Shown: positions 1 through 64,000 of the stretch, piece by piece
Layout of the letters: each line of letters starts with the position of its first letter
Numbering within the stretch: the first letter of the stretch is position 1
Source of the DNA: Escherichia phage teqsoen
Length of the DNA stretch: 64,000 bases
Direction: 5' to 3' (one strand)
Sequence record: MN895436.1
Notes under the pieces: model-generated
Databases searched by the model: none
The model's input: the letters and a program-made list of their open reading frames with translations, nothing else
Told to the model about the DNA's origin: nothing
Position numbers and translations under genes: made by a program

Positions 1-2
1 CC

Positions 3-980
3 CAACAACGATGCGTAACTGCGACTGACTATGATACATTCGTTTCAGAGAGATTCGGTTCTATTATTCAAGCTGTTCAAACTTTCACTGATTCTACTAA
101 ACCTGGGTATGCATTTATTGCTGCTAAACCTAAATCAGGATTGTATTTAACTACTGTACAACGTGAAGATATTAAAAATTATCTCAAAGACTATAATTTA
201 GCTCCTATTACGCCATCAATTATTTCTCCTAATTATCTTTTTATTAAGACTAATTTAAAAGTCACATATGCTTTAAATAAACTGCAAGAATCCGAACAGT
301 GGCTCGAAGGTCAAATAATTGATAAAATTGATCGTTATTATACCGAAGATGTAGAAATTTTTAACTCGTCTTTTGCCAAGTCTAAGATGTTGACATATGT
401 AGATGATGCAGATCATTCTATCATTGGTTCATCAGCGACAATTCAAATTGTTCGTGAAGTACAAAACTTCTATAAAACACCTGAAGCGGGTATTAAATAC
501 AATAATCAAATAAAAGACCGTTCTATGGAATCTAATACGTTTTCATTTAATTCTGGACGAAAGGTTGTAAATCCTGATACTGGTTTAGAAGAAGATGTAT
601 TATATGACGTTCGTATAGTATCAACAGACCGAGATTCTAAAGGAATTGGTAAAGTTATTATTGGTCCATTTGCTTCTGGCGATGTTACAGAAAATGAAAA
701 CATTCAGCCGTATACAGGCAATGATTTTAATAAATTAGCAAATTCTGATGGACGTGACAAATACTATGTTATCGGTGAAATAAATTATCCGGCTGACATG
801 ATTTATTGGAATATCGCTAAAATTAATTTAACATCTGAAAAATTTGAAGTTCAGACTATTGAATTATATTCTGACCCAACCGATGATGTTATCTTTACTC
901 GCGATGGTTCACTGATTGTATTTGAAAATGACTTACGTCCGCAATACTTAACTATCGATTTGGAGCCTATATCACAATGA
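3..980 (+). CDS. 6: Baseplate wedge protein gp6, C-terminal part (5' end lies upstream of the window)
   Basis: Frame is open from base 3 to the stop at 980 (track ORF 141..980 begins at an internal TTG). Stop overlaps the gp7 start. Position upstream of the 7-8-9-10-11-12 block matches T4 order. Confidence 0.7.
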   Translation, partial: QQRCVTATDYDTFVSERFGSIIQAVQTFTDSTKPGYAFIAAKPKSGLYLTTVQREDIKNYLKDYNLAPITPSIISPNYLFIKTNLKVTYALNKLQESEQWLEGQIIDKIDRYYTEDVEIFNSSFAKSKMLTYVDDADHSIIGSSATIQIVREVQNFYKTPEAGIKYNNQIKDRSMESNTFSFNSGRKVVNPDTGLEEDVLYDVRIVSTDRDSKGIGKVIIGPFASGDVTENENIQPYTGNDFNKLANSDGRDKYYVIGEINYPADMIYWNIAKINLTSEKFEVQTIELYSDPTDDVIFTRDGSLIVFENDLRPQYLTIDLEPISQ

Positions 981-3900
981 CAGTAAAAGCACCTTCAGTC
1001 ACTAGTCTCAGAATTTCCAAGTTATCCGCAAATCAGGTGCAAGTACGCTGGGATGACGTTGGTGCTAATTTCTACTATTTTGTAGAAATCGCTGAGACAA
1101 AAACAAACTCGGGGGAAAATCTCCCGAGTAATCAATACAGATGGATTAACTTAGGATATACTGCAAATAACAGCTTCTTTTTTGATGATGCTGATCCATT
1201 GACATCATACATTATTAGGGTAGCTACAGCTGCGCAAGATTTTGAGCAGTCTGATTGGATTTATACTGAAGAGTTTGAAACTTTTGCTACAAATGCTTAT
1301 ACATTTCAAAACATGATTGAAATGCAATTAGCCAATAAATTCATTCAGGAAAAATTTACTCTTAATAATTCTGATTATGTTAATTTTAATAATGACACTA
1401 TAATGGCTGCATTGATGAATGAATCATTTCAATTCAGCCCATCGTATGTTGATGTTTCATCAATAAGTAATTTTATTATTGGTGAAAATGAGTATCATGA
1501 AATACAAGGTTCTATTCAGCAAGTATGTAAGGATATTAACCGAGTTTATTTGATGGAATCAGAAGGAATTCTATATCTTTTTGAGCGCTATCAACCTGTA
1601 GTTAAAGTATCCAATGATAAAGGACAAACCTGGAAAGCTGTAAAGCTCTTCAATGACCGTGTAGGATATCCTTTATCTAAGACAGTATATTACCAATCTG
1701 CGAACACAACATACGTTCTAGGATACGACAAGATTTTTTATGGCCGCAAATCTACTGATGTTAGATGGTCAGCCGATGATGTCAGATTTAGTTCTCAGGA
1801 TATAACATTTGCTAAACTTGGCGACCAACTTCATTTAGGATTTGATGTAGAAATTTTTGCCACTTACGCGACTTTGCCAGCGAATGTATACCGCATTGCA
1901 GAAGCTATTACTTGCACCGATGATTACATTTACGTTGTCGCCAGAGACAAAGTTAGATACATAAAAACGAGTAATGCACCTATAGATTCTGATCCATTAT
2001 CTCCAACATATTCGGAAAGACTTTTTGAACCTGATACCATGACTATAACCGGAAATCCTAAAGCAGTATGTTATAAAATGGATTCTATCGGTGATAAAGT
2101 TTTTGCTCTTATTATTGGTGAAGTTGAAACATTAAATGCTAATCCTAGAACATCAAAAATAATTGATTCCGCTGATAAAGGAATATATGTTTTAAATCAT
2201 GACGAAAAAACATGGAAAAGAGTTTTCGGTAATACCGAAGAAGAAAGAAGACGTATTCAACCCGGATATGCGAATATGTCAACTGATGGTAAATTAGTTT
2301 CTCTGTCTTCGAGTAATTTTAAATTTTTAAGTGATAACGTTGTTAATGACCCTGAAACTGCAGCAAAATATCAGTTAATTGGTGCTGTCAAATATGAATT
2401 TCCTCGTGAATGGTTAGCTGATAAACATTATCATATGATGGCATTTATAGCAGATGAAAAATCTGATTGGGAGACTTTTACTCCTCAACCAATGAAATAC
2501 TACGCAGAACCATTCTTTAACTGGTCTAAAAAATCTAACACACGTTGTTGGATAAACAACTCCGATAGGGTTGTAATAGTTTATGCTGATTTAAAATACA
2601 CCAAAGTTATAGAAAATATTCCGGAAACATCACCAGATAGATTAGTTCATGAATATTGGGATGATGGTGATTGTACTATAGTAATGCCAAATGTTAAATT
2701 CACTGGATTTAAAAAATATGCATCTGGGATGCTTTTCTATAAAGCCTCCGGTGAAATAATTTCTTACTATGATTTTAACTATCGTGTGAGAGATACAGTA
2801 GAAATTATTTGGAAGCCAACTGAAGTATTTTTAAAAGCATTTTTACAAAACCAAGAGCATGAAACTCCTTGGTCGCCTGAAGAAGAGCGTGGACTAGCTG
2901 ACCCCGATTTAAGACCATTAATTGGCACAATGATGCCTGATTCTTATTTGTTACAGGATTCGAATTTTGAGGCATTTTGCGAAGCATATATTCAATATCT
3001 TTCTGATGGATATGGAACTCAGTATAACAATTTACGAAATTTAATTCGTAACAAATATCCACGAGAAGAGCATGCATGGGAATATTTGTGGTCAGAGATA
3101 TATAAAAGAAACATTTATTTAAATGCTGACAAACGTGATGCTGTTGCAAGATTTTTCGAATCACGTAGCTATGATTTTTATTCTACTAAAGGAATTGAAG
3201 CATCATACAAATTTCTTTTTAAAGTTCTTTATAATGAAGAGGTTGAAATTGAAATTGAATCTGGGGCTGGTACTGAATATGATATAATCGTTCAATCTGA
3301 TTCTTTGACTGAAGACTTAGTAGGACAAACGATTTATACAGCTACAGGAAGATGTAATGTTACTTATATAGAAAGAAGCTATTCTAATGGTAAATTGCAA
3401 TGGACCGTAACTATTCATAATCTTTTGGGACGATTAATTGCTGGTCAAGAAGTTAAAGCAGAAAGACTCCCTAGTTTTGAAGGCGAAATTATTCGTGGGG
3501 TTAAAGGAAAGGATTTGCTTCAAAATAATATAGACTATATTAATAGAAGTCGATCATATTATGTAATGAAAATTAAATCCAATTTACCTTCTTCTCGTTG
3601 GAAATCTGACGTTATTCGTTTTGTTCATCCAGTAGGATTTGGATTTATAGCAATTACACTTTTAACAATGTTTATTAATGTTGGTTTAACTCTTAAACAT
3701 ACAGAGACTATAATTAATAAATACAAAAACTATAAATGGGATTCTGGATTGCCTACTGAATATGCTGATAGAGTAGCTAAATTGACTCCAACTGGTGAAA
3801 TTGAGCATGATTCGGTAACAGGCGAAGCAATTTATGAGCCTGGCCCAATGGCTGGTGTAGAATATCCTCTTCCTGATGACTATAATGCTGAAAATAACAA

Positions 3901-4075
3901 TTCAATATTTCAAGGTCAATTGCCGTCTGAACGACGTAAATTAATGAGTCCTCTATTTGACGCATCTGGAACAACATTTGCGCAATTTAGAGATTTAGTT
4001 AATAAACGTCTAAAAGATAATATAGGAAATCCAAGAGACCCTGAAAATCCAACACAGGTTAAAATAGATGAATGA
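977..4075 (+). CDS. 7: Baseplate wedge protein gp7
   Basis: 1032-aa ORF, the T4 gp7 length as I recall it, in the expected position between 6 and 8. Confidence 0.85.
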   Translation: MTVKAPSVTSLRISKLSANQVQVRWDDVGANFYYFVEIAETKTNSGENLPSNQYRWINLGYTANNSFFFDDADPLTSYIIRVATAAQDFEQSDWIYTEEFETFATNAYTFQNMIEMQLANKFIQEKFTLNNSDYVNFNNDTIMAALMNESFQFSPSYVDVSSISNFIIGENEYHEIQGSIQQVCKDINRVYLMESEGILYLFERYQPVVKVSNDKGQTWKAVKLFNDRVGYPLSKTVYYQSANTTYVLGYDKIFYGRKSTDVRWSADDVRFSSQDITFAKLGDQLHLGFDVEIFATYATLPANVYRIAEAITCTDDYIYVVARDKVRYIKTSNAPIDSDPLSPTYSERLFEPDTMTITGNPKAVCYKMDSIGDKVFALIIGEVETLNANPRTSKIIDSADKGIYVLNHDEKTWKRVFGNTEEERRRIQPGYANMSTDGKLVSLSSSNFKFLSDNVVNDPETAAKYQLIGAVKYEFPREWLADKHYHMMAFIADEKSDWETFTPQPMKYYAEPFFNWSKKSNTRCWINNSDRVVIVYADLKYTKVIENIPETSPDRLVHEYWDDGDCTIVMPNVKFTGFKKYASGMLFYKASGEIISYYDFNYRVRDTVEIIWKPTEVFLKAFLQNQEHETPWSPEEERGLADPDLRPLIGTMMPDSYLLQDSNFEAFCEAYIQYLSDGYGTQYNNLRNLIRNKYPREEHAWEYLWSEIYKRNIYLNADKRDAVARFFESRSYDFYSTKGIEASYKFLFKVLYNEEVEIEIESGAGTEYDIIVQSDSLTEDLVGQTIYTATGRCNVTYIERSYSNGKLQWTVTIHNLLGRLIAGQEVKAERLPSFEGEIIRGVKGKDLLQNNIDYINRSRSYYVMKIKSNLPSSRWKSDVIRFVHPVGFGFIAITLLTMFINVGLTLKHTETIINKYKNYKWDSGLPTEYADRVAKLTPTGEIEHDSVTGEAIYEPGPMAGVEYPLPDDYNAENNNSIFQGQLPSERRKLMSPLFDASGTTFAQFRDLVNKRLKDNIGNPRDPENPTQVKIDE

Positions 4076-5072
4076 TTCAAGTGTTATCTATCGTGCGATA
4101 GTTACTTCAAAATTTAGAACAGAAAAAATGTTGAATTTTTATAATTCAATTGGAAGTGGTCCGGATAAAAACACTATCTTTATCACATTTGGAAGATCAG
4201 AACCGTGGTCATCAAATGAAAATGAGGTGGGCTTTGCCCCACCTTATCCTACCGATTCTGTATTAGGCGTAACTGACATGTGGACACATATGATGGGAAC
4301 AGTAAAGGTTCTTCCATCAATGCTTGATGCAGTTATTCCTCGTCGAGATTGGGGAGATACTAGATATCCGGATCCATACACATTTAGAATTAACGATATT
4401 GTAGTGTGTAACTCAGCTCCTTACAACGCTACTGAATCAGGCGCAGGCTGGTTAGTATATCGTTGTTTAGATGTTCCTGATACTGGAATGTGTTCAATCG
4501 CATCTTTAACTGATAAGGATGAATGCCTTAAGTTAGGTGGAAAATGGACTCCTTCTGCTAGGTCAATGACTCCGCCCGAAGGCCGAGGAGATGCTGAAGG
4601 AACAATTGAACCCGGAGACGGGTATGTGTGGGAATATCTATTTGAGATTCCGCCTGATGTATCTATAAATAGATGCACGAATGAATATATCGTGGTTCCT
4701 TGGCCTGAGGAATTAAAAGAAGACCCGACTAGATGGGGGTATGAAGATAATCTCACTTGGCAACAAGATGATTTTGGATTAATTTACCGTGTTAAGGCAA
4801 ATACTATCCGTTTTAAAGCATATTTAGATTCAGTTTATTTTCCTGAAGCTGCATTGCCAGGAAATAAAGGATTTAGACAAATATCAATAATCACGAATCC
4901 TCTTGAAGCTAAAGCTCATCCAAATGACCCAAATGTTAAAGCTGAAAAGGATTATTATGATCCGGAAGATTTAATGAGGCATTCGGGCGAAATGATTTAT
5001 ATGGAAAATAGGCCACCTATTATTATGGCAATGGATCAGACAGAAGAAATCAATATTCTGTTTACATTTTAA
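4068..5072 (+). CDS. 8: Baseplate wedge protein gp8
   Basis: 334-aa ORF overlapping the gp7 stop; size and synteny match T4 gp8. Confidence 0.85.
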   Translation: MNDSSVIYRAIVTSKFRTEKMLNFYNSIGSGPDKNTIFITFGRSEPWSSNENEVGFAPPYPTDSVLGVTDMWTHMMGTVKVLPSMLDAVIPRRDWGDTRYPDPYTFRINDIVVCNSAPYNATESGAGWLVYRCLDVPDTGMCSIASLTDKDECLKLGGKWTPSARSMTPPEGRGDAEGTIEPGDGYVWEYLFEIPPDVSINRCTNEYIVVPWPEELKEDPTRWGYEDNLTWQQDDFGLIYRVKANTIRFKAYLDSVYFPEAALPGNKGFRQISIITNPLEAKAHPNDPNVKAEKDYYDPEDLMRHSGEMIYMENRPPIIMAMDQTEEINILFTF

Positions 5073-5077
5073 ATTAA

Positions 5078-5100
5078 GGGAGCCCATGGGCTCCCTTTTT
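5078..5100 (+). terminator. Intrinsic terminator after gene 8
   Basis: Perfect inverted repeat GGGAGCCC-AT-GGGCTCCC followed by TTTTT, directly after the gp8 stop. Confidence 0.7.
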
Positions 5101-5103
5101 CTT

Positions 5104-5111
5104 TATAAATA
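5104..5111 (+). promoter_or_regulatory. T4-type late promoter (TATAAATA) for gene 9
   Basis: Exact TATAAATA about 25 bp upstream of the gp9 ATG; this is the gp55-dependent late promoter consensus. Confidence 0.65.
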
Positions 5112-5135
5112 CTATAAACTCATAAGGAAACCGCT

Positions 5136-6002
5136 ATGTTCATTCAAGAACCAAAGAAATTGATTGATACCGGCGAAATTGGTAACGCTTCTACTGGTGA
5201 TATCTTATTCGACGGTGGTAATAAAATTAATAGTGATTTTAACGCAATTTATAATGCGTTTGGCGATCAACGTAAAATGGCAGTAGCAAATGGCACCGGA
5301 GCTGATGGTCAAATTATCCATGCTACTGGATATTATCAAAAACACTCTATTGCAGAGTACGCAACTCCAGTGAAAGTTGGCACTAGACATGATATTGATA
5401 CCTCTACTGTAGGTGTTAAAGTTATCATTGAAAGAGGCGAACTCGGCGATTGTGTTGAATTCATTAACTCTAATGGATCAATATCAGTTACTAATCCTTT
5501 GACAATTCAAGCTATTGATTCAATTAAAGGTGTTTCAGGTAATTTAGTAGTAACTAGCCCATATAGTAAAGTTACTTTACGCTGTATTTCATCTGATAAT
5601 TCTACTTCGGTTTGGAATTATTCTATTGAAAGTATGTTTGGACAAAAGGAATCACCAGCTGAAGGTACATGGAATATTTCTACATCCGGATCAGTTGATA
5701 TTCCACTATTTCATCGTACTGAATACAATATGGCTAAATTGTTAGTTACGTGCCAATCGGTAGATGGAAGAAAAATTAAAACAGCAGAAATAAATATTCT
5801 TGTGGATACTGTTAATTCAGAGGTCATTTCTTCTGAATATGCTGTCATGCGAGTTGGGAATGAAACCGAAGAAGATGAAATCGCTAATATTGCATTTAGT
5901 ATTAAAGAAAATTATGTAACGGCGACTATAAGTTCTTCAACTGTCGGTATGAGAGCAGCAGTTAAAGTTATCGCTACGCAGAAAATCGGGGTGGCTCAAT
6001 AA
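5136..6002 (+). CDS. 9: Baseplate wedge protein gp9 (long tail fiber attachment)
   Basis: 288-aa ORF; size and synteny match T4 gp9. Confidence 0.85.
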   Translation: MFIQEPKKLIDTGEIGNASTGDILFDGGNKINSDFNAIYNAFGDQRKMAVANGTGADGQIIHATGYYQKHSIAEYATPVKVGTRHDIDTSTVGVKVIIERGELGDCVEFINSNGSISVTNPLTIQAIDSIKGVSGNLVVTSPYSKVTLRCISSDNSTSVWNYSIESMFGQKESPAEGTWNISTSGSVDIPLFHRTEYNMAKLLVTCQSVDGRKIKTAEINILVDTVNSEVISSEYAVMRVGNETEEDEIANIAFSIKENYVTATISSSTVGMRAAVKVIATQKIGVAQ

Positions 6003-7810
6003 TGAAACAAAATATTAATATCGGTAATGTTGTAGATGATGGTACCGGTGACTACCTGCGTAAAGGTGGTATAAAAATAAATGAAAACTTTGATGAGCTT
6101 TATTATGAACTCGGTGATGGTGATGTTCCATATTCAGCCGGTGCCTGGAAAACTTATAATGCTTCATCAGGACAAACATTAACAGCAGAATGGGGAAAAT
6201 CATACGCTATTAATACATCTTCTGGAAGAGTGACTATAAATCTTCCAAAGGGTACAGTTAATGATTACAACAAGGTAATTAGAGCTAGAGACGTATTTGC
6301 TACATGGAACGTTAATCCAGTTACACTAGTAGCTGCTTCCGGCGATACGATTAAAGGGTCTGCAGTACCAGTTGAAATTAATGTTCAATTCAGTGATTTA
6401 GAATTAGTGTATTGTGCCCCAGGACGTTGGGAATATGTCAAAAATAAACAAATTGACAAAATTACCAGTTCAGACATCAGTAATGTAGCTCGTAAAGAAT
6501 TTTTAGTTGAAGTTCAAGGACAAACGGACTTTTTAGATGTTTTCCGTGGAACTAGTTATAATGTAAATAACATCAGAGTAAAACATCGTGGTAACGAATT
6601 ATATTATGGCGATGTGTTTAGTGAAAACAGTGATTTTGGCTCTCCGGGTGAAAATGAAGGAGAACTAGTTCCTCTTGATGGATTTAATATTCGATTAAGA
6701 CAGCCTTGTAATATTGGCGACACTGTTCAAATTGAAACATTTATGGATGGTGTATCACAGTGGAGAAGTTCATATACAAGACGTCAAATTAGATTGTTAG
6801 ATTCAAAATTAACGTCAAAAACTTCTCTAGAAGGAAGTATTTACGTTACTGATTTATCAACAATGAAATCAATTCCATTTTCTGCTTTTGGATTAATTCC
6901 AGGAGAACCTATTAATCCTAACTCTCTTGAAGTTCGTTTTAACGGAATTTTGCAGGAATTGGCTGGCACAGTTGGAATGCCATTATTTCATTGTGTTGGT
7001 GCCGATTCAGACGATGAAGTAGAATGCTCTGTTTTAGGTGGAACTTGGGAACAATCTCATACCGATTATTCAGTTGAAACTGATGAAAACGGCATACCGG
7101 AAATTTTACATTTCGATAGAGTATTTGAGCATGGTGACATTATCAATATCACCTGGTTTAATAATGATTTGGGTACATTATTAACGAAAGATGAGATTAT
7201 TGATGAAACTGATAATCTCTATGTATCGCAAGGACCAGAGGTAGATATTTCAGGTGATGTAAATTTAACAGACTTCGATAAAATTGGTTGGCCAAATGTA
7301 GAAGCAGTTCAATCTTATCAACGCGAATTTAATGCTGTTTCAAATATCTTTGATACGATTTATCCTATTGGAACTATATATGAAAACGCTGTTAATCCAA
7401 ACAACCCTGTTACATATATGGGATTCGGCTCATGGAAATTATTTGGGCAAGGAAAAGTTTTAGTTGGATGGAATGAAGATATTTCGGATCCGAATTTTGC
7501 TCTAAATAACAACGATTTAGATTCTGGCGGAAATCCTTCGCATACTGCAGGTGGAACAGGTGGTTCTACTTCTGTTACATTGGAAAATGCTAATCTTCCT
7601 GCAACTGAAACAGATGAAGAAGTTCTAATAGTTGATGAAAATGGATCAGTCATTGTTGGTGGGTGTCAATACGATCCAGATGAATCCGGTCCAATTTACA
7701 CTAAATACCGTGAAGCTAAAGCATCTACTAACTCTACTCACACTCCGCCAACATCAATAACTAACATTCAACCATATATTACAGTTTATCGTTGGATAAG
7801 GATTGCATAA
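6002..7810 (+). CDS. 10: Baseplate wedge protein gp10
   Basis: 602-aa ORF, T4 gp10 length; its start overlaps the gp9 stop. Confidence 0.85.
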
Positions 7811-8469
7811 TGAGTTTACTTAATAATAAAGCGGGAGTTATTTCCCGCTTAGCCGATTTTCTTGGTTTTAGACCTAAAGCTGGTAATATAGATGTAATGA
7901 ATCGTCAATCAGTTGGGTCAGTGACAATTTCTCAATTAGCGAAAGGATTTTATGAACCAAACGTAGAATCAGCTATTAATGACGTTCATAATTTTTCTAT
8001 AAAAGACGTTGGTACAATTATTACTAATAAAACTGGTGTTTCTCCTGAGGGAGTTTCTCAAACTGATTATTGGGCATTTTCTGGAACTGTAACAGACGAT
8101 TCTCTTCCTCCGGGTTCTCCTGTTACGGTATTAGTATTTGGTCTTCCAGTTTCAGCAACAACTGGAATGACGGCAATTGAGTTTGTTGCAAAAGTTCGTG
8201 TTGCCCTTCAAGAAGCTATTGCGTCATTTACTGCTATCAACTCATATAAAGACCATCCAACAGATGGTAGTAAATTAGAAGTTACTTATTTAGATAATCA
8301 AAAACATGTATTAAGCACATATTCTACATATGGAATAACTATTTCGCAGGAAATTATTTCTGAGTCTAAACCTGGCTATGGTACATGGAATTTATTGGGC
8401 GCACAAACGGTAACTTTAGATAATCAGCAGACTCCTACAGTATTTTATCATTTTGAGAGAACAGCATGA
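7810..8469 (+). CDS. 11: Baseplate wedge protein gp11 (short tail fiber attachment)
   Basis: Track ORF 7792..8469 begins at TTG; the ATG at 7810 gives a 219-aa protein starting MSLLNNKAG, matching T4 gp11, and overlaps the gp10 stop as TAATGA. Confidence 0.85.
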
Positions 8470-10049
8470 GTAATAATACATATCAACACGTTTCTAATGA
8501 ATCTCGTTATGTAAAATTTGATCCTACCGATACAAATTTTCCACCAGAGATTACTGATGTTCAGGCTGCTATAGCAGCCATTTCTCCTGCTGGCGTAAAT
8601 GGAGTTCCTGATGCATCGTCAACAACAAAGGGAATTTTATTTCTTGCCACTGAACAGGAAGTTATAGATGGAACTAATAATACCAAAGCAGTTACACCAG
8701 CAACGTTGGCAACAAGATTATCATATCCAAACGCAACTGAAACTGTTTACGGATTAACAAGATATTCAACCAATGATGAAGCCATTGCCGGAGTTAATAA
8801 TGAATCTTCTATAACTCCAGCTAAATTTACTGTTGCTCTTAATAATGCGTTTGAAACTCGTGTTTCAACTGAATCCTCGAATGGTGTTATTAAAATTTCA
8901 TCTCTACCACAAGCATTAGCTGGTGCAGATGATACTACTGCAATGACTCCATTAAAAACACAACAGTTAGCTATTAAATTAATTGCGCAAATTGCTCCTT
9001 CTGAAACCACAGCTACAGAGTCTGACCAGGGTGTTGTTCAATTAGCAACAGTAGCACAGGTTCGTCAGGGAACTTTAAGAGAAGGCTATGCAATTTCTCC
9101 TTATACGTTTATGAATTCTACTGCTACTGAAGAATATAAAGGCGTAATTAAATTAGGAACGCAATCAGAAGTTAACTCGAATAATGCTTCTGTTGCTGTT
9201 ACTGGAGCAACTCTGAATGGTCGTGGTTCTACGACGTCAATGAGAGGCGTAGTTAAATTAACTACAACCGCCGGTTCACAGAGTGGAGGCGATGCTTCAT
9301 CAGCCTTAGCTTGGAATGCTGACGTTATCCACCAAAGAGGCGGTCAAACTATTAATGGAACACTTCGCATTAATAACACACTTACAATAGCTTCAGGTGG
9401 AGCAAATATTACCGGAACAGTTAACATGACTGGCGGTTATATTCAAGGTAAGCGTGTCGTAACACAAAATGAAATTGATAGAACTATTCCTGTCGGAGCT
9501 ATTATGATGTGGGCCGCTGATAGTCTTCCTAGTGATGCTTGGCGTTTTTGCCACGGTGGAACTGTTTCAGCGTCAGATTGTCCATTATATGCTTCTAGAA
9601 TTGGAACAAGATATGGCGGAAGCTCATCAAATCCCGGATTACCTGACATGCGTGGTCTTTTTGTTCGTGGTTCTGGTCGTGGCTCTCACTTAACAAATCC
9701 AAATGTTAATGGTAATGACCAATTTGGTAAACCTAGATTAGGTGTAGGTTGTACTGGTGGATATGTTGGTGAAGTACAAAAACAACAGATGTCTTATCAT
9801 AAACATGCTGGCGGATTTGGTGAATGGGATGATTCTGGGGCATTCGGTAATACTCGTAGATCAAATTTTGTTGGTACACGTAAAGGACTTGACTGGGATA
9901 ACCGTTCATACTTCACCAATGATGGATATGAAATTGACCCAGCATCACAACGAAATTCCAGATATACATTAAATCGTCCTGAATTAATTGGAAATGAAAC
10001 ACGTCCATGGAACATTTCTTTAAACTACATAATTAAGGTAAAAGAATGA
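8466..10049 (+). CDS. 12: Short tail fiber protein gp12
   Basis: 527-aa ORF (T4 gp12 length) with ATGA overlap to gp11; sits between 11 and wac. Confidence 0.85.
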
Positions 10050-11509
10050 CAGATATTGTACTGAATGACTTACCATTCGTTGACGGCCCTCCTGCAGAGG
10101 GCCAGAGCCGCATTTCCTGGATTAAAAACGGCGAAGAAATTTTAGGAGCTGACACACAGTATGGAAGTGAAGGCTCAATGAATAGGCCTACAGTTTCTGT
10201 ACTAAGAAATGTTGAAGTTCTTGATAAAAACATTGGAATACTTAAAACATCTTTAGAAACCGCAAATAGTGATATTAAAACAATTCAGGGCATCTTAGAT
10301 GTATCTGGTGATATTGAAGCTTTGGCCCAAATAGGTATCAATAAAAAGGATATTTCTGACCTCAAAACGCTAACCAGTGAACATACAGAAATATTAAATG
10401 GGACTAATAGTACAGTTGACAGCATTCTTGCTGATATTGGTCCATTTAACTCCGAGGCCAACTCTGTATACAGAACGATCAGAAATGATTTACTGTGGAT
10501 AAAGCGTGAACTTGGACAATACACTGGTCAAGATATTAATGGTCTTCCTGTTGTAGGAAATCCTAGTAGTGGAATGAAGCATCGCATTATTAATAATACC
10601 GATGTCATTACTTCACAGGGAATACGTTTAAGCGAATTAGAAACAAAATTTATTGAATCTGATGTAGGTTCTTTAACTATCGAAGTTGGTAATCTTCGCG
10701 AAGAGCTTGGACCGAAACCACCGTCATTTTCACAGAACGTTTACAGTCGTTTAAATGAAATTGACACTAAACAGACAACAGTTGAGTCTGACATTAGTGC
10801 TATTAAGACCTCAATAGGATATCCAGGAAATAATTCGATTATCACGAGTGTTAATACAAACACTGATAATATTGCATCTATTAATTTAGAGCTAAATCAA
10901 AGTGGAGGTATTAAACAGCGTTTAACCGTTATTGAAACTTCTATTGGATCAGACGATATTCCTTCAAGTATTAAAGGCCAAATCAAAGATAATACAACTT
11001 CAATCGAATCTCTAAATGGAATCGTCGGTGAAAACACTTCATCTGGTTTAAGAGCGAATGTTTCATGGTTAAACCAAATTGTTGGAACTGATTCTAGTGG
11101 TGGACAACCTTCTCCTCCTGGGTCTCTTTTAAACCGAGTTTCTACAATTGAAACTTCTGTTTCAGGCTTGAATAATGATGTTCAAAACCTACAAGTAGAG
11201 ATTGGTAATAACAGCACAGGAATTAAAGGGCAAGTTGTAGCGTTAAATACTTTAGTAAATGGAACTAATCCAAACGGTTCAACTGTTGAAGAACGCGGAT
11301 TAACCAATTCAATAAAAGCTAACGAAACCAACATTGCATCAGTTACACAAGAAGTGAATACAGCTAAAGGCAATATATCTTCTTTACAAGGCGATGTTCA
11401 AGCTCTCCAAGAAGCCGGTTATATTCCTGAAGCTCCAAAAGATGGCCAAGCTTACGTTCGTAAAGACGGCGAATGGGTATTGCTTTCTACCTTTTTATCA
11501 CCAGCATAA
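10046..11509 (+). CDS. wac: Fibritin (whisker/neck protein)
   Basis: 487-aa ORF (T4 fibritin length), rich in serial heptad-like segments consistent with a long coiled coil; position between 12 and 13. Confidence 0.85.
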
Positions 11510-11512
11510 CAT

Positions 11513-11528
11513 GGGGCCGCAAGGCCCC
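11513..11528 (+). other. GC-rich stem-loop with GNRA (GCAA) tetraloop between wac and gene 13
   Basis: GGGGCC-GCAA-GGCCCC directly after the wac stop and before the gene 13 RBS; no U-tract, so probably an RNA stability or processing element rather than a terminator. Confidence 0.5.
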
Positions 11529-11540
11529 AAAGGATTTTAA

Positions 11541-13242
<1,702 letters not shown>

Positions 13243-13283
13243 TAAATATTATAAACTAATTAAAGCCCAGATTAGGAGAAATC

Positions 13284-16424
<3,141 letters not shown>

Positions 16425-16452
16425 TATTAAAGCATATTAAAGAGGATTAAAA

Positions 16453-18432
16453 ATGACTTTATTATCTCCGGGCATTGAGCTCAAAGAAACTACGGTTCAA
16501 AGCACCGTGGTTAATAACTCTACTGGTACAGCAGCTTTGGCCGGTAAATTCCAGTGGGGTCCTGCTTTTCAGATTAAACAGGTTACAAATGAAGTAGATT
16601 TAGTTAATACTTTTGGTCAACCAACCGCTGAAACTGCTGACTATTTTATGTCTGCGATGAATTTCTTACAGTACGGAAATGACTTACGAGTAGTTCGTGC
16701 TGTTGATAGAGATACCGCTAAAAACTCATCTCCGATTGCTGGTAATATTGAATACACAATTTCTACCCCAGGTAGTAACTATGCAGTTGGAGATAAAATC
16801 ACGGTCAAATATGTTTCAGATGATATTGAAACTGAAGGTAAAATTACTGAAGTAGACGCAGATGGAAAAATTAAGAAAATTAATATTCCTACTGCAAAAA
16901 TTATCGCTAAAGCTAAAGAAGTCGGTGAATACCCAACATTAGGTTCTAACTGGACTGCAGAAATTTCTTCGTCTTCCTCTGGTTTAGCCGCAGTAATAAC
17001 TCTTGGAAAAATTATTACTGATTCTGGTATTTTATTAGCTGAAATTGAAAATGCTGAAGCTGCTATGACAGCGGTTGACTTTCAAGCAAATCTCGAAAAA
17101 TACGGAATTCCAGGAGTAGTAGCTCTTTATCCAGGCGAATTAGGCGATAAAATTGAAATTGAAATCGTATCTAAAGCTGACTATGCAAAAGGAGCTTCTG
17201 CATTACTCCCAATTTATCCAGGTGGTGGTACTCGTGCATCTACTGCTAAAGCAGTGTTTGGATATGGACCACAAACTGATTCACAGTACGCTATTATAGT
17301 TCGTCGTAATGATGCTATTGTTCAAAGTGTTGTTCTTTCAACTAAGCGTGGTGAAAAAGATATTTACGATAGTAACATCTATATCGATGACTTTTTCGCA
17401 AAAGGTGGTTCAGAATATATTTTTGCAACTGCACAAAACTGGCCAGAAGGCTTCTCTGGAATTTTAACTCTGTCTGGTGGATTATCATCAAATGCTGAAG
17501 TAACAGCAGGAGATTTGATGGAAGCTTGGGACTTCTTTGCTGATCGTGAATCTGTTGACGTTCAACTGTTTATTGCGGGTTCTTGTGCCGGTGAATCTTT
17601 AGAAACAGCATCTACTGTCCAAAAACACGTCGTTTCAATTGGGGATGCTCGTCAAGATTGCTTAGTATTGTGCTCACCACCACGTGAAACTGTAGTTGGA
17701 ATTCCTGTAACTCGTGCAGTAGATAATTTAGTTAACTGGAGAACTGCGGCAGGTTCATACACTGATAATAACTTTAATATCAGTTCAACCTATGCAGCAA
17801 TCGATGGCAACTACAAATATCAGTATGACAAATATAATGATGTGAATCGTTGGGTTCCATTAGCAGCTGATATTGCTGGTTTATGCGCAAGAACTGATAA
17901 CGTATCTCAGACTTGGATGTCTCCAGCTGGTTATAATCGTGGCCAGATTCTTAACGTTATTAAACTTGCTATTGAAACTCGCCAGGCTCAGCGCGACCGT
18001 TTATACCAAGAAGCTATCAACCCGGTAACTGGTACAGGTGGTGATGGTTACGTATTGTATGGTGATAAAACAGCTACTTCTGTTCCTTCTCCGTTTGATC
18101 GTATTAACGTTCGTCGTCTGTTTAATATGTTGAAAACGAATATCGGACGTAGTTCAAAATATCGTTTGTTCGAATTAAACAACGCGTTTACTCGTTCATC
18201 ATTCCGCACAGAAACTGCCCAGTACTTACAGGGAATTAAAGCTCTCGGTGGAATTTATGAATATCGTGTAGTTTGCGATACAACAAATAACACTCCGTCA
18301 GTAATTGATAGAAATGAGTTTGTTGCAACATTCTACATCCAACCGGCTAGAAGCATTAACTACATTACCTTAAACTTCGTAGCAACTGCTACCGGTGCAG
18401 ATTTCGATGAGTTAACTGGTCTTGCAGGTTAA
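16453..18432 (+). CDS. 18: Tail sheath protein gp18
   Basis: 659-aa ORF (T4 gp18 length) preceded by AGAGGA RBS. Confidence 0.9.
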   Translation: MTLLSPGIELKETTVQSTVVNNSTGTAALAGKFQWGPAFQIKQVTNEVDLVNTFGQPTAETADYFMSAMNFLQYGNDLRVVRAVDRDTAKNSSPIAGNIEYTISTPGSNYAVGDKITVKYVSDDIETEGKITEVDADGKIKKINIPTAKIIAKAKEVGEYPTLGSNWTAEISSSSSGLAAVITLGKIITDSGILLAEIENAEAAMTAVDFQANLEKYGIPGVVALYPGELGDKIEIEIVSKADYAKGASALLPIYPGGGTRASTAKAVFGYGPQTDSQYAIIVRRNDAIVQSVVLSTKRGEKDIYDSNIYIDDFFAKGGSEYIFATAQNWPEGFSGILTLSGGLSSNAEVTAGDLMEAWDFFADRESVDVQLFIAGSCAGESLETASTVQKHVVSIGDARQDCLVLCSPPRETVVGIPVTRAVDNLVNWRTAAGSYTDNNFNISSTYAAIDGNYKYQYDKYNDVNRWVPLAADIAGLCARTDNVSQTWMSPAGYNRGQILNVIKLAIETRQAQRDRLYQEAINPVTGTGGDGYVLYGDKTATSVPSPFDRINVRRLFNMLKTNIGRSSKYRLFELNNAFTRSSFRTETAQYLQGIKALGGIYEYRVVCDTTNNTPSVIDRNEFVATFYIQPARSINYITLNFVATATGADFDELTGLAG

Positions 18433-18467
18433 TACGGTGCATTCTAAAGGCCTGTTTCGGCAGGCCA

Positions 18468-18475
18468 TATAAATA
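18468..18475 (+). promoter_or_regulatory. T4-type late promoter (TATAAATA), distal, upstream of gene 19
   Basis: Exact TATAAATA immediately after a GGCCTG/CAGGCC hairpin that follows the gp18 stop. Confidence 0.5.
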
Positions 18476-18526
18476 CACTATATCCTTAATTCTTTAATTC
18501 TATATGCCCTAGGTTAAACATAGGGA

Positions 18527-18534
18527 TATAAATA
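18527..18534 (+). promoter_or_regulatory. T4-type late promoter (TATAAATA), proximal, for gene 19
   Basis: Exact TATAAATA 15 bp upstream of the gp19 ATG, preceded by a short CCCTA/TAGGG hairpin. Confidence 0.6.
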
Positions 18535-18548
18535 CTACAGAGGCTAAT

Positions 18549-19040
18549 ATGTTTGTAGATGATGTAACACGAGCGTTTGAATCTGGTGATTTTGCTCGAC
18601 CTAACTTATTCCAAGTAGAAATTTCTTATCTTGGACAAAATTTTACGTTCCAATGTAAAGCCACTGCTTTACCAGCTGGTATTGTAGAAAAAATTCCAGT
18701 CGGATTTATGAACCGTAAAATTAACGTAGCAGGTGATCGTACATTCGATGACTGGACTGTTACAGTAATGAACGATGAAGCTCATGATGCTCGCCAGAAG
18801 TTTGTTGATTGGCAAAGCATTGCTGCAGGACAAGGAAACGAAATTACTGGTGGAAAACCTGCAGAGTATAAAAAGAGCGCTATCGTTCGTCAATATGCTC
18901 GTGACGCTAAAACAGTAACAAAAGAAATTGAAATTAAAGGTCTGTGGCCTACTAACGTGGGTGAACTTCAATTAGATTGGGATTCAAACAATGAAATCCA
19001 AACCTTTGAAGTAACTCTTGCTCTCGATTATTGGGAATAA
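18549..19040 (+). CDS. 19: Tail tube protein gp19
   Basis: 163-aa ORF; size and synteny match T4 gp19. Confidence 0.9.
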   Translation: MFVDDVTRAFESGDFARPNLFQVEISYLGQNFTFQCKATALPAGIVEKIPVGFMNRKINVAGDRTFDDWTVTVMNDEAHDARQKFVDWQSIAAGQGNEITGGKPAEYKKSAIVRQYARDAKTVTKEIEIKGLWPTNVGELQLDWDSNNEIQTFEVTLALDYWE

Positions 19041-19072
19041 AATGAATGGGGAGAAATCCCCATCCTGCTTAA

Positions 19073-20697
<1,625 letters not shown>

Positions 20698-20698
<1 letters not shown>

Positions 20699-20937
20699 TG
20701 GAAGGTTTAATTGAAGCTATTAAATCAAACGACCTCGTAGCCGCTCGTAAATTATTTGCTGAAGCCATGGCTGCAAGAACGACTGATTTAATTAAAGAAG
20801 AAAAAATCGCTATCGCTCGTAATTTCTTAATCGAAGGTGAAGAACCTGATGACGAGGATGATGACGAAGACGAAGATAGTGATGATAAAGACGACAAAAA
20901 AGACAAAGACTCTGACGAAGACGAGGATGATGAATAA
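20698..20937 (+). CDS. 67: Prohead core protein gp67 with poly-acidic C-terminal tail
   Basis: 79-aa ORF; the last ~30 residues are almost entirely D/E; ATGA coupling to gp20 and gp68. Confidence 0.8.
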
Positions 20938-21362
20938 TGCTTCTGATCCCTGAAACTCATGAATTAGTTCTCGAGAATGTCGAAGCACTTATTCCTGAAG
21001 CACAGGGTCGCTTTGACGAATTGTCTTCTGCTTTAAATAAAGACGATATAAATACAATTGTCGAGAATATGCTTGATGATGAAACTGATTTAGCGGTTGC
21101 ATTAGCTTCTATTAATGAAAATATGCCGTTAAATGAATTTATCGTTAAACATGTTTCTGCCCGTGGTGAAATTACTCGCACTAAAGATCGCAAAACCCGC
21201 GAACGTAATGCATTTCAAACTACCGGGTTGTCTAAAGCAAAACGTAGACAAATTGCTCGTAAAGCTACCAAAACGAAGATTGCCAATCCAGCAGGTCAAT
21301 CTCGTGCTCAGCGTAAGCGTAAAAAAGCTCTTAAACGCCGTAAAGCATTAGGATTAAGCTAA
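20937..21362 (+). CDS. 68: Prohead core protein gp68
   Basis: 141-aa ORF with a very basic C-terminus, between 67 and 21. Confidence 0.8.
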
Positions 21363-22000
21363 TGAATGAACCCCAATTACTAATTGAAACTTGGGGTCAA
21401 CCTGGCGAAATTATTGATGGCGTGCCAATGCTTGAATCTCACGATGGAAAAGACTTAGGTTTAAAACCGGGTTTATACATCGAAGGAATATTCATGCAAG
21501 CGGAAGTCGTCAATAGAAATAAACGTCTTTATCCAAAACGTATATTAGAAAAAGCGGTAAAAGACTATATTAATGAGCAAGTTTTAACTAAACAAGCTCT
21601 CGGAGAATTAAATCATCCTCCACGCGCTAATGTTGACCCGATGCAAGCCGCTATCATTATAGAAGATATGTGGTGGAAAGGAAATGACGTATACGGACGA
21701 GCTCGTGTTATTGAAGGTGACCATGGTCCTGGAGATAAATTAGCAGCTAATATTCGTGCCGGATGGATTCCAGGAGTTTCTTCTCGTGGATTAGGTTCAT
21801 TGACTGACACAAATAAAGGTTATCGTATCGTAAACGAAGGATTCAAATTAACTGTAGGTGTTGATGCAGTATGGGGTCCAAGTGCTCCAGATGCATGGGT
21901 AACTCCTAAGGAAATTACCGAATCACAGACGGCGGAAGCCGATACAAGTGCCGATGACGCCTATATGGCTCTCGCAGAGGCCATGAAAAAAGCGTTATAA
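21362..22000 (+). CDS. 21: Prohead core protease gp21
   Basis: 212-aa ORF; size and synteny match T4 gp21. Confidence 0.85.
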   Translation: MNEPQLLIETWGQPGEIIDGVPMLESHDGKDLGLKPGLYIEGIFMQAEVVNRNKRLYPKRILEKAVKDYINEQVLTKQALGELNHPPRANVDPMQAAIIIEDMWWKGNDVYGRARVIEGDHGPGDKLAANIRAGWIPGVSSRGLGSLTDTNKGYRIVNEGFKLTVGVDAVWGPSAPDAWVTPKEITESQTAEADTSADDAYMALAEAMKKAL

Positions 22001-22030
22001 ATATTATTATCTAAACAACAGGACTACAAA

Positions 22031-22840
22031 ATGCTTAAAGAACAACTGATTGCCGAAGCGCAGAAAATTGATGCTTCCGTTGCTCTTGATAGTATTTTCG
22101 AATCAGTTAATATTTCTCCGGAAGCAAAAGAAACTTTCGGCACTGTATTCGAAGCTACCGTCAAGCAGCACGCCGTTAAATTAGCTGAATCTCATATCGC
22201 TAAAATTGCTGAAAAAGCAGAAGAAGAAGTAGAAAAAAATAAAGAAGAAGCAGAAGAAAAAGCTGAGAAGAAAATCGCTGAGCAAGCTTCTAAATTCCTT
22301 GACCATCTTGCAAAAGAATGGCTCACTGAAAATAAATTAGCAGTAGATAAAGGCATTAAAGCCGAACTGTTTGAATCCATGCTTGGTGGATTGAAAGAGC
22401 TCTTCGTTGAACACAACGTTGTTGTTCCAGAAGAATCAGTTGATGTTGTAGCTGAAATGGAAGAAGAACTGCAAGAACATAAAGAAGAATCAGCTCGTCT
22501 GTTCGAAGAACTCAATAAGCGTGACGCATATATCAATTATGTGCAGCGTGAAGTGGCATTGAGCGAAAGTACTAAAGATCTGACTGAGTCTCAAAAAGAA
22601 AAAGTCTCTGCTCTGGTCGAAGGTATGGATTATTCAGATGCATTCTCAAGTAAATTGAGTGCAATCGTAGAAATGGTGAAGAAATCTAATAAAGATGAAA
22701 GCACTATTACTGAGAGTATAAATACTCCTGATACTGAAGCAGCCGGACTGAATTTCGTCACTGAAGCTGTAGAAGATAAATCTGCACAAGGTGCAGAAGA
22801 TATTGTAAGTGTATATGCGAAAGTCGCATCTCGTTTCTAA
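22031..22840 (+). CDS. 22: Prohead core scaffolding protein gp22
   Basis: 269-aa, highly charged, Glu/Lys/Ala-rich helical protein typical of scaffolds; immediately upstream of the major capsid gene. Confidence 0.85.
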   Translation: MLKEQLIAEAQKIDASVALDSIFESVNISPEAKETFGTVFEATVKQHAVKLAESHIAKIAEKAEEEVEKNKEEAEEKAEKKIAEQASKFLDHLAKEWLTENKLAVDKGIKAELFESMLGGLKELFVEHNVVVPEESVDVVAEMEEELQEHKEESARLFEELNKRDAYINYVQREVALSESTKDLTESQKEKVSALVEGMDYSDAFSSKLSAIVEMVKKSNKDESTITESINTPDTEAAGLNFVTEAVEDKSAQGAEDIVSVYAKVASRF

Positions 22841-22858
22841 TTTTAAAGGTTAACACAA

Positions 22859-24424
22859 ATGACTATCAAAACTAAAGCTGAACTTTTGAACAAATGGAAG
22901 CCATTACTGGAAGGTGAAGGTTTACCGGAAATTGCTAATAGCAAACAAGCGATTATCGCTAAAATCTTTGAAAACCAGGAAAAAGATTTCCAGACAGCTC
23001 CGGAATATAAAGACGAAAAAATTGCTCAGGCATTCGGTTCTTTCTTAACAGAAGCTGAAATTGGTGGTGACCACGGTTACAATGCTACCAACATCGCTGC
23101 AGGTCAGACTTCTGGCGCAGTAACCCAGATTGGCCCGGCTGTTATGGGTATGGTACGTCGTGCTATTCCTAACCTGATTGCTTTCGATATTTGCGGTGTT
23201 CAGCCGATGAACAGCCCGACTGGTCAGGTATTCGCACTGCGCGCAGTATATGGTAAAGACCCAATCGCTTCCGGCGCTAAAGAAGCATTCCACCCAATGT
23301 ATGGTCCAGATGCAATGTTCTCTGGTCAGGGTGCTGCTAAGAAATTCGCTGCTTTGAAAGCAAGTGATACTCTTGAAGTCGGAACTATTTACACTCACTT
23401 CTTCCAGGAAACTGGTACAGTATATCTGCAAGCTACAGAAGTTAAACAAATTGATTCAGGCGCATCTGACGCAGACAAATTAGATGCTGAAATTAAGAAA
23501 CAAATGGAAGCAGGTGTACTGGTAGAAATCGCTGAAGGTATGGCTACTTCTATCGCTGAACTTCAGGAAGGTTTTAACGGTTCTACCGATAACCCATGGA
23601 ATGAAATGGGCTTCCGTATCGATAAGCAAGTTATCGAAGCTAAATCTCGTCAGCTGAAAGCTGCTTACTCTATTGAATTAGCACAAGACCTTCGCGCTGT
23701 TCATGGTATGGATGCTGATGCTGAACTGTCTGGTATTCTGGCTACCGAAATTATGCTGGAAATCAACCGTGAAGTTGTTGATTGGATTAACTACTCTGCT
23801 CAGGTTGGTAAATCTGGTATGACCCTGACTCCGGGTTCTAAAGCTGGTGTATTTGACTTCCAGGACCCAATCGATATTCGTGGTGCTCGCTGGGCGGGTG
23901 AATCCTTTAAAGCTCTGTTGTTCCAGATTGACAAAGAAGCAGTTGAAATTGCTCGTCAGACCGGTCGTGGTGAAGGTAACTTCATTATCGCTTCCCGTAA
24001 CGTAGTTAACGTTCTGGCTTCAGTTGATACCGGCATTTCTTATGCTGCACAAGGTCTGGCTACCGGCTTTAACACTGATACTACCAAGTCAGTATTTGCT
24101 GGTGTTCTGGGTGGTAAATACCGTGTATATATCGACCAGTATGCTAAACAGGATTATTTCACTGTAGGTTATAAAGGTCCGAACGAAATGGATGCTGGTA
24201 TTTACTACGCTCCATATGTAGCTCTGACTCCACTGCGTGGTTCTGATCCGAAGAACTTCCAACCGGTAATGGGGTTCAAAACTCGTTACGGTATCGGTAT
24301 CAACCCATTTGCAGAATCCGCTGCTCAGGCTCCGGCTTCTCGCATTCAGAGTGGTATGCCTTCTATCCTGAACAGCCTTGGTAAGAACGCTTACTTTAGA
24401 CGTGTATATGTTAAAGGTATCTAA
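22859..24424 (+). CDS. 23: Major capsid protein gp23
   Basis: 521-aa ORF (T4 gp23 length); codon usage is visibly enriched for high-expression codons (CTG, GGT, CGT). Confidence 0.92.
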   Translation: MTIKTKAELLNKWKPLLEGEGLPEIANSKQAIIAKIFENQEKDFQTAPEYKDEKIAQAFGSFLTEAEIGGDHGYNATNIAAGQTSGAVTQIGPAVMGMVRRAIPNLIAFDICGVQPMNSPTGQVFALRAVYGKDPIASGAKEAFHPMYGPDAMFSGQGAAKKFAALKASDTLEVGTIYTHFFQETGTVYLQATEVKQIDSGASDADKLDAEIKKQMEAGVLVEIAEGMATSIAELQEGFNGSTDNPWNEMGFRIDKQVIEAKSRQLKAAYSIELAQDLRAVHGMDADAELSGILATEIMLEINREVVDWINYSAQVGKSGMTLTPGSKAGVFDFQDPIDIRGARWAGESFKALLFQIDKEAVEIARQTGRGEGNFIIASRNVVNVLASVDTGISYAAQGLATGFNTDTTKSVFAGVLGGKYRVYIDQYAKQDYFTVGYKGPNEMDAGIYYAPYVALTPLRGSDPKNFQPVMGFKTRYGIGINPFAESAAQAPASRIQSGMPSILNSLGKNAYFRRVYVKGI

Positions 24425-24439
24425 TCTTTGACGATTTAA

Positions 24440-24468
24440 GGGACCTTCGGGTCCCTTTAGTTGTTTTT
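24440..24468 (+). terminator. Intrinsic terminator after gene 23
   Basis: GGGACC-UUCG-GGUCCC hairpin followed by TTTAGTTGTTTTT, directly after the gp23 stop. Confidence 0.7.
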
Positions 24469-24472
24469 ATGG

Positions 24473-24480
24473 TATAAATA
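24473..24480 (+). promoter_or_regulatory. T4-type late promoter (TATAAATA) for gene 24
   Basis: Exact TATAAATA about 28 bp upstream of the gp24 ATG. Confidence 0.6.
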
Positions 24481-24507
24481 AATCATATAAACCAAAAGGA
24501 AAGCGCA

Positions 24508-25791
24508 ATGGCTAAAATCAACGAACTTCTGCGCGAATCAACCACAACGAATAGCAACTCAATCGGTCGCCCAAATCTCGTTGCTTTGACTCGCGCTACC
24601 ACTAAATTAATATATTCTGACATTGTAGCAACGCAAAGAACTAATCAACCTGTTGCTGCTTTTTATGGTATCAAATACCTTAACCCAGACAATGAATTTA
24701 CATTTAAAACTGGTGCTACTTATGCTGGCGAAGCTGGATATGTAGACCGAGAACAAATCACAGAATTAACAGAAGAGTCTAAATTAACTCTCAATAAAGG
24801 CGATTTATTCAAATATAATAATATCGTTTATAAAGTATTAGAAGATACACCATTTGCTGATATTGAAGAAAGCGATTTAGAATTGGCTCTTCAGATTGCA
24901 ATTGTTCTTTTAAAGGTTCGTCTATTTTCTGACGCAGCGTCAACAAGCAAATTTGAAAGCTCTGATAGTGAAATTGCGGATGCTAGATTCCAGATTAATA
25001 AATGGCAAACCGCAGTTAAATCTCGCAAACTTAAAACTGGTATCACAGTTGAATTAGCACAAGATTTAGAAGCAAATGGATTCGATGCTCCTAATTTCTT
25101 GGAAGATTTGCTTGCAACTGAAATGGCAGATGAAATCAATAAAGATATTCTGCAGTCTTTGATTACAGTATCAAAACGTTATAAAGTTACAGGAATTACT
25201 GATACTGGATTCATTGATTTGAGTTATGCATCTGCACCTGAAGCTGGTCGTTCATTATACCGAATGGTATGTGAAATGGTTTCGCATATCCAAAAAGAAT
25301 CAACTTATACAGCAACGTTCTGTGTTGCTTCTGCTCGTGCCGCCGCTATTCTTGCTGCATCAGGTTGGTTAAAACATAAACCAGAAGATGATAAATATCT
25401 TTCACAAAATGCCTATGGGTTTTTAGCTAATGGTTTACCACTTTATTGCGATACTAACAGCCCATTAGATTATGTAATCGTTGGCGTAGTAGAAAATATC
25501 GGTGAAAAAGAAATTGTTGGATCAATTTTCTATGCTCCGTATACAGAAGGTCTCGACTTAGATGACCCTGAACATGTAGGTGCATTTAAAGTTGTTGTTG
25601 ATCCAGAAAGCTTACAGCCGTCTATCGGTTTATTAGTTAGATATGCTTTATCAGCAAATCCTTATACCGTAGCAAAAGATGAAAAAGAAGCAAGAATAAT
25701 TGATGGTGGAGACATGGATAAAATGGCGGGTCGTTCAGATTTGTCTGTTTTATTAGGTGTTAAATTACCAAAAATTATCATTGATGAATAA
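24508..25791 (+). CDS. 24: Capsid vertex protein gp24
   Basis: 427-aa ORF; size and synteny match T4 gp24, the gp23 paralog. Confidence 0.9.
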   Translation: MAKINELLRESTTTNSNSIGRPNLVALTRATTKLIYSDIVATQRTNQPVAAFYGIKYLNPDNEFTFKTGATYAGEAGYVDREQITELTEESKLTLNKGDLFKYNNIVYKVLEDTPFADIEESDLELALQIAIVLLKVRLFSDAASTSKFESSDSEIADARFQINKWQTAVKSRKLKTGITVELAQDLEANGFDAPNFLEDLLATEMADEINKDILQSLITVSKRYKVTGITDTGFIDLSYASAPEAGRSLYRMVCEMVSHIQKESTYTATFCVASARAAAILAASGWLKHKPEDDKYLSQNAYGFLANGLPLYCDTNSPLDYVIVGVVENIGEKEIVGSIFYAPYTEGLDLDDPEHVGAFKVVVDPESLQPSIGLLVRYALSANPYTVAKDEKEARIIDGGDMDKMAGRSDLSVLLGVKLPKIIIDE

Positions 25792-25797
25792 AACAAA

Positions 25798-25819
25798 GGG
25801 ACCTTTCGGTCCCTTTTTA
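25798..25819. terminator. Bidirectional intrinsic terminator between gene 24 (+) and rnlB (-)
   Basis: GGGACC-TTTC-GGTCCC hairpin flanked by a T-run on the + side (TTTTTATTT) and an A-run on the other, lying between convergent genes. Confidence 0.7.
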
Positions 25820-25820
25820 T

Positions 25821-26825
25821 TTAACTTACCAATTCAATCCAAGCCGGACGAAGTACATCTTGTACCATTTTAACTAATTCCTTTTTAATCAAAGAAGGAT
25901 TATCCGCTTGAGTTAGAGTAATACCTTCACGAGAAGTTTCTTCCAAAATATCTTGAACAGTTAGTCCCATCACCTTTCCAAAATCTTTTGGACCAATTTC
26001 GCCAATTTTAGAAATAACGTTATTTACTCGGTTTAGTGTAACGTAACAAGCTAAAATCCCCACCAATTTGTTATCAGCTTCTGACAGTTCAACTTTAGCT
26101 TTAATAGGCTTATCAGACTTTTTCTTTTCACTAAATTTAGAATTCTTGCATTTGATGGCTACACGATTGCGATTAGGCAGCCAAGAAGGATAACAAGGTT
26201 TCAATACATATCCTTCAGCGGTAAATACTTCGCCTTTGGCTTCAGCTTTCCAAACACATTTGTTAGCGTCAATTAAACCTGCATTATCGACGGTAAAATT
26301 ATAAGACGGAACAACAGAATCCAAATCATTTGGAAGTTTAATAAGATCTTCAAATTTACCACGACCCAAAAGTGGAGCGATTTTAAACCCAAATGAATTA
26401 CAAAACGATTCCATCATGTAATCATCAACATAAGTTACATCACCACTTTCGGTAGTGACAATAATGTCAAATACATAAAAATCTTTATCGCCATAATCAA
26501 CATTCTTCTGAATGCCAGGTCCAGCGAATTCGCCAAAAACTTGATAAGTCACAACAGCTGAAGTTTCCATAATATCTTGTACTGCTTTAATGGAATCTTC
26601 GTAATTCTTTAAAATAATTTCATAACCGAAGAAATCTTCAGCAGGAAGAATCGGTCCAGTACGTTTAGCGCAAGTTACTTTATCACGCTCAATAATCAAT
26701 GAGAAATTTGTGCCGTGAATCTTTTCACGAGCTACCCATTCGCCGCCAGTCAATCCCAAGCTATAAAGTTTTTCAATAAATTTAGAGTTGTAATGATTTT
26801 CAAGACTGCTATACTTTTTAAACAT
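25821..26825 (-). CDS. rnlB: RNA ligase 2 (Rnl2)
   Basis: 334-aa ORF beginning [16 protein letters not shown] with the KIHGTN ligase motif; near-identical to T4 Rnl2 as I recall it. Confidence 0.9.
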
Positions 26826-26834
26826 AATTAATCC

Positions 26835-27113
26835 TCAAAATGTAATTTCTAACCAATCACCATCACGCTGATCACTATTGACTTTAAAATTAAATCCTTC
26901 TTTTCTCAGCCAATCACCAATTTCTTCAGTAATCAATTTATCACGAGCAGTACAATAATAACTAAAATGTGTTTTACCTTGTTCAGCTGCTTTATTAGCA
27001 AGTTCCGAAAAATCTTTAATAAAACACTCTAGTTTAAACTGTTTGCTTTTAAGTGCTTTTTCGTGTAATCGATTAGCAAAAGATTCATTTTCATAAAGAT
27101 CATACTGTTCCAT
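26835..27113 (-). CDS. Hypothetical protein (T4 24.2-like)
   Basis: 92-aa ORF in the T4 24.2 position. Confidence 0.6.
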   Translation of the reverse strand: MEQYDLYENESFANRLHEKALKSKQFKLECFIKDFSELANKAAEQGKTHFSYYCTARDKLITEEIGDWLRKEGFNFKVNSDQRDGDWLEITF

Positions 27114-27315
27114 TTTTCACCTTTTTATTGATATGTCTTTTTCTATAGACAACTTTTTCTCGAGTTTCAAATTTATTCTTAGCAGTCATAGCTCGAGCCC
27201 ATAATACAGCCACTTCTTTCGCCTGTAAGTTTAATTCACGAGCAATTTCAATGAATGACTTTCCAGACTCATGAAGCGTAAACACCACAACCTCAGTTCT
27301 CATAATCAATCTCAT
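27100..27315 (-). CDS. Hypothetical small basic protein (T4 24.3-like)
   Basis: 71-aa ORF overlapping the upstream gene; basic C-terminus. Confidence 0.55.
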   Translation of the reverse strand: MRLIMRTEVVVFTLHESGKSFIEIARELNLQAKEVAVLWARAMTAKNKFETREKVVYRKRHINKKVKNGTV

Positions 27316-27372
27316 GTTATCGAGTTGGTGCCATTATATACATCATTTTCTGATTGTGTTTTGTGTGCTTTC

Positions 27373-27398
27373 AAAATGAAGAAAGGGGCCGAAGCCCC
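27373..27398 (-). terminator. Intrinsic terminator downstream of hoc (minus strand)
   Basis: On the - strand: GGGGC-UUCG-GCCCC hairpin followed by TTTCTTCATTTT, starting 7 nt after the hoc stop. Confidence 0.6.
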
Positions 27399-27404
27399 TT
27401 ATGA

Positions 27405-28823
27405 TTATGGATAGATATAGATGATACCAGTTTCTAAAGCAGTTTTATGAATGATGTATCCATTACGTGATTCTTGAACATCAACTTCTGGATAGTCTTT
27501 CATCATCTTCTGGAGAGTGTAACGATGCAAGTAGTACTTACTATCTGGATCGTCAGTTTTCCAATCTTTACCTTCTTCGGTCATTTTTTGGATTTCATCC
27601 ATAACCCACCAACCACACCAGATGTAAGCTGAAGTACGATGTGGAAGAGGATGAACATAAGGTAATTCACCTTCTGGCTCTGGAGCAACTTTATCAGTTA
27701 CCTGAACTTGACCTTCTGCTGTAATAGTTTTGCTATCATAATCAGCAGCAGTAACATTTGCAGTAACTTCAATAGTTTGACTTCCAATAGATGAGGTATC
27801 AACGGTATATACATTAGTTGACCCTTCTACAGGAGAAGAATCTTTCTTCCATGAATACGCAATTTGCGCTTCTTCTGGAGCATCAGTGACATTAGCAGTA
27901 AATGTAGCCGAAGCATCTTGTTGAACGTTAATAGAAGGAGGAGTCAATGTAACCTGTGGATTCATTGTCTTCTTATTAACTGTTAATGATACTTCATTCG
28001 AAGTAACTTCCTTTTCATTGTAATTTTCAGCAGTTACTTGGGCTACGCATTTAATTCTTTTTACTCCACTTGTAGTTGGAGTGTAATTGAACGTAGCATT
28101 AGTTTCTCCACCAACTTGTGAATCATCTACATACCACTGATACGTAGCAGATGCTCCTAGCGGCTGCGAAGCTAAGGCAGCAGTAAATTGAACTGGGGTT
28201 CCAATTACTCCTGCTGGAGGACTATCAGGAGTTACTGCCAAAGTAGTCGTCTGCGTCTTTTTATTAACAGTCAGTGATACTTCATTAGAAGTAACGCTTA
28301 GTGTATCATAATCTGCCGCAGTTACTTGAGCTACACACTTGATTTTTTTAACTCCGCTTGTGTCAGGAGTGTAATTGAATGTAGCGTCAGTTGCTTCGTC
28401 TACAGGAGAACCGTCAACGTACCATTGATACGTAGCGTTTGCACCTGATGGCTGTGAAGCTAAGGCAGCGGTAAATTCAATTGGAGTTCCAATCACTCCA
28501 GCATCAGGGCTACCAGGAGTTACAGCTAAAGTAGTTGTTTGTGTCTTATTTTGAACTGTGATAGTTGTACTAATTTCAGCTGTTTCAGGTTCAGATTCTG
28601 CAACTTGATTGGTTGCAACTACTTTAATAGTCTTTTGACCGGCAGGTCCTTTTAGTACATAACTAAAAGTTGCTGACGTTTCTTCCTGTGGAGCGTCGTC
28701 TACAGTCCAAGCATATGTAATAGGTCCATCTCCAGTTTGACCACTGGGTGTAGCAGTAAACTGCTGAGTCTGATCTATAACTCCAGTAGGTGTTTTAGGA
28801 GTTATATCAACTGTAAAAGCCAT
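27405..28823 (-). CDS. hoc: Hoc, highly immunogenic outer capsid protein, with an extra duplicated Ig-like domain
   Basis: 472-aa ORF made of serial ~95-aa Ig-like modules plus a C-terminal capsid-binding region; two adjacent modules are ~85% identical. T4 Hoc is shorter as I recall (~376 aa). Confidence 0.8.
   Translation of the reverse strand: MAFTVDITPKTPTGVIDQTQQFTATPSGQTGDGPITYAWTVDDAPQEETSATFSYVLKGPAGQKTIKVVATNQVAESEPETAEISTTITVQNKTQTTTLAVTPGSPDAGVIGTPIEFTAALASQPSGANATYQWYVDGSPVDEATDATFNYTPDTSGVKKIKCVAQVTAADYDTLSVTSNEVSLTVNKKTQTTTLAVTPDSPPAGVIGTPVQFTAALASQPLGASATYQWYVDDSQVGGETNATFNYTPTTSGVKRIKCVAQVTAENYNEKEVTSNEVSLTVNKKTMNPQVTLTPPSINVQQDASATFTANVTDAPEEAQIAYSWKKDSSPVEGSTNVYTVDTSSIGSQTIEVTANVTAADYDSKTITAEGQVQVTDKVAPEPEGELPYVHPLPHRTSAYIWCGWWVMDEIQKMTEEGKDWKTDDPDSKYYLHRYTLQKMMKDYPEVDVQESRNGYIIHKTALETGIIYIYP
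27972..28547 (-). repeat. Tandem direct repeat (2 x 288 bp) inside hoc, encoding duplicated Ig-like domains
   Basis: Protein residues 93-188 and 189-284 are near-identical (KTQTTTLAVTP...SLTVNK twice); the DNA units align with scattered substitutions. Confidence 0.8.
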
Positions 28824-28832
28824 AAGTTATCC

Positions 28833-29513
28833 TTATTTTAATGTTACGAAAGAAGAGTTGCGTGTTTCACGAATTAAAACTGATCCGTCGCGGTTAATGT
28901 AATAAATTAAGCTAAATAAAGTTTGGTGTGCTGACGCATGTTCAAAACTAGTTGGGTGAGATTTCCAATCAGGAGTTTCAGCGATCCATTGATAAATCCA
29001 CCAAGGAACAGTGCAGAATCCTGGATTTTTTCCAATCAGCTGAAGATTCGGGCTAAAGTTTTCCGGAAGAGTAAATACAGACGGCTTTTCAGATTCAATA
29101 ATCTCAGCTACAGCCTGTTCGAATTTTTCTTCAACAAAAGGAGTATCTTCAATCAAAACATCGGTATTTTCAGGAATTTTATCCGTTTCTACTACTTCAA
29201 TTTTAATGTCAGATTTAACCGGAGAATCAATCAGAAGTGCTGCTTCTGGATTGACTTCTTCATCGTCATATTTTAATCCCTCTGCAGCATCAGCAGCATC
29301 AATTAAGTCTTTAATAGATAACCCATCAGTCTCTGGCATAGGTTCACTAGCGAGCTTCTGGAGAGCTTCTTCAATATCAACAACGATATTATCAAAAGAT
29401 TTATTCTTTTTGACCTTTATACCAAACTGTTCAGCATATTCAGCTAATTTAGCTTTAGCTTCTTTATTATCATCAAGAGCCTTCAGCTCTGCAATATAAT
29501 CTTTATCTATCAT
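28833..29513 (-). CDS. inh: Inh, inhibitor of prohead protease
   Basis: 226-aa ORF (T4 Inh length) next to hoc. Confidence 0.75.
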   Translation of the reverse strand: MIDKDYIAELKALDDNKEAKAKLAEYAEQFGIKVKKNKSFDNIVVDIEEALQKLASEPMPETDGLSIKDLIDAADAAEGLKYDDEEVNPEAALLIDSPVKSDIKIEVVETDKIPENTDVLIEDTPFVEEKFEQAVAEIIESEKPSVFTLPENFSPNLQLIGKNPGFCTVPWWIYQWIAETPDWKSHPTSFEHASAHQTLFSLIYYINRDGSVLIRETRNSSFVTLK

Positions 29514-29526
29514 AATATTTCCTCAG

Positions 29527-29534
29527 TATAAATA
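29527..29534 (+). promoter_or_regulatory. T4-type late promoter (TATAAATA) for uvsW
   Basis: Exact TATAAATA 30 bp upstream of the uvsW ATG; uvsW is a late gene in T4. Confidence 0.6.
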
Positions 29535-29563
29535 TAGATATATTTATTACATGGTATTTAGAC

Positions 29564-31075
29564 ATGACTGACATTAAAGTACATTTTTATGATTTTAGTC
29601 ACGTGAGAATTGATTGTGAAGAAAGTACATTTCATGAACTCCGTGATTTCTTTAGCTTTGAAGCTGATGGGTATCGTTTTAATCCGAAATACAAATATGG
29701 CCACTGGGATGGACGAATCCGTCTTTTAGATTATAATCGTCTTCTTCCATTCGGCTTAGTCGGGCAAATTAAAAAGTTCTGTGATAACTTTGGCTATAAA
29801 GCCTGGATTGACCCACAAATTAACGAAAAAGAAGAATTATCAAGAAAAGATTTTGATGAATGGCTTTCTAAATTAGAAATCTATTCAGGAAATAAAAGAA
29901 TTGAACCACACTGGTATCAAAAAGATGCAGTGTTCGAAGGATTAGTTAATCGTCGTAGAATTCTTAATCTTCCAACATCCGCTGGTAAATCGTTAATTCA
30001 AGCTTTGCTTGCGCGATATTATTTGGAAAATTATGAAGGTAAAATTCTTATCATTGTTCCAACAACTGCTCTGACAACTCAGATGGCTGATGACTTTGTT
30101 GATTATCGTTTATTCAGTCATGCAATGATAAAGAAAATTGGTGGAGGAGCATCAAAAGATGATAAATATAAAAATGATGCACCAGTCGTTGTTGGTACAT
30201 GGCAAACTGTAGTAAAACAACCGAAAGAATGGTTCTCACAGTTTGGAATGATGATGAATGATGAATGCCATCTTGCTACAGGAAAAAGTATTTCATCTAT
30301 CATATCAGGTTTAAATAACTGCATGTTCAAATTCGGTTTGTCTGGTTCATTACGTGACGGCAAAGCTAATATCATGCAGTATGTTGGAATGTTCGGTGAA
30401 ATATTTAAGCCAGTAACGACTTCTAAATTAATGGAAGATGGACAAGTAACTGAGCTAAAAATTAATAGTATTTTTCTTCGCTATCCAGATGAGTTCACTA
30501 CTAAATTAAAGGGAAAAACTTATCAAGAAGAAATAAAAATTATTACTGGGCTCAGTAAAAGAAATAAATGGATCGCTAAATTAGCTATTAAGCTTGCGCA
30601 AAAAGATGAAAACGCTTTTGTCATGTTTAAACATGTATCGCATGGTAAAGCTATTTTCGATTTAATTAAAAATGAATACGATAAAGTTTATTACGTATCA
30701 GGGGAAGTTGATACCGAAACTCGCAATATAATGAAAACCTTAGCTGAAAATGGTAAAGGAATAATTATAGTAGCTAGTTATGGTGTATTTTCTACTGGTA
30801 TTTCAGTTAAAAATCTGCATCACGTTGTTTTAGCGCACGGTGTTAAATCAAAAATCATTGTATTACAAACAATCGGTCGTGTATTACGTAAGCATGGTTC
30901 TAAGACAATAGCAACCGTCTGGGACCTCATAGATGATTGTGGTGTTAAGCCAAAATCTGCTAATACGAAAAAGAAATATGTTCATTTGAACTATCTTTTA
31001 AAACACGGCATTGATCGTATTCAGCGCTACGCAGATGAAAAATTTAATTACGTAATGAAAACAGTTAATTTATAA
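29564..31075 (+). CDS. uvsW: UvsW DNA/RNA helicase (SF2)
   Basis: 503-aa ORF with Walker A-like PTSAGKS and DECH box (MMNDECH). Confidence 0.9.
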   Translation: MTDIKVHFYDFSHVRIDCEESTFHELRDFFSFEADGYRFNPKYKYGHWDGRIRLLDYNRLLPFGLVGQIKKFCDNFGYKAWIDPQINEKEELSRKDFDEWLSKLEIYSGNKRIEPHWYQKDAVFEGLVNRRRILNLPTSAGKSLIQALLARYYLENYEGKILIIVPTTALTTQMADDFVDYRLFSHAMIKKIGGGASKDDKYKNDAPVVVGTWQTVVKQPKEWFSQFGMMMNDECHLATGKSISSIISGLNNCMFKFGLSGSLRDGKANIMQYVGMFGEIFKPVTTSKLMEDGQVTELKINSIFLRYPDEFTTKLKGKTYQEEIKIITGLSKRNKWIAKLAIKLAQKDENAFVMFKHVSHGKAIFDLIKNEYDKVYYVSGEVDTETRNIMKTLAENGKGIIIVASYGVFSTGISVKNLHHVVLAHGVKSKIIVLQTIGRVLRKHGSKTIATVWDLIDDCGVKPKSANTKKKYVHLNYLLKHGIDRIQRYADEKFNYVMKTVNL

Positions 31076-31100
31076 GGGCTTCGGCCCTTTGGAGAAAAAG

Positions 31101-31331
31101 ATGTTACTAGAATTTAAACAATTTCTTTATGAAGCTTCTATTGATGAATTTATGGGTAAAATTGCCTCTTGTCAAACATTAGAAGGTTTAGAAGAACTTG
31201 AAGCTTATTATAAGAAAAGAGTTAAAGAAACTGAATTAAAAGATACTGATGACATCTCTGTGAGAGATGCTTTGGCAGGAAAAAGAGCTGAATTAGAAGA
31301 TTCAGACGATGAAGTAGAAGAAAGCTTTTAA
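31101..31331 (+). CDS. uvsW.1: UvsW.1 small acidic protein
   Basis: Track ORF begins at TTG 31089; the ATG at 31101 after a GGAG RBS gives ~76 aa, the T4 UvsW.1 size. Confidence 0.7.
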   Translation: MLLEFKQFLYEASIDEFMGKIASCQTLEGLEELEAYYKKRVKETELKDTDDISVRDALAGKRAELEDSDDEVEESF

Positions 31332-31334
31332 ATT

Positions 31335-31363
31335 AAAAAAGGCCCAACCAAAAAGGAAGGGCC
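31335..31363 (-). terminator. Probable minus-strand terminator after the uvsY operon
   Basis: On the - strand: GGCCC...GGGCC stem with a 13-nt loop followed by TTTTTT; the large loop makes this less certain. Confidence 0.4.
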
Positions 31364-31386
31364 AAAACTATAGACTAAAGGTCACA

Positions 31387-31554
31387 CTATAGCAAAAGTT
31401 GTGTTTCATTTAATTGTTCTTCCGAACTTTCTGAAACTGGTAGTTCTTTAATGTAATTATAGCAAGGCCCAGGATGTACAGGACCTTTGTCTGTTTCAAC
31501 AACCAATGCAGAATCGATTGGAGTTTTACAGACAACACAAATCTTATCTGACAT
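31387..31554 (-). CDS. Small Cys-containing protein (T4 uvsY.-1-like), absent from the ORF track
   Basis: My manual translation gives 55 aa, MSDKICVVCKTPIDSALVVETDKGPVHPGPCYNYIKELPVSESSEEQLNETQLLL, preceded by a strong GAGGAGA RBS and a TATAAATA box. Confidence 0.55.
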   Translation of the reverse strand: MSDKICVVCKTPIDSALVVETDKGPVHPGPCYNYIKELPVSESSEEQLNETQLLL

Positions 31555-31579
31555 GATTGTCTCCTCTGAATTATATATC

Positions 31580-31587
31580 TATTTATA
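31580..31587 (-). promoter_or_regulatory. T4-type late promoter (TATAAATA on - strand) upstream of the small uvsY.-1-like ORF
   Basis: + strand TATTTATA is the reverse complement of TATAAATA; about 25 bp upstream of the small ORF ATG. Confidence 0.5.
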
Positions 31588-31807
31588 CAACTCTCATATG
31601 CATATCAATGCCCATATCTTTAGAATAAAAATATTCATCAAGATATCCGGCAAATTTTCCTTTAATATAAAGGACATCTTCACCACACGGGTGGTCGGCC
31701 AGGATACGAATATCCTGACGCTTAAAATTATACTTTTTCATTAAGAATTGAATTTCCGTTTCAAATTCTTCTTCATAATTAAAAGCATCATCAATGCTAT
31801 ATCTCAT
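31583..31807 (-). CDS. Hypothetical protein (T4 uvsY.-2-like)
   Basis: 74-aa ORF coupled to uvsY by ATGA overlap. Confidence 0.65.
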   Translation of the reverse strand: MRYSIDDAFNYEEEFETEIQFLMKKYNFKRQDIRILADHPCGEDVLYIKGKFAGYLDEYFYSKDMGIDMHMRVV

Positions 31808-32220
31808 TATTTTCCAGCCTCAAATGCTCGCATGTCTTGAATATGCTTAATAGCAAATCCGCGTGATTTGATAGCATCAAGAGCTCCGCTACAGAAATCT
31901 AATAAAATTCCCCAATATTGTAATGAAGTATCAACCTTTAAAACATCCTTATCAGCTGATAGAACTGTCTTCATTTCTGATTTCTCGTAACGATCCATAC
32001 TAAATTCATCACCATCTCCTCGTCCCGAGTAGTAGTCTAATTTAGCTTTAAGAGCAACTTTTTTCTGTGCATCAATTCTAAGCATTTCCTTTTTAATACT
32101 TGAATGCTTATTAAGCCATTTACTATATAACATCACATTATTAGCTGCTTCATACTGTAATTTAGTCGAATCTATAAACACATCTTTCTTCAATTCTTCT
32201 TGAAGATCTTCTAATCTCAT
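31807..32220 (-). CDS. uvsY: UvsY recombination mediator protein
   Basis: 137-aa ORF beginning MRLEDLQEELKKDVFIDSTKLQYE, matching T4 UvsY. Confidence 0.9.
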   Translation of the reverse strand: MRLEDLQEELKKDVFIDSTKLQYEAANNVMLYSKWLNKHSSIKKEMLRIDAQKKVALKAKLDYYSGRGDGDEFSMDRYEKSEMKTVLSADKDVLKVDTSLQYWGILLDFCSGALDAIKSRGFAIKHIQDMRAFEAGK

Positions 32221-32286
32221 ATTGTTCTCTATTCAATTGTTATTGGATGGACTTAGATTCATTATACCACGTTTATACGTGAAGCA

Positions 32287-32685
32287 TTATACTCTATTAC
32301 TGGAAGCCAGTTGTAGTTTTATCTGCTCAATGTCATCAGGGTTATCAATGACCGAAAAGCGTATTTCTACTATCAGAGTATAATCATCATAAACTGGTAT
32401 AACATTAACTGCTAATTTATCAATACGTGGCTCATAGTTTCTTACTGCGCTTTCGATATTACGCTCAACCGTGTCAGCAGTAAGAGGAGTCATATTCTCA
32501 AAAAGTTGGTCAGATAAATCACATCCAAATTCAGGGTCAAACGGTCTTGAACCTTTTCTTGTTGTAATAATTCCTAAAAGACTATTTTTAATTGACCTTA
32601 ATCCAAGTGATCTTGAAACGTCTTTGTTCCAATCCATTTTCATCTCTGGGTCAATATCAGAATAAAGCTTATTAATATTTGCCAT
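32287..32685 (-). CDS. 25: Baseplate wedge protein gp25 (sheath initiator, lysozyme-like fold)
   Basis: 132-aa ORF; size and synteny match T4 gp25. Confidence 0.85.
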   Translation of the reverse strand: MANINKLYSDIDPEMKMDWNKDVSRSLGLRSIKNSLLGIITTRKGSRPFDPEFGCDLSDQLFENMTPLTADTVERNIESAVRNYEPRIDKLAVNVIPVYDDYTLIVEIRFSVIDNPDDIEQIKLQLASSNRV

Positions 32686-33311
32686 TACAATAGCTCAAAG
32701 AATTCTTTGAGTCCTCTTATTACATGAGCGTGAGTTTTTCCACACTCTGGACACTTAATTGGAACAGCCAAATAAACGGTAGGCTTTAAAAGCATATCTT
32801 TTATAGCTACAATATCTGACTCTGTGATGATAGAATATAAATCTTCCAGTTCTTTTTCATTTAAGTCTTCAACTGGAATGCTTTCCCCGTTAGCATGAAT
32901 CGTTTCTATACATGATACTATCATGTGGGCTATATTTTTATCATCAAAAATTTTAGGGTAATGGAATTTAATTTTAATGTCACCCAGTGTATACCAGAGG
33001 TCTTCTGGTGCATCTATTTGTGTATGTAATAGATTTATATGGGTTGGTATTTCAGTTCCACAGGTGCACTTCCAGGAATTTTCGTGATTAACTTCACCAA
33101 GAGAATGTGCCCATAAATGAATCAACAATAGTTCTGATTCTTGGCGGTTTAAATCTTTTGCATTTGTGCAGTCTTTGATTAGCTTTTTAACAATTACTTC
33201 TACGGAACCATTATTTTTGGCAGTAATAAGTTCTAGATATTCTTTAAGCGTGAATGCGCGACAATTGATTATTTTAGAACCAACTCTCACATCAAATTTA
33301 TATTCATACAT
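32685..33311 (-). CDS. 26: Baseplate hub protein gp26
   Basis: 208-aa ORF; ATGA coupling with gp25; diverges from gene 51. Confidence 0.8.
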
Positions 33312-33332
33312 ATTTAGCTCCTTTATTTATCA

Positions 33333-33340
33333 TATTTATA
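33333..33340 (-). promoter_or_regulatory. T4-type late promoter (TATAAATA on - strand) for genes 26-25
   Basis: + strand TATTTATA, 22 bp upstream of the gp26 ATG; overlaps the divergent gene 51 promoter. Confidence 0.55.
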
Positions 33341-33344
33341 AATA
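33337..33344 (+). promoter_or_regulatory. T4-type late promoter (TATAAATA) for gene 51
   Basis: Exact TATAAATA 18 bp upstream of the gp51 ATG with an AAGGAG RBS between them. Confidence 0.6.
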
Positions 33345-33361
33345 GAATAAAAGGAGCATCT

Positions 33362-34111
33362 ATGGCAAACATTATTCGTTGTAAATTACCAGATGGTGTT
33401 CATCGTTTTAAACCATTTACGGTAGAAGATTATCGAGATTTTTTGTTAGTTCGAAACGATATAGAACATCGGTCACCACAAGAACAAAAAGAAATAATTA
33501 CTGATTTAATTGATGATTATTTTGGAGACTATCCGAAGACTTGGCAACCATTTATATTTTTGCAGGTATTTGTAGGTTCAATAGGTAAAACTAAAGTACC
33601 CGTCACATTTGTATGTCCAAAATGTAAAAAAGAAAAGACAGTTCCATTTGAAATATATCAAAAAGAATTAAAGGAACCTGTTTTCGATGTAGCTAATGTT
33701 AAAATTAAATTAAAGTTTCCTTCTGAGTTTTATGAAAATAAAGCAAAGATGATTACTGAAAATATTCATTCTGTTCAAGTAGATGAAATATGGTATGATT
33801 GGAAGGAAATTAGTGAATCAAGCCAAATAGAACTTGTTGATGCCATCGAGATAGAAACATTAGAAAAAATTCTCGATGCAATGAATCCTATTAATTTAAC
33901 TCTACATATGTCATGCTGTAATAAGTATGTAAAAAAATACACTGATATAGTAGATGTGTTTAAGCTATTAGTTAACCCAGATGAGATATTTACTTTTTAT
34001 CAAATTAACCACACACTTGTAAAAAGCAATTATAGCTTAAATTCAATAATGAAAATGATTCCTGCTGAGCGCGGATTCGTATTAAAACTGATTGAGAAGG
34101 ATAAACAATAA
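33362..34111 (+). CDS. 51: Baseplate hub assembly catalyst gp51
   Basis: 249-aa ORF; size and synteny match T4 gp51. Confidence 0.85.
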
Positions 34112-35286
34112 TGAGTATGTTGCAACGCCCCGGATATCCAAATCTCAGCGTTAAATTATTTGATAGCTACGACGCTTGGAGTAATAATAGATTTGTTGAA
34201 TTAGCTGCTACTATTACCACATTAACTATGCGGGATTCTCTTTATGGCCGAAATGAAGGAATGCTGCAGTTTTATGATTCTAAAAACATCCATACAAAAA
34301 TGGATGGAAATGAAATAATTCAGATTTCTGTAGCTAATGCAAACGATATTAATAATGTTAAAACACGAATTTATGGATGTAAGCATTTTTCCGTGTCAGT
34401 AGATTCAAAAGGTGATAACATCATTGCTATTGAATTGGGAACTATTCATTCTATAGAAAATCTTAAATTTGGTAGACCATTTTTCCCTGATGCAGGTGAA
34501 TCTATAAAAGAAATGCTTGGTGTCATTTATCAGGATCGCACATTATTAACTCCAGCAATAAATGCTATAAATGCTTATGTTCCTGATATTCCATGGACTA
34601 GCACATTTGAAAACTATTTGTCATATGTAAGAGAAGTTGCTCTAGCTGTAGGAAGCGACAAATTTGTATTTGTATGGCAAGACATCATGGGAGTTAACAT
34701 GATGGACTATGATATGATGATAAATCAAGAACCATATCCAATGATTGTCGGTGAGCCATCTTTAATAGGTCAATTTGTCCAAGAATTAAAATATCCATTA
34801 GCATATGATTTCGTTTGGTTGACTAAATCGAATCCTCACAAACGTGACCCAATGAAAAATGCTACTATCTATGCTCATTCATTTTTAGATTCTTCATTGC
34901 CAATGATTACTACAGGAAAGGGTGAAAACTCTATTGTGGTGTCAAGATCAGGTGCTTATTCTGAAATGACTTATAGGAATGGATATGAAGAAGCTATTCG
35001 TCTTCAAACTATGGCACAATATGACGGCTATGCTAAATGTTCTACTGTCGGTAATTTTAACTTGACTCCTGGTGTTAAAATTATTTTTAATGATAGTAAA
35101 AACCAATTTAAAACAGAATTTTACGTTGATGAAGTTATCCACGAATTATCCAATAATAATTCAGTAACTCATCTATATATGTTCACTAATGCAACGAAAC
35201 TGGAAACAATAGACCCAGTTAAGGTTAAAAATGAATTTAAATCTGATACTACCACTGAAGAAAGTAGTTCTTCCAATAAGCAATAA
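34111..35286 (+). CDS. 27: Baseplate hub protein gp27
   Basis: 391-aa ORF with ATGA coupling to gp51. Confidence 0.85.
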
Positions 35287-35764
35287 AGAAGTTTCTATTC
35301 CTAAAATGGGTCTTAAACATTATAACATTTTAAAAGATGTTAAAGGTCCTGATGAAAATTTAAAACTTCTTATTGATTCTATTTGTCCGAATTTATCACC
35401 GGCAGAAGTTGATTTCGTTTCTATTCATTTATTGGAATTTAATGGAAAGATTAAATCTCGTAAAGAAATAGATGGCTATACTTATGACATTAATGATGTC
35501 TATGTATGCCAAAGATTGGAATTTCAATACCAAGGAAATACATTTTATTTTAGACCTCCTGGAAAATTTGAACAATTTTTAACGGTGAGCGATATGTTAT
35601 CTAAATGCTTACTTAAGGTCAATGATGAAGTTAAAGAAATTAATTTTCTTGAGATGCCAGCATTCGTTTTAAAATGGGCAAATGATATTTTTACAACTTT
35701 AGCAATTCCTGGCCCTAATGGTCCAATAACCGGAATTGGCAATATTATTGGATTATTTGAATGA
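35231..35764 (+). CDS. 28: Baseplate hub distal protein gp28
   Basis: 177-aa ORF overlapping the gp27 end. Confidence 0.8.
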
Positions 35765-37533
35765 AAAAGCCACAAGAAATGCAAACGATGCGTAGAAAAG
35801 TTATTTCAGATAATAAACCAACACAGGAAGCGGCTAAATCCGCTTCCAACACTTTATCTGGACTTAACGATATATCTACGAAATTGGATGATGCTCAAGC
35901 TGCCTCTGAATTAATAGCTCAAACTGTCGAAGAAAAATCGAATGAAATAGTTGGAGCAATTGACAACGTTGAAAGCGCAGTGAGTGATACTACCGCAGGT
36001 TCTGAGTTAATTGCCGAGACTGTTGAAATTGGCAATAATATCAATAAAGAAATCGGTGAATCACTCGGGAGCAAATTAGATAAATTAACAAGTTTACTAG
36101 AGCAAAAAATCCAGACAGCTGGAATTCAACAGACTGGGACTAGTTTAGCTACAGTTGAAAGCGCTATTCCTGTTAAAGTCGTTGAGGATGATACTGCTGA
36201 ATCTGTGGGTCCTTTATTACCGGCTCCTGAAGCAGTTAATAATGATCCTGACGCTGATTTTTTCCCTACCCCTCAGCCAGTTGAGCCAAAGCAAGAATCA
36301 CCAGAAGAAAAACAGAAAAAAGAAGCATTTAACTTAAAATTATCTCAAGCTTTAGATAAATTAACAAAGACAGTTGATTTTGGATTTAAGAAATCCATTT
36401 CAATTAGTGATAAAATATCAAGCATGTTATTTAAGTACACCATCAGTGCTGCTATTGAAGCTGCTAAAATGACTGCAATGATATTGGCTGTTGTTATTGG
36501 AATAGACCTGTTGATGGTTCATTTTAAATACTGGTCAGATAAATTTTCAAAAGCCTGGGATTTATTTAATACTGACTTTACTAAATTCTCTAGCGAAACC
36601 GGAACATGGGGTCCTTTATTACAGAGCATCTTTGATTCTATTGATAAAATTAAACAACTTTGGGAAGCGGGAGATTGGGGTGGATTGACAGCAGCTATTG
36701 TTGAAGGACTCGGAAGTGTTCTTTTTAATTTAGGTGAACTTATTCAATTAGGTATGGCTAAATTATCTGCTGCAATTCTTCGAGTCATTCCTGGTATGAA
36801 AGATACCGCTGATGAAGTAGAAGGAAGAGCGCTGGAAAATTTCCAAAATTCTACTGGAGCATCTCTCAATAAAGAAGACCAGGAAAAAGTTGCAAATTAT
36901 CAAGATAAACGAATGAACGGAGACCTTGGTCCGATAGCAAAAGGATTAGATAAAATTGCTAATTGGAAAACTCGTGCATCTAATTGGATTCGTGGGGTTG
37001 ATAATAAAGAAGCACTAACTACCGACGAAGAACGTGCAGCAGAAGAAGAAAAATTAAAGCAACTTTCACCTGAAGAAAGAAAAAATGCTTTAATGAAGGC
37101 TAATGAAGCCCGTGCCGCAATGATTCGCTTTGAAAAATATGCTGATTCAGCTGATATGAGTAAAGACTCAACGGTTAAATCTGTTGAATCTGCCTATGAA
37201 GACCTTAAAAAACGGATGGATGACCCGGATTTAAATAATTCACCGGCAGTTAAAAAAGAACTTGCTGCTAGATTTTCTAAAATTGATGCTACTTATCAAG
37301 AGCTCAAGAAAAATCAGCCTAATGCCAAACCTGAAACTTCTGCTAAATCGCCAGAAGCAAAACAAGTCCAGGTAATAGAAAAGAACAAAGCACAGCAAGC
37401 TCCTGTTCAACAAGCATCTCCTTCAATCAACAATACTAATAATGTTATTAAGAAAAATACTGTCGTTCATAATATGACACCTGTCACAAGCACGACTGCT
37501 CCTGGTGTATTTGATGCGACTGGAGTTAATTAA
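35761..37533 (+). CDS. 29: Tail tape measure / baseplate hub protein gp29
   Basis: 590-aa ORF (T4 gp29 length), largely helical and low-complexity with a central hydrophobic segment. Confidence 0.85.
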   Translation: MKKPQEMQTMRRKVISDNKPTQEAAKSASNTLSGLNDISTKLDDAQAASELIAQTVEEKSNEIVGAIDNVESAVSDTTAGSELIAETVEIGNNINKEIGESLGSKLDKLTSLLEQKIQTAGIQQTGTSLATVESAIPVKVVEDDTAESVGPLLPAPEAVNNDPDADFFPTPQPVEPKQESPEEKQKKEAFNLKLSQALDKLTKTVDFGFKKSISISDKISSMLFKYTISAAIEAAKMTAMILAVVIGIDLLMVHFKYWSDKFSKAWDLFNTDFTKFSSETGTWGPLLQSIFDSIDKIKQLWEAGDWGGLTAAIVEGLGSVLFNLGELIQLGMAKLSAAILRVIPGMKDTADEVEGRALENFQNSTGASLNKEDQEKVANYQDKRMNGDLGPIAKGLDKIANWKTRASNWIRGVDNKEALTTDEERAAEEEKLKQLSPEERKNALMKANEARAAMIRFEKYADSADMSKDSTVKSVESAYEDLKKRMDDPDLNNSPAVKKELAARFSKIDATYQELKKNQPNAKPETSAKSPEAKQVQVIEKNKAQQAPVQQASPSINNTNNVIKKNTVVHNMTPVTSTTAPGVFDATGVN

Positions 37534-37541
37534 GGAATAAT

Positions 37542-38636
37542 ATGGCAATTGTTAAAGAAATAACTGCTGATTTAATTAAAAAGTCCGGTGAGAAAATTTC
37601 AGCCGGACAGAGTACTAAATCAGAAGTAGGAACTAAAACATACACAGCCCAGTTTCCAACTGGGCGTGCTAGTGGTAATGACACTACAGGGGACTTCCAG
37701 GTAACAGATCTATATAAGAATGGATTATTATTTACTGCATACAATATGTCATCTAGGGATTCTGGAAGTCTTAGATCGATGAGATCTAACTACTCTTCTT
37801 CATCTTCGAGTATTTTACGTACAGCCAGAAACACTATCAGTAATACAGTATCAAAACTGTCAAATGGATTAATATCAGATAATAATTCAGGAACAATAAG
37901 TAAAGCCCCTGTTGCAAATATTCTTTTACCAAGATCTAAATCCGATGTTGATACATCATCACATAGATTTAATGATGTTCAAGAAAGTCTTATCAGCAGA
38001 GGCGGAGGTACTGCTACTGGTGTGCTAAGTAATATTGCTTCAACTGCAGTATTTGGGGCACTGGAAAGTATAACACAAGGTATAATGGCTGATAATAATG
38101 AACAGATTTATACGACAGCCAGAAGTATGTATGGTGGTGCTGAAAATAGAACTAAAGTGTTTACATGGGATTTGACTCCACGTTCAACAGAAGATTTAAT
38201 GGCTATTATTAATATCTATCAATATTTTAACTATTTTTCTTATGGTGAAACGGGTAAATCTCAATATGCTGCTGAAATAAAGGGGTATTTAGATGATTGG
38301 TATCGTTCTACGTTAATTGAACCTTTATCTCCGGAAGACGCAGCTAAAAATAAAACACTATTTGAGAAAATGACATCGAGTTTAACTAACGTTCTAGTAG
38401 TTTCAAACCCGACAATTTGGATGGTGAAAAACTTTGGTGCAACATCTAAGTTTGATGGAAAAACGGAAATATTTGGCCCATGCCAAATACAAAGCATCAG
38501 ATTTGATAAAACACCTAATGGTAACTTTAACGGATTAGCTATTGCTCCAAACCTCCCTAGTACATTTACTCTTGAGATTACTATGAGAGAAATTATCACG
38601 TTAAACCGTGCTTCTTTATATGCGGGGACTTTTTAA
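37542..38636 (+). CDS. 48: Baseplate tail-tube junction protein gp48
   Basis: 364-aa ORF; size and synteny match T4 gp48. Confidence 0.85.
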   Translation: MAIVKEITADLIKKSGEKISAGQSTKSEVGTKTYTAQFPTGRASGNDTTGDFQVTDLYKNGLLFTAYNMSSRDSGSLRSMRSNYSSSSSSILRTARNTISNTVSKLSNGLISDNNSGTISKAPVANILLPRSKSDVDTSSHRFNDVQESLISRGGGTATGVLSNIASTAVFGALESITQGIMADNNEQIYTTARSMYGGAENRTKVFTWDLTPRSTEDLMAIINIYQYFNYFSYGETGKSQYAAEIKGYLDDWYRSTLIEPLSPEDAAKNKTLFEKMTSSLTNVLVVSNPTIWMVKNFGATSKFDGKTEIFGPCQIQSIRFDKTPNGNFNGLAIAPNLPSTFTLEITMREIITLNRASLYAGTF

Positions 38637-39601
38637 TGTATTCTTTAGAGGAATTTAATAATCAAGCAATAAACGCAGATTTCCAACGTAATAATATGTT
38701 TAGCTGCGTTTTTGCGACAACTCCATCAACTAAAAGCTCTTCGTTGATAAGTTCAATTAGCAACTTTTCTTATAATAACTTGGGCCTAAATTCAGATTGG
38801 TTAGGATTGACTCAAGGTGATATTAATCAGGGAATTACCACGCTAATTACTGCTGGCACACAAAAACTGATAAGAAAATCAGGGGTTAGTAAATATCTTA
38901 TTGGCGCTATGAGTCAACGTACAGTTCAAAGTTTATTAGGCTCATTTACAGTTGGTACATATTTAATTGACTTCTTTAACATGGCATATAACTCATCTGG
39001 ATTGATGATATATTCTGTAAAAATGCCAGAGAATAGATTATCCTATGAAACTGACTGGAACTATAACTCTCCTAATATTCGTATAACTGGAAGAGAATTA
39101 GACCCTTTGGTTATTTCATTTAGAATGGATTCAGAAGCTTGTAACTATCGTGCAATGCAAGACTGGGTTAACGCTGTTCAAGACCCAGTAACTGGATTGC
39201 GTGCTTTACCGCAAGATGTCGAGGCAGATATTCAGGTTAATCTTCATTCTCGTAATGGATTGCCTCATACTGCGGTGATGTTCACTGGATGCATTCCAAT
39301 ATCAGTGAGCGCTCCTGAGTTATCATATGATGGAGATAACCAAATAACTACATTTGACGTTACTTTTGCGTATAGAGTGATGCAGGCTGGAGCAGTTGAT
39401 AGGCAAGCTGCGCTTGAATGGCTTGAATCTGCTGCTATAAATGGTATTCAAAGCGTTCTCGGAAATAGTGGAGGTGTTACTGGACTATCTAATTCGCTTT
39501 CACGACTCAGTAGATTAGGGGGAACTGCAGGAAGCATTTCAAACATTAATACTATGACAGGAATTGTCAATTCGCAAAGTAAAATATTAGGAGCAATATA
39601 A
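38636..39601 (+). CDS. 54: Baseplate tail-tube junction (tube initiator) protein gp54
   Basis: 321-aa ORF with ATGA coupling to gp48. Confidence 0.85.
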   Translation: MYSLEEFNNQAINADFQRNNMFSCVFATTPSTKSSSLISSISNFSYNNLGLNSDWLGLTQGDINQGITTLITAGTQKLIRKSGVSKYLIGAMSQRTVQSLLGSFTVGTYLIDFFNMAYNSSGLMIYSVKMPENRLSYETDWNYNSPNIRITGRELDPLVISFRMDSEACNYRAMQDWVNAVQDPVTGLRALPQDVEADIQVNLHSRNGLPHTAVMFTGCIPISVSAPELSYDGDNQITTFDVTFAYRVMQAGAVDRQAALEWLESAAINGIQSVLGNSGGVTGLSNSLSRLSRLGGTAGSISNINTMTGIVNSQSKILGAI

Positions 39602-39606
39602 CAATG

Positions 39607-39636
39607 GGGACCTTTCGGTCCCCATATTTTTATTTA
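39607..39636 (+). terminator. Intrinsic terminator after gene 54
   Basis: GGGGACC-TTTC-GGTCCCC hairpin followed by ATATTTTTATTT; it overlaps the stop of the convergent minus-strand ORF. Confidence 0.7.
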
Positions 39637-39920
39637 CGGAATGAAATAAAAGCAGCAACTGAAGCAACTAAACTGTCTTCAATATAAACCTCAATTTTTA
39701 CCGGAGCTTCTGACTCAAATTTACCTGTTACTATACCCTGAAAAATACTTTCAGTCTGTTCTGGCTTTGAAAAATTTTCAGAAGGAAAAATTCCGAACTT
39801 TTTATCTGTTCCAAAAATTTTAATAAATTCATCGTAAACTGCTTCATTAAAAGCATTATCAGCAGGAATAACGCCTTCAACTACAAGTTCTTGACCTAAA
39901 AAGCGCAAAGAAGATTTCAT
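39630..39920 (-). CDS. Hypothetical protein (downstream of the alt genes; T4 alt.-3-like position)
   Basis: 96-aa ORF with an ATG start. Confidence 0.55.
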   Translation of the reverse strand: MKSSLRFLGQELVVEGVIPADNAFNEAVYDEFIKIFGTDKKFGIFPSENFSKPEQTESIFQGIVTGKFESEAPVKIEVYIEDSLVASVAAFISFRK

Positions 39921-39980
39921 TTTGTGTTCCTCATGTTATGCCAGTAAGACTACTATAACACAACACGAGGGACTTGTAAA

Positions 39981-42038
39981 CTACATTTTGAACTTTTTAG
40001 ACATTCCGTTGATGTTAACCAAAGAAGCCAAGATTTGAGAAACTTCGTTTTCCTCTTCTTTTGATTCTTCTACAAGGAATTGATTAAATCCAGCCATTGG
40101 ACGAACTTCACCAGTTTCCATTAGATGGTCGCCATCATATACCGATTCCTCTAATTGTTCAGAAGGAGGAACGATTGTACCTTCTATTAGATACTTGTTA
40201 TAAGCAGTTTCTTTCATAAAGTACGTGCTCACTTTATTAATCTTCAGTAAAATTCCACGCGGTAGAATAACTTCAGCTTCTGATGGAAATCCTGATAAAT
40301 GACCTGGAACGATAACTTTGATTCGCTCAGCTCCTTTAATTACCATACCCACGCTAGTTTCAGCATCTTCATTAGCATATGTAGAATGACTACCCATATG
40401 CATCAAATCTTCTGCATCAACGGAACCTTCTCCTTCGCCAGAAAATACTGCGCCGGAATCATCTAGAGCCATATAGTTTTTACCGTGCTCACCGAAAATA
40501 TTTGGTTTAAGCGATGTGGATACGAAGTTCTTGAAATAGAACATTTTGTTTTCAATATTATGACGCAAAGTTTTAAAGGTAACTTCTTGTCCACGGTAAA
40601 GTGTAGTTCCTGGAGGAAGAACTGAACCTTTAGCGAATGCAGAATCCAACGTCTCGATGTGCTTAATAGCACGTTCCATATATTCTTCACGGGTAGAATC
40701 TGGTTTACCCAAAAGGAACGAGTTCATTTCAACATATGAATCAGCACAATAATCTTCAATTACGTCAGATTCAGCCTGAGTTAATCCTTTTGGAGTTACT
40801 TCAGTACTTGCGTATTCATATGCCTGGGCAGCAGATTCATTAATCAATTTATAAATGCCATTCATGACAAATTGAATAATAGCTACCTTTTCATCTGGTG
40901 TGGCTTTAGAACCTTTAACTAAATCATTAATAATTTTCTTAATAACATCAAAGCTATTAGAAATATTAATGTCAGCAAGATCGCTTAAAATTTTATCGGT
41001 TTTATAATCAAAGAATTCTTTATTCTTTAAATATTCTTGAGAACCTTGATATGTTATATCGCTCTGCAGCTTGATAGATGGATCACGTAAACGTGCATGG
41101 GCCAATGCAATATGATTTCGGAAGCTTTCTAGTTCATAATCATTAGATTTAAAACGAGAAGCACTCCTCATACCACCGATAGCTCCTTTGCCGAAGTTTG
41201 AACCAATCTGAATAACGCCAGAGTTCATTGGTCCTTCTGCTTTATATACCGGAACTTTAGATTCAAACTCTTGATATTTCTTAGCGGCGAAGCTATCACC
41301 CTGAAGTGAAGCATCGACAGTAGAATATTGAGCTTGTGCTGCTAATCGACGACTAATTTTAGTTTTCTGAATAACAGCTTGATCCGTGCGCTTATCATTT
41401 TCTAAAGCAATAGAAGCAGCAACAGCAACAGCTTTAGGAACAGCATTACCTGTTTTAACGTCTACATAAACATCACCAACCTTTGATTCAACTTTTGTGA
41501 ATAACTCAGTTGAAATAGGAGGTACACCTGGAATGTCTTCTAAATTGGCATTTTTACGGTAAACCATAATATATGCATATTTCTTATCATAGTCCCAGAT
41601 TTCCTTTAAGAGAACATATCGACCTGCTCCTTTAGTACGTACTAAACGGTCAGCAATAACTTGCATTTGACGAGCTGCGCCATTTGTTTTACTCTTTAGT
41701 ACGCGGAATAGGCATGCGTCGATTTTATACTGTTTCATTGTTTGAAGAGCAGTATCAAAAACGGCATTAATGACACCAATTGGATTTCCACCCAAGTTTT
41801 TAAGCTTAACTAATGATAGTTTCTCATTGACACCTATCATTACGATATGCATCATTTTATCGCCTGGCTTAACGTTTTTATTTGTATCACCACCAGAGGT
41901 GTATGTACAAAATCTAAATCCAGGAAGCACGCTTTCTTCGCCGGCTTGGATAGCAAAAATTTGTGGTATTTTATGCTTAGGATTTAAGTTAACAACCGGC
42001 GCCGAAGCGCCGTCAAATAATTCTGTAATAAGTTCCAT
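39981..42038 (-). CDS. Alt-like ADP-ribosyltransferase paralog (second copy)
   Basis: 685-aa ORF whose N-terminus (MELITELFD...GDKMMHIV) and C-terminal LMETGE region parallel the adjacent Alt; ART-type motifs LYRGQ, FVSTSL and EAEVILPRG. Confidence 0.8.
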   Translation of the reverse strand: MELITELFDGASAPVVNLNPKHKIPQIFAIQAGEESVLPGFRFCTYTSGGDTNKNVKPGDKMMHIVMIGVNEKLSLVKLKNLGGNPIGVINAVFDTALQTMKQYKIDACLFRVLKSKTNGAARQMQVIADRLVRTKGAGRYVLLKEIWDYDKKYAYIMVYRKNANLEDIPGVPPISTELFTKVESKVGDVYVDVKTGNAVPKAVAVAASIALENDKRTDQAVIQKTKISRRLAAQAQYSTVDASLQGDSFAAKKYQEFESKVPVYKAEGPMNSGVIQIGSNFGKGAIGGMRSASRFKSNDYELESFRNHIALAHARLRDPSIKLQSDITYQGSQEYLKNKEFFDYKTDKILSDLADINISNSFDVIKKIINDLVKGSKATPDEKVAIIQFVMNGIYKLINESAAQAYEYASTEVTPKGLTQAESDVIEDYCADSYVEMNSFLLGKPDSTREEYMERAIKHIETLDSAFAKGSVLPPGTTLYRGQEVTFKTLRHNIENKMFYFKNFVSTSLKPNIFGEHGKNYMALDDSGAVFSGEGEGSVDAEDLMHMGSHSTYANEDAETSVGMVIKGAERIKVIVPGHLSGFPSEAEVILPRGILLKINKVSTYFMKETAYNKYLIEGTIVPPSEQLEESVYDGDHLMETGEVRPMAGFNQFLVEESKEEENEVSQILASLVNINGMSKKFKM

Positions 42039-42041
42039 GAT

Positions 42042-44132
42042 TTATCCTTGAACGAACTTGTAAGGCATGTTTGTAATATCTATGCAAGACGCAATAATTC
42101 CAAGAGATGATTCTACTTTCTGTTTAACATTTGATGAAACAAATGATGCAAAGTCAACTCTATCTTCTATATCACCTGTCATTGTAACCAATTCACCAGT
42201 TTCCATTAAATGGTCTCCGTCATAGATTACTGATTCGGTGAGTTCTTCTGTGGTCATAACTTCAGCTTGAATGAGTTTTGTATTATTAGATGTTGTTCCG
42301 TCATTATTAGAAGCATCAGTTATTTTATTAACTTTGACCATCAATCCGCGCGGTAGAATAACTTCAGCTTCTGTTGCTATTCCGAGACTTCCTGGATATA
42401 CAACATTAACTTTATGCGCGCCGTCAATTGCCCATCCTATTTGAACTTTAACGTATTCAGGATTTTCTTTATACGCTCTTATTTCGTTTGGATTAATAGT
42501 TATTCCTTCTTCATTTTTATCAACTGTTAATTCATTACGAGCTTCTGGTTCTAAAAGACCAATACCAGCATGTGTAATTCCAAAACGCCCAAAAATGATA
42601 GGAGTTAAAGAAGTAGATACAAAATTTCTGAAATAGAACACTTTATTTTTAACTAGCGCTTCGTATATAGGAGCAGTCATACTTTGAGCACGATAAACTG
42701 TAATGCCTTCCGGTATGCGGTCACCATTTTCAAAAGCTGAATCTAAATTATTTATAGCAGATTCAATTTCTTTTTCACTCATTACATCATATCGTTCTGG
42801 ATTGTAACGACCTAAAAGAAGATTATTAATGTCTGTATATCCTGAACCACAATATTCTCTAATGCCGCGCTTTTGTGATGGAGTATATTTAGAACCATCA
42901 CGGGCAATAGTAATATCAATCATTGGACCAGCACCAATTCCAGAAAAGCTATAAATCATTCGTTTGAGGAATTTAGTTTTTGCTGCATTCCAGGCATTTT
43001 TAGTTATTTCTTCCCAGACTTCATCTGGCTGCCCTTTACGAGTTTTATTATGTTTATCAAGCCAATTATCTTTATATTCTTCAAAGAGTTGATTAACAGC
43101 TGCTGCGTATTTCTCTAAACATTTTATTGAAGTAGTTGGTTCATTTTTAATCGCATTAAGAATTACATCTTTAATTTTTTCAGAAACTTCATTAACCTCA
43201 CTTTTTGAAAAGAATTTATAGTCATAATGAAGTTCATCTGCAGTTCCTTCAGCAATAATTTTTGCTGCCTTAGTTTTAGAAGCTAATGAATTAATTCCAA
43301 GCTTCATTTCTTCTGCTTCGGGAATTAAAGGAGCGGTAGCAGGTTTATTGAAATTAGCTGCAGTAGATTCATACTTCTGGAATAATTCACTTTCAAATCT
43401 AGAAGACTCTAACGATTGACTTTGCGCAATTGCTCTACGGGAAATTTTAACTTTAACGATTACAGCTTGATCAGAACGTTTATCATTTTCTTGCGCAATA
43501 GATGCTGCAATTGCCTCATTTTTAGTTACTTGGGCTCCAGTATCTTTATTGATATAAACATCACCGACCTTCGATTCAACCTTAGTAAAGAGCTCGGTAC
43601 TAATTTCCGGAACCCCTGGAATGTCTTCTAGTGATACATTTTTGCGATGTATAAGAATATATGCATACTTTTTATCGTAATCCCAGAGTTCCTTAAGAAG
43701 GACGTATCTGCCACCTGAACGACTACGGATAAGTCTATCAGCAATAACTTGAATTTGTCGAGCTTGACCAGCGGTTTTAGACTTAAGAATACGGAGCATA
43801 CAGGCATCAATTTTATACTGACGCATTGTTTGCATTGCAACAGTAAAAACTGAATTGATATAATTAATTGGGCTTGGACCAAGACCTTTCAATTTAGCAA
43901 TTGAACCTTTAGCAGTTAATGTAAAAGGAACAATATGCATCATTTTATCGCCCATCTTTAAATCACGATTAGTATCACCTCCAGATGTATAGGTACATAA
44001 ACGAAAGCCTGGTTGTTCAATTGCATCATCAACGTGAACTGAAAAAATTTGCGGTATTTTCTTCTTTGGATTTAAGTTTGTAATCGGAAGAGTAGTATCT
44101 TCGTCAAATAATTCTGTAATGAGTTCCATCAT
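42042..44132 (-). CDS. alt: Alt ADP-ribosyltransferase (virion-packaged, modifies host RNA polymerase in T4)
   Basis: 696-aa ORF (start may be the second Met) beginning (M)MELITELFDEDTTLPITNL; ART motifs VYRAQ, FVSTSL, EAEVILPRG. From recollection of T4 Alt, this copy is the more likely ortholog. Confidence 0.8.
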   Translation of the reverse strand: MMELITELFDEDTTLPITNLNPKKKIPQIFSVHVDDAIEQPGFRLCTYTSGGDTNRDLKMGDKMMHIVPFTLTAKGSIAKLKGLGPSPINYINSVFTVAMQTMRQYKIDACMLRILKSKTAGQARQIQVIADRLIRSRSGGRYVLLKELWDYDKKYAYILIHRKNVSLEDIPGVPEISTELFTKVESKVGDVYINKDTGAQVTKNEAIAASIAQENDKRSDQAVIVKVKISRRAIAQSQSLESSRFESELFQKYESTAANFNKPATAPLIPEAEEMKLGINSLASKTKAAKIIAEGTADELHYDYKFFSKSEVNEVSEKIKDVILNAIKNEPTTSIKCLEKYAAAVNQLFEEYKDNWLDKHNKTRKGQPDEVWEEITKNAWNAAKTKFLKRMIYSFSGIGAGPMIDITIARDGSKYTPSQKRGIREYCGSGYTDINNLLLGRYNPERYDVMSEKEIESAINNLDSAFENGDRIPEGITVYRAQSMTAPIYEALVKNKVFYFRNFVSTSLTPIIFGRFGITHAGIGLLEPEARNELTVDKNEEGITINPNEIRAYKENPEYVKVQIGWAIDGAHKVNVVYPGSLGIATEAEVILPRGLMVKVNKITDASNNDGTTSNNTKLIQAEVMTTEELTESVIYDGDHLMETGELVTMTGDIEDRVDFASFVSSNVKQKVESSLGIIASCIDITNMPYKFVQG

Positions 44133-44152
44133 ATCCTCTCTAGTGTTTATTC

Positions 44153-44160
44153 TATTTATA
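44153..44160 (-). promoter_or_regulatory. T4-type late promoter (TATAAATA on - strand) for alt
   Basis: + strand TATTTATA about 21 bp upstream of the alt ATG with a GAGAGG RBS; consistent with Alt being packaged in virions. Confidence 0.55.
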
Positions 44161-44165
44161 AAATT

Positions 44166-44183
44166 AAAGGCCCGAAGGCCTTT
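44166..44183 (-). other. GC-rich tetraloop stem-loop between gene 30 cluster and alt
   Basis: AAAGGCC-CGAA-GGCCTTT inverted repeat overlapping the stop of the 62-aa ORF. Confidence 0.45.
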
Positions 44184-44370
44184 AATAATCTATAGGTAAG
44201 AGAGTACGATATATTTCAAACTTTGGACCTTTTTCATAAGCATCAAAAGTTTCTGTGAATTTATTATAAGCATATGCATCTATAAATTCAATCATGATTT
44301 GTGATACAGAAGTAGAAACATCTCCACCTTCTTTTTGAGCCACGACAATTGTTTCTAAGTAAGCTTTCAT
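44182..44370 (-). CDS. Hypothetical small protein
   Basis: 62-aa ORF coupled by ATGA overlap to the DNA ligase gene. Confidence 0.55.
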   Translation of the reverse strand: MKAYLETIVVAQKEGGDVSTSVSQIMIEFIDAYAYNKFTETFDAYEKGPKFEIYRTLLPIDY

Positions 44371-45830
44371 AAACCAGTTACCTCATGAAAATCACCAAAT
44401 ACATCCTCGAATGTATTAGCTTTAGTTTTATCTTCACGCAAACGAATCGCAATTGGAAGAAATAATTTAACGTAATCAGTGCGGCCATCGGATTTTAACC
44501 AACCGTTGCATTCGCACTCTAGAATTTTTCCAATATAATAATTTTGGTTTTCCATAATGCGAGTACGGTCAAGTTCATGTGATTTTACGCCGGCTTTATC
44601 TTTTAAGCCTGAACCGGCATTTACCTTAATTTTTCCACACTCTGACTCAAGAATAAATCCACCTGCTTTAGTAGGGTCTTTACGGTGAGGATAAATTCCT
44701 ACAATTTTTAAATCAACATCAATTACTTCTTTAAATTTATAGAGATTTTTTGAACGAGCATTTTCCCATAATCCATCGATATTTTTGAGAATAATACCTT
44801 CAAGACCTTGGTCAATATACTTTTTATAAATTACCTTAGCTTCATCTAGGTTATTTACTACTTGGTTTTCAATTAAAATTACTTTATCATAGCCTGATGT
44901 CATTTGTTCTAATTTAGAAAAACGTACATCATATTTTAAACGAAATGCTGGAAGACCGTATATTTCTACCAACGGAACATAATCCCAGACCTGAAACTTC
45001 ATGCATTGAGCTTCTTTTTCTGAAATAGTTCCCTTTAAAGATTTATTAGCGATTCCATTAGAAGTAGTACGTGATTCAGCTACTTCAGCAAACTCTTTAG
45101 CTTTACTAATTTCAGGATAAGCATCAAAAAGAAAATCTAGGCCTTCTGGCTCCTTTTTAACTTGCTCATGGTATACCAATTCGCCATCAATTAACACACC
45201 TCCTGGATGAATCTGGCGGGCTTCAGCGGTCATTTTGATTAACTCTTCCTTAAGAAGATCTAATCCTAGATATTCATTACCAGCTCGTGATAAAAGACGG
45301 ACATCATCTAATTCATCACCTCTAACTTCAGCAAAACACCGAGCTCCATCTGCTTTTAATTGTGCAAAGGCTGGAAATTTGATATTCTTACTAATGCCTT
45401 TTTCATCATAAGAACTTGCGAGCATTTGAGGTTGTTCAGGAATTAAACCTGGCCAAACTTTGTTTGCAATAGATACTGAAGCACCGCATTCAAGGTCTCG
45501 CATCATCACTCGACGCAAAACTTCAACATCATCTTTTTTACCATCGGTGATATATCCAGATAATTCCTCAATTGCCGCATTTCCGGTCAATTTCCGAGTA
45601 GCTAACGTGAATTCAATGAAGTCAAGCATATCGGTAAGAGTCAACATTCCAAAACTCTGGGTAGCAATACCAGATTTAGGCCATTTCTTGATATAATACT
45701 GCAACCCACGAGAATAAGTCAGACGATATACTCGTTTAAGCAATTCATTATCTTTATTCTTTTCAAGAATTGCTTGCTTCTGCTTAGTTGAACCAATAGA
45801 TGCTATTTCGTTTAGAATTTTAAGAATCAT
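44367..45830 (-). CDS. 30: ATP-dependent DNA ligase
   Basis: 487-aa ORF (T4 DNA ligase length) beginning MILKILNEIASIGSTKQKQAILEKNK; adenylation-site lysine context KADGAR. Confidence 0.92.
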   Translation of the reverse strand: MILKILNEIASIGSTKQKQAILEKNKDNELLKRVYRLTYSRGLQYYIKKWPKSGIATQSFGMLTLTDMLDFIEFTLATRKLTGNAAIEELSGYITDGKKDDVEVLRRVMMRDLECGASVSIANKVWPGLIPEQPQMLASSYDEKGISKNIKFPAFAQLKADGARCFAEVRGDELDDVRLLSRAGNEYLGLDLLKEELIKMTAEARQIHPGGVLIDGELVYHEQVKKEPEGLDFLFDAYPEISKAKEFAEVAESRTTSNGIANKSLKGTISEKEAQCMKFQVWDYVPLVEIYGLPAFRLKYDVRFSKLEQMTSGYDKVILIENQVVNNLDEAKVIYKKYIDQGLEGIILKNIDGLWENARSKNLYKFKEVIDVDLKIVGIYPHRKDPTKAGGFILESECGKIKVNAGSGLKDKAGVKSHELDRTRIMENQNYYIGKILECECNGWLKSDGRTDYVKLFLPIAIRLREDKTKANTFEDVFGDFHEVTGL

Positions 45831-46096
45831 TGTTCATCCTTTAGAGTTTGGTTTACAGCTCTATTATAAATCAATTCATCATTAAGCTCAGTCAAAGACC
45901 TATGGTACGTGGTTCTAACTTTATTTCCTTGCATCCAGTGTTTGACGTAAATGAAACCTTGCTCTACACATTTTTTAAAAATTCGTTCGTCTTTTTGAGC
46001 TCGGAATTCTGGATTGCATCTAAAAAATTGATTTACGTGACCGTAATCACGTGTAGTATTACCTTCATTTTCATAAATAGTGTGAACAACAAACAT
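45827..46096 (-). CDS. Hypothetical protein (T4 30.1-like)
   Basis: 89-aa ORF with ATGA coupling to gene 30. Confidence 0.6.
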   Translation of the reverse strand: MFVVHTIYENEGNTTRDYGHVNQFFRCNPEFRAQKDERIFKKCVEQGFIYVKHWMQGNKVRTTYHRSLTELNDELIYNRAVNQTLKDEQ

Positions 46097-46932
46097 TAGA
46101 ATGCTCCTTGGAAAATATTATCACCACTAGTAGGTCTATTATACAAATACTCTATGCCACCAGGTTTAATATAGTTCCATGTCTGAAACGGATGTGTCTG
46201 ATATGGATGATATGGATTATAAGGATTAAATCCAGGAGTTCTCCAGGTAGTGTTCCAACGAAAAGAATCATTTTTAATCATCTTTTCAATTACATCTTTT
46301 ATAGCTTTTTCACTATCAAAACTTTCTTTATTTTCCTTTGGTGAAAAAAGCTTATTCTCTACATCGTTCCATGTATAAACTCGCTGAGCGGTTTTTGGAA
46401 TACTGTCACGTTCCCCTCGAGCCATCCAATACACAGGAACACGTAATATTTCACTCGCATGATCGCAGTGGTGAGCGAGATCGTCAATATAACAAATTAC
46501 GTTATATTTCTCTTTTGCCTTTTTGAACAACTCTTCTTTTGAAGAATCATGACCACACATCATTACTTCTGAGAAGGCACCAGGAAAAAGAGCATTCAAA
46601 TTAAATTGACGATTCAGCAGAGCGTCAATAGAATCACCCAATGCTGTAACAGCTACAAAATTATAATCTTCTTTTAATTTGTTAATTACACACAGAGCAT
46701 CTTTATATGGAGACAAGTAACGAATAAAATCTGATCGATTGTATTTTTCAATTAACTTGACGCCAAGTTCTTCATCACAATTAAAAAGTTTACCAGGAGA
46801 AATAAATTTTTCATCTTGGATCATTTTTAAAATATGTTCCAACGGAAGATTATATTTCTGAGCAAAATAAGGAAGGCCTGATTGCCAGCTTAAACATACT
46901 CCATCAATATCAGTTAAAATAGTAGGCTTCAT
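46096..46932 (-). CDS. Hypothetical protein with HAD-phosphatase-like N-terminal motif (T4 30.2-like)
   Basis: 278-aa ORF; the N-terminus ILTDIDGVCLSW resembles HAD superfamily motif I (DxDG). Confidence 0.55.
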   Translation of the reverse strand: MKPTILTDIDGVCLSWQSGLPYFAQKYNLPLEHILKMIQDEKFISPGKLFNCDEELGVKLIEKYNRSDFIRYLSPYKDALCVINKLKEDYNFVAVTALGDSIDALLNRQFNLNALFPGAFSEVMMCGHDSSKEELFKKAKEKYNVICYIDDLAHHCDHASEILRVPVYWMARGERDSIPKTAQRVYTWNDVENKLFSPKENKESFDSEKAIKDVIEKMIKNDSFRWNTTWRTPGFNPYNPYHPYQTHPFQTWNYIKPGGIEYLYNRPTSGDNIFQGAF

Positions 46933-47393
46933 AGAGAGTCTCTTAATAGGTTTAACACATCAATAAATTCAGCTTCGGTTAGTATTGTATCATCTTTTGT
47001 TAGACCACTAGCCATGCTGTGCTTCAAAACTTTTCCTTTCGAGGCTTGTAATGCATCACGAAAGCCCTTGTTTTGAATCGCTGCTTCAAAATATGCATTT
47101 GTGTATAATTCTTTCCACGCCGGGGAGTATCTTGAAAATGGAACTCCAAGCCAGAAGAGGGTCCCACGGTCCTGAGCTCTAGCATAAGACCTTCCAGCTT
47201 GTTGGGCGGCAAGCCCGGATAACCCAAATATACGACGTTGTTGTTCAACATTTTTCACCTTGCATCCTTGGAGGAATCCTTCAAGACCTCCAAATTGAAT
47301 ACCATCCATAACGAAAGGCCAATGGGCGAAATTACTTAATGCACATGATGGCCACCTAAAATTGCTTCTAATCTCTAACTCAGACATTTTCAA
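46929..47393 (-). CDS. NADAR / YbiA-like (DUF1768) domain protein (T4 30.3-like)
   Basis: 154-aa ORF with SNFAHWPF, a motif I recall from E. coli YbiA (FSNFAAWP), at the same spacing from the N-terminus. Confidence 0.55.
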   Translation of the reverse strand: MKMSELEIRSNFRWPSCALSNFAHWPFVMDGIQFGGLEGFLQGCKVKNVEQQRRIFGLSGLAAQQAGRSYARAQDRGTLFWLGVPFSRYSPAWKELYTNAYFEAAIQNKGFRDALQASKGKVLKHSMASGLTKDDTILTEAEFIDVLNLLRDSL

Positions 47394-47586
47394 TGCTTAT
47401 AATTTCAACATCAGCCCAATGACCATAGCAAGGAAGACGAAATTCAACTGGCCAGTTAGGGTCCTTTTCTAATATAATAGACTCAACTCGTGGTTCTTCA
47501 TGTTCATCAGTATATGGATTTTTATCTGTTACTTTATATGTGACCTTAATGTACTGAATTCCAAAAATCTTATTAATTATATTCAT
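47380..47586 (-). CDS. Hypothetical small protein
   Basis: 68-aa ORF in the serial overlapping early-gene array. Confidence 0.5.
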   Translation of the reverse strand: MNIINKIFGIQYIKVTYKVTDKNPYTDEHEEPRVESIILEKDPNWPVEFRLPCYGHWADVEIISIENV

Positions 47587-47780
47587 ACTAATTCCTTTAA
47601 TCCGTAAATAGGAGATAATTCATCACCCATGCGAAGGTCTTCATTTCCATCTACCCAGGAAACAATATAAGCCTCTTTTATTTGAATACCACTCCATTTA
47701 AATGGAGGTAGAACCTTAGAAATTAATCCAGGTATACCAACTCCCTTTAATTCAACAGTTTGACCTAAAAAGAATTTCAT
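47583..47780 (-). CDS. Hypothetical small protein
   Basis: 65-aa ORF with ATGA coupling. Confidence 0.5.
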   Translation of the reverse strand: MKFFLGQTVELKGVGIPGLISKVLPPFKWSGIQIKEAYIVSWVDGNEDLRMGDELSPIYGLKELV

Positions 47781-48067
47781 TAGAATCTCATCTGAAAACC
47801 GTGCGATTTAACATTACCGCCACCAATATCAGAGATATTAATTTCGCGCGCAATTGAAGGGTCAATGTCAATTTCACGATTGAGTTTAGTGATAGCTAAA
47901 GTATCGCGCCCATTTACAGTACGAAACTCTAAAGGACAAACCACATCAACGTAATTTTTAATCGATTCACTGGTAGGTTGCAAATGAGCAGGAAGGTCTT
48001 TAGGCGCCTTAGAGAAAACCACTTCACAAAAATTTTTGCGGGTATCAAAATAAGTAGTCATAAACAT
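47780..48067 (-). CDS. Hypothetical protein (T4 30.6-like)
   Basis: The track extends to 48124 through a hairpin; an ATG at 48065..48067 preceded by GAGGAAAA gives ~95 aa and is the more plausible start. Confidence 0.5.
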   Translation of the reverse strand: MFMTTYFDTRKNFCEVVFSKAPKDLPAHLQPTSESIKNYVDVVCPLEFRTVNGRDTLAITKLNREIDIDPSIAREINISDIGGGNVKSHGFQMRF

Positions 48068-48084
48068 AATATTTTCCTCAGTAA

Positions 48085-48098
48085 GGGGCCGAAGCCCC
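48085..48098 (-). other. GC-rich stem-loop (UUCG tetraloop in the transcript) upstream of the 30.6-like RBS
   Basis: GGGGCC-GAAG-CCCC on +, i.e. GGGGC-UUCG-GCCCC in the minus-strand mRNA, between two early ORFs. Confidence 0.45.
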
Positions 48099-48107
48099 CA
48101 TTTTATT

Positions 48108-48485
48108 TTAAATATCAAATTCATTAAGAACTACATCAAAGATTGCTTCAAGATGCTCAGGTTTAGCTCTGTTACTCAGAATATGACGAATCCAAGTTTT
48201 AACCAAAAGCTTGCGATTAACGCCATTCCAGCAAGGATGAGTCCCTAAATCGCGTTGACGGAAATCATCATCCAGGGCGATTTTAAAGTTGGAACCTTCC
48301 GTCTTGATTGAAACCGTGATACCGTTTTCAAATCGCATATAAACGTAGTTAGGAGTCATATACTGTTCAATTTCGCATACTGATCCATTTTGATGTTTCC
48401 AAAGGCAAATAGTATCAATAGAACCTGCAATACCATTAGAAACATATTTACGTTCAAAGTTGATGTAGTTCATTTTATTCTCCAA
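48108..48485 (-). CDS. Hypothetical protein (T4 30.7-like)
   Basis: 125-aa ORF; the start may be the internal Met (MNYINF...). Confidence 0.55.
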   Translation of the reverse strand: MENKMNYINFERKYVSNGIAGSIDTICLWKHQNGSVCEIEQYMTPNYVYMRFENGITVSIKTEGSNFKIALDDDFRQRDLGTHPCWNGVNRKLLVKTWIRHILSNRAKPEHLEAIFDVVLNEFDI

Positions 48486-48540
48486 GATGTTTAATTGCGG
48501 TACAGGTATATAATATCATGTCCTGTACCAAAGTAAACAA

Positions 48541-48777
48541 TTATTTTACTACTTTCCAATGCTGCCTGTCAAGTTTACCAACTTTTTTCATCTTCTCAAT
48601 TAAGCGTTCTGCACGTTGGCGAGCTGTAACATAATGCCATTCGCCTAATTCATTTTGTTCAATTTTTCCAACGATTATTGTATTCAATTCATAAATCCAA
48701 CCAGTAAAGAAATTATGAACTTGAATTGTAAAGGTGAAATCTGTTCCCATACCTTCTGTTGTTTCTACTTCATTCAA
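48541..48777 (-). CDS. Hypothetical protein (T4 30.8-like)
   Basis: 78-aa ORF; the annotated start is TTG, so the start is uncertain. Confidence 0.45.
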   Translation of the reverse strand: MNEVETTEGMGTDFTFTIQVHNFFTGWIYELNTIIVGKIEQNELGEWHYVTARQRAERLIEKMKKVGKLDRQHWKVVK

Positions 48778-48937
48778 CTGCCATTAAGAACCACATAGTT
48801 TCATTATATTTACCATTGAAGCATTTAGTTTTAACTGTAGCGTTCAGATTAATCGTTTTCATTTTATTCTCCTTTGTTTGTGTAAGATAATACTATCACA
48901 AAGGAACCATACTGTAAACAACTTTATGCAATCTTTG

Positions 48938-48966
48938 GAAAATAAAAAAGGACTCCCGAAGGAGTC
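48938..48966 (-). terminator. Intrinsic terminator (minus strand) after the small basic ORF
   Basis: On the - strand: GGACUCC-UUCG-GGAGUCC hairpin followed by TTTTTTATTTT. Confidence 0.65.
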
Positions 48967-48972
48967 CTCAAC

Positions 48973-49149
48973 TTATGCTTTCTGCTTACCAAAACGAGAA
49001 GCATCATCTCGAAGAACCGCACGTGCTCGGCGCATGATCTTCTCAACAGTTTGATTGATACGAGAGTTCGACCCACGCTTGTAACCAGCGCGTTTAGAAT
49101 CACCAACTTTCTTTTCAACTGCTTTCTTTGCTTTAGCTTGTTTTGCCAT
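48973..49149 (-). CDS. Small highly basic protein (T4 30.9-like)
   Basis: ATG at 49147..49149 gives 58 aa (MAKQAKAKKAVEKK...), Lys/Arg-rich; the track ORF is extended to an upstream alternative start. Confidence 0.5.
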   Translation of the reverse strand: MAKQAKAKKAVEKKVGDSKRAGYKRGSNSRINQTVEKIMRRARAVLRDDASRFGKQKA

Positions 49150-49181
49150 TATAAATTCTCTTTTAAATGAAAATGCAGGAC

Positions 49182-49370
49182 TTATTGGCATTGCCTGCGC
49201 AAGCCCTCAAGGGGGTACTTAGGTTTTGAATATTTACCGACAGGATAACCATAAACCTCGTCATCATACCACCAAGACTTACACAGATAACACTTTTCTG
49301 ACGCATGATAGTAACATTCAAGAGGTACACCGTAAAACTGCCGGGGTCTTAAAACTATAATGATTCGCAA
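49182..49370 (-). CDS. Hypothetical small Cys/Tyr-rich protein
   Basis: 62-aa ORF; no recognisable motif. Confidence 0.4.
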   Translation of the reverse strand: MRIIIVLRPRQFYGVPLECYYHASEKCYLCKSWWYDDEVYGYPVGKYSKPKYPLEGLRRQCQ

Positions 49371-49437
49371 ATCATTAATCAGACAGTTCGACGGCTCCTC
49401 GATTTAGCTCACACTAAGGCAGTGAATCTCCAATAAA

Positions 49438-49686
49438 TTACTTCAATGTTACCACAAAGTGACGAACTGCTTTTCGTGCAGCAGAAGCCAGAGGCTTAGC
49501 ATATTTAAGTTCATCTTTTTCCTGAAGCTCAGCAGCTAATGCAGTTTGAGCAGGATTCAGATGTTTGAAATAACGCAGGATTTCAAGAGCTTCGGCTTCA
49601 ACATCAATAGATGCGCCATAGTTTTCGTGACCATTATTCCATGCGTTTCGTTGCAGTTCAAGAGCGTGTTGTAATTGTTTAATCAT
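49438..49686 (-). CDS. rIII: rIII lysis inhibition accessory protein
   Basis: 82-aa ORF (T4 rIII length) immediately downstream of gene 31. Confidence 0.8.
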   Translation of the reverse strand: MIKQLQHALELQRNAWNNGHENYGASIDVEAEALEILRYFKHLNPAQTALAAELQEKDELKYAKPLASAARKAVRHFVVTLK

Positions 49687-49833
49687 TTAAAAATTCTCGT
49701 TAGAGATTAAAACTCGGTAGTCACGTTCTTCTGAATTTCATCTTCTTTCGACAGATCTCTCAGTTGTAGACTACCACATAGAATTGTTCGGTTAACTTAT
49801 TATTCCGACACCCAATTCATATTATTATTTATA

Positions 49834-50169
49834 TCACTTATAAAGACACGGAATAGCTTTATAGTGACAGGTAACGAATTTTTGTTTAATTTCTTTTGGC
49901 TGCTTAAGACCCAGAGCTACAAAAGGATGCGGAACGTTTCGAATTTGACCAACTGGAAGAGAAGTCAAATCACCAACTTCGCAGAAACCTTCAGGAACAT
50001 CAGGACCAACAGAGTGAACTACACACAGTTCAGGAACTTCACCTTGAACACGTTTACCGATAATAAGTCCTGATTCTGTAACTTCTTCATCACCAGCCTG
50101 TGCAGGTTCAGAAACTAAAATAACATATTCACCGACAGCACGAATTGGTAGCTGTTGTACTTCAGACAT
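49834..50169 (-). CDS. 31: gp31 co-chaperonin (GroES analogue for capsid folding)
   Basis: 111-aa ORF beginning [29 protein letters not shown], matching T4 gp31. Confidence 0.9.
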
Positions 50170-50225
50170 CGTTTTTCCTTTTTGTTAACAGATGAATTAA
50201 TAATAACAAATAATTCTTAAAGCAT

Positions 50226-50534
50226 TTATTTACCAATAAATTGAAGCAAATGCTCAACTTTCATACCATTAACAGAAATCAATTTGTCAATAGAAAAACC
50301 TCGCCACTCGCCAAGCTCAACATCAAATACTGGAATCATGTCAGTAGATTCTTTCCGAGCAGATTCAGTCAATTTACCAGTTTGCATGGTTGGCATAAAG
50401 TCAGCATCGCGAGTACCTTTCATAGTACGAATAGTACCATCAGACTTTTCAAAAACTACGTTTGAAATACCCATGGACAATTTAGTTTTCAAAATTTCAC
50501 GAATTGCCACTTTCTGTTCAGTTGTCAGTTTCAT
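50226..50534 (-). CDS. Hypothetical protein (T4 31.1-like)
   Basis: 102-aa ORF. Confidence 0.6.
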   Translation of the reverse strand: MKLTTEQKVAIREILKTKLSMGISNVVFEKSDGTIRTMKGTRDADFMPTMQTGKLTESARKESTDMIPVFDVELGEWRGFSIDKLISVNGMKVEHLLQFIGK

Positions 50535-50771
50535 TTATTTACCTATTACAGTTTTAATATGAGTTGTTCCACGTTCTTTAAGGGTGGAAAGTAATTTTTG
50601 GCATTTTTCTAAATCAGATTTCCAACTATATGGTCTATCAATACTAGTCCAATCAGTTTTATAATACTGTTTCCATTTAGAGAAAAAATATTTCTTATAC
50701 TCTACAGCAAACGAGATGTTCTCGTTAGAATAAGAACTAATTGCTGTAAGCTTTACCAAACGAAATTTCAT
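50535..50771 (-). CDS. Hypothetical protein (T4 31.2-like)
   Basis: 78-aa ORF coupled to cd. Confidence 0.55.
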   Translation of the reverse strand: MKFRLVKLTAISSYSNENISFAVEYKKYFFSKWKQYYKTDWTSIDRPYSWKSDLEKCQKLLSTLKERGTTHIKTVIGK

Positions 50772-51352
50772 TATTCACCACAGAATTCGTTGATATTTTC
50801 CCAGTTTAACTTATTCAAGTTTTTCTTAGGAACATTAAACACTTCAATACCTGCATTTCGCAGAATATCATCCCAACCAGGTTTATTTTTATCGTATGTT
50901 TCGCAATAAACCAGCTTTTTAATACCAGATTGAGCTATCGCTTTTGCACAATCTGGACAAGGAGAAAGTGTTACATACATAGTAGCACCTTCAATAGAAG
51001 AACCATTTCGTGCAGCAAACAAAATTGCATTTAGTTCAGCATGAATTTCATTTTTAGACGACCATTCAGAGTGAGCGCTCCGGTGTTCTTTTGCCAAGAC
51101 AAAACGATCAGTTGAACCAAATGATACACATTCGGGCTTATGACCTTGGATGATAGTATGTTTAGGTTTATTCAGCAACCAACCTTGCTCGGCGGCATAA
51201 TCACAACAGTTCACACCACCAGCAGGTGAACCATTATATCCGGTAGAAATAATACGTCCATTCTTTTCAATTACTGCTCCTACCTTCCAGGAGCAACATT
51301 TTGATTCTTGTGATACTAAATATGCAATTTGAAGTACTGTACTCGCTTTCAT
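50771..51352 (-). CDS. cd: dCMP deaminase
   Basis: 193-aa ORF with the zinc-binding deaminase motifs HAELNA and SPCPDCA. Confidence 0.9.
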   Translation of the reverse strand: MKASTVLQIAYLVSQESKCCSWKVGAVIEKNGRIISTGYNGSPAGGVNCCDYAAEQGWLLNKPKHTIIQGHKPECVSFGSTDRFVLAKEHRSAHSEWSSKNEIHAELNAILFAARNGSSIEGATMYVTLSPCPDCAKAIAQSGIKKLVYCETYDKNKPGWDDILRNAGIEVFNVPKKNLNKLNWENINEFCGE

Positions 51353-51687
51353 TTCATAATCACCAAATAAGCAGATTTAGCAGTTTCAACACGATAAATT
51401 TCGTGACGAAGTTTAGTTATACTTTTAATAACAGAACTAATTATATTCTGCCCATCTTTAAAGCGGTTTTTCTTATCAATAAAAATTGCGCCAACCATCT
51501 TTTTGTGAAGCTCAACTGGATACTTCGTCACAATAATAGCATCATATACGGAAGGATGAATACTATTCACCAGAGTGTCATTCATTAAAGTTATTCTAAT
51601 GAACTGAGCTGTTTCAGAGTCAAGCGCTCTATGATCGCCAGTATCATTTTCAAGACAATTATCAATTATATCAGTTAAATTCATCAT
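51349..51687 (-). CDS. Hypothetical protein (cd.1-like)
   Basis: 112-aa ORF with ATGA coupling. Confidence 0.55.
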   Translation of the reverse strand: MMNLTDIIDNCLENDTGDHRALDSETAQFIRITLMNDTLVNSIHPSVYDAIIVTKYPVELHKKMVGAIFIDKKNRFKDGQNIISSVIKSITKLRHEIYRVETAKSAYLVIMK

Positions 51688-52019
51688 AGTACGCCATACA
51701 CCCTTTGTGCTTCAACTAATCCATCAAAATCCAATTTGAGATGTGTTATTTGATCACCATCACCTGGATTCACAATTACTAATACTGAACGAGGAGTTTC
51801 GGTAATAACACGAACTGATGTTTCAGGAAATCGTTCAGAAACCTTATTTACCAATTCCTGTGCAAATAGCTTAACTTTTTCTTGGAATTCTTTAACAGTA
51901 ATTGGTTTTTCACTTAGCAGCATTTTGTTTTCCTCATTTGTTTGGTAGAGCCATAATATCACAACTCTACCGTAAAGTAAACTATTAAATCGCTTTGAAT
52001 TCCGCAGTTTGAGATTCAA
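51684..52019 (-). CDS. Hypothetical protein (cd.2-like)
   Basis: 111-aa ORF. Confidence 0.55.
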   Translation of the reverse strand: MNLKLRNSKRFNSLLYGRVVILWLYQTNEENKMLLSEKPITVKEFQEKVKLFAQELVNKVSERFPETSVRVITETPRSVLVIVNPGDGDQITHLKLDFDGLVEAQRVYGVL

Positions 52020-52260
52020 AGCGAATGTCGCCTTTGATAACTAACTCAGCATCAAGACCGAATACGACAATGATATGCGCGGAACCTGGATACAGCGTAA
52101 TGGCAACAGAATCCACCTGGTCTGGAAGCAAAGTGTTTAATACATGAGTCACTTGAGCATGGATTCGAAGTTCGGCTGCGTTATCAAGCTTTTCAAACAT
52201 ATTATTAGCGATAATTTGGCTAAACACTACTTCTACGATTTTAGAGTAAGTCGGAAACAT
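51985..52260 (-). CDS. Hypothetical protein (cd.3-like)
   Basis: 91-aa ORF. Confidence 0.5.
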   Translation of the reverse strand: MFPTYSKIVEVVFSQIIANNMFEKLDNAAELRIHAQVTHVLNTLLPDQVDSVAITLYPGSAHIIVVFGLDAELVIKGDIRFESQTAEFKAI

Positions 52261-52262
52261 AT

Positions 52263-52463
52263 TTACCTCGCATAATTTTCTTCAAGCCAATCAATAACAT
52301 CTAACACATTATCAAAAGTTGAACCATCTACTCTGTCTTCTGTTTCATAATCAAGAACATCTAAGCCTACTCTTCCATCAACAATAGGCCATAAACAAAA
52401 TAGATATTTCTTTTCTTTTTCAATTTTATCACAAAGACGATAAATCTTTTCTATGTTATTCAT
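52263..52463 (-). CDS. Hypothetical protein (cd.4-like)
   Basis: 66-aa ORF. Confidence 0.5.
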   Translation of the reverse strand: MNNIEKIYRLCDKIEKEKKYLFCLWPIVDGRVGLDVLDYETEDRVDGSTFDNVLDVIDWLEENYAR

Positions 52464-52652
52464 AAGTTTTCCATGGTAAAGGCAGTTTAGTTTTCTTTAC
52501 TGTTAGTTCAACATCAGGATTCTTTTCTCTTAATTTAAGGCATTCCTCCCAAGCTCTGATTTCACTAGTGAATACACAAAATTGCCCATTACTAGTACCG
52601 ACTAAACCACTATTTACAATAATAATAGCCCAAGTTTCATGGTGCAAAGCCA

Positions 52653-52653
<1 letters not shown>
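52456..52653 (-). CDS. Hypothetical protein (cd.5-like)
   Basis: 65-aa ORF. Confidence 0.5.
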
Positions 52654-53856
<1,203 letters not shown>

Positions 53857-53860
<4 letters not shown>

Positions 53861-54087
53861 TTATTTTTCTCAACCAATGATTGAATATAATCATGCAGGT
53901 CTTTAGATGCTTTACCCCACTTATTTTGGTATTCATTTTTAAGATTAGCACGTGATTGAGCTAATAAAACATCATTAGTTGGAGGTAAAGATTCTAATCG
54001 TTGAATCTGACGTCCATAAATCATTGCTGCCATCTCTGATTCATAAATCAATCCTTTGAGATGTTCAAATTGATGCCATGAAATCAT
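53857..54087 (-). CDS. Hypothetical protein
   Basis: 76-aa ORF. Confidence 0.5.
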
Positions 54088-54383
54088 TTACATTTATCCT
54101 CTTTTAACTCTTGACGATAATAACATATCATAGTTTTCTGGTCATGTACATATCGTTTTACATCATTAAGCCAAATACGAAATTCCTGAGAATCTTCAAA
54201 TGGCATACCGACCCAAGCTTTACCATCGATAACTTTAACTTGCCAAGATAGTTTAGCTTCGTCATATGACTTTATTTGCACAGGCCAATTGGGATGAACT
54301 GTTTCTTTCTTTACTTCTAGAGGCTTTGTAGAACAACCAACTAGAAGACCAATAGATAATATTACTGCTGATAGTTTAATCAT
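54084..54383 (-). CDS. Probable o-spanin (outer-membrane lipoprotein, Rz1 equivalent)
   Basis: 99-aa ORF with a lipoprotein signal (MIKLSAVILSIGLLVG-C, lipobox LVGC), immediately downstream of an i-spanin-like gene. Confidence 0.6.
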   Translation of the reverse strand: MIKLSAVILSIGLLVGCSTKPLEVKKETVHPNWPVQIKSYDEAKLSWQVKVIDGKAWVGMPFEDSQEFRIWLNDVKRYVHDQKTMICYYRQELKEDKCK

Positions 54384-54733
54384 TTAGAAAGGTCCTGGAT
54401 GTCTTCTGCGAACTTGTTGAAGGAGTTGTTGATTTGTTTTTCAACCAATCCTGGCTTATGAGCCACCACATCCGCCTTCTTTGCGTCTTTGCGCAGCTTT
54501 TCATTTTCACGCTCAATAGCAGCAATTGCCTCACGATTTTTATTATTCATCGCATCAATATAATTATACTGAATTCGCAAATTATTTAATGCTAAAGCGT
54601 TTTCATTGGCCGTTTTTGTAATTTCTACAACAGACGTTTCTAATCTTTCAATTTTATTTTTTAAAATTAAAGAAGTTCCGCCCAATGCAATTACAATTAA
54701 TAACAAGCCTGCTGTCGTATTACTTAATTGCAT
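54380..54733 (-). CDS. Probable i-spanin (inner-membrane Rz equivalent)
   Basis: 117-aa ORF with an N-terminal transmembrane segment (LLLIVIALGGTSLIL) followed by a charged, coiled-coil-like periplasmic domain; ATGA coupling to the lipoprotein gene. Confidence 0.6.
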   Translation of the reverse strand: MQLSNTTAGLLLIVIALGGTSLILKNKIERLETSVVEITKTANENALALNNLRIQYNYIDAMNNKNREAIAAIERENEKLRKDAKKADVVAHKPGLVEKQINNSFNKFAEDIQDLSK

Positions 54734-55230
54734 AAAGTTTTAATAACCTCTATAATATCGTCTTGAGAAAGACCGTTAATTAAAATATGATGTTCAGCCG
54801 GAGATTTAGAAATTTTAAAGCATGCCTCAACATCTTCTGCCATATCCGATGCACTACGATTTGGATTACTAATTCCAAGACGATGCTTTCCAGTCAAAGG
54901 ATTAACGATGATATAGCATTTGCAGCTATTGATATGAACATTAGGCTGAGTCTGATTAATGAATACTTCGCACTCATACTTAGCGAGTTGATTTTCTAAA
55001 AAGACTTTCATCTCCTCAACCGCATCAGGAAGCATATCACGGGCTTGCTCAAGACGACGATTTCGATATTCTTTAATGGTCGTTTTCCGCTTGACTTGCT
55101 TAGCTAAATCTTTCTTAAGATCGGTGATATATCCAACTCGACGATTTCCTTTGAATACAGAAATCCCATCTGTAGTATCACCGTATGCTTCAACGACCAT
55201 TTCAGTAGTAATAAGTTGTAAATCCATCAT
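54724..55230 (-). CDS. alc: Alc, host transcription terminator acting on cytosine-containing DNA
   Basis: ~167-aa ORF (start at the first or second Met) in the T4 alc position between pseT and rnlA. Confidence 0.75.
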   Translation of the reverse strand: MMDLQLITTEMVVEAYGDTTDGISVFKGNRRVGYITDLKKDLAKQVKRKTTIKEYRNRRLEQARDMLPDAVEEMKVFLENQLAKYECEVFINQTQPNVHINSCKCYIIVNPLTGKHRLGISNPNRSASDMAEDVEACFKISKSPAEHHILINGLSQDDIIEVIKTLCN

Positions 55231-55291
55231 AAAGTCCTCATGTTATGTCAGTAAGATTACTATAACACAACATGAGGGACTTGTAAACAGC

Positions 55292-56879
<1,588 letters not shown>

Positions 56880-56887
56880 AATAAAAT

Positions 56888-56901
56888 GGGCCTTGCGGCC
56901 C
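56888..56901 (-). other. GC-rich tetraloop hairpin between the denA Shine-Dalgarno and start codon
   Basis: mRNA sense: AAGGAG-U-GGGCC-GCAA-GGCCC-AUUUUAUU-AUG; 14-nt hairpin with a GNRA loop. Confidence 0.5.
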
Positions 56902-56906
56902 ACTCC

Positions 56907-58085
56907 TTAAAAATATTTTTTAAAACTCATCATAACTTTATCATCAACATCATTATCAATCTGTGCAACAAGATAAGATGACAGTTCTACTTCTTGTGGC
57001 GCGGATTGAACATTATCAGAATTAAGATATTCACGAATCCAAGGATATGGGTGTTTAACCGGAGCATCGGTAATTGGGCATGGAAGACCACACTGTTTCA
57101 TACGAGATACAGTTAAGTAATCAATAAAGCTCCACATGCTATTTGTATTTAATCCAGGAACATCGCCATCTTTAAATAAATGAACTGCCCAATCTTTTTC
57201 TTGGCGGTTAACTTCCATGAAAATATCAACTGCTTCTTGTTCACACTCTTGAGCAATTTTAACCCATTCATCGCCATCAGTGCCAAGTTGAAGTTGACGA
57301 ATAATATATTGGGTGCCTTTAAGGTGAAGCTGCTCATCACGTGCAATGAACTTCATAATCTTGGCATTACCTTCCATGATTTCCATGTTCTTATGGAAGT
57401 TAAAGGTACACGCGAAAGATACATAAAAACGAATAGCTTCTAAGGCATTAATAACGTGCAAACAGAGGTAAAGAGATTTCATTAGCTCACGCTTCCAATA
57501 TGTCTCATGCTCAATAGCATCTTCAATAACGTCTTCGTCTGCATTAATTTCTTTTTGGTATTCGATATCAGCTTTAGCGTTTTCCCAATAACGAGTTTTA
57601 ATCAGAACATCATCATAATAACGTCCAATGGATTCAGCACGTTTCATAATAGCTTCATCTAATACAATTTCATCAAATACCTTCGATGGATCAGTATAAA
57701 GATTTCGCATGATATGTGTATATGAACGACTGTGAATAGTTTCACTAAAAGTCCATGTAGCAACCCATGTATCAAGACTTGGGTCTGAAATTAACGACAT
57801 AAGTACAGCAGACGGTGCACGACCCTGAATGCTATCTAGAAGTGATTGATACTTCAGGTTATTAGTAAAAATATCTTGCTGATATTGAGGAAGCTTGTTA
57901 AATTGCGCAGCATCCATCATTAAGTTTACTTCTTCAGGACGCCAGAAAAATGATAATTGCTTTTCGGTCAAATCTTCAAAAACTTTATGGCGTTGAATAT
58001 CATAACGCGCAATACCAAGACCTGAACCAAAAAACATAGGTTCTTTTAAAACATCAACTGGATTTGTATTAAAAACTGTGCTCAT
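56907..58085 (-). CDS. nrdB: Ribonucleotide reductase small subunit (class Ia beta), uninterrupted
   Basis: 392-aa continuous ORF with diiron-site motifs; no intron interrupts the reading frame. Confidence 0.92.
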   Translation of the reverse strand: MSTVFNTNPVDVLKEPMFFGSGLGIARYDIQRHKVFEDLTEKQLSFFWRPEEVNLMMDAAQFNKLPQYQQDIFTNNLKYQSLLDSIQGRAPSAVLMSLISDPSLDTWVATWTFSETIHSRSYTHIMRNLYTDPSKVFDEIVLDEAIMKRAESIGRYYDDVLIKTRYWENAKADIEYQKEINADEDVIEDAIEHETYWKRELMKSLYLCLHVINALEAIRFYVSFACTFNFHKNMEIMEGNAKIMKFIARDEQLHLKGTQYIIRQLQLGTDGDEWVKIAQECEQEAVDIFMEVNRQEKDWAVHLFKDGDVPGLNTNSMWSFIDYLTVSRMKQCGLPCPITDAPVKHPYPWIREYLNSDNVQSAPQEVELSSYLVAQIDNDVDDKVMMSFKKYF

Positions 58086-58136
58086 AAATTTTCCGCTTAG
58101 TTAATAGTTGGTGACTCGTCCGTGAGTCAAATTATA

Positions 58137-60401
58137 TCATAATTTACAGGATGAACAATCTTCAGCTTTTGGAGTTTCTATTTCATAATCATCAGTACCA
58201 GAACCATCGCGGGTATTATGATAATAGAAATTTTTTCCGCCAAAATACCAAAAATACAAAAGGTCATCAATCATTATTGACATTGGAACCTTGCCTTTAG
58301 GGAAGATTTGGGGGTCATAGTATGTATTCGCCGAAGCTGATTGACAAACCCATTTCAGCATAATAGCTACCTGCGTAAGATAAGGTTTATTACCTTTCTT
58401 AGCTAATTTCCATGTATAGTCGTAAAGGTCTATGTTATGCTCAATATTGGGCACGACCTGATTAAAGGAGCCCTCTTTTGATTCTTTAACAGAGACTGGT
58501 CCACGTGGAGGCTCGATACCGTTTGTACTGTTAGAAACTTGGGAAGATGACTCACATGGCATAAGTGCTGATAATGTGCTATTACGGATGCCAAAGAGCT
58601 TAAGGTCTTCCCGCAGCGCCGACCAGTCACAAACGTATTTTGGAGCTGCGATTTGGTCAATCTTTTTATTGTACCAGTCGATAGGTAATTCGCCTCGAGA
58701 CCAACGAGTGTCTGAATAATATTCGCAAGGTCCTTTTTCTTTGGCGAGCTTAATGGATGCTTTAATGAGTCCATACTGTAATCTCTCAAATAGTTCATGT
58801 GTTAAATCGTTAGCATCTTCATAAGAAGCAAAGTTACTTGCCAGCCAAGCTGCATAGTTAGTAACACCTACACCAAGGTTACGACGCTTTTTAGCTTTTT
58901 CTGCTTCAGGAACTGGATATCCTTGATAATCCAAAAGATTATCAAGAGCACGAACTTGAACTTCTGCCAATTCATTAATTTTATCTTGGTCTTGCCAGTC
59001 AAAATTATCTAGTACGAATGCAGAGAGAGTACACAATCCAATTTCAGCATCAGGACTGTTCACATCATTTGTTGGAATAGCAATTTCACAGCACAAGTTA
59101 CTCTGACGAATAGGTGCCTTTTCACGAATAAACGGAGTATAGTTATTCGTATTATCAATGAACTGCACATAAATCCTTGCTGTTCCTGAACGTTCAGTCA
59201 TGAGCAATTCAAATAGTTCACGGGCTTTAATACGCTTTTTACGAATATTAGGGTCTTTTTCTGCTGCTTCGTATAATTCACGGAAACGGTCTTGGTCTTT
59301 AAAATAAGAATAATAAAGCTCGCCACCCATTTCATGCGGACTGAACAAAGTAATGTAATCGTTCTTTCCGAATCGTTCCATCATCAAATCATTCAGCTGA
59401 ACACCATAATCCATATGACGAATGCGGTTTTCTTCTACGCCTTTGTTATTTTTCAAAACGAGAAGATTTTCAACTTCCAAATGCCAAATAGGATAATAAG
59501 CAGTAGCAGCGCCGCCACGAATTCCACCCTGTGAGCATGATTTAACTGCAGTCTGAAAATGTTTCCAAAAAGGAATAACACCAGTATGACGTACTTCACC
59601 CATGCCAATCTTAGAACCTTCGGCACGAATCATACCAACATTAATACCAATTCCAGCGCGTTTAGAGATATATTCAACAATTGAAGCGGAAGCCTTATTG
59701 ATAGACTTCAATGAATCACCTGCCTCAATAACAACACATGAACTAAACTGTCGAGTCGGAGTACGACAACCAGCCATAATAGGAGTTGGCAATGAAATCT
59801 GTCGAGTAGATACTGCTTCATAAAAACGGATAACATGTTTTAATCTATCAACAGGTTCATCTTGATGCAGTGCCATTCCAATAGTCATAAATGCAAACTG
59901 CGGAGTTTCATAAATTTGACCGGTGGTTTTATCTTTGACTAGATATTTTTCTTTTAATTGCATCGCTCCGGAATAAGTAAATTCCATATCCCGCTCGTGC
60001 TTAATTTTTGATTCTAAAAATGTAATTTCTTCCGCAGAATATTTTGACAATAATTCAGGGTCATATTTCCCTTCATTTACGCAATAAGAAATATGGTCAA
60101 TAAATGAACGCGGTTCATACTGCCCGTAAACATGCTTACGAAGAGCAAACATTAAACAGCGTGCAGCTACATATTGATAATCAGGCTCTTCAACCGAAAT
60201 AGAATTCGCAGCAGCCTTAATGACAATAGTCTGAATATCATCAGTTGTCATTCCATCACGGAGATAAGATTTAATATTTTCATATAATTCATAAGGATCT
60301 ACTGATGTTCCTTCAGCTGCCCAAGATAAAACTTTAATAATTTTTTGTGGGTCGAAGCTCTGAGAAACACCACTACTTTTGATAACATTAATTAATTGCA
60401 T
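58137..60401 (-). CDS. nrdA: Ribonucleotide reductase large subunit (class Ia alpha)
   Basis: 754-aa ORF with an N-terminal ATP-cone and active-site region NLCCEI; only 51 bp separate it from nrdB. Confidence 0.92.
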   Translation of the reverse strand: MQLINVIKSSGVSQSFDPQKIIKVLSWAAEGTSVDPYELYENIKSYLRDGMTTDDIQTIVIKAAANSISVEEPDYQYVAARCLMFALRKHVYGQYEPRSFIDHISYCVNEGKYDPELLSKYSAEEITFLESKIKHERDMEFTYSGAMQLKEKYLVKDKTTGQIYETPQFAFMTIGMALHQDEPVDRLKHVIRFYEAVSTRQISLPTPIMAGCRTPTRQFSSCVVIEAGDSLKSINKASASIVEYISKRAGIGINVGMIRAEGSKIGMGEVRHTGVIPFWKHFQTAVKSCSQGGIRGGAATAYYPIWHLEVENLLVLKNNKGVEENRIRHMDYGVQLNDLMMERFGKNDYITLFSPHEMGGELYYSYFKDQDRFRELYEAAEKDPNIRKKRIKARELFELLMTERSGTARIYVQFIDNTNNYTPFIREKAPIRQSNLCCEIAIPTNDVNSPDAEIGLCTLSAFVLDNFDWQDQDKINELAEVQVRALDNLLDYQGYPVPEAEKAKKRRNLGVGVTNYAAWLASNFASYEDANDLTHELFERLQYGLIKASIKLAKEKGPCEYYSDTRWSRGELPIDWYNKKIDQIAAPKYVCDWSALREDLKLFGIRNSTLSALMPCESSSQVSNSTNGIEPPRGPVSVKESKEGSFNQVVPNIEHNIDLYDYTWKLAKKGNKPYLTQVAIMLKWVCQSASANTYYDPQIFPKGKVPMSIMIDDLLYFWYFGGKNFYYHNTRDGSGTDDYEIETPKAEDCSSCKL

Positions 60402-60718
60402 AAGTCCTCAACTTGAAAATCGTCTTTAAACACTCGGTTAACTATATGAGCTATTATATCACCATGACACGGCTTTGGTTTACATGTGCATCCTAGCCTC
60501 ATTCCACGTAAAGGCTCTAAATGTGCTTTAGTTATTTCTCCGGATTTAATTCGACGTATAAAATCTTTTTTGAATAATTCAATGGCAGCCTCCCGGCTGC
60601 CAGCATCTTTACCGACGTAATTTCCCCAAAATGTACCGCGGTGAATATTAACATCAAAGTCGGATTTGTATTTATTCACTACCCGGCATAGACGGCCCAC
60701 GCTGGAATAATTCGTCAT
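60392..60718 (-). CDS. Hypothetical protein with Cys/His cluster (nrdA.1-like)
   Basis: 108-aa ORF containing [12 protein letters not shown]. Confidence 0.55.
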
Positions 60719-60935
60719 ATTGTTTTTCCGTTAAAACAGTAATATCGTAGTAACAGTCAGAAGAAGTTTTAACTGTGGAAATTTTATTATCAAAATACTC
60801 ACGAGTCATTTTATGAGTATAGTATTTTTTACCATAAATGGTAATAGGCTGTTCTGGTCCTGGAACTTCTAACTCGCTTGGGTTAGGAAGTGTAAAAAGA
60901 ACAACGCCAGAAGTATCTTTAAATCGTAAAATCAT
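60672..60935 (-). CDS. Hypothetical protein (nrdA.2-like)
   Basis: 87-aa ORF coupled to td. Confidence 0.5.
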
Positions 60936-61792
60936 ATTGCCATTTTCCCTTTAATTGCTGGATGCGATTCATAATTTTCAAGGATAAAATCTTTCGGTTT
61001 CATGTATTCAGTTAACCAGTAAAGCTGTGTTTCGGTGTCACAATTTCCAAACTCTATAGGCCAATCAATTTTAAGTTCACATAGTTCTTTAGGCTCACGA
61101 CGTAAAATTTCTTTACATTGCTCAGTATGATTCATATAGATGTGAGTATTACCACCAGAAAATATCAAATCTCCTGGGATAAGATTACACATCTTAGCCA
61201 CAATATGCGTCAAGGCAGCGTACGAGGCAATGTTGAATGGCAAGCCCAAGAAAACATCTACACTTCTTTGGTACCATTGTAAATCAAGATAACCATTACG
61301 CACATTAAACTGATAGAACATATGACAGGGCGGTAATGCCATTTGATTGATTTCAGCTGGATTCCATGCTGAAACGATTTGACGTCGATCAGTTGGTAAT
61401 TTTTTAATACGATCAATAGTTTCAACTAATTGATCCACACCACCGAAATCACGCCATTGTTTACCGTATATAGGACCAAGTTCACCACTATGATATCCTA
61501 GGTCTTTAGCCTGGTTTTCATAGTTATCGTCCCAAATAGTTTTACCTTGAATAAGACTACCATGAGTGCGAAGACGTAAATCATTAACATTGGTAGAACC
61601 GGAAATAAACCATAGAAGCTCAGCAATGCATGCATTCCAGGCGAGCTTTTTAGTTGTTACTGCAGGAAAACCTTTAGTTAAATCCCAGCGTAATTTAGTA
61701 CCGAACAAAGCAATTGTTCCTGTGCCTGTTCGGTCATCGGTTTCATAACCATTTTCAAAAATGTCTTTAATTAAATCTTGGTATTGTTTCAT
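60932..61792 (-). CDS. td: Thymidylate synthase, uninterrupted (no group I intron)
   Basis: 286-aa continuous ORF with the active-site region [11 protein letters not shown] intact. Confidence 0.92.
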
Positions 61793-61840
61793 TTAGTACC
61801 TTATATAAATTATAATACATTTTATGAAGCTAATAATCAA

Positions 61841-62200
61841 TCAATACGGTTTAGCAACAAATTTTCTCTCAATTTCAGGTGTGAAATACAATTCTTTACC
61901 ACGTTTGGAAAAGCGACCAATAATATGATAATTATTCTCATCAAACGTAATATTACCAATATCCATAGCTTTCAACCAAATATCGATATTTCTATCCAGC
62001 TTTATGTCAAAATTCCAATACGGAGAACTATTACCGAAAATACTACAAGCGGATTCAGTGAAACAACTGCTATAAATCTTGTCTTTAGGAACTACTAATT
62101 GATAGACACCTTTAATAAACTGAGGACCTTGCCATTTTGGCTGTTTCACGTCTTTTTCTAATAGAATAGGGTAATAATTAAAATTCATATTTTCCGCCAC
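61841..62200 (-). CDS. Hypothetical protein; ORF lying between frd and td
   Basis: 119-aa ORF with a GTG start (an internal ATG would give 115 aa); aromatic-rich; no motif I recognise. Confidence 0.45.
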   Translation of the reverse strand: MAENMNFNYYPILLEKDVKQPKWQGPQFIKGVYQLVVPKDKIYSSCFTESACSIFGNSSPYWNFDIKLDRNIDIWLKAMDIGNITFDENNYHIIGRFSKRGKELYFTPEIERKFVAKPY

Positions 62201-62208
62201 GCGTTATT

Positions 62209-63035
<827 letters not shown>

Positions 63036-63046
63036 ATTATCTCCTA

Positions 63047-63379
63047 TTAAAAAGGATCAGGAACATATCCGCTAGCTTTAATCATTTTAATTAACGTTAA
63101 CATTCCTTTGTTAACTGCTCGTGAGATTTCATCAAAAACTTCATCACTAAAAAGTTCTAACACGCCCTTCTGAACTTTTAATTTACAGCCAACAATTTCT
63201 TCATCGCCTATAGTAAATTCATTACCACCAATTCCACCGAAAAACTTAATTACACCAGTTAACTGTCTTCCACGAGAATATGGGTCGTGTGATAAAGTAA
63301 TATGAGTCACCCCGGGTACAGTTTTAAATTGGCAGCGAATGTTTACTTGGGAAATTCCAGTTACATGAATATCAGACAT
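63047..63379 (-). CDS. Hypothetical protein (frd.2-like)
   Basis: 110-aa ORF. Confidence 0.55.
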   Translation of the reverse strand: MSDIHVTGISQVNIRCQFKTVPGVTHITLSHDPYSRGRQLTGVIKFFGGIGGNEFTIGDEEIVGCKLKVQKGVLELFSDEVFDEISRAVNKGMLTLIKMIKASGYVPDPF

Positions 63380-63389
63380 AATATTTTCC

Positions 63390-63689
63390 TCAAACAGACT
63401 TTTTCACAATTTTCCAATCAGCTTTAAACTGTTCAACGTCAGAATGGTAAATCCAGAATCCTGCGCTTTCTCCATCCTCATAAAGAGGGCATCCATCACA
63501 TTCATCTTCCCATCCCATATCACGCAAAAGACGTTCAGCTTTTTCAACAAGTTCAGAATCTTTACCAATAATATTAAAATACCATTTACCTCTAACTTCT
63601 GAATCTTTGATACTCTGACGTTGTAATCTCATTTTATTCTCCTTAGTTGATAAGGCTATAGTATCACTACCATAGCCTGTTGTAAACAA
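63390..63689 (-). CDS. Hypothetical protein (frd.3-like)
   Basis: 99-aa ORF. Confidence 0.55.
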   Translation of the reverse strand: MFTTGYGSDTIALSTKENKMRLQRQSIKDSEVRGKWYFNIIGKDSELVEKAERLLRDMGWEDECDGCPLYEDGESAGFWIYHSDVEQFKADWKIVKKSV

Positions 63690-63983
63690 TTATTTTTGAA
63701 TTTTATCGAGCCACTTACCAAGCTTAATCATTTCTTTAGTAGCCTTTTCCATACTTCTGAACTTAACCAATAGAGGATAGGTATCGACACCCATAACTAA
63801 ACTGGTTACAAGACTGTGTTCACCCACAAGCCATAACGAATACGTTTGAATATCGAGCCCGTAATTTCTGTCTTTGTGGACCCGTACACCCATCACTTCA
63901 AATTTCTCACTAGCTTTTTCTACCGCATCCAGGAAATCATCTTTAGTCATATTAGGCCTTAAAAGTTTTTCGCAAAAGTTCAA
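63690..63983 (-). CDS. Hypothetical protein
   Basis: 97-aa ORF coupled to the downstream ORF; the upstream region runs off the window. Confidence 0.5.
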   Translation of the reverse strand: MNFCEKLLRPNMTKDDFLDAVEKASEKFEVMGVRVHKDRNYGLDIQTYSLWLVGEHSLVTSLVMGVDTYPLLVKFRSMEKATKEMIKLGKWLDKIQK

Positions 63984-64000
63984 TGATTTCGTCTACATTG

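Follow-up and report, generated by a model that had tools for sequence, protein, structure and literature searches.

The window analyzed here, a stretch of 64,000 nucleotides, carries on its minus strand a gene (27405..28823) in whose product one Ig-like module occurs twice in tandem, which raises the question of when and by which route the second module was acquired. An earlier note on this DNA had proposed a recent internal duplication; in the following, we examine the gene, the divergence of the two units, and the distribution of such units among T4-type phages.

The hoc locus and its domain organization

The gene, an intact ORF for a 472-aa highly immunogenic outer capsid protein, is identified by its sequence and surroundings as hoc. 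A phmmer search against PDB sequences matched its product to T4 Hoc (5vf3_Z; E = 6.5e-230), with residues 1 to 137 and 189 to 472 of the query covering all of the T4 protein; since the query aligned in these two stretches, T4 Hoc has one unit fewer. Matches to the Pfam families PKD, Ig_2, and Ig_3 were also present, and the hoc genes of phages ESh31 and Kelasse share 97.7% nucleotide identity with that of the window. The gene order is that of T4, inh-hoc-24.3-24.2-rnlB, and the position of hoc between inh and 24.3/24.2/rnlB agrees with the annotated loci of T4, RB27, ime09, and RB51, in all of which inh is likewise annotated as the hoc neighbor. In the window, the upstream neighbor that fixes the T4-type order is the ORF of inh, the inhibitor of prohead protease (28833..29513, minus strand), and its stop codon is overlapped by the hoc ribosome-binding site read from the sequence (AAGGA, 28830..28834, minus strand). 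Five nucleotides past the hoc stop codon, an intrinsic-terminator-like hairpin, AAGGGGCTTCGGCCCCTT, is followed by a T-rich tract (27383..27400, minus strand), in a place equivalent to that of the terminator annotated after hoc in phages KAW1E185 and D5505. Another terminator-like hairpin, at 28482-28500 inside the first repeat unit, is considered a chance match within coding sequence. No exact minus-strand match to the T4 late-promoter consensus TATAAATA was found upstream of inh and hoc. The sole nearby match to this consensus is located on the plus strand, before uvsW; a near match, TAATAAATA, occurs upstream of inh, and no promoter is claimed for it.

The hoc product comprises four Ig-like modules and a C-terminal capsid-binding domain, all encoded on the minus strand. 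Ig-like domain 1 (aa 1 to 92; 28548..28823), predicted by AlphaFold2 to be a beta-sandwich with pLDDT > 90, is followed by repeat unit A (aa 93 to 188; 28260..28547) and repeat unit B (aa 189 to 284; 27972..28259), the first- and second-position paralogs of Hoc domain 2. Downstream, a module matching T4 domain 3 (aa 285 to 380; 27684..27971) aligns to T4 Hoc residues 189 to 284, and the capsid-binding domain with the stop codon (aa 381 to 472; 27405..27683) aligns to residues 285 to 376. The AlphaFold2 model displays four beta-sandwich domains with pLDDT above 90 (about 90 for the T4-domain-3-type module), an identical strand pattern in units A and B, and low confidence for the capsid-binding domain, and the best Foldseek matches of the model are four-Ig-domain strings (E about 1e-13). 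Residues 381 to 472 are nearly identical to T4 Hoc; furthermore, the six T4 residues given as conserved or gp23-contacting in PMC10385173 (Y293, H295, H299, R300, W309, and W310) are all kept, at the T4 position +96. As read from the gene, the capsid fiber of this Tequatrovirus is built of four Ig-like modules plus the capsid-binding domain, versus three modules in T4. As a Hoc, it would sit as a single copy in the middle of each gp23 hexamer of the mature capsid.

Divergence and age of the two repeat units

Tandem Repeats Finder detected one array (27967-28547; period 288, 2.0 copies, 77% matches), and a separate repeat search also gave the 288-nt spacing. The two units, each of 288 bp, are in frame and free of indels, for a total of 576 bp, and they map exactly to the residues (93 to 188 and 189 to 284 of the 472-aa Hoc) and to the span (27972-28547) at which the earlier note had placed them; it was equally sound in reading a tandem doubling of a single Ig-like module within the protein, the module being that of T4 domain 2. 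Compared in register, A and B are identical at 219 of 288 nucleotides (76%), a score of 219 or more having a binomial probability of about 2e-70 given the base composition observed, and at 76 of 96 amino acids (79%), a lower protein identity than the approximately 85% first reported. Self-comparison of the protein bore out that the two units are more alike than the other Ig modules, whose pairwise amino acid identities are 38% (domain 1 and A), 39% (domain 1 and B), 37% (A and the domain-3-type module), 36% (B and the domain-3-type module), and 25% (domain 1 and the domain-3-type module). Nevertheless, to call the units near-identical and differing only by scattered substitutions was an overstatement, as 69 of the 288 nucleotides differ (13 in first, 15 in second, and 41 in third codon positions) and the longest exact in-register run common to both is 14 nt.

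The divergence between A and B corresponds to a dN of 0.145 and a dS of 1.061, the latter saturated, with a dN/dS ratio of 0.14, which indicates only that both copies stay functional. In other arrays, the dS between unit 1 and unit 2 ranges from 0.55 to 1.41, whereas the hoc flanks differ between phages by a dS of only 0.08 to 0.43. Moreover, the closest counterparts of each unit are found in other phages. Window unit A shares 93 to 97% nucleotide identity with the first units of slur08, FJ1 (96%), and T4_ev151 (97%), and window unit B shares 97 to 98% with the second units of the four-copy phages slur08 and FJ1 (98% for FJ1). Unit B is also closer than A to T4 domain 2, with 87% nucleotide identity to the single T4 unit. 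At the protein level, A is up to 98% identical to some single-copy units and B up to 99% identical to others.

A neighbor-joining tree of 46 units from 22 phages (of about 616 records), which is only approximate since many units are fine-scale mosaics, grouped the units by array position and not by phage. The bootstrap values were 100% for clade A, for clade D, and for the split of A from B+C+D, and 88% for clade C, while clade B was paraphyletic (12%). Clade A gathered all of the first-position units of 14 arrays together with two single-copy genes. No array with units more than 85% identical in amino acids or 84% in nucleotides was found among 38 proteins and 14 DNA arrays. Judged by these comparisons, the split of A from B predates the radiation of the sampled T4-type hoc alleles; the two are old diverged paralogs, common to hundreds of sequenced relatives, with both copies kept under purifying selection and not homogenized against each other. 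The duplication can no longer be described as recent, given that its units are neither closest to each other nor separated by a low dS.

The amino acid differences between A and B were not enriched in the loops predicted from the AlphaFold2 secondary structure (11 in loops versus 9 in strands, 20 in total; Fisher P = 0.32), so that there is no structural sign of directed diversification of any binding surface, and loop-focused variation of this kind is not claimed.

Copy number, unit order, and recombination junctions

The T4-type Hoc proteins with one, two, three, and four domain-2 copies measure 376, 472, 568, and 664 aa, respectively, and this comparison of lengths agrees with the earlier proposal that the module number varies among T4-like genomes. 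Among the best-scoring 120 protein representatives listed, 78 have 376 aa, 29 have 472 aa, and 7 have 568 aa, with a few others; the 664-aa form is that of slur08, FJ1, and Sfk20. The unit DNA was taken from GenBank phage records, as the scan of IMG/VR gave only four close Tequatrovirus loci; the units analyzed do not include T2 and PST, at whose loci an intact hoc ORF was not recovered. In all, 890 unit copies are spread over 616 phage records. Of 60 records sampled at even spacing, 38 have one copy, 21 have two, and 1 has four, and two-copy records represent roughly one third of the database records.

Ordered subsets of A-B-C-D account for 30 of the 38 multicopy proteins, with A always first and D always last, and the other 8 present a mosaic first unit, scored as "C-B." Different phages display the arrays A-B-C-D, A-(B/C)-D, A-(B/D), and A-B, as well as single units of A type, of B type, or mosaic. 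By its sequence, the window allele belongs to a polymorphism that runs through the whole population, with one to four units largely collinear with A-B-C-D, and represents its A-B form.

Junctions were called by DNA painting together with 44 to 50 informative sites per comparison, which replaced a protein-level quarter-unit painting of low resolution with many ambiguous mosaics. In particular, the B-to-C switch in the second unit falls between nt 24 and 63 in KMB26, ESh36, and ECML-123-2 and between nt 219 and 228 in T4_ev151; in ime09, the second unit changes from B to D type, with the breakpoint at nt 24 to 35. The occurrence of hybrid units with single clean switches at three different breakpoints in five phages points to repeated unequal recombination. 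Window unit B is of B type at 42 of the 44 sites that distinguish B from D and at 44 of the 50 that distinguish B from C, departing from it only at the last informative sites, from unit nt 273 onward. The single T4 unit is an A/B mosaic with an A-B-A pattern (runs test, P < 1e-4), being B-like at nt 63 to 219 and A-like at nt 228 to 273, and the single-copy units of mar005P1 and of an IMG/VR locus (L004) have A-type 5' sites followed by B-type sites, with borderline runs tests (P = 0.04 and 0.07, respectively). As for the suggestion that the direct repeat is a substrate for further recombination, the hybrid units speak for expansion and contraction of the array, but the present pair, with no identical run longer than 14 nt, is less likely to be a ready substrate.

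Origin of the repeat and comparison with known phages

In our opinion, the 576-bp repeat very probably represents two old paralogs of domain 2, the copy number of which shifts by unequal recombination, with the extra module probably tuning adhesion. Copy number would change when paralogous units pair out of register and undergo unequal homologous recombination, either within one genome or between coinfecting phages, with hybrid units left at the junctions. Ordinary recombination would afterward spread the resulting alleles, and this would account for the mosaic flanks of hoc. As to the direction of events, units may have been lost from an ancestor with four copies or gained by an ancestor with one or two.

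A recent doubling in situ, in which a single domain-2 unit was duplicated in the window lineage shortly before sampling and then accumulated scattered substitutions, would be in line with units that are in frame, exactly 288 bp long, free of indels, and 79% identical in amino acids compared to 25 to 39% for the other Ig modules. Yet this origin is very improbable in view of the dS of about 1.06, of the 41 of 69 differences that fall at third codon positions, of the 93 to 98% nucleotide identity of each unit to its same-position counterparts elsewhere compared to 76% to its neighbor, and of the clustering by position, with full bootstrap support for clade A; in addition, the A-B arrangement recurs in RB27, moskry, Sf21, and the IMG/VR contig L003, with units at a dS of 0.14 to 0.52 from those of the window. 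An artifact of assembly or annotation, such as a misassembled repeat or a chimeric contig, has to be considered because tandem repeats are open to misassembly and hoc is annotated in two pieces in several close relatives, but we regard it as scarcely conceivable: copies differing at 24% of their positions would be neither collapsed nor invented by an assembler, the ORF is intact, and the full 1419-nt hoc recurs with 94 to 98% identity in phage genomes from independent sequencing (of 684 records with a match, 596 span 80% or more of the query, a count that may include single-copy genes).

It is less easy to set aside the fusion of two long-diverged single-copy alleles, A and B, of different phages, joined by one unequal crossover during coinfection and spread thereafter, in which case the A/B divergence would date the alleles and not the joining event. 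Single-copy hoc genes of A type (D5505 and IMG/VR locus L006) and of B type (RB51 and KAW1E185) both exist, the fixed A-before-B order would likewise follow if the array arose once and then spread, and the hoc flanks are strongly mosaic (domain 1 of the window is identical to that of L003, and their tails are 92.7% identical), so that interphage recombination is frequent here. Nonetheless, we deem such a fusion unlikely, since the order is collinear across four unit types, with A leading and D closing each array that holds them, and the A-then-B pattern of mar005P1 and L004 is what would remain after a deletion in an A-B array, with the borderline significance given above; the T4 mosaic is significant but more complex. 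Even under a fusion, the joining would not be recent, as A-B arrays have diverged from one another by a dS of 0.3 to 0.5.

Beyond the paralog history that we favor, it is possible to hypothesize, tentatively and with rather low probability, that the domain-2 array is a small cassette repertoire, in which the four long-lived paralogs A to D with distinct ligand preferences are reshuffled by unequal recombination into fibers of one to four modules. Neighboring units would be held apart either by the quick collapse of near-identical copies through the T4 recombination machinery or by selected specificities, and the window A-B allele would be one of the possible combinations, having an adhesion phenotype of its own. 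The hypothesis draws on the lack of neighbors above 85% amino acid identity in our sample and of concerted evolution despite the very active recombination of T4.

With regard to adhesion, the extra module would lengthen the surface fiber by one Ig domain, adding a second domain-2 surface, and would probably tune attachment to mucus or cell surfaces. PMC11853027 describes the domain-2 residues S183, L184, and T185 of PNJ-9 Hoc as needed for binding to MUC2, and the MUC2 bound by these SLT residues is reported to be fucosylated. Since SLT occurs at residues 183 to 185 and 279 to 281 of the window Hoc, both units keep the motif; it is this conservation that suggests possible mucus adherence of the BAM type, through mucin glycans bound by the Ig-like domains, carried over from the three-domain Hoc of another phage. 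More generally, Hoc homologs carry between 1 and 10 Ig-like domains in a string (PMC10385173). The capsid-binding domain is conserved, and the count of Ig-like domains varies from protein to protein (Fokine et al. 2023, PMC10385173; Fu et al. 2024, PMC11853027); the Hoc-like protein of Serratia phage Muldoon, for instance, has 10 of them, and that of PNJ-9 is without domain 3. The consulted passages of these papers contain no description of a collinear Tequatrovirus domain-2 array of one to four copies with hybrid junctions, and our literature search returned no explicit description of domain-2 copy-number polymorphism, which does not establish its absence from the literature.

The window repeat itself is an ordinary, already cataloged variant that brings nothing new: deposited genomes match the allele with 98% identity, at least one record already carries an annotation of the repeat, and variation in the number of Ig-like domains of Hoc has been published. 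Its interest lies in the role of Hoc as the phage protein most often invoked for mucus adherence and as a main scaffold for display when T4 is engineered for vaccines and as a vector. A second, third, or fourth diverged domain-2 copy is present in about a third of the T4-type phages sequenced, and these copies, together with the mosaic domain 2 of T4, matter when adhesion is compared between "T4-like" therapeutic phages and when a Hoc scaffold is chosen.

Among known systems, T4 Hoc (PDB 5vf3 chain Z and 8t1x; UniProt P18056) agrees with the window in gene, locus, domains 1 and 3, and capsid-binding domain, and its domain-2 module is of the same family; different from the window (472 aa, two units), it has a single domain-2 unit (376 aa), which is neither A nor B. 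The length and architecture of the window protein recur in the 472-aa Tequatrovirus Hoc of Kelasse (MW749001), ESh31, ime09 (JN202312), RB27 (KM607000), Yersinia phage phiD1, and fPS-90; the hoc genes of these 472-aa phages are 94 to 98% identical to that of the window, and in Kelasse and phiD1, 14 kb around hoc is 98% identical. However, the 472-aa alleles of ime09 and sb4 are not A-B, since A is combined with a D-type unit, which in ime09 is the B/D hybrid. The 664-aa Hoc of slur08/slur03/slur14, FJ1, and Sfk20 and the 568-aa Hoc of T4_ev151, ESh36, KMB26, and ECML-123-2 have orthologs of the window units at positions 1 and 2 (93 to 98% nucleotide identity in slur08, FJ1, and T4_ev151), and these three- and four-copy phages share the window flanks; different from the window, they carry extra C and/or D paralogs or B/C hybrids. 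Finally, Dhakavirus-like phages (IME341, VR20, SP18, and WG01) present a parallel polymorphism in module number, with hoc genes of 849, 1134, and 1419 nt and an internal tandem pair in IME341 and IMG/VR locus L008 (59% and 80% amino acid identity, respectively). In these proteins, which share about 48% overall identity with the window Hoc, the duplicated module is of the domain-3 type instead of domain 2, and the duplication is an independent event in a sister lineage.

The hoc locus and its tandem Ig-like units

The minus-strand hoc ORF (27405..28823), which encodes a 472-aa product, has inh (28833-29513, minus strand) as its upstream neighbour and homologues of 24.3, 24.2, and rnlB downstream, while uvsW starts from 29564 on the opposite strand; comparison with the T4 locus confirmed that the T4 gene order is retained around the gene. 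The stop codon of inh and the ribosome-binding site of hoc (AAGGA) overlap. At 5 nt past the hoc stop there is a GC-rich hairpin with a T-rich tract behind it, and relatives have a terminator annotated at this place. The 14 kb around hoc share 98.3% identity with Escherichia phage Kelasse and 98.0% with Yersinia phage phiD1, and by sequence the window is a Tequatrovirus. Moreover, deposited genes that match its hoc at 94-98% identity are numerous, and their annotations read Hoc, “PKD domain protein,” or “large head outer capsid protein.” By every testable criterion of membership, the window protein is a Hoc.

Within this protein, unit A (residues 93 to 188; 28260-28547) and unit B (residues 189 to 284; 27972-28259), both on the minus strand, form a single array, detected by Tandem Repeats Finder at 27967-28547 with a period of 288, 2.0 copies, and 77% matches, and the 288-nt register was recovered by a second repeat search as well. 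The two units share 76/96 residues (79%) and 219/288 nucleotides (76%) without indels, and chance is excluded as the source of the match (binomial P of ~2e-70). Among the 69 nucleotide differences, 41 fall at third codon positions, and in register the units share no identical run longer than 14 nt. The search of PDB sequences retrieved T4 Hoc (E = 6.5e-230), aligned in two stretches (query residues 1 to 137 and 189 to 472), each collinear with T4 Hoc, from which it follows that the latter is shorter by one 96-residue block. An earlier note had proposed a recent internal duplication of an Ig-like domain at 27972-28547. The interval is correct, an internal module duplication is supported, and A and B are indeed far more alike than the remaining Ig modules, which showed 25-39% identity to A, to B, or to one another. 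However, the protein identity of about 85% put forward there exceeds the measured 79%, and the description of near-identical units with only scattered substitutions is overstated, given the 69 differences and the 14-nt maximum run.

The AlphaFold2 model of the window Hoc, built on 48 homologues, has beta-sandwich folds at residues ~1 to 90, 93 to 187, 189 to 283, and 285 to 376, each of these four domains with pLDDT above 90, and a low-confidence C-terminal domain; the strand pattern is the same in A as in B. Foldseek matched the model to four-Ig-domain strings in the PDB (e.g., Dscam, Sidekick, ICAM-5 D1-D4, and an ice-adhesin Ig repeat tetramer), and the Pfam matches were PKD, Ig_2, and Ig_3. 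Furthermore, all six T4 Hoc residues described as conserved or gp23-contacting in PMC10385173 (Y293, H295, H299, R300, W309, and W310) are kept, with an offset of +96. The same paper describes a Hoc fibre ~180 Å long in which a capsid-binding domain carries three Ig-like domains. According to PMC11853027, domain 2 of phage PNJ-9 Hoc (N92-N187) binds MUC2 and requires S183, L184, and T185. Both window units close with TSNEVSLTVNK, which places SLT at 183-185 and 279-281. With four Ig domains and SLT in both units, the fibre should be about one domain longer and should present the domain-2 surface twice; by analogy, an extra domain 2 would fit a role in tuning adhesion. The differences between window units A and B were not concentrated in the predicted loops (P = 0.32).

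Age of the paralogues and copy number

The supposed recency of the duplication is contradicted by the divergence of the units, by their closer counterparts in other phages, and by their clustering. Between A and B, dN is 0.145 and dS is 1.06 (dN/dS of 0.14), so that synonymous sites are saturated, while the inter-phage dS of hoc domain 1 and of domain 3 plus the C-terminal part is only 0.08-0.43; units 1 and 2 of 13 other arrays gave dS of 0.55-1.41 and dN/dS of 0.09-0.27. Window A is 97%, 96%, and 93% identical in nucleotides to unit 1 of T4_ev151, FJ1, and slur08, respectively, and window B is 98% and 97% identical to unit 2 of FJ1 and slur08. At the protein level, single-copy Hocs include some whose one unit is up to 98% identical to A and others whose unit is up to 99% identical to B. 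When 46 DNA units from 22 phages were placed in a neighbour-joining tree, they grouped by array position, not by phage: all 14 first-position units, with the single units of D5505 and of the IMG/VR locus L006, form clade A (bootstrap, 100%), last-position units form clade D (100%), clade C reaches 88%, and B units are a paraphyletic grade (12%), with the split of A from B+C+D at 100%. The two copies thus do not evolve in concert.

The A-B arrangement also occurs in RB27, Sf21, moskry, and the IMG/VR locus L003, at dS of 0.14-0.52 to the window units, which makes the array no younger than the deepest splits of the sampled hoc alleles. No fresh duplication was found among 38 multi-copy proteins and 14 DNA arrays, that is, no array with units more than 85% (amino acids) or 84% (nucleotides) identical. 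It is possible that one unequal crossover between phages with diverged single-copy alleles made the array, and the hoc flanks are mosaic (domain 1 of the window is identical to that of L003, with tails 92.7% identical), but even this event would not be recent. Paralogues A and B are old, and both copies are under purifying selection.

In line with the earlier note, module number varies among T4-like genomes (Hoc of 376, 472, 568, and 664 aa). Among the 120 best-scoring representatives listed (clusters at 90% identity), 78 have 376 aa, 29 have 472 aa, 7 have 568 aa, and lengths of 375, 377, 378, 468, 567, and 570 aa occur once each; the four-unit, 664-aa form is found in slur03, slur08, slur14, FJ1, and Sfk20. 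We counted 890 unit copies across 616 phage records, and of 60 records taken at even spacing, 38 contained one copy, 21 two, and 1 four. The two-copy hoc is common.

Collinearity, mosaic units, and recombination

With four-copy arrays as references for the domain-2 paralogues A to D, 30 of the 38 multi-copy proteins are ordered subsets of A-B-C-D (15 A-B; 3 each of A-B-C, A-B-D, A-C, and A-D; 1 each of A-C-D, B-D, and A-B-C-D), in which A is never other than first and D never other than last; in the other 8, the first unit is mosaic and was scored as C. The polymorphism is collinear for the most part, and it includes recombinant junctions: at the DNA level, several units are clean hybrids of two parental types. 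In KMB26, ESh36, and ECML-123-2, unit 2 is B-type at its first informative sites but C-type at unit nt 63 and beyond; in T4_ev151, the B-type part of unit 2 runs to nt 219 and the C-type part starts at nt 228; in ime09, unit 2 changes from B to D between nt 24 and 35. Hybrids of this kind would be expected from unequal crossing-over removing one or two units, and the three distinct breakpoints indicate independent recombination events. Domain 2 of T4 itself (hoc at 2225-3355 of the T4 locus, L002) is mosaic, B-like at nt 63-219 and A-like at nt 228-273 (runs test P < 1e-4 against the RB27, window, and slur08 arrays). In window B, nearly every informative site to about nt 261 is of B type, and the last ones (nt 273 on, ~16 nt) have the form that terminal units show at their 3' end.

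The single units of mar005P1 and of the IMG/VR locus L004 show A-type sites 5' and then B-type sequence, with only borderline runs tests (P = 0.04 and 0.07). Both moskry (MN850651; two copies) and mar005P1 (LR027390; one copy) are classified in Mosigvirus and carry a Tequatrovirus-type hoc, which suggests that hoc has been exchanged between genera; the pattern of the mar005P1 unit is one that deletion from a moskry-like A-B array would leave. Some Hocs with T4-type ends (P0056, 472 aa; P0084, 567 aa and 54% identical to the window Hoc overall) have much more divergent extra modules, ~56% identical to the neighbouring unit, which look like imported distant Ig modules, not A-D paralogues.

Copy number would change when misaligned units undergo unequal homologous recombination, probably often during co-infection. 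In T4, recombination efficiency drops steeply below ~50 bp of identity, and rare deletions between short repeats still occur; with a 14-nt maximum run, the window array would be expected to remain fairly stable over the time scales of laboratory work. In T4, uvsW and inh are separated by segE, a homing-endonuclease gene (L002 868-1485), while the window has a 50-nt inh-uvsW gap only (29514-29563) and so is without segE; as a speculation, a homing site near hoc could add to allele mosaicism via co-conversion of flanking DNA. An exact T4 late-promoter consensus, TATAAATA, lies at 29527-29534 (plus strand), 30 nt upstream of the uvsW start, and only a near match, TAATAAATA, lies on the opposite strand upstream of inh/hoc.

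Public records and known relatives

In several records hoc appears disrupted or split: T2 (LC348380) has two short hypothetical CDSs where hoc is expected, PST (KF208315) has a hoc annotated as truncated, and FriedrichMiescher, 101117BS1, and PM107 have it in two pieces. Such genes are either genuine pseudogenes or the result of homopolymer errors in sequencing. Contamination or mislabelling probably explains the 32-kb “Staphylococcus phage SAJK-IND” (MG010123), labelled as an S. aureus phage, whose hoc is 94% identical to that of the window, and two Hoc proteins named “endonuclease” (P0035 and P0096) from Shigella sonnei and Bacillus cereus assemblies.

The two-unit Hoc of the window is an already known feature: the two-copy form has been in GenBank for years (ime09 and RB27), the moskry record annotates a repeat_region within hoc, and variable Ig-domain number is published, with 1 to 10 Ig-like domains in Hoc homologues according to PMC10385173. 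Our literature search found no paper describing the 1-4 copy collinear domain-2 array or the T4 mosaic domain 2, which may be a modest addition to knowledge. The same kind of variation has arisen independently in the sister lineage of Dhakavirus-like phages, with hoc genes of 849, 1134, and 1419 nt encoding two, three, or four Ig modules; in IME341 (MH051917) and the IMG/VR locus L008 (hoc at 1501-2919), it is a domain-3-type module that is duplicated in tandem, with copies 59% and 80% identical in amino acids, respectively.

Follow-up and report, generated by a model that had tools for sequence, protein, structure and literature searches.

Escherichia phage teqsoen carries two full-length genes of the Alt type side by side, which raises the question of whether the second gene, alt.-2, encodes a further injected enzyme with host targets of its own, a spare copy of Alt, or a duplicate on its way to being lost. 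We address this within a window of 64,000 nucleotides (record MN895436.1), the features of which are collected in Table 1. The answer that we favour, and hold to be probable, is that the locus is the ancestral two-gene alt/alt.-2 module of Tequatrovirus phages, and that both products would be packaged and injected, most likely against different targets.

Table 1. Features of the alt/alt.-2 locus, in window positions.
Feature	Position	Strand	Remarks
T4-type late promoter motif TATAAATA	44153..44160	(-)	21 nt 5' of first alt ATG; exact motif
GC-rich hairpin AAAGGCC-TTCG-GGCCTTT	44166..44183	(-)	overlaps alt.1 stop codon; read from sequence
alt, RB32-type allele	42042..44132	(-)	696 aa from first ATG; ORF list
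alt MMELITE propeptide	44112-44132	(-)	
alt N-terminal domain (aa 8-241)	43410..44111	(-)	aa-identical to T4 Alt except near start
alt central cassette (N-domain end, helical middle, most of ART)	42273..43416	(-)	differs from T4 alt
alt ART domain (aa 412-633)	42234..42899	(-)	ends at cleavage motif LTE-633
alt catalytic residues	R481 42690-42692; S506-T-S508 42609-42617; E588-A-E590 42363-42371	(-)	
alt C-terminal propeptide	42045..42233	(-)	63 aa, acidic, pI 4.2; one residue off T4's
alt/alt.-2 junction ...CAAGGATAAatcATG	42039..42052	(-)	sequence
alt.-2, second full-length Alt paralog	39981..42038	(-)	685 aa; ORF list
alt.-2 MELITE propeptide	42021-42038	(-)	
alt.-2 N-terminal domain (aa 7-239)	41322..42020	(-)	
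alt.-2 helical middle domain (aa 240-414)	40797..41321	(-)	
alt.-2 ART domain (aa 415-631)	40146..40796	(-)	ends at cleavage motif LEE-631
alt.-2 catalytic residues	R482 40593-40595; S507-T-S509 40512-40520; E587-A-E589 40272-40280	(-)	
alt.-2 C-terminal propeptide	39984..40145	(-)	54 aa, acidic, pI 4.6; begins SVYDGDHLMETGE

The two neighbouring minus-strand frames, found at exactly the coordinates given by the original prediction, are flanked by gene 30/alt.1 and alt.-3/gene 54 and run opposite to genes 29-48-54. The longer one is the positional ortholog of T4 alt. Its true start is likely the second ATG, at 44129 (MELITE..., 695 aa); a GAGG Shine-Dalgarno (SD) sequence lies 5 nt from this ATG and 2 nt from the first. 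The two proteins are 41% identical over 716 columns, from end to end (BLASTP E 2e-163), a homology that far exceeds chance. Both score above the gathering threshold of the ADP-ribosyltransferase (ART) domain PF03496 (23.4 bits), alt with 129 bits and alt.-2 with 71.5 bits, and both match phrog_802 (Alt-like RNA polymerase ADP-ribosyltransferase) from end to end, alt over residues 1-695 (E 1.5e-273) and alt.-2 over residues 1-685 (E 5e-256). No match of the window proteins to PF26846 (Tevenvirinae_ADPRT) was reported in the Pfam profile search; this N-terminal domain is recorded on proteins near-identical to both. It stands together with PF03496 on cluster P0116, which matches alt, and on the cluster representative P0001 (772 member sequences), to which alt.-2 is 99% identical. 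A search with the N-terminal domain found 69 clusters; 56 of them, mostly full-length, were scanned, and PF03496 is present in 54.

Both proteins share a four-part layout: a propeptide of 6 residues with a conserved N-terminal domain of ~235 aa, a helical middle domain of ~170 aa, the ART domain and an acidic C-terminal propeptide. The N-termini had been thought near-identical over about 70 aa; MELITELFD and GDKMMHIV are indeed identical, but the first ~68 aa agree in 44 of 70 columns (63%), and the homology covers the whole N-terminal domain of ~240 aa, with its best-conserved stretch at residues ~100-200 (74-78%). The divergence originally placed in the central ~400 residues is most evident in the middle ~170 aa, which are barely alignable (12-16% identity) and between which BLAST found no match and no detectable similarity. 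It is not confined to them, as the ART domains are themselves only 34-50% identical, falling to 6% in the insert between S-T-S and E-x-E. The middle domain of alt.-2 is predicted to be all-helical (pLDDT 64-90 in the structure model).

Against this divergence the catalytic residues stand out. The motifs originally quoted (LYRGQ / VYRAQ, with FVSTSL and EAEVILPRG in both) read as given, and no catalytic Arg, Ser or Glu is missing from either copy. The Arg, the two Ser and the two Glu are invariant in an alignment of 19 diverse family members, and YR and E-x-E fall in register with their counterparts (YR and E-x-E/Q-x-E) in CDTa, CPILE-a and a C3-like ART. An ART fold, C3/Vis/iota-like, is predicted for both proteins, each with an extra insert of ~35-40 aa between S-T-S and E-x-E. 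For alt.-2 alone no significant sequence match to solved structures was found, whereas its family profile and predicted fold do match; residues 517-540 are modelled with pLDDT below 50. Judged by sequence, both genes are Alt-family mono-ADP-ribosyltransferases of the arginine-specific R-S-ExE class. In T4 Alt, the substitution E577A abolishes ADP-ribosylation (PMC11404850); this published E577 is E576 in the GenBank translation, off by one.

T4 Alt (gp alt, NP_049811) is an injected NAD+--arginine ADP-ribosyltransferase with about 40 copies packaged in each head; it is present in the mature head and ejected into the host (PMC9026906, PMC5694885). Its N-terminal cleavage site is ITE-6, and its C-terminal cleavage, mapped by mass spectrometry at LTE-619, removes 63 residues (PMC5694885). 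Trimming at both sites gives, by calculation, the published mature mass of 68.2 kDa. Both window proteins carry gp21 prohead-protease motifs, ITE in each, LTE-633 in alt and LEE-631 in alt.-2. The Glu of both motifs is invariant across the family, and the mature alt and alt.-2 products are predicted to be 70.1 and 69.1 kDa. The C-propeptide motif YDGD..E.GE is also kept, invariant. A conserved C-terminal segment had been predicted, and YDGDHLMETGE is identical in the two proteins; the idea that LMETGE is the processing site was mistaken, since the mapped cleavage lies 11 residues upstream (LTE-619 in T4; here LTE-633 and LEE-631).

These features bear on whether alt.-2 is an injected effector at all. 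It might instead be made late and act in the producing cell, or serve mainly as a structural part of the prohead core, catalysis being secondary. For Alt, both roles, core protein and enzyme, have been described (PMC11404850), and virion proteomics, enzymology and genetics of alt.-2 proteins from any phage were not found in the literature. We think such a role quite unlikely, because alt.-2 retains both gp21 motifs, the YDGD..E.GE motif and the catalytic residues, all invariant, and its N-terminal domain shares 67% identity with that of Alt, which is known to be packaged.

The signals around the genes are consistent with joint expression. The TATAAATA motif upstream of alt probably drives a bicistronic late transcript of alt and alt.-2. 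Both promoter and terminator are absent from the 3-nt gap between the genes, and the AAGGA SD of alt.-2 lies within the last two alt codons, followed by the TAA stop, 3 nt and the ATG. Directly upstream of alt.-2 there is no late-promoter consensus of its own, therefore its expression would depend on transcription continuing from alt or on an internal copy of TATAAATA at 42749-42756, which may be chance. The hairpin upstream of alt is terminator-like and may insulate alt from upstream early transcription; it was not reported by a consensus terminator scan. A conserved terminator upstream of alt has been described (Nolan et al. 2006, PMC1524935).

We therefore picture the reading that we favour as follows. 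Late in infection a single transcript would run over alt and alt.-2 from the TATAAATA promoter, with alt.-2 translated from its own SD inside the end of alt. Both proteins would enter the prohead core, where the gp21 protease would cut each after ITE-6 and after the C-terminal L-x-E. The trimmed proteins would remain in the head and leave with the DNA into the next host, and there both enzymes would use NAD+ to ADP-ribosylate arginines of host proteins. The conserved N-terminal domain and processing sites would form the delivery part, and the diverged part would comprise the middle domain, the ART insert and the residues before E-x-E; because of this divergence, different host targets are most likely for the two enzymes. 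For alt.-2 we infer co-transcription, packaging, cleavage, injection, activity and a difference in targets from its sequence. It is solely the divergence that suggests the last of these, and the divergent loops are low-confidence parts of the models.

Alternatively, alt.-2 could be packaged and active but share the targets of Alt, above all RNA polymerase alpha, so that it only adds enzyme dose or robustness. This would fit the catalytic class (E-x-E, arginine-specific) and delivery features common to both copies, and the fact that loss of alt.-2 in T4, or of one body in hybrids, is tolerated. We consider it unlikely, though by no means far-fetched. The middle domains share no detectable similarity and the S-T-S to E-x-E insert is about 6% identical, and each of the two paralog lineages is conserved in its own right, evolves under strong purifying selection and can be traced to Dhakavirus. 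Such a pattern is expected of distinct functions, not of redundancy.

This constraint can be read directly from the substitutions. alt.-2 is as constrained as alt, with strong purifying selection on both: dN/dS is 0.023-0.042 for alt.-2 (54-86 synonymous versus 5-15 non-synonymous changes) and 0.035-0.059 for alt, and dN in the N-terminal domain is close to 0. The phage collection has 401 records with the alt.-2 body, 341 with the RB32-type alt body and 175 with the T4-type one, and every combination occurs. Most members of the genus Tequatrovirus have the intact pair, and Dhakavirus has an alt-like gene and then an alt.-2-like gene in the same order, beside a third paralog. That alt.-2 is a decaying, non-functional duplicate, as in T4, with a frame that merely happens to be still open here, is thus extremely improbable. 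T4 and ACG-C40 do hold only fragments, but about 400 records have the whole 685-aa frame unbroken (90-99% nt identity) with catalytic and processing residues invariant, and a dN/dS of 0.02-0.04 effectively refutes decay. The domain matches, the invariant R/STS/ExE residues, the predicted folds and the purifying selection all point to two full-length, catalytically intact Alt-type genes in tandem, as originally proposed.

T4 was expected to have one intact alt and short alt.-1 and alt.-2 ORFs, and it does. These ORFs (NP_049810, NP_049809; phrog_23015, phrog_15247) correspond to the first ~116 alt.-2 codons at 96.5% nt identity, and the T4 GenBank record calls them remnants of an alt duplication. 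The remnant consists of codons 1-116 with a 1-nt deletion, which splits the frame into the two ORFs, followed by a deletion of 1,699 nt bounded by 9-nt repeats, CTAAA(A/G)AGT, by which the rest of alt.-2 was lost, including the whole ART domain. The single alt with alt.-1/alt.-2 stubs is a derived, degraded state. In ACG-C40 alt.-2 is likewise present as fragments only. Furthermore, three natural single-crossover, single-gene alt::alt.-2 hybrids exist, so the copies do recombine, as had been suggested. The genes are poor DNA repeats, however, and not the long direct repeats that had been supposed: the alignment extends over no more than the first ~690 nt, with 67.6% identity, and no exact match is longer than 25 nt. 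Since loss or fusion has repeatedly removed alt.-2 (in T4, ACG-C40 and three hybrid lineages), it must be dispensable at least on some hosts.

The alt gene of the window also differs from its T4 ortholog. The N-terminal domain and C-propeptide are essentially identical (96-100% per 50-column block over the first ~250 alignment columns, 92-97% at the C-terminus), and the two proteins have R/STS/ExE motifs and gp21 sites in common. In contrast, the central ~1.1 kb is another allele: nt identity is 35-78% per 20-codon window, against 95-100% in the flanks, and aa identity is about 30% for the middle and 62% for the ART domain. The target biochemistry of T4 Alt is therefore not simply transferable to this protein. 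A broader reading, which we regard as possible but short of probable, is that the alt locus is a recombination-driven cassette system for injected effectors, with a conserved delivery frame (the N-terminal domain and two propeptides) and interchangeable middle-plus-ART bodies, and would be likened to the variable internal-protein locus. At least three bodies would exist in Tequatrovirus (T4-type, RB32-type and alt.-2-type) and a fourth in Dhakavirus, each with its own set of host targets, possibly including anti-defence targets. If this is true, the majority of T4 relatives in nature inject two distinct ADP-ribosyltransferases, laboratory T4 is a degraded one-enzyme variant, and the known Alt target list covers only one of several effector specificities.

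The novelty originally implied for a second intact copy does not hold. Hundreds of genomes have annotated tandem Alt paralogs, which the literature has already noted, and the idea of "diverged paralogs, more targets" appears in a 2026 paper. The RB32/RB3 alt.-2 (YP_803136, YP_009098580) is the same gene, 685 aa in the same position at about 97% nt identity, annotated as 'Alt-like RNA polymerase ADP-ribosyltransferase; similar to alt' (the RB32 GenBank record has "similar to alt"), without substantive difference from the window copy. What is added here is the constraint on alt.-2, the derivation of the T4 remnant, the natural hybrids and the swapped central cassette of alt. As a finding this changes little. 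That said, knowledge of Alt comes nearly all from T4, which is without alt.-2 and has the rarer alt allele, whereas phages in nature commonly have two enzymes, both constrained and probably packaged together, and the RB32-like alt differs from the T4 enzyme in its target-facing half. This is relevant to early host takeover, to ADP-ribosylation targets and to Tequatroviruses used in phage therapy.

Alt duplications in other T4-like phages reach a copy number of 2 to 3. The paralogs lie beside alt and are of moderate identity; examples are 44RR ORF187c (a full-length duplicate), RB49 ORF183c and the Alt paralogs of 6phi13/SHFML-11, with a published 43.29% for 6phi13 against 41% here. Dhakavirus 04086 has three tandem genes, the third lineage being about 34% identical to both window copies. 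Further afield, the R-S-ExE toxins (C3/Vis/VIP2/iota-Ia/CDTa, PF03496) are delivered by secretion or a binding component and Alt by head ejection, and the Alt proteins have an extra N-terminal domain, a helical middle domain and protease-removed propeptides. The S-T-S to E-x-E spacing is 76-78 residues in Alt proteins, ~35-40 aa larger than in these toxins; in Ia and C3 it is ~36-38 residues. T4 ModA and ModB are likewise phage-encoded ARTs of the RSE clade that act in host takeover (PMC9503650, PMC10468400), but they are small, early and unpackaged, without the PF26846 N-terminal domain and the propeptides.

The window phage belongs to Tequatrovirus, a T4-like genus, and across the 5 kb around its alt pair its identity is 98.0% to Escherichia phage vB_Eco_CP and about 97% to RB32. 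The two minus-strand reading frames of the original prediction are exactly matched by our ORF list. Position identifies the longer gene (696 aa) as alt and the shorter one (685 aa) as the alt.-2 of the RB32 and RB3 annotations. The neighbouring genes, expression signals and related loci are collected in the table.

Features of the alt region and related loci (window positions unless another record or locus is named)
Feature	Position	Strand	Remarks
DNA ligase gene 30			upstream side of the pair (higher coordinates)
alt.1	44182-44370		upstream side of the pair (higher coordinates); Pfam Phage_blade
GC-rich hairpin	44166-44183	-	downstream of the alt.1 stop; read from the sequence
T4 late-promoter consensus TATAAATA	44153-44160	-	after the hairpin, before the GAGG Shine-Dalgarno
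alt start ATGATG	44127-44132	-	GAGG 2 nt from first ATG, 5 nt from second
alt	42042-44132	-	696 aa from first ATG
Swapped segment of alt	42273-43416	-	middle domain and most of the ART domain
Second exact TATAAATA	42749-42756	-	within the alt coding sequence; about 710 nt before alt.-2
alt.-2	39981-42038	-	685 aa
T4 early-promoter-like site	39952-39980	-	TTTACA-17 nt-TATAGT, upstream TG; right after alt.-2 stop, ahead of alt.-3
alt.-3	39630-39920		downstream side of the pair; DUF5498
Hairpin, perfect 9-bp stem	39604-39625	both	between convergent genes 54 and alt.-3
Genes 54, 48, 29			beyond alt.-3; opposite strand to the pair
T4 deletion junction	L001 (T4) 5085-5135		compared with window 41671-41721 and 39980-40030
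Hybrid gene	L003 5001-7061		crossover nt 660-669
Hybrid gene	L004 4001-6055		crossover nt 546-558; alt.-3 directly follows
Hybrid gene	L005 4001-6061		crossover nt 150-159; alt.-3 directly follows
Dhakavirus 04086 Alt-like genes	L007 733-7284		three in tandem; 631, 693, 608 aa
alt.-2 match in phage SAJK-IND	MG010123.1 32046-32172		last 127 nt of record

The predicted relationship between the two proteins is real: BLASTP gives a 716-column alignment at 41% identity (E 2e-163), each protein matches phrog_802 ('Alt-like RNA polymerase ADP-ribosyltransferase') over its full length, and alt.-2 and alt match the ADP-ribosyltransferase (ART) domain PF03496 (ADPrib_exo_Tox) at 71.5 and 129 bits, with a gathering score of 23.4. 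The N-termini, described as near-identical over about 70 residues, are less alike than that. The first ~68 residues are only 63% identical (44/70 columns), and the only exact strings are MELITELFD and GDKMMHIV. The N-terminal homology does extend over ~240 residues, with a peak of 74-78% around residues 100-200. Beyond it, over ~170 residues, the two proteins can hardly be aligned (12-16% identity), and BLAST between these middle segments gave no match. The ART domains are 34-50% identical outside an insert between the S-T-S and E-x-E motifs, where identity falls to ~6%, and the C-terminal segments have the exact string YDGDHLMETGE in common.

Both copies keep the catalytic Arg, Ser and Glu residues, as had been proposed. 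A family alignment of 19 members, which share 33-99% identity with the query, shows no variation at the (L/V)YR Arg, at either Ser of S-T-S or at either Glu of E-x-E; these positions correspond to R482, S507/S509 and E587/E589 in alt.-2 and to R481, S506/S508 and E588/E590 in alt (696-aa numbering). A phmmer search with alt.-2 alone found no match among PDB sequences at E <= 1, so the family profile and predicted fold were used instead. In alignments made with the alt sequence and the family profile, these residues fall on the YR and E-x-E (or Q-x-E) that serve catalysis in CDTa, CPILE-a and a C3-like enzyme. The substitution E577A is known to abolish ADP-ribosylation by T4 Alt (PMC11404850). 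The motif in the GenBank translation is E574-M-E576, so the published number is off by one, and we assume that it refers to the second Glu of E-x-E. The residues around this motif diverge, with GIATEAE and GFPSEAE in the window copies and APSNEME in T4.

Mass spectrometry of T4 heads has shown that Alt loses 6 N-terminal residues (ITE-6) and 63 C-terminal residues (LTE-619), giving a mature protein of 68.2 kDa (PMC5694885), and the prohead protease gp21 cuts after L/I-x-E (PMC9026906). We calculate 68.2 kDa for T4 Alt residues 7-619, which agrees with the published mass and confirms that the cleavage sites are correctly placed. By sequence conservation with the T4 sites, the cuts (slash) would fall at MMELITE/LFD and ELTE/SVIYDGDH in alt, and at MELITE/LFD and QLEE/SVYDGDH in alt.-2. 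The predicted mature masses are 70.1 and 69.1 kDa respectively, with acidic C-propeptides of 63 and 54 residues. In the family alignment every member keeps the Glu at each of the two cleavage sites as well as the propeptide motif Y-D-G-D...E-x-G-E. The LMETGE segment, previously proposed as the processing site, instead lies 11 residues beyond the mapped cut, within the propeptide that is lost; being an L-x-E motif, it could be a secondary cleavage site.

Constraint on these proteins is strongest in the N-terminal domain. T4 Alt and the window alt have essentially the same protein sequence here, and alt.-2 genes show a dN close to 0, a pattern that would fit a domain contacting conserved components of the phage head and not host targets. 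One might suppose that this domain is a general delivery module, fused elsewhere to other effectors. A search of 1.84 billion representatives found only 69 clusters, and 54 of the 56 N-domain representatives scanned (mostly full-length) carry PF03496, with no other Pfam family, hence we regard it as an Alt-specific module. Literature searches found no virion proteomics or biochemistry of any second Alt protein; a Jiaodavirus proteome, in which one abundant ADP-ribosyltransferase was reported, is uninformative on this point.

Upstream of alt, a consensus terminator scan did not report the GC-rich hairpin. The true alt start is probably the second ATG (44129, 695 aa), which has the better Shine-Dalgarno spacing and matches the MELITE... 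start annotated in T4 and RB32. The gene ends in CAA GGA TAA, its last codons embedding an AAGGA Shine-Dalgarno for alt.-2, which starts after a further 3 nt. This junction is too short for a promoter or terminator, and the simplest reading is that alt and alt.-2 lie on a bicistronic late transcript. The second exact TATAAATA, within alt, could be an internal late promoter or may be due to chance; the window holds 17 late-promoter motifs where 9.5 are expected by chance. Sigma-70-like promoter matches are not enriched in the region (21, compared with 18.2 +/- 4.5 in shuffles), and we gave them no weight, save for the early-promoter-like site ahead of alt.-3. Given this site, expression of alt.-3 may be independent of the late alt genes. 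The hairpin between alt.-3 and gene 54 is likely a bidirectional terminator.

Judged from sequence, we conclude that alt and alt.-2 encode late, head-packaged, injected ADP-ribosyltransferases, which for alt.-2 is a prediction. Both proteins would be expressed late, packaged in the head, processed by gp21 and then injected, and would act as arginine-specific mono-ADP-ribosyltransferases. We further conclude, again as a prediction, that their host targets differ, given the diverged middle domains, ART inserts and residues preceding E-x-E. Tandem Alt paralogs are already known, both from database annotations and from a 2026 paper on phages 6phi13 and SHFML-11, which describes 'two paralogous Alt-like proteins' of 43.29% identity and proposes functional divergence and an expanded target range (PMC13600099). 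This is the same interpretation that the original prediction gave to the window pair. Selection estimates, natural hybrids, an allele cassette and the T4 deletion junction were not found described in our literature searches; these are minor, descriptive additions.

Comparing the window with RB32, RB3 and KIT06, we find 54-86 synonymous and 5-15 non-synonymous differences in alt.-2, a dN/dS of 0.023-0.042; the values for alt are 0.035-0.059. On these ratios we reject the reading of alt.-2 as a pseudogene, and by evolutionary criteria alt.-2 is a working gene, constrained as much as alt. In a 50,697-record phage collection (records with at least 80% coverage of the queried segment), the body of alt.-2, that is its middle plus ART domains, occurs in 401 records, the window (RB32-type) alt body in 341, the T4-type alt body in 175 and the whole 5-kb two-gene interval in 342. 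All allele combinations occur among phages: RB32-type alt with alt.-2 (window, RB32, RB3, KIT06), T4-type alt with a full alt.-2 (PM136, Ec_YwIITB1) and T4-type alt with a remnant (T4, ACG-C40). The end of a 32-kb Staphylococcus phage record (SAJK-IND) matches the alt.-2 gene at 92.9% identity, most likely through contamination or a mis-join in the record.

The tandem genes had been proposed to act as long repeats that could recombine. They make poor repeats at the DNA level, as only the first ~690 nt align (67.6% identity), yet three natural hybrids show that recombination does occur. The metagenomic genes P0003, P0005 and P0006 are single genes directly downstream of alt.1, with an alt-type 5′ part and an alt.-2-type remainder. 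P0003 and P0005 are directly followed by alt.-3, and the P0006 contig read ends just past the gene. Tracks of informative sites reveal clean single switches. The hybrids are deletions made by unequal crossover within the tandem N-domain sequences, each at a different point. An origin as assembly chimeras was rejected as unlikely, since the longest exact run common to both genes is 25 nt; an artefact is also disfavoured by two of the hybrids lying inside 65- and 110-kb contigs with alt.-3 directly downstream.

The window alt is itself a mosaic when compared with T4 alt. Over the first ~713 nt, and again beyond about nt 1858, the window and T4 genes are about 98-99% identical (95-100% per 20-codon window). 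In the central ~1.1 kb this drops to 35-78% per 20-codon window, and protein identity is about 30% for the middle domain and 62% for the ART domain. The left edge of this cassette falls where the alt/alt.-2 N-domain homology ends and where one of the hybrids has its crossover. The alt locus thus resembles a conserved frame for delivery in which the middle-plus-ART body can be exchanged.

T4 has only short alt.-1 and alt.-2 ORFs, as the original prediction stated. Both align to the 5′ part of the window alt.-2, with 96.5% nucleotide identity to its first ~348 nt, and the loss of one base from an A-run near codon 54 breaks the reading frame. After this stretch T4 continues with the final 20 nt of alt.-2, across a missing segment of 1,699 nt that has a 9-nt direct repeat, CTAAA(A/G)AGT, at both ends. 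With its remnant accounted for by these 1-nt and 1,699-nt deletions, T4 is the derived state. In essence this was on record before: the GenBank notes read 'old duplication of the first part of gene alt' for T4 and 'apparent insertion in alt.-2; similar to alt' for RB32. Nolan et al. (2006) reported alt duplicates in RB49, 44RR and T4, the one in 44RR being full-length (PMC1524935).

Escherichia phage 04086, a Dhakavirus, carries three Alt-like genes. Counting from the ligase side, the first is a third lineage (~34% identity to both window copies), the second is alt-like (66% to the window alt) and the third is alt.-2-like (50% to the window alt.-2). This order, alt-like then alt.-2-like, places the duplication before the split of the two genera, with the order conserved. 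In the third gene, the start as annotated (MPIFILKLSL) seems to be truncated or wrongly called.

Follow-up and report, generated by a model that had tools for sequence, protein, structure and literature searches.

Introduction

NADAR proteins reverse the ADP-ribosylation of guanine by DarT1, and the histidine variant found in phage NADARs has been remarked on (Schuller et al. 2023, PMC11543638). This His in the last strand is a hallmark of the phage proteins, whereas the YbiA family carries a Glu and the DarT-associated, DarG1-type proteins carry an Asp at this place (PMC11125620, PMC11543638). The closest described phage protein is gp30.3 of phage T4, for which hydrolysis of guanosine-ADP-ribose within DNA was shown in vitro (Toxins 2024, PMC11125620). 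In the methods of that paper the T4 NADAR (gp30.3) construct is given as 'residues 1-208', whereas the protein counts 152 aa in the reference genome.

[quoted passage not shown] 2025, Nat Commun, PMC11825919). [quoted passage not shown] Deletion of gene 30.3 made T4 and T2 sensitive to DarTG1, ectopic expression rescued RB69, and purified T4 AdfN stripped ADP-ribose from DarT1-modified DNA (PMC11825919). No interaction between AdfN and DarT1 was detected in a two-hybrid assay, and AdfN had no effect on the thymine-modifying DarTG2, being specific for guanine adducts (PMC11825919). An independent confirmation came from transposon sequencing, in which insertions in 30.3/adfN were lost specifically on a DarTG1 host (bioRxiv 2025). 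On hosts without DarTG1, gene 30.3 is dispensable.

Without infection, AdfN of T4 fails to protect cells from DarT1 toxicity, and it gives the phages T5 and Bas25 hardly any rescue. The simple view of it as a DNA repair enzyme that works on its own is therefore incomplete. DNA hypermodification is not the cause of this dependence on T-even infection, and the authors proposed that some T-even factor is involved. AdfN-Bas32 and AdfN-Bas60, from T5-like and Vequintavirinae phages, are like the T4 type orphan phage NADARs that act against DarTG1 and are specific for guanine. Unlike the T4 type they neutralise DarT1 without infection, and they represent independently acquired branches of the superfamily. 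The NADAR antitoxins associated with DarG1/DarT1 (BC4488 family; E. coli C7, Geobacter lovleyi NADAR, PDB 8bat) are linked to DarT1, whereas gp30.3 is an orphan. Compared to these DarG1-type NADARs, gp30.3 has a His and not an Asp in the last strand, is smaller and lacks the extensions of the fold, and the antitoxin role of DarG1 in uninfected cells cannot be replaced by the T4 protein. The catalytic pair itself is common to both, as E88/K95 of the E. coli C7 NADAR match E36/K43 of T4 AdfN.

Results

We analysed a stretch of 64,000 nucleotides from Escherichia phage teqsoen (MN895436.1), here called the window. A first-pass annotation of these letters had proposed that an ORF at 46929-47393 encodes a NADAR/YbiA-like eraser of ADP-ribose. 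This ORF is real, with a correction of its start and strand. The open frame (46929..47393) lies on the minus strand and comprises 154 aa when counted from a TTG, whereas the likely start of gene 30.3 is the ATG at 47387, which gives a protein of 152 aa (MSELEIR...). We prefer this ATG because it is the start given for the orthologous gene in the T4 reference record, two codons downstream of the TTG, and because only this start suits the published numbering of E36 and K43. The coding sequence of gene 30.3/adfN, for a predicted NADAR-fold DNA ADP-ribosylglycohydrolase, thus spans 46929..47387 on the minus strand and consists of 152 codons and a TGA stop. The two extra in-frame codons, TTG AAA (47388..47393, minus strand), which had been counted by the ORF lister and in the first-pass annotation, are probably untranslated.

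Gene 30.3 is packed in an operon-like manner. Its own ATG overlaps the TGA of the upstream gene 30.4, and its TGA overlaps the ATG of the downstream gene 30.2 (ATGA). The order DNA ligase (gene 30), 30.1, 30.2, 30.3, 30.4 and 30.5, on the minus strand throughout, is the same as in the T4 record NC_000866, and the neighbours of gene 30.3 are common to 12-14 of 14 close loci. A megablast search with the region matched 691 phage records; the top ones, among them Yersinia phage fPS-90, Escherichia phage VEc20 and further isolates of Tequatrovirus, were 98% identical. We identify the window as a T4-like genome of the genus Tequatrovirus. When the region was scanned for promoters and terminators, the site counts were not above the shuffled expectation. 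A near-consensus, sigma-70-like promoter site (TTGACA-18-TAAAAT, 11/12) lies upstream of 30.7 at 48572..48543 on the minus strand, and a strong terminator-like hairpin with a 9-bp stem and a T-run is located upstream of this site (48969..48948, minus strand). Together they possibly mark the start of an early transcription unit that includes adfN.

Inside gene 30.3, in the +1 frame, lies ORF 30.3' (47024..47251, minus strand, 75 aa), which matches Pfam DUF2883 (E=4e-54) and which the T4 record annotates as an internal translation product. Across 13 related loci its identity was 52-62% where gp30.3 keeps 84-86%; its ATG was missing in several of these relatives and one of them had an internal stop. 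Given the gp30.3 protein, only four codon junctions can yield a stop in the 30.3' frame. When the gp30.3 codons were reshuffled synonymously, this frame stayed open in 18% of the trials, and open frames of such length arose in 18-28%. Because of the fast divergence, the lost ATG, the internal stop and the openness by chance, we rejected 30.3' as a real overlapping gene. It is probably not a gene, and the DUF2883 family would just reflect the conserved gene that it overlaps.

The product of gene 30.3 was equal in length to T4 gp30.3 and identical to it at 150/152 residues (99%). The two proteins have the same gene neighbours, E36/K43/H123 and C-terminal helix, and are separated by two conservative substitutions, Q22H and I125M. 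For a wider comparison 104 homologues were collected, and 72 full-length ones were aligned together with the window protein (73 rows). In this alignment both substitutions fall in freely varying columns, and the window protein retains every one of the 20 positions that are invariant in the family. The protein matched PF08010 (Phage_30_3) over profile positions 1-138 of 138, with 233.5 bits against a curated cut-off of 36 (E=7.7e-70). With 99% identity and all functional residues retained, we assign the window ORF as the orthologue of T4 gene 30.3 (adfN).

Further phage isolates, vB_EcoM_Shinka and JK08 among them, encode the identical protein, which in one isolate is already labelled 'NADAR domain containing protein'. 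The family as a whole was found in 1,510 of 50,697 phage records, from phages of Escherichia, Klebsiella, Aeromonas, Acinetobacter, Vibrio and other hosts; among the matches listed, it is called 'hypothetical protein' in most records. PHROG 652, which includes gp30.3, has a profile of 296 positions, and the window protein covers positions 126-272 only. Since the match is limited to this part, gp30.3 seems to have longer relatives that are extended at the N-terminus.

A direct search did not place the protein among the NADARs. The Pfam scan gave no match to PF08719 (NADAR) at E<=1 and returned PF08010 alone, the NCBIfam scan with the single protein gave nothing, and phmmer with the single protein against the PDB sequences gave a chance match to 3rjz only (E=0.62). 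The PF08719 match is missing because Pfam files the phage proteins separately as PF08010, and not because homology is absent. As a result of this split, a naive reading of the missing match would lead to a wrong rejection of the assignment, and profile and structure methods were required. When the gp30.3 family profile was searched against the PDB sequences with hmmsearch, YbiA (2b3w) was found at E=0.0079. Profile-profile comparison by hhalign gave a probability of 93.4% (E=2.5e-7) against YbiA alone and of 97.3% (E=1.6e-11, 125 columns) against an alignment of 38 YbiA family members. In addition, some database proteins have precomputed matches to PF08010 and PF08719 together. An AlphaFold2 model of the window protein, for which the family alignment was built without the T4 row, was confident (pLDDT 93.1, pTM 0.88). 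The window protein shares its fold and the Glu/Lys pair with E. coli YbiA. The profile-profile comparison, the conserved residues and the intact C-terminal helix confirm that the window protein is a member of the NADAR superfamily (YbiA fold). The proposed NADAR/YbiA likeness thus stood, although via the YbiA family and not via the Pfam NADAR profile.

The likeness had been recognised from a single stretch near the N-terminus, SNFAHWPF. This stretch is present as ALSNFAHWPF (residues 16-25; 47313..47342, minus strand). Its residues A16, L17, S18, N19, F20 and F25 do not vary within the family, and its counterpart in E. coli YbiA, according to both HMMER and hhalign, is FSNFAAWP (residues 29-36). 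The hhalign alignment matches S18-N19-F20, E36 and K43 to residues that are invariant in the YbiA family, namely S30-N31-F32, E48 and K55; the expected catalytic residues are retained. The codon of catalytic Glu36 is located at 47280..47282 (minus strand), and the residue is found in 73/73 family members. Catalytic Lys43 (47259..47261, minus strand) is found in 71/73. In T4 AdfN, the E36A variant showed no activity in vitro towards ADP-ribosylated DNA and rescued RB69 only partially in vivo, and the K43A variant was impaired (PMC11825919). His123 (47019..47021, minus strand) is likewise present in 73/73 members and lies in the last beta-strand of the model, which comprises residues 120-123. 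We infer that this residue is catalytic. In the hhalign alignment, the partner of H123 is YbiA H126, and the catalytic E125 of YbiA stands opposite the variable K122; this register is one residue off the published equivalence.

The same fold and the same Glu/Lys pair could also be read as a sign that gp30.3 acts in metabolism as an N-glycosidase of the YbiA type and destroys reactive intermediates of the riboflavin pathway, which was the first activity ascribed to the YbiA/COG3236 proteins of bacteria and plants; the RefSeq name of YbiA is indeed 'N-glycosidase'. The identity of the window protein to E. coli YbiA (PDB 2b3w) and to the Phytophthora nicotianae NADAR (PDB 8bau), both PF08719, is however only about 17-21%. 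The YbiA segment ENDxYWGDGG is absent from gp30.3. Its invariants D130-Y132-W133-G136-G137 have no counterpart, as in the hhalign alignment the seven residues E128-G134 are opposite a gap and G136 and G137 are opposite non-matching residues. The Glu of the last strand is replaced as well: YbiA E125, invariant in the YbiA alignment, faces the variable K122. Moreover, in the published phylogeny the T4-type NADARs are nearest to the DarT-associated NADARs, and the phenotype of gene 30.3 is specific for DarTG1. We therefore regard a metabolic function of this kind as extremely improbable for gp30.3.

Natural inactive alleles of this gene do occur. The RB69 allele carries a frameshift that removes the last 15 residues and is associated with sensitivity to DarTG1, and T4 AdfN cut in the same way showed reduced activity (PMC11825919). 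The window allele could be a decayed, inactive copy of this type, the more so as Q22H is located inside the SNFAxWPF motif. However, the window allele is full length, without a frameshift, and its C-terminal helix (residues 138-151; 46935..46976, minus strand), predicted with a pLDDT of 92-97 for this block, is intact. None of the 20/20 invariant positions is lost, no other column of the motif varies as much as position 22, and the same protein recurs in the further isolates named above. There is hardly any chance that this copy is inactive, and the Q22H/I125M allele is expected to behave like the T4 protein.

The first-pass annotation had also drawn attention to two Alt ADP-ribosyltransferases in the same genome. 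Both are real. They are tandem, full-length Alt-type paralogues of 685 and 696 aa (39981..42038 and 42042..44132, minus strand) with matches to PF03496, and the second copy is weaker against the ART profile (71.5 vs 129 bits). In this respect the window phage differs from T4, which has one alt and the truncated duplicates alt.-1 and alt.-2. A functional link between these genes and gene 30.3 did not hold. Of the close loci, 12/14 have an Alt homologue within 4 kb of their gp30.3-family gene, compared to only 1/66 of the distant loci. We therefore rejected the link and consider the adjacency to be local Tequatrovirus synteny and not a conserved module.

This result bears on the idea that gp30.3 mainly erases or tunes the marks of the phage's own ARTs (the Alt pair, ModA/ModB), or degrades soluble immune signals derived from ADP-ribose. 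The two Alt-type ARTs lie 3-7 kb from gene 30.3 on the same strand, and a comparative-genomics survey described T4-like NADARs as early genes co-located with ARTs and proposed soluble ADP-ribose derivatives as substrates of phage NADARs (Iyer et al. 2022, PMC9503650). The dependence of AdfN on T-even infection also leaves room for added roles. On the other hand, the co-location is lost in the distant loci, the phenotype is clearly specific for DarTG1, and the gene is dispensable when DarTG1 is absent from the host. In addition, Alt modifies arginine in proteins, whereas guanine-ADP-ribose is the substrate of all NADAR activities demonstrated to date (PMC11125620, PMC11543638). What AdfN has been shown to act on is ADP-ribosylation that the host inflicts on DNA. 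A main role in handling the phage's own marks or soluble signals is thus very unlikely.

We also searched the neighbourhood for a DarT gene. None was found beside gene 30.3, as 30.1, 30.2 (HAD-like, 278 aa), 30.4 (68 aa), 30.5 and 30.6 had no DarT Pfam match. Gene 30.2 (46096..46932, minus strand), which is translationally coupled to adfN and whose ATG overlaps the adfN stop, encodes an N-terminus, MKPTILTDIDGV, that resembles the HAD-phosphatase motif I (DxDGV). The protein had no match among the PDB sequences and weak hints at most in Pfam; it belongs to PHROG 420 (unknown function) and weakly matches a polynucleotide kinase/phosphatase PHROG. Of 66 distant gp30.3 loci, only 6 have a homologue of 30.2 within 4 kb.

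Discussion

The window protein combines 99% identity to T4 gp30.3 with the NADAR fold, the conserved residues, an intact C-terminus and the T4 gene order. Its enzymatic activity and its counter-defence role in vivo would follow by analogy from the literature on the T4 protein, which differs at two residues. The first-pass suggestion that the gene is an eraser of guanine ADP-ribose and acts against DarT finds its support here, as T4 gp30.3 has been shown to be AdfN (PMC11125620, PMC11825919). With a probability of roughly 94%, we consider the window gene to be the T4 30.3/adfN orthologue, which would counter DarTG1 by removing ADP-ribose from guanines in phage DNA.

According to this model, infection of a host that carries DarTG1 would activate DarT1, which would ADP-ribosylate guanines in the phage DNA and thereby block replication. 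AdfN, a small stand-alone N-glycosidase with a NADAR fold, would then cut the N-glycosidic bond between guanine and ADP-ribose by means of Glu36 and Lys43, and His123, an invariant residue of the last strand, would probably stand in for the Glu or Asp of other NADARs. Removal of ADP-ribose would restore DNA that can be replicated. AdfN would target the lesion and not the toxin, in line with the negative two-hybrid assay with DarT1.

It is unlikely, though a little less so than a main role on the phage's own marks, that T4-type AdfN needs a phage-encoded partner, with which it might form a two-enzyme module and for which 30.2 is one candidate, or that His123 defines a mechanistically distinct active site. 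That gene 30.2 provides the factor that AdfN seems to need in T-even infection is conceivable, but this is speculation.

The function of gene 30.3/adfN is already known for T4, and the window contains one more near-identical allele. Our earlier interpretation is thus supported but not new, since published work has settled the function of the T4 protein. Through work on T4 and T2 in 2023-2025, adfN has become a textbook case of a phage that co-opts an orphan antitoxin-like enzyme to undo the ADP-ribosylation of DNA by a defence system. For annotation, the relabelling of these proteins from 'hypothetical protein' to AdfN/NADAR is overdue, as among the matches listed nearly all records still carry the former name.

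Follow-up and report, generated by a model that had tools for sequence, protein, structure and literature searches.

The gene that separates frd from td in Escherichia phage teqsoen, referred to here as ORF-X, is very probably real, ancestral and already catalogued, with phage T4 carrying the empty allele of the locus. The explanation that best accounts for the evidence as a whole, to which we assign a probability of roughly 0.8, is that ORF-X is a genuine gene, that T4 lost it through a repeat-bounded event, and that its product is a small, non-catalytic binding protein. Our analysis covered a 64,000-nt stretch of record MN895436.1 (the window), in which the frd-td interval (61793-62208) spans 416 bp of the minus strand and holds one ORF (Table 1), much as the initial annotation had described it: about 415 bp, with an aromatic-rich reading frame (F, W and Y make up 17.4% of the protein). 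The gene order on this strand is an 81-aa ORF (62790-63035), frd, ORF-X, td, nrdA.2 (DUF5496), nrdA.1 (DUF4326) and nrdA; ORF-X is a genuine phage gene, presumably co-transcribed with frd and td, and no paralogues of it were found elsewhere within the 64 kb.

Table 1. Features of the frd-td locus in the window, with the basis of each assignment.
Feature	Position	Strand	Basis
frd (dihydrofolate reductase, 193 aa)	62209-62790	-	ORF listing; 96-97% nt identity to T4 frd
td (thymidylate synthase, 286 aa, intronless)	60932-61792	-	ORF listing
ORF-X, 115 aa plus stop	61841-62188	-	PHROG 1928 match, homologues, dN/dS, AlphaFold2 model
GTG-started version of ORF-X, 119 aa	61841-62200	-	ORF listing
Shine-Dalgarno-like GGCGG, 5 nt before ATG 62188	62194-62198	-	anti-SD duplex, -4.8 kcal/mol
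AT-rich spacer, 48 nt	61793-61840	-	sequence read
Left copy of 9-bp direct repeat TAAATGAAA (frd ..K-stop + AA)	62207-62215	-	junction sequences
Right copy of 9-bp direct repeat TAAATGAAA (TAA + td ATG AAA)	61787-61795	-	junction sequences

Selection, family membership and start site

Comparisons with appreciable divergence returned dN/dS values of 0.03-0.06 at dS 0.14-0.99 (Nei-Gojobori): ORF-X differs from its T2 counterpart by 15 synonymous and 2 nonsynonymous changes and from the Mosigvirus copies by 28-31 synonymous and 11 nonsynonymous ones (dS 0.66-0.78), and the synonymous changes reach 35. Conservation of this kind across hundreds of genomes is far beyond what chance would produce, and the claim of an extra protein-coding gene relative to T4 is borne out by a strongly conserved ORF in the interval. 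One might still regard it as a reading frame that is open by chance, in a spacer that encodes no product, given that the early T2 record AY310907 left it unannotated and that its Shine-Dalgarno (SD) sequence is modest; however, the purifying selection, the homologous proteins at the same position in other genera (26-47% identity) and the confident fold prediction all speak against this, and the conservation pattern refutes it, leaving it a probability close to nil.

The family itself is already catalogued, being annotated in hundreds of genomes and included in a PHROG. ORF-X matches PHROG 1928 with an E-value of 3.3e-35 over profile positions 2-124 of 126, and all 40 aligned relatives match this PHROG and no other. 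PHROG 1928 is an uncharacterised phage family, one member of which is named RB32ORF229c in RB51; the gene so designated (in T2, T6, RB3, RB18, RB51, AR1 and phiD1) is the same gene as ORF-X, with nothing material differing between them. An HMM scan of 1.84 billion cluster representatives recovered only 41 members, all of them single-domain proteins of 95-139 aa except for fragments of 37 and 49 aa, and no cellular homologues. Several records (OM386666, OK272484, OK272476, MN580668, PQ571308) mislabel the gene as 'putative dihydrofolate reductase' or 'putative glucose-1-phosphate adenylyltransferase'.

Translation of ORF-X almost certainly starts at ATG 62188 and not at GTG 62200, which lies four codons 5' of it. 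Since the anti-SD duplex is stable before the ATG (-4.8 kcal/mol, versus +0.4 before the GTG candidate), and since homologues and GenBank annotations of ORF-X begin with MNFNYY, the product has 115 aa. The 119-aa GTG-started frame of the initial annotation is thus present as an open frame, but its start is not the one in use; nor does the description of its ribosome binding site as weak hold for the ATG, whose SD is within the range of its neighbours (td -4.0 and nrdA.2 -5.3 kcal/mol) and therefore not notably weak. The SD region (TGGCGGAAAATATG) is kept in T2, T6 and AlbertHofmann. In the window, a 20-nt gap together with this separate SD breaks the coupling of ORF-X to frd.

The spacer between ORF-X and td, with 8 G/C in 48 nt (17% GC), includes the td SD (AAGG, 61802-61799). 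The suggestion that it could hold regulatory signals of its own is plausible, if weak, to the extent that a promoter scan found a sigma-70-like TTGATT-17-TATTAT (61840-61812, 9 of 12 positions matching) and that TTAGCTTCA at 61833-61825 may be a MotA-box-like element, upstream of TATAAT (61814-61809) or of TAATTT. The sigma-70-like match is, however, no better than those in shuffled sequences, and counts of promoters and terminators equal those of shuffles. The spacer is kept in T2, T6 and AndreasVesalius; because it is just 13-15 nt long in Mosigvirus copies, any promoter within it would be a Tequatrovirus feature lying outside the conserved cassette. No meaningful Rfam element was found in the spacer or ORF-X, the single match, to a Drosophila lncRNA, having E 0.47.

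Distribution of alleles at the frd-td slot

ORF-X is the majority state among sequenced Tequatroviruses. Megablast with positions 61700-62300 (a 601-bp query) matched 518 phage records, 354 of which cover at least 80% of the query, and tblastn of ORF-X matched 579 records: 362 at 90% amino acid identity or more (among them T2, T6, RB3, RB9, RB18, AR1 and PST) and 217 below 60%. Allele frequencies were estimated with a 121-bp query representing the T4 junction, by sampling 60 rows evenly from the 514 records matched: about 41 of the 60 (~68%) carry a 420-bp insert, about 4 (~7%) are of the T4 type, and about 14 (~23%, including Shinka, Sf21 and ACG-C40) match on the frd side only and have a different, 68-aa ORF. 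Across Tequatrovirus and some Mosigvirus genomes, ORF-X occupies the same frd-td position at 92-100% amino acid identity, the window copy being one to three residues removed from most of them, and it directly follows frd in T2, T6, AndreasVesalius, AlbertHofmann and NHEP29. The initial annotation had read the gene as a lineage-specific insertion; its presence in about two thirds of the sampled Tequatrovirus-type records, in phages such as T2, T6, RB3 and RB18, in some Mosigviruses and in other genera contradicts this.

In no fewer than seven further genera of the Straboviridae, the gene immediately after frd is a diverged homologue (26-47% amino acid identity); the loci are in Jiaodavirus KPV15, Gelderlandvirus S16, Moonvirus Moon, Kagamiyamavirus EcS1, Winklervirus Gravdalen and Gualtarvirus PSTRCR_127, as well as in unclassified Enterobacter and Klebsiella phages. 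At eight diverged loci the homologue is the first gene after frd and starts 4-20 nt inside the end of frd, and at six of them the next ORF is recognised by the family HMM as a paralogue, X2 (E 1e-19 to 1e-27). X2, which occurs in EcS1, S16, Moon, the Winklervirus and the Enterobacter/Klebsiella phages, belongs to the ORF-X family: the two share HGIY, GN and GRFxKxG motifs, and X1 and X2 of EcS1 match each other by BLASTP at E 1e-8. However, X2 is longer (~116-140 aa) and has an insert of 15-25 residues (PTIxEYxxNP) after the conserved Trp, whereas Tequatroviruses have the short X1 type only. Three tandem members occur on one metagenomic contig: Logan contig SRR28387184_149 (L017:3562-4605) encodes proteins of 148, 106 and 95 aa after dihydrofolate reductase, with overlapping starts and stops, and is the largest array seen. 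The family is found only in T4-like phages, where it always comes immediately after the dihydrofolate reductase gene, in zero to three copies, and in most genera its start and the frd stop overlap.

A third allele of the slot is found in phage Shinka, where an unrelated 68-aa ORF (L019:2561-2767; also at L003:2173-2379 and L006:2148-2354) has an ATG that overlaps the frd stop and a stop that overlaps the td ATG. This gene is orthologous, at 68-79% amino acid identity, to the ORF just before td in the Enterobacter and Klebsiella loci; the depositor label 'DUF4858' was not reproduced by Pfam-A. Judged from these arrangements, the slot reads frd-(X1)-(X2)-(Y)-td, of which Tequatrovirus lineages retain X1, Y or nothing. 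Because an unrelated 68-aa gene swaps in at the same ATG, ordinary T-even mosaic recombination is enough to explain the patchiness of ORF-X. Transfer between lineages is also apparent in Mosigvirus NHEP29, in which ORF-X differs from the window copy at dS 0.66, as against 1.11 for td and 2.28 for frd: the low value for ORF-X relative to frd indicates that the cassette, or a block containing it, moved between lineages and was not inherited purely vertically.

On the opposite side of frd, the 81-aa ORF, whose stop overlaps the frd ATG, differs from T4 frd.1; it is 96-98% identical in T2, T6 and Mosigvirus AlbertHofmann, no DNA match to it was found in T4 or AndreasVesalius, and no Pfam match was found either. 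It looks like a further swappable cassette.

The direct repeat and the T4 junction

Between T4 and the window, nucleotide identity is 96-97% over frd and ~84% over td exon 1, and the comparison revealed no match to ORF-X in T4. There, as the initial annotation had stated, frd and td are directly adjacent, overlapping as ATGA with no ORF between them, and td is split by the I-TevI intron; the ORF is therefore not one that T4 itself carries at this position, and it is well conserved across related phages. The junctions in the window read GTATA-TAAATGAAA-TAACGCGTGGCGGAAAATATG...ORF...GGTAC-TAAATGAAA-CAATACC, and that of T4 reads GTATA-TAAATGAAA-CAATACC, so that the T4 junction (GTATATAAATGAAACAATACC) contains exactly one copy of the repeat: the two 9-bp copies bound a 420-bp indel, and the frd/td overlap of T4 is a single copy. 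The last codons and stop of frd (TAT AAA TGA) make up most of the left copy, and this copy also creates a relic mini-ORF, ATG AAA TAA (62212-62204), at the place where the T4 td ATG sits. The repeat is partly forced by the frd Tyr-Lys-stop and the td Met-Lys; at the five free positions, a chance match has p ~0.003 at this base composition.

The simplest reading is that a deletion between the repeats converted the arrangement seen in the window into that of T4 within the T4 lineage, and that RB69-type Mosigviruses would have lost the gene separately and independently. The reverse course, an insertion accompanied by duplication, would also be compatible with the repeat, which taken alone gives no direction. 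The empty arrangement of T4 and RB69 looks derived; among the Mosigviruses, RB69 lacks ORF-X, and AlbertHofmann and NHEP29 have it. In NHEP29, the ORF-X ATG lies within the overlap with the frd stop (TATAAATGAATTTT), and the repeat common to the td start is TAAATGAA. RB69 has one copy of TAAATGAA, so that the logic of a repeat-bounded indel recurs in a second genus.

Loss of ORF-X from T4 by co-conversion during homing of the td intron was also considered, using a chimeric query composed of ORF-X and the T4 intron, and was rejected as a general rule: 79 records have both, including T6, RB3 and PST. The intron varies in other ways. Shinka has two td pieces ~315 nt apart (L019:3318-3633), and in U115 (MZ753803) and HP3 (NC_041919) the match to the intron portion of that query is confined to its first ~90 nt; some Tequatroviruses thus appear to have a td intron that lacks the I-TevI ORF.

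The td allele of the window is itself unusual. Over the aligned parts its nucleotide identity to td of T4 and T6 is ~84%, and over the full length it is 78% identical to T2 td, whereas T2 and T4 td are 96% alike and the window flanks, frd and nrdA.2, are 95-99% identical. Around the site of I-TevI cleavage and insertion there are synonymous recodings (CGC TCA to AGA AGT, and CTA CCG TTT AAT ATT GCG to TTG CCA TTC AAC ATT GCC), and residues ~240-265 show strong differences at the protein level. From its sequence, this td may be an I-TevI-refractory allele.

Character of the protein and alternative roles

ORF-X encodes a protein of 115 aa with a pI of 8.8 (family median 8.7), which AlphaFold2, supplied with an alignment of 40 sequences, modelled with a pLDDT of 90.3 and a pTM of 0.84. 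As predicted, the protein is a compact, mildly basic and mostly beta domain with one helix: strands at residues 6-12, 27-34 and 62-64 are followed by a helix at 68-77 and by strands at 80-82, 86-96 and 99-104. In the 40-member alignment W19, G91, K95 and G97 are invariant, Q16, G27, Y29, F93 and F102 are nearly so, and there is no conserved acidic residue, His or Cys. That no motif could be placed in the ORF, as first noted, agrees with the database searches: Pfam gave nothing significant for the 40 members (best whole-protein E 0.011, with no family matched by more than one member), and searches of NCBIfam, PADLOC and PDB sequences with ORF-X gave no significant match, the PDB hits (TagH, dynein, SSB) being at chance level with E 0.012 or worse. 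The proteins retrieved by a fold search of BFVD were all uncharacterised ones from T4-like phages, some of them weak matches from Aeromonas phages, and a literature search for the ORF, its PHROG number or a study of T2/T6 versus T4 accessory genes found nothing usable.

Because no Asp, Glu, His or Cys is conserved, ORF-X is most likely not an enzyme, and we give about even odds that it is a non-catalytic binder. The OB fold is a five-stranded closed beta-barrel with the order b1-b3, alpha, b4-b5. The ORF-X model has an OB-like strand order and weak OB and PC4 fold matches, and the closest known systems of that type would be the OB-fold and PC4-like domains that bind single-stranded nucleic acids (SSB, RPA, S1, HIN, Teb1 and the T5 PC4 homologue). 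Given that strand order and those weak matches, single-stranded nucleic acid is the most likely ligand to suggest, although we consider a nucleic acid ligand of any kind a tentative assignment and a rather doubtful one. Binding would occur through the invariant aromatic and basic positions W19, Y29 and R92-F93-x-K95, which we infer to lie on a loop and a hairpin of the OB binding face, and the protein would be made in step with Frd, as part of the early and middle expression of nucleotide-metabolism genes. Growth does not require it, as T4 and RB69 do without the gene.

That dispensability also fits an accessory role in host interaction or counter-defence, in which ORF-X would occupy a plastic slot of the early region and act on a host or defence protein and not on phage nucleotide metabolism. 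Its copy number, which ranges from zero to three by tandem duplication, points the same way, as do its size (a small single domain without cellular homologues) and its fast divergence between genera (26-47% amino acid identity, versus 71-81% for Td and 47-55% for Frd). Yet constraint within the T-even phages is very strong, every genus examined has it in the one position behind frd, whereas accessory genes that are shuffled seldom keep their place, and the literature search found no experimental link; PADLOC returned 0 families at E up to 1, although its library consists of defence and not counter-defence proteins. We regard such a role as improbable, if worth keeping in mind. The tight linkage to frd suggests instead that ORF-X could be a specific partner of dihydrofolate reductase or of the dNTP-synthetase complex (a subunit, tether or regulator), which would account for its co-translation with Frd: from the Tequatrovirus-related genera to Gualtarvirus, frd is invariably followed by this gene, whose start overlaps the frd stop, and it has the same orientation as td and nrdA. 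But ORF-X of NHEP29 is 92% identical in amino acid sequence while its Frd is only 59% identical (87-99% elsewhere), which argues against a co-adapted interface; Frd and Td of T4 and RB69 work without ORF-X, and the window copy is itself uncoupled from frd. A partnership of this kind is accordingly unlikely.

A quite different role is implied by the BASEL genomes, which label ORF-X 'putative homing endonuclease', such features being recognised there in a comparative-genomics setting (PMC8594841). On that view the gene would be a free-standing homing endonuclease or another selfish mobile element whose product cleaves the empty frd/td junction in phages such as T4, so that the cassette is copied into them in mixed infections. 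Besides that annotation, its presence or absence among otherwise 96-99% identical genomes, at exactly the same point each time, would be expected of such an element, as would its occurrence in some Mosigviruses but not in RB69, and the far closer relationship of the NHEP29 ORF-X than of the flanking frd to the Tequatrovirus copy (dS 0.66 versus 2.28). A patchy distribution of this sort is not specific to homing, and the protein does not resemble a homing endonuclease. GIY-YIG homing endonucleases have GIY and YIG ~10-11 residues apart, conserved Arg, Glu and Asn residues and a separate DNA-binding domain, and the HNH type (the Mob proteins) has a beta-beta-alpha metal finger with conserved His, Asn and His/Cys. 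A degenerate GIY-YIG, suggested by 'GVYQL...IYSS', was rejected: conservation is limited to the tripeptide 'GV/IY', a YIG is missing, as are an invariant Glu and Asn, and a search of the 40 members at E up to 1 gave no match to PF01541. ORF-X has one His and two Cys, none of them conserved, and no Pfam HNH match. Indeed, no member of the 40 matched any nuclease family at E up to 1, hhalign gave a probability of 0.8% against T4 I-TevI (12 columns around 'GIYQ') and 0.1% against MobE, no nuclease-like fold was found for the model, Asp, Glu, His, Asn and Cys are all missing from the invariant positions, and 115 aa are too few for a catalytic and a DNA-binding domain. The 'putative homing endonuclease' label is without a supporting motif, fold or conserved catalytic residue. 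ORF-X does resemble the seg and mob genes of T4 in being a small ORF between conserved nucleotide-metabolism genes (as is MobE, between nrdA and nrdB) and in being patchy among close relatives, but it differs from them in lacking GIY-YIG or HNH motifs and catalytic residues, in its strong purifying selection (dN/dS 0.03-0.06, with no decayed copies seen), and in having, in distant genera, tandem paralogues and a start translationally coupled to frd. With the 68-aa gene swapping in the same slot, no nuclease is needed to explain the patchiness, mosaic recombination being sufficient, and homing is very unlikely.

With a small binding protein of an ancestral T4-like family as the preferred reading, ORF-X itself is an already annotated hypothetical protein that overturns nothing and opens no long-standing question. 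It is nevertheless a cheap and well-defined target, offering natural plus and minus alleles, a clean repeat-bounded deletion and a confident fold prediction. The frd/td overlap of T4 is often used to illustrate translational coupling. It is a minority allele, present in ~7% of the 60-row sample, and as such a lesson about the reference genome: because T4 is without ORF-X, a conserved family of the Straboviridae was never studied.
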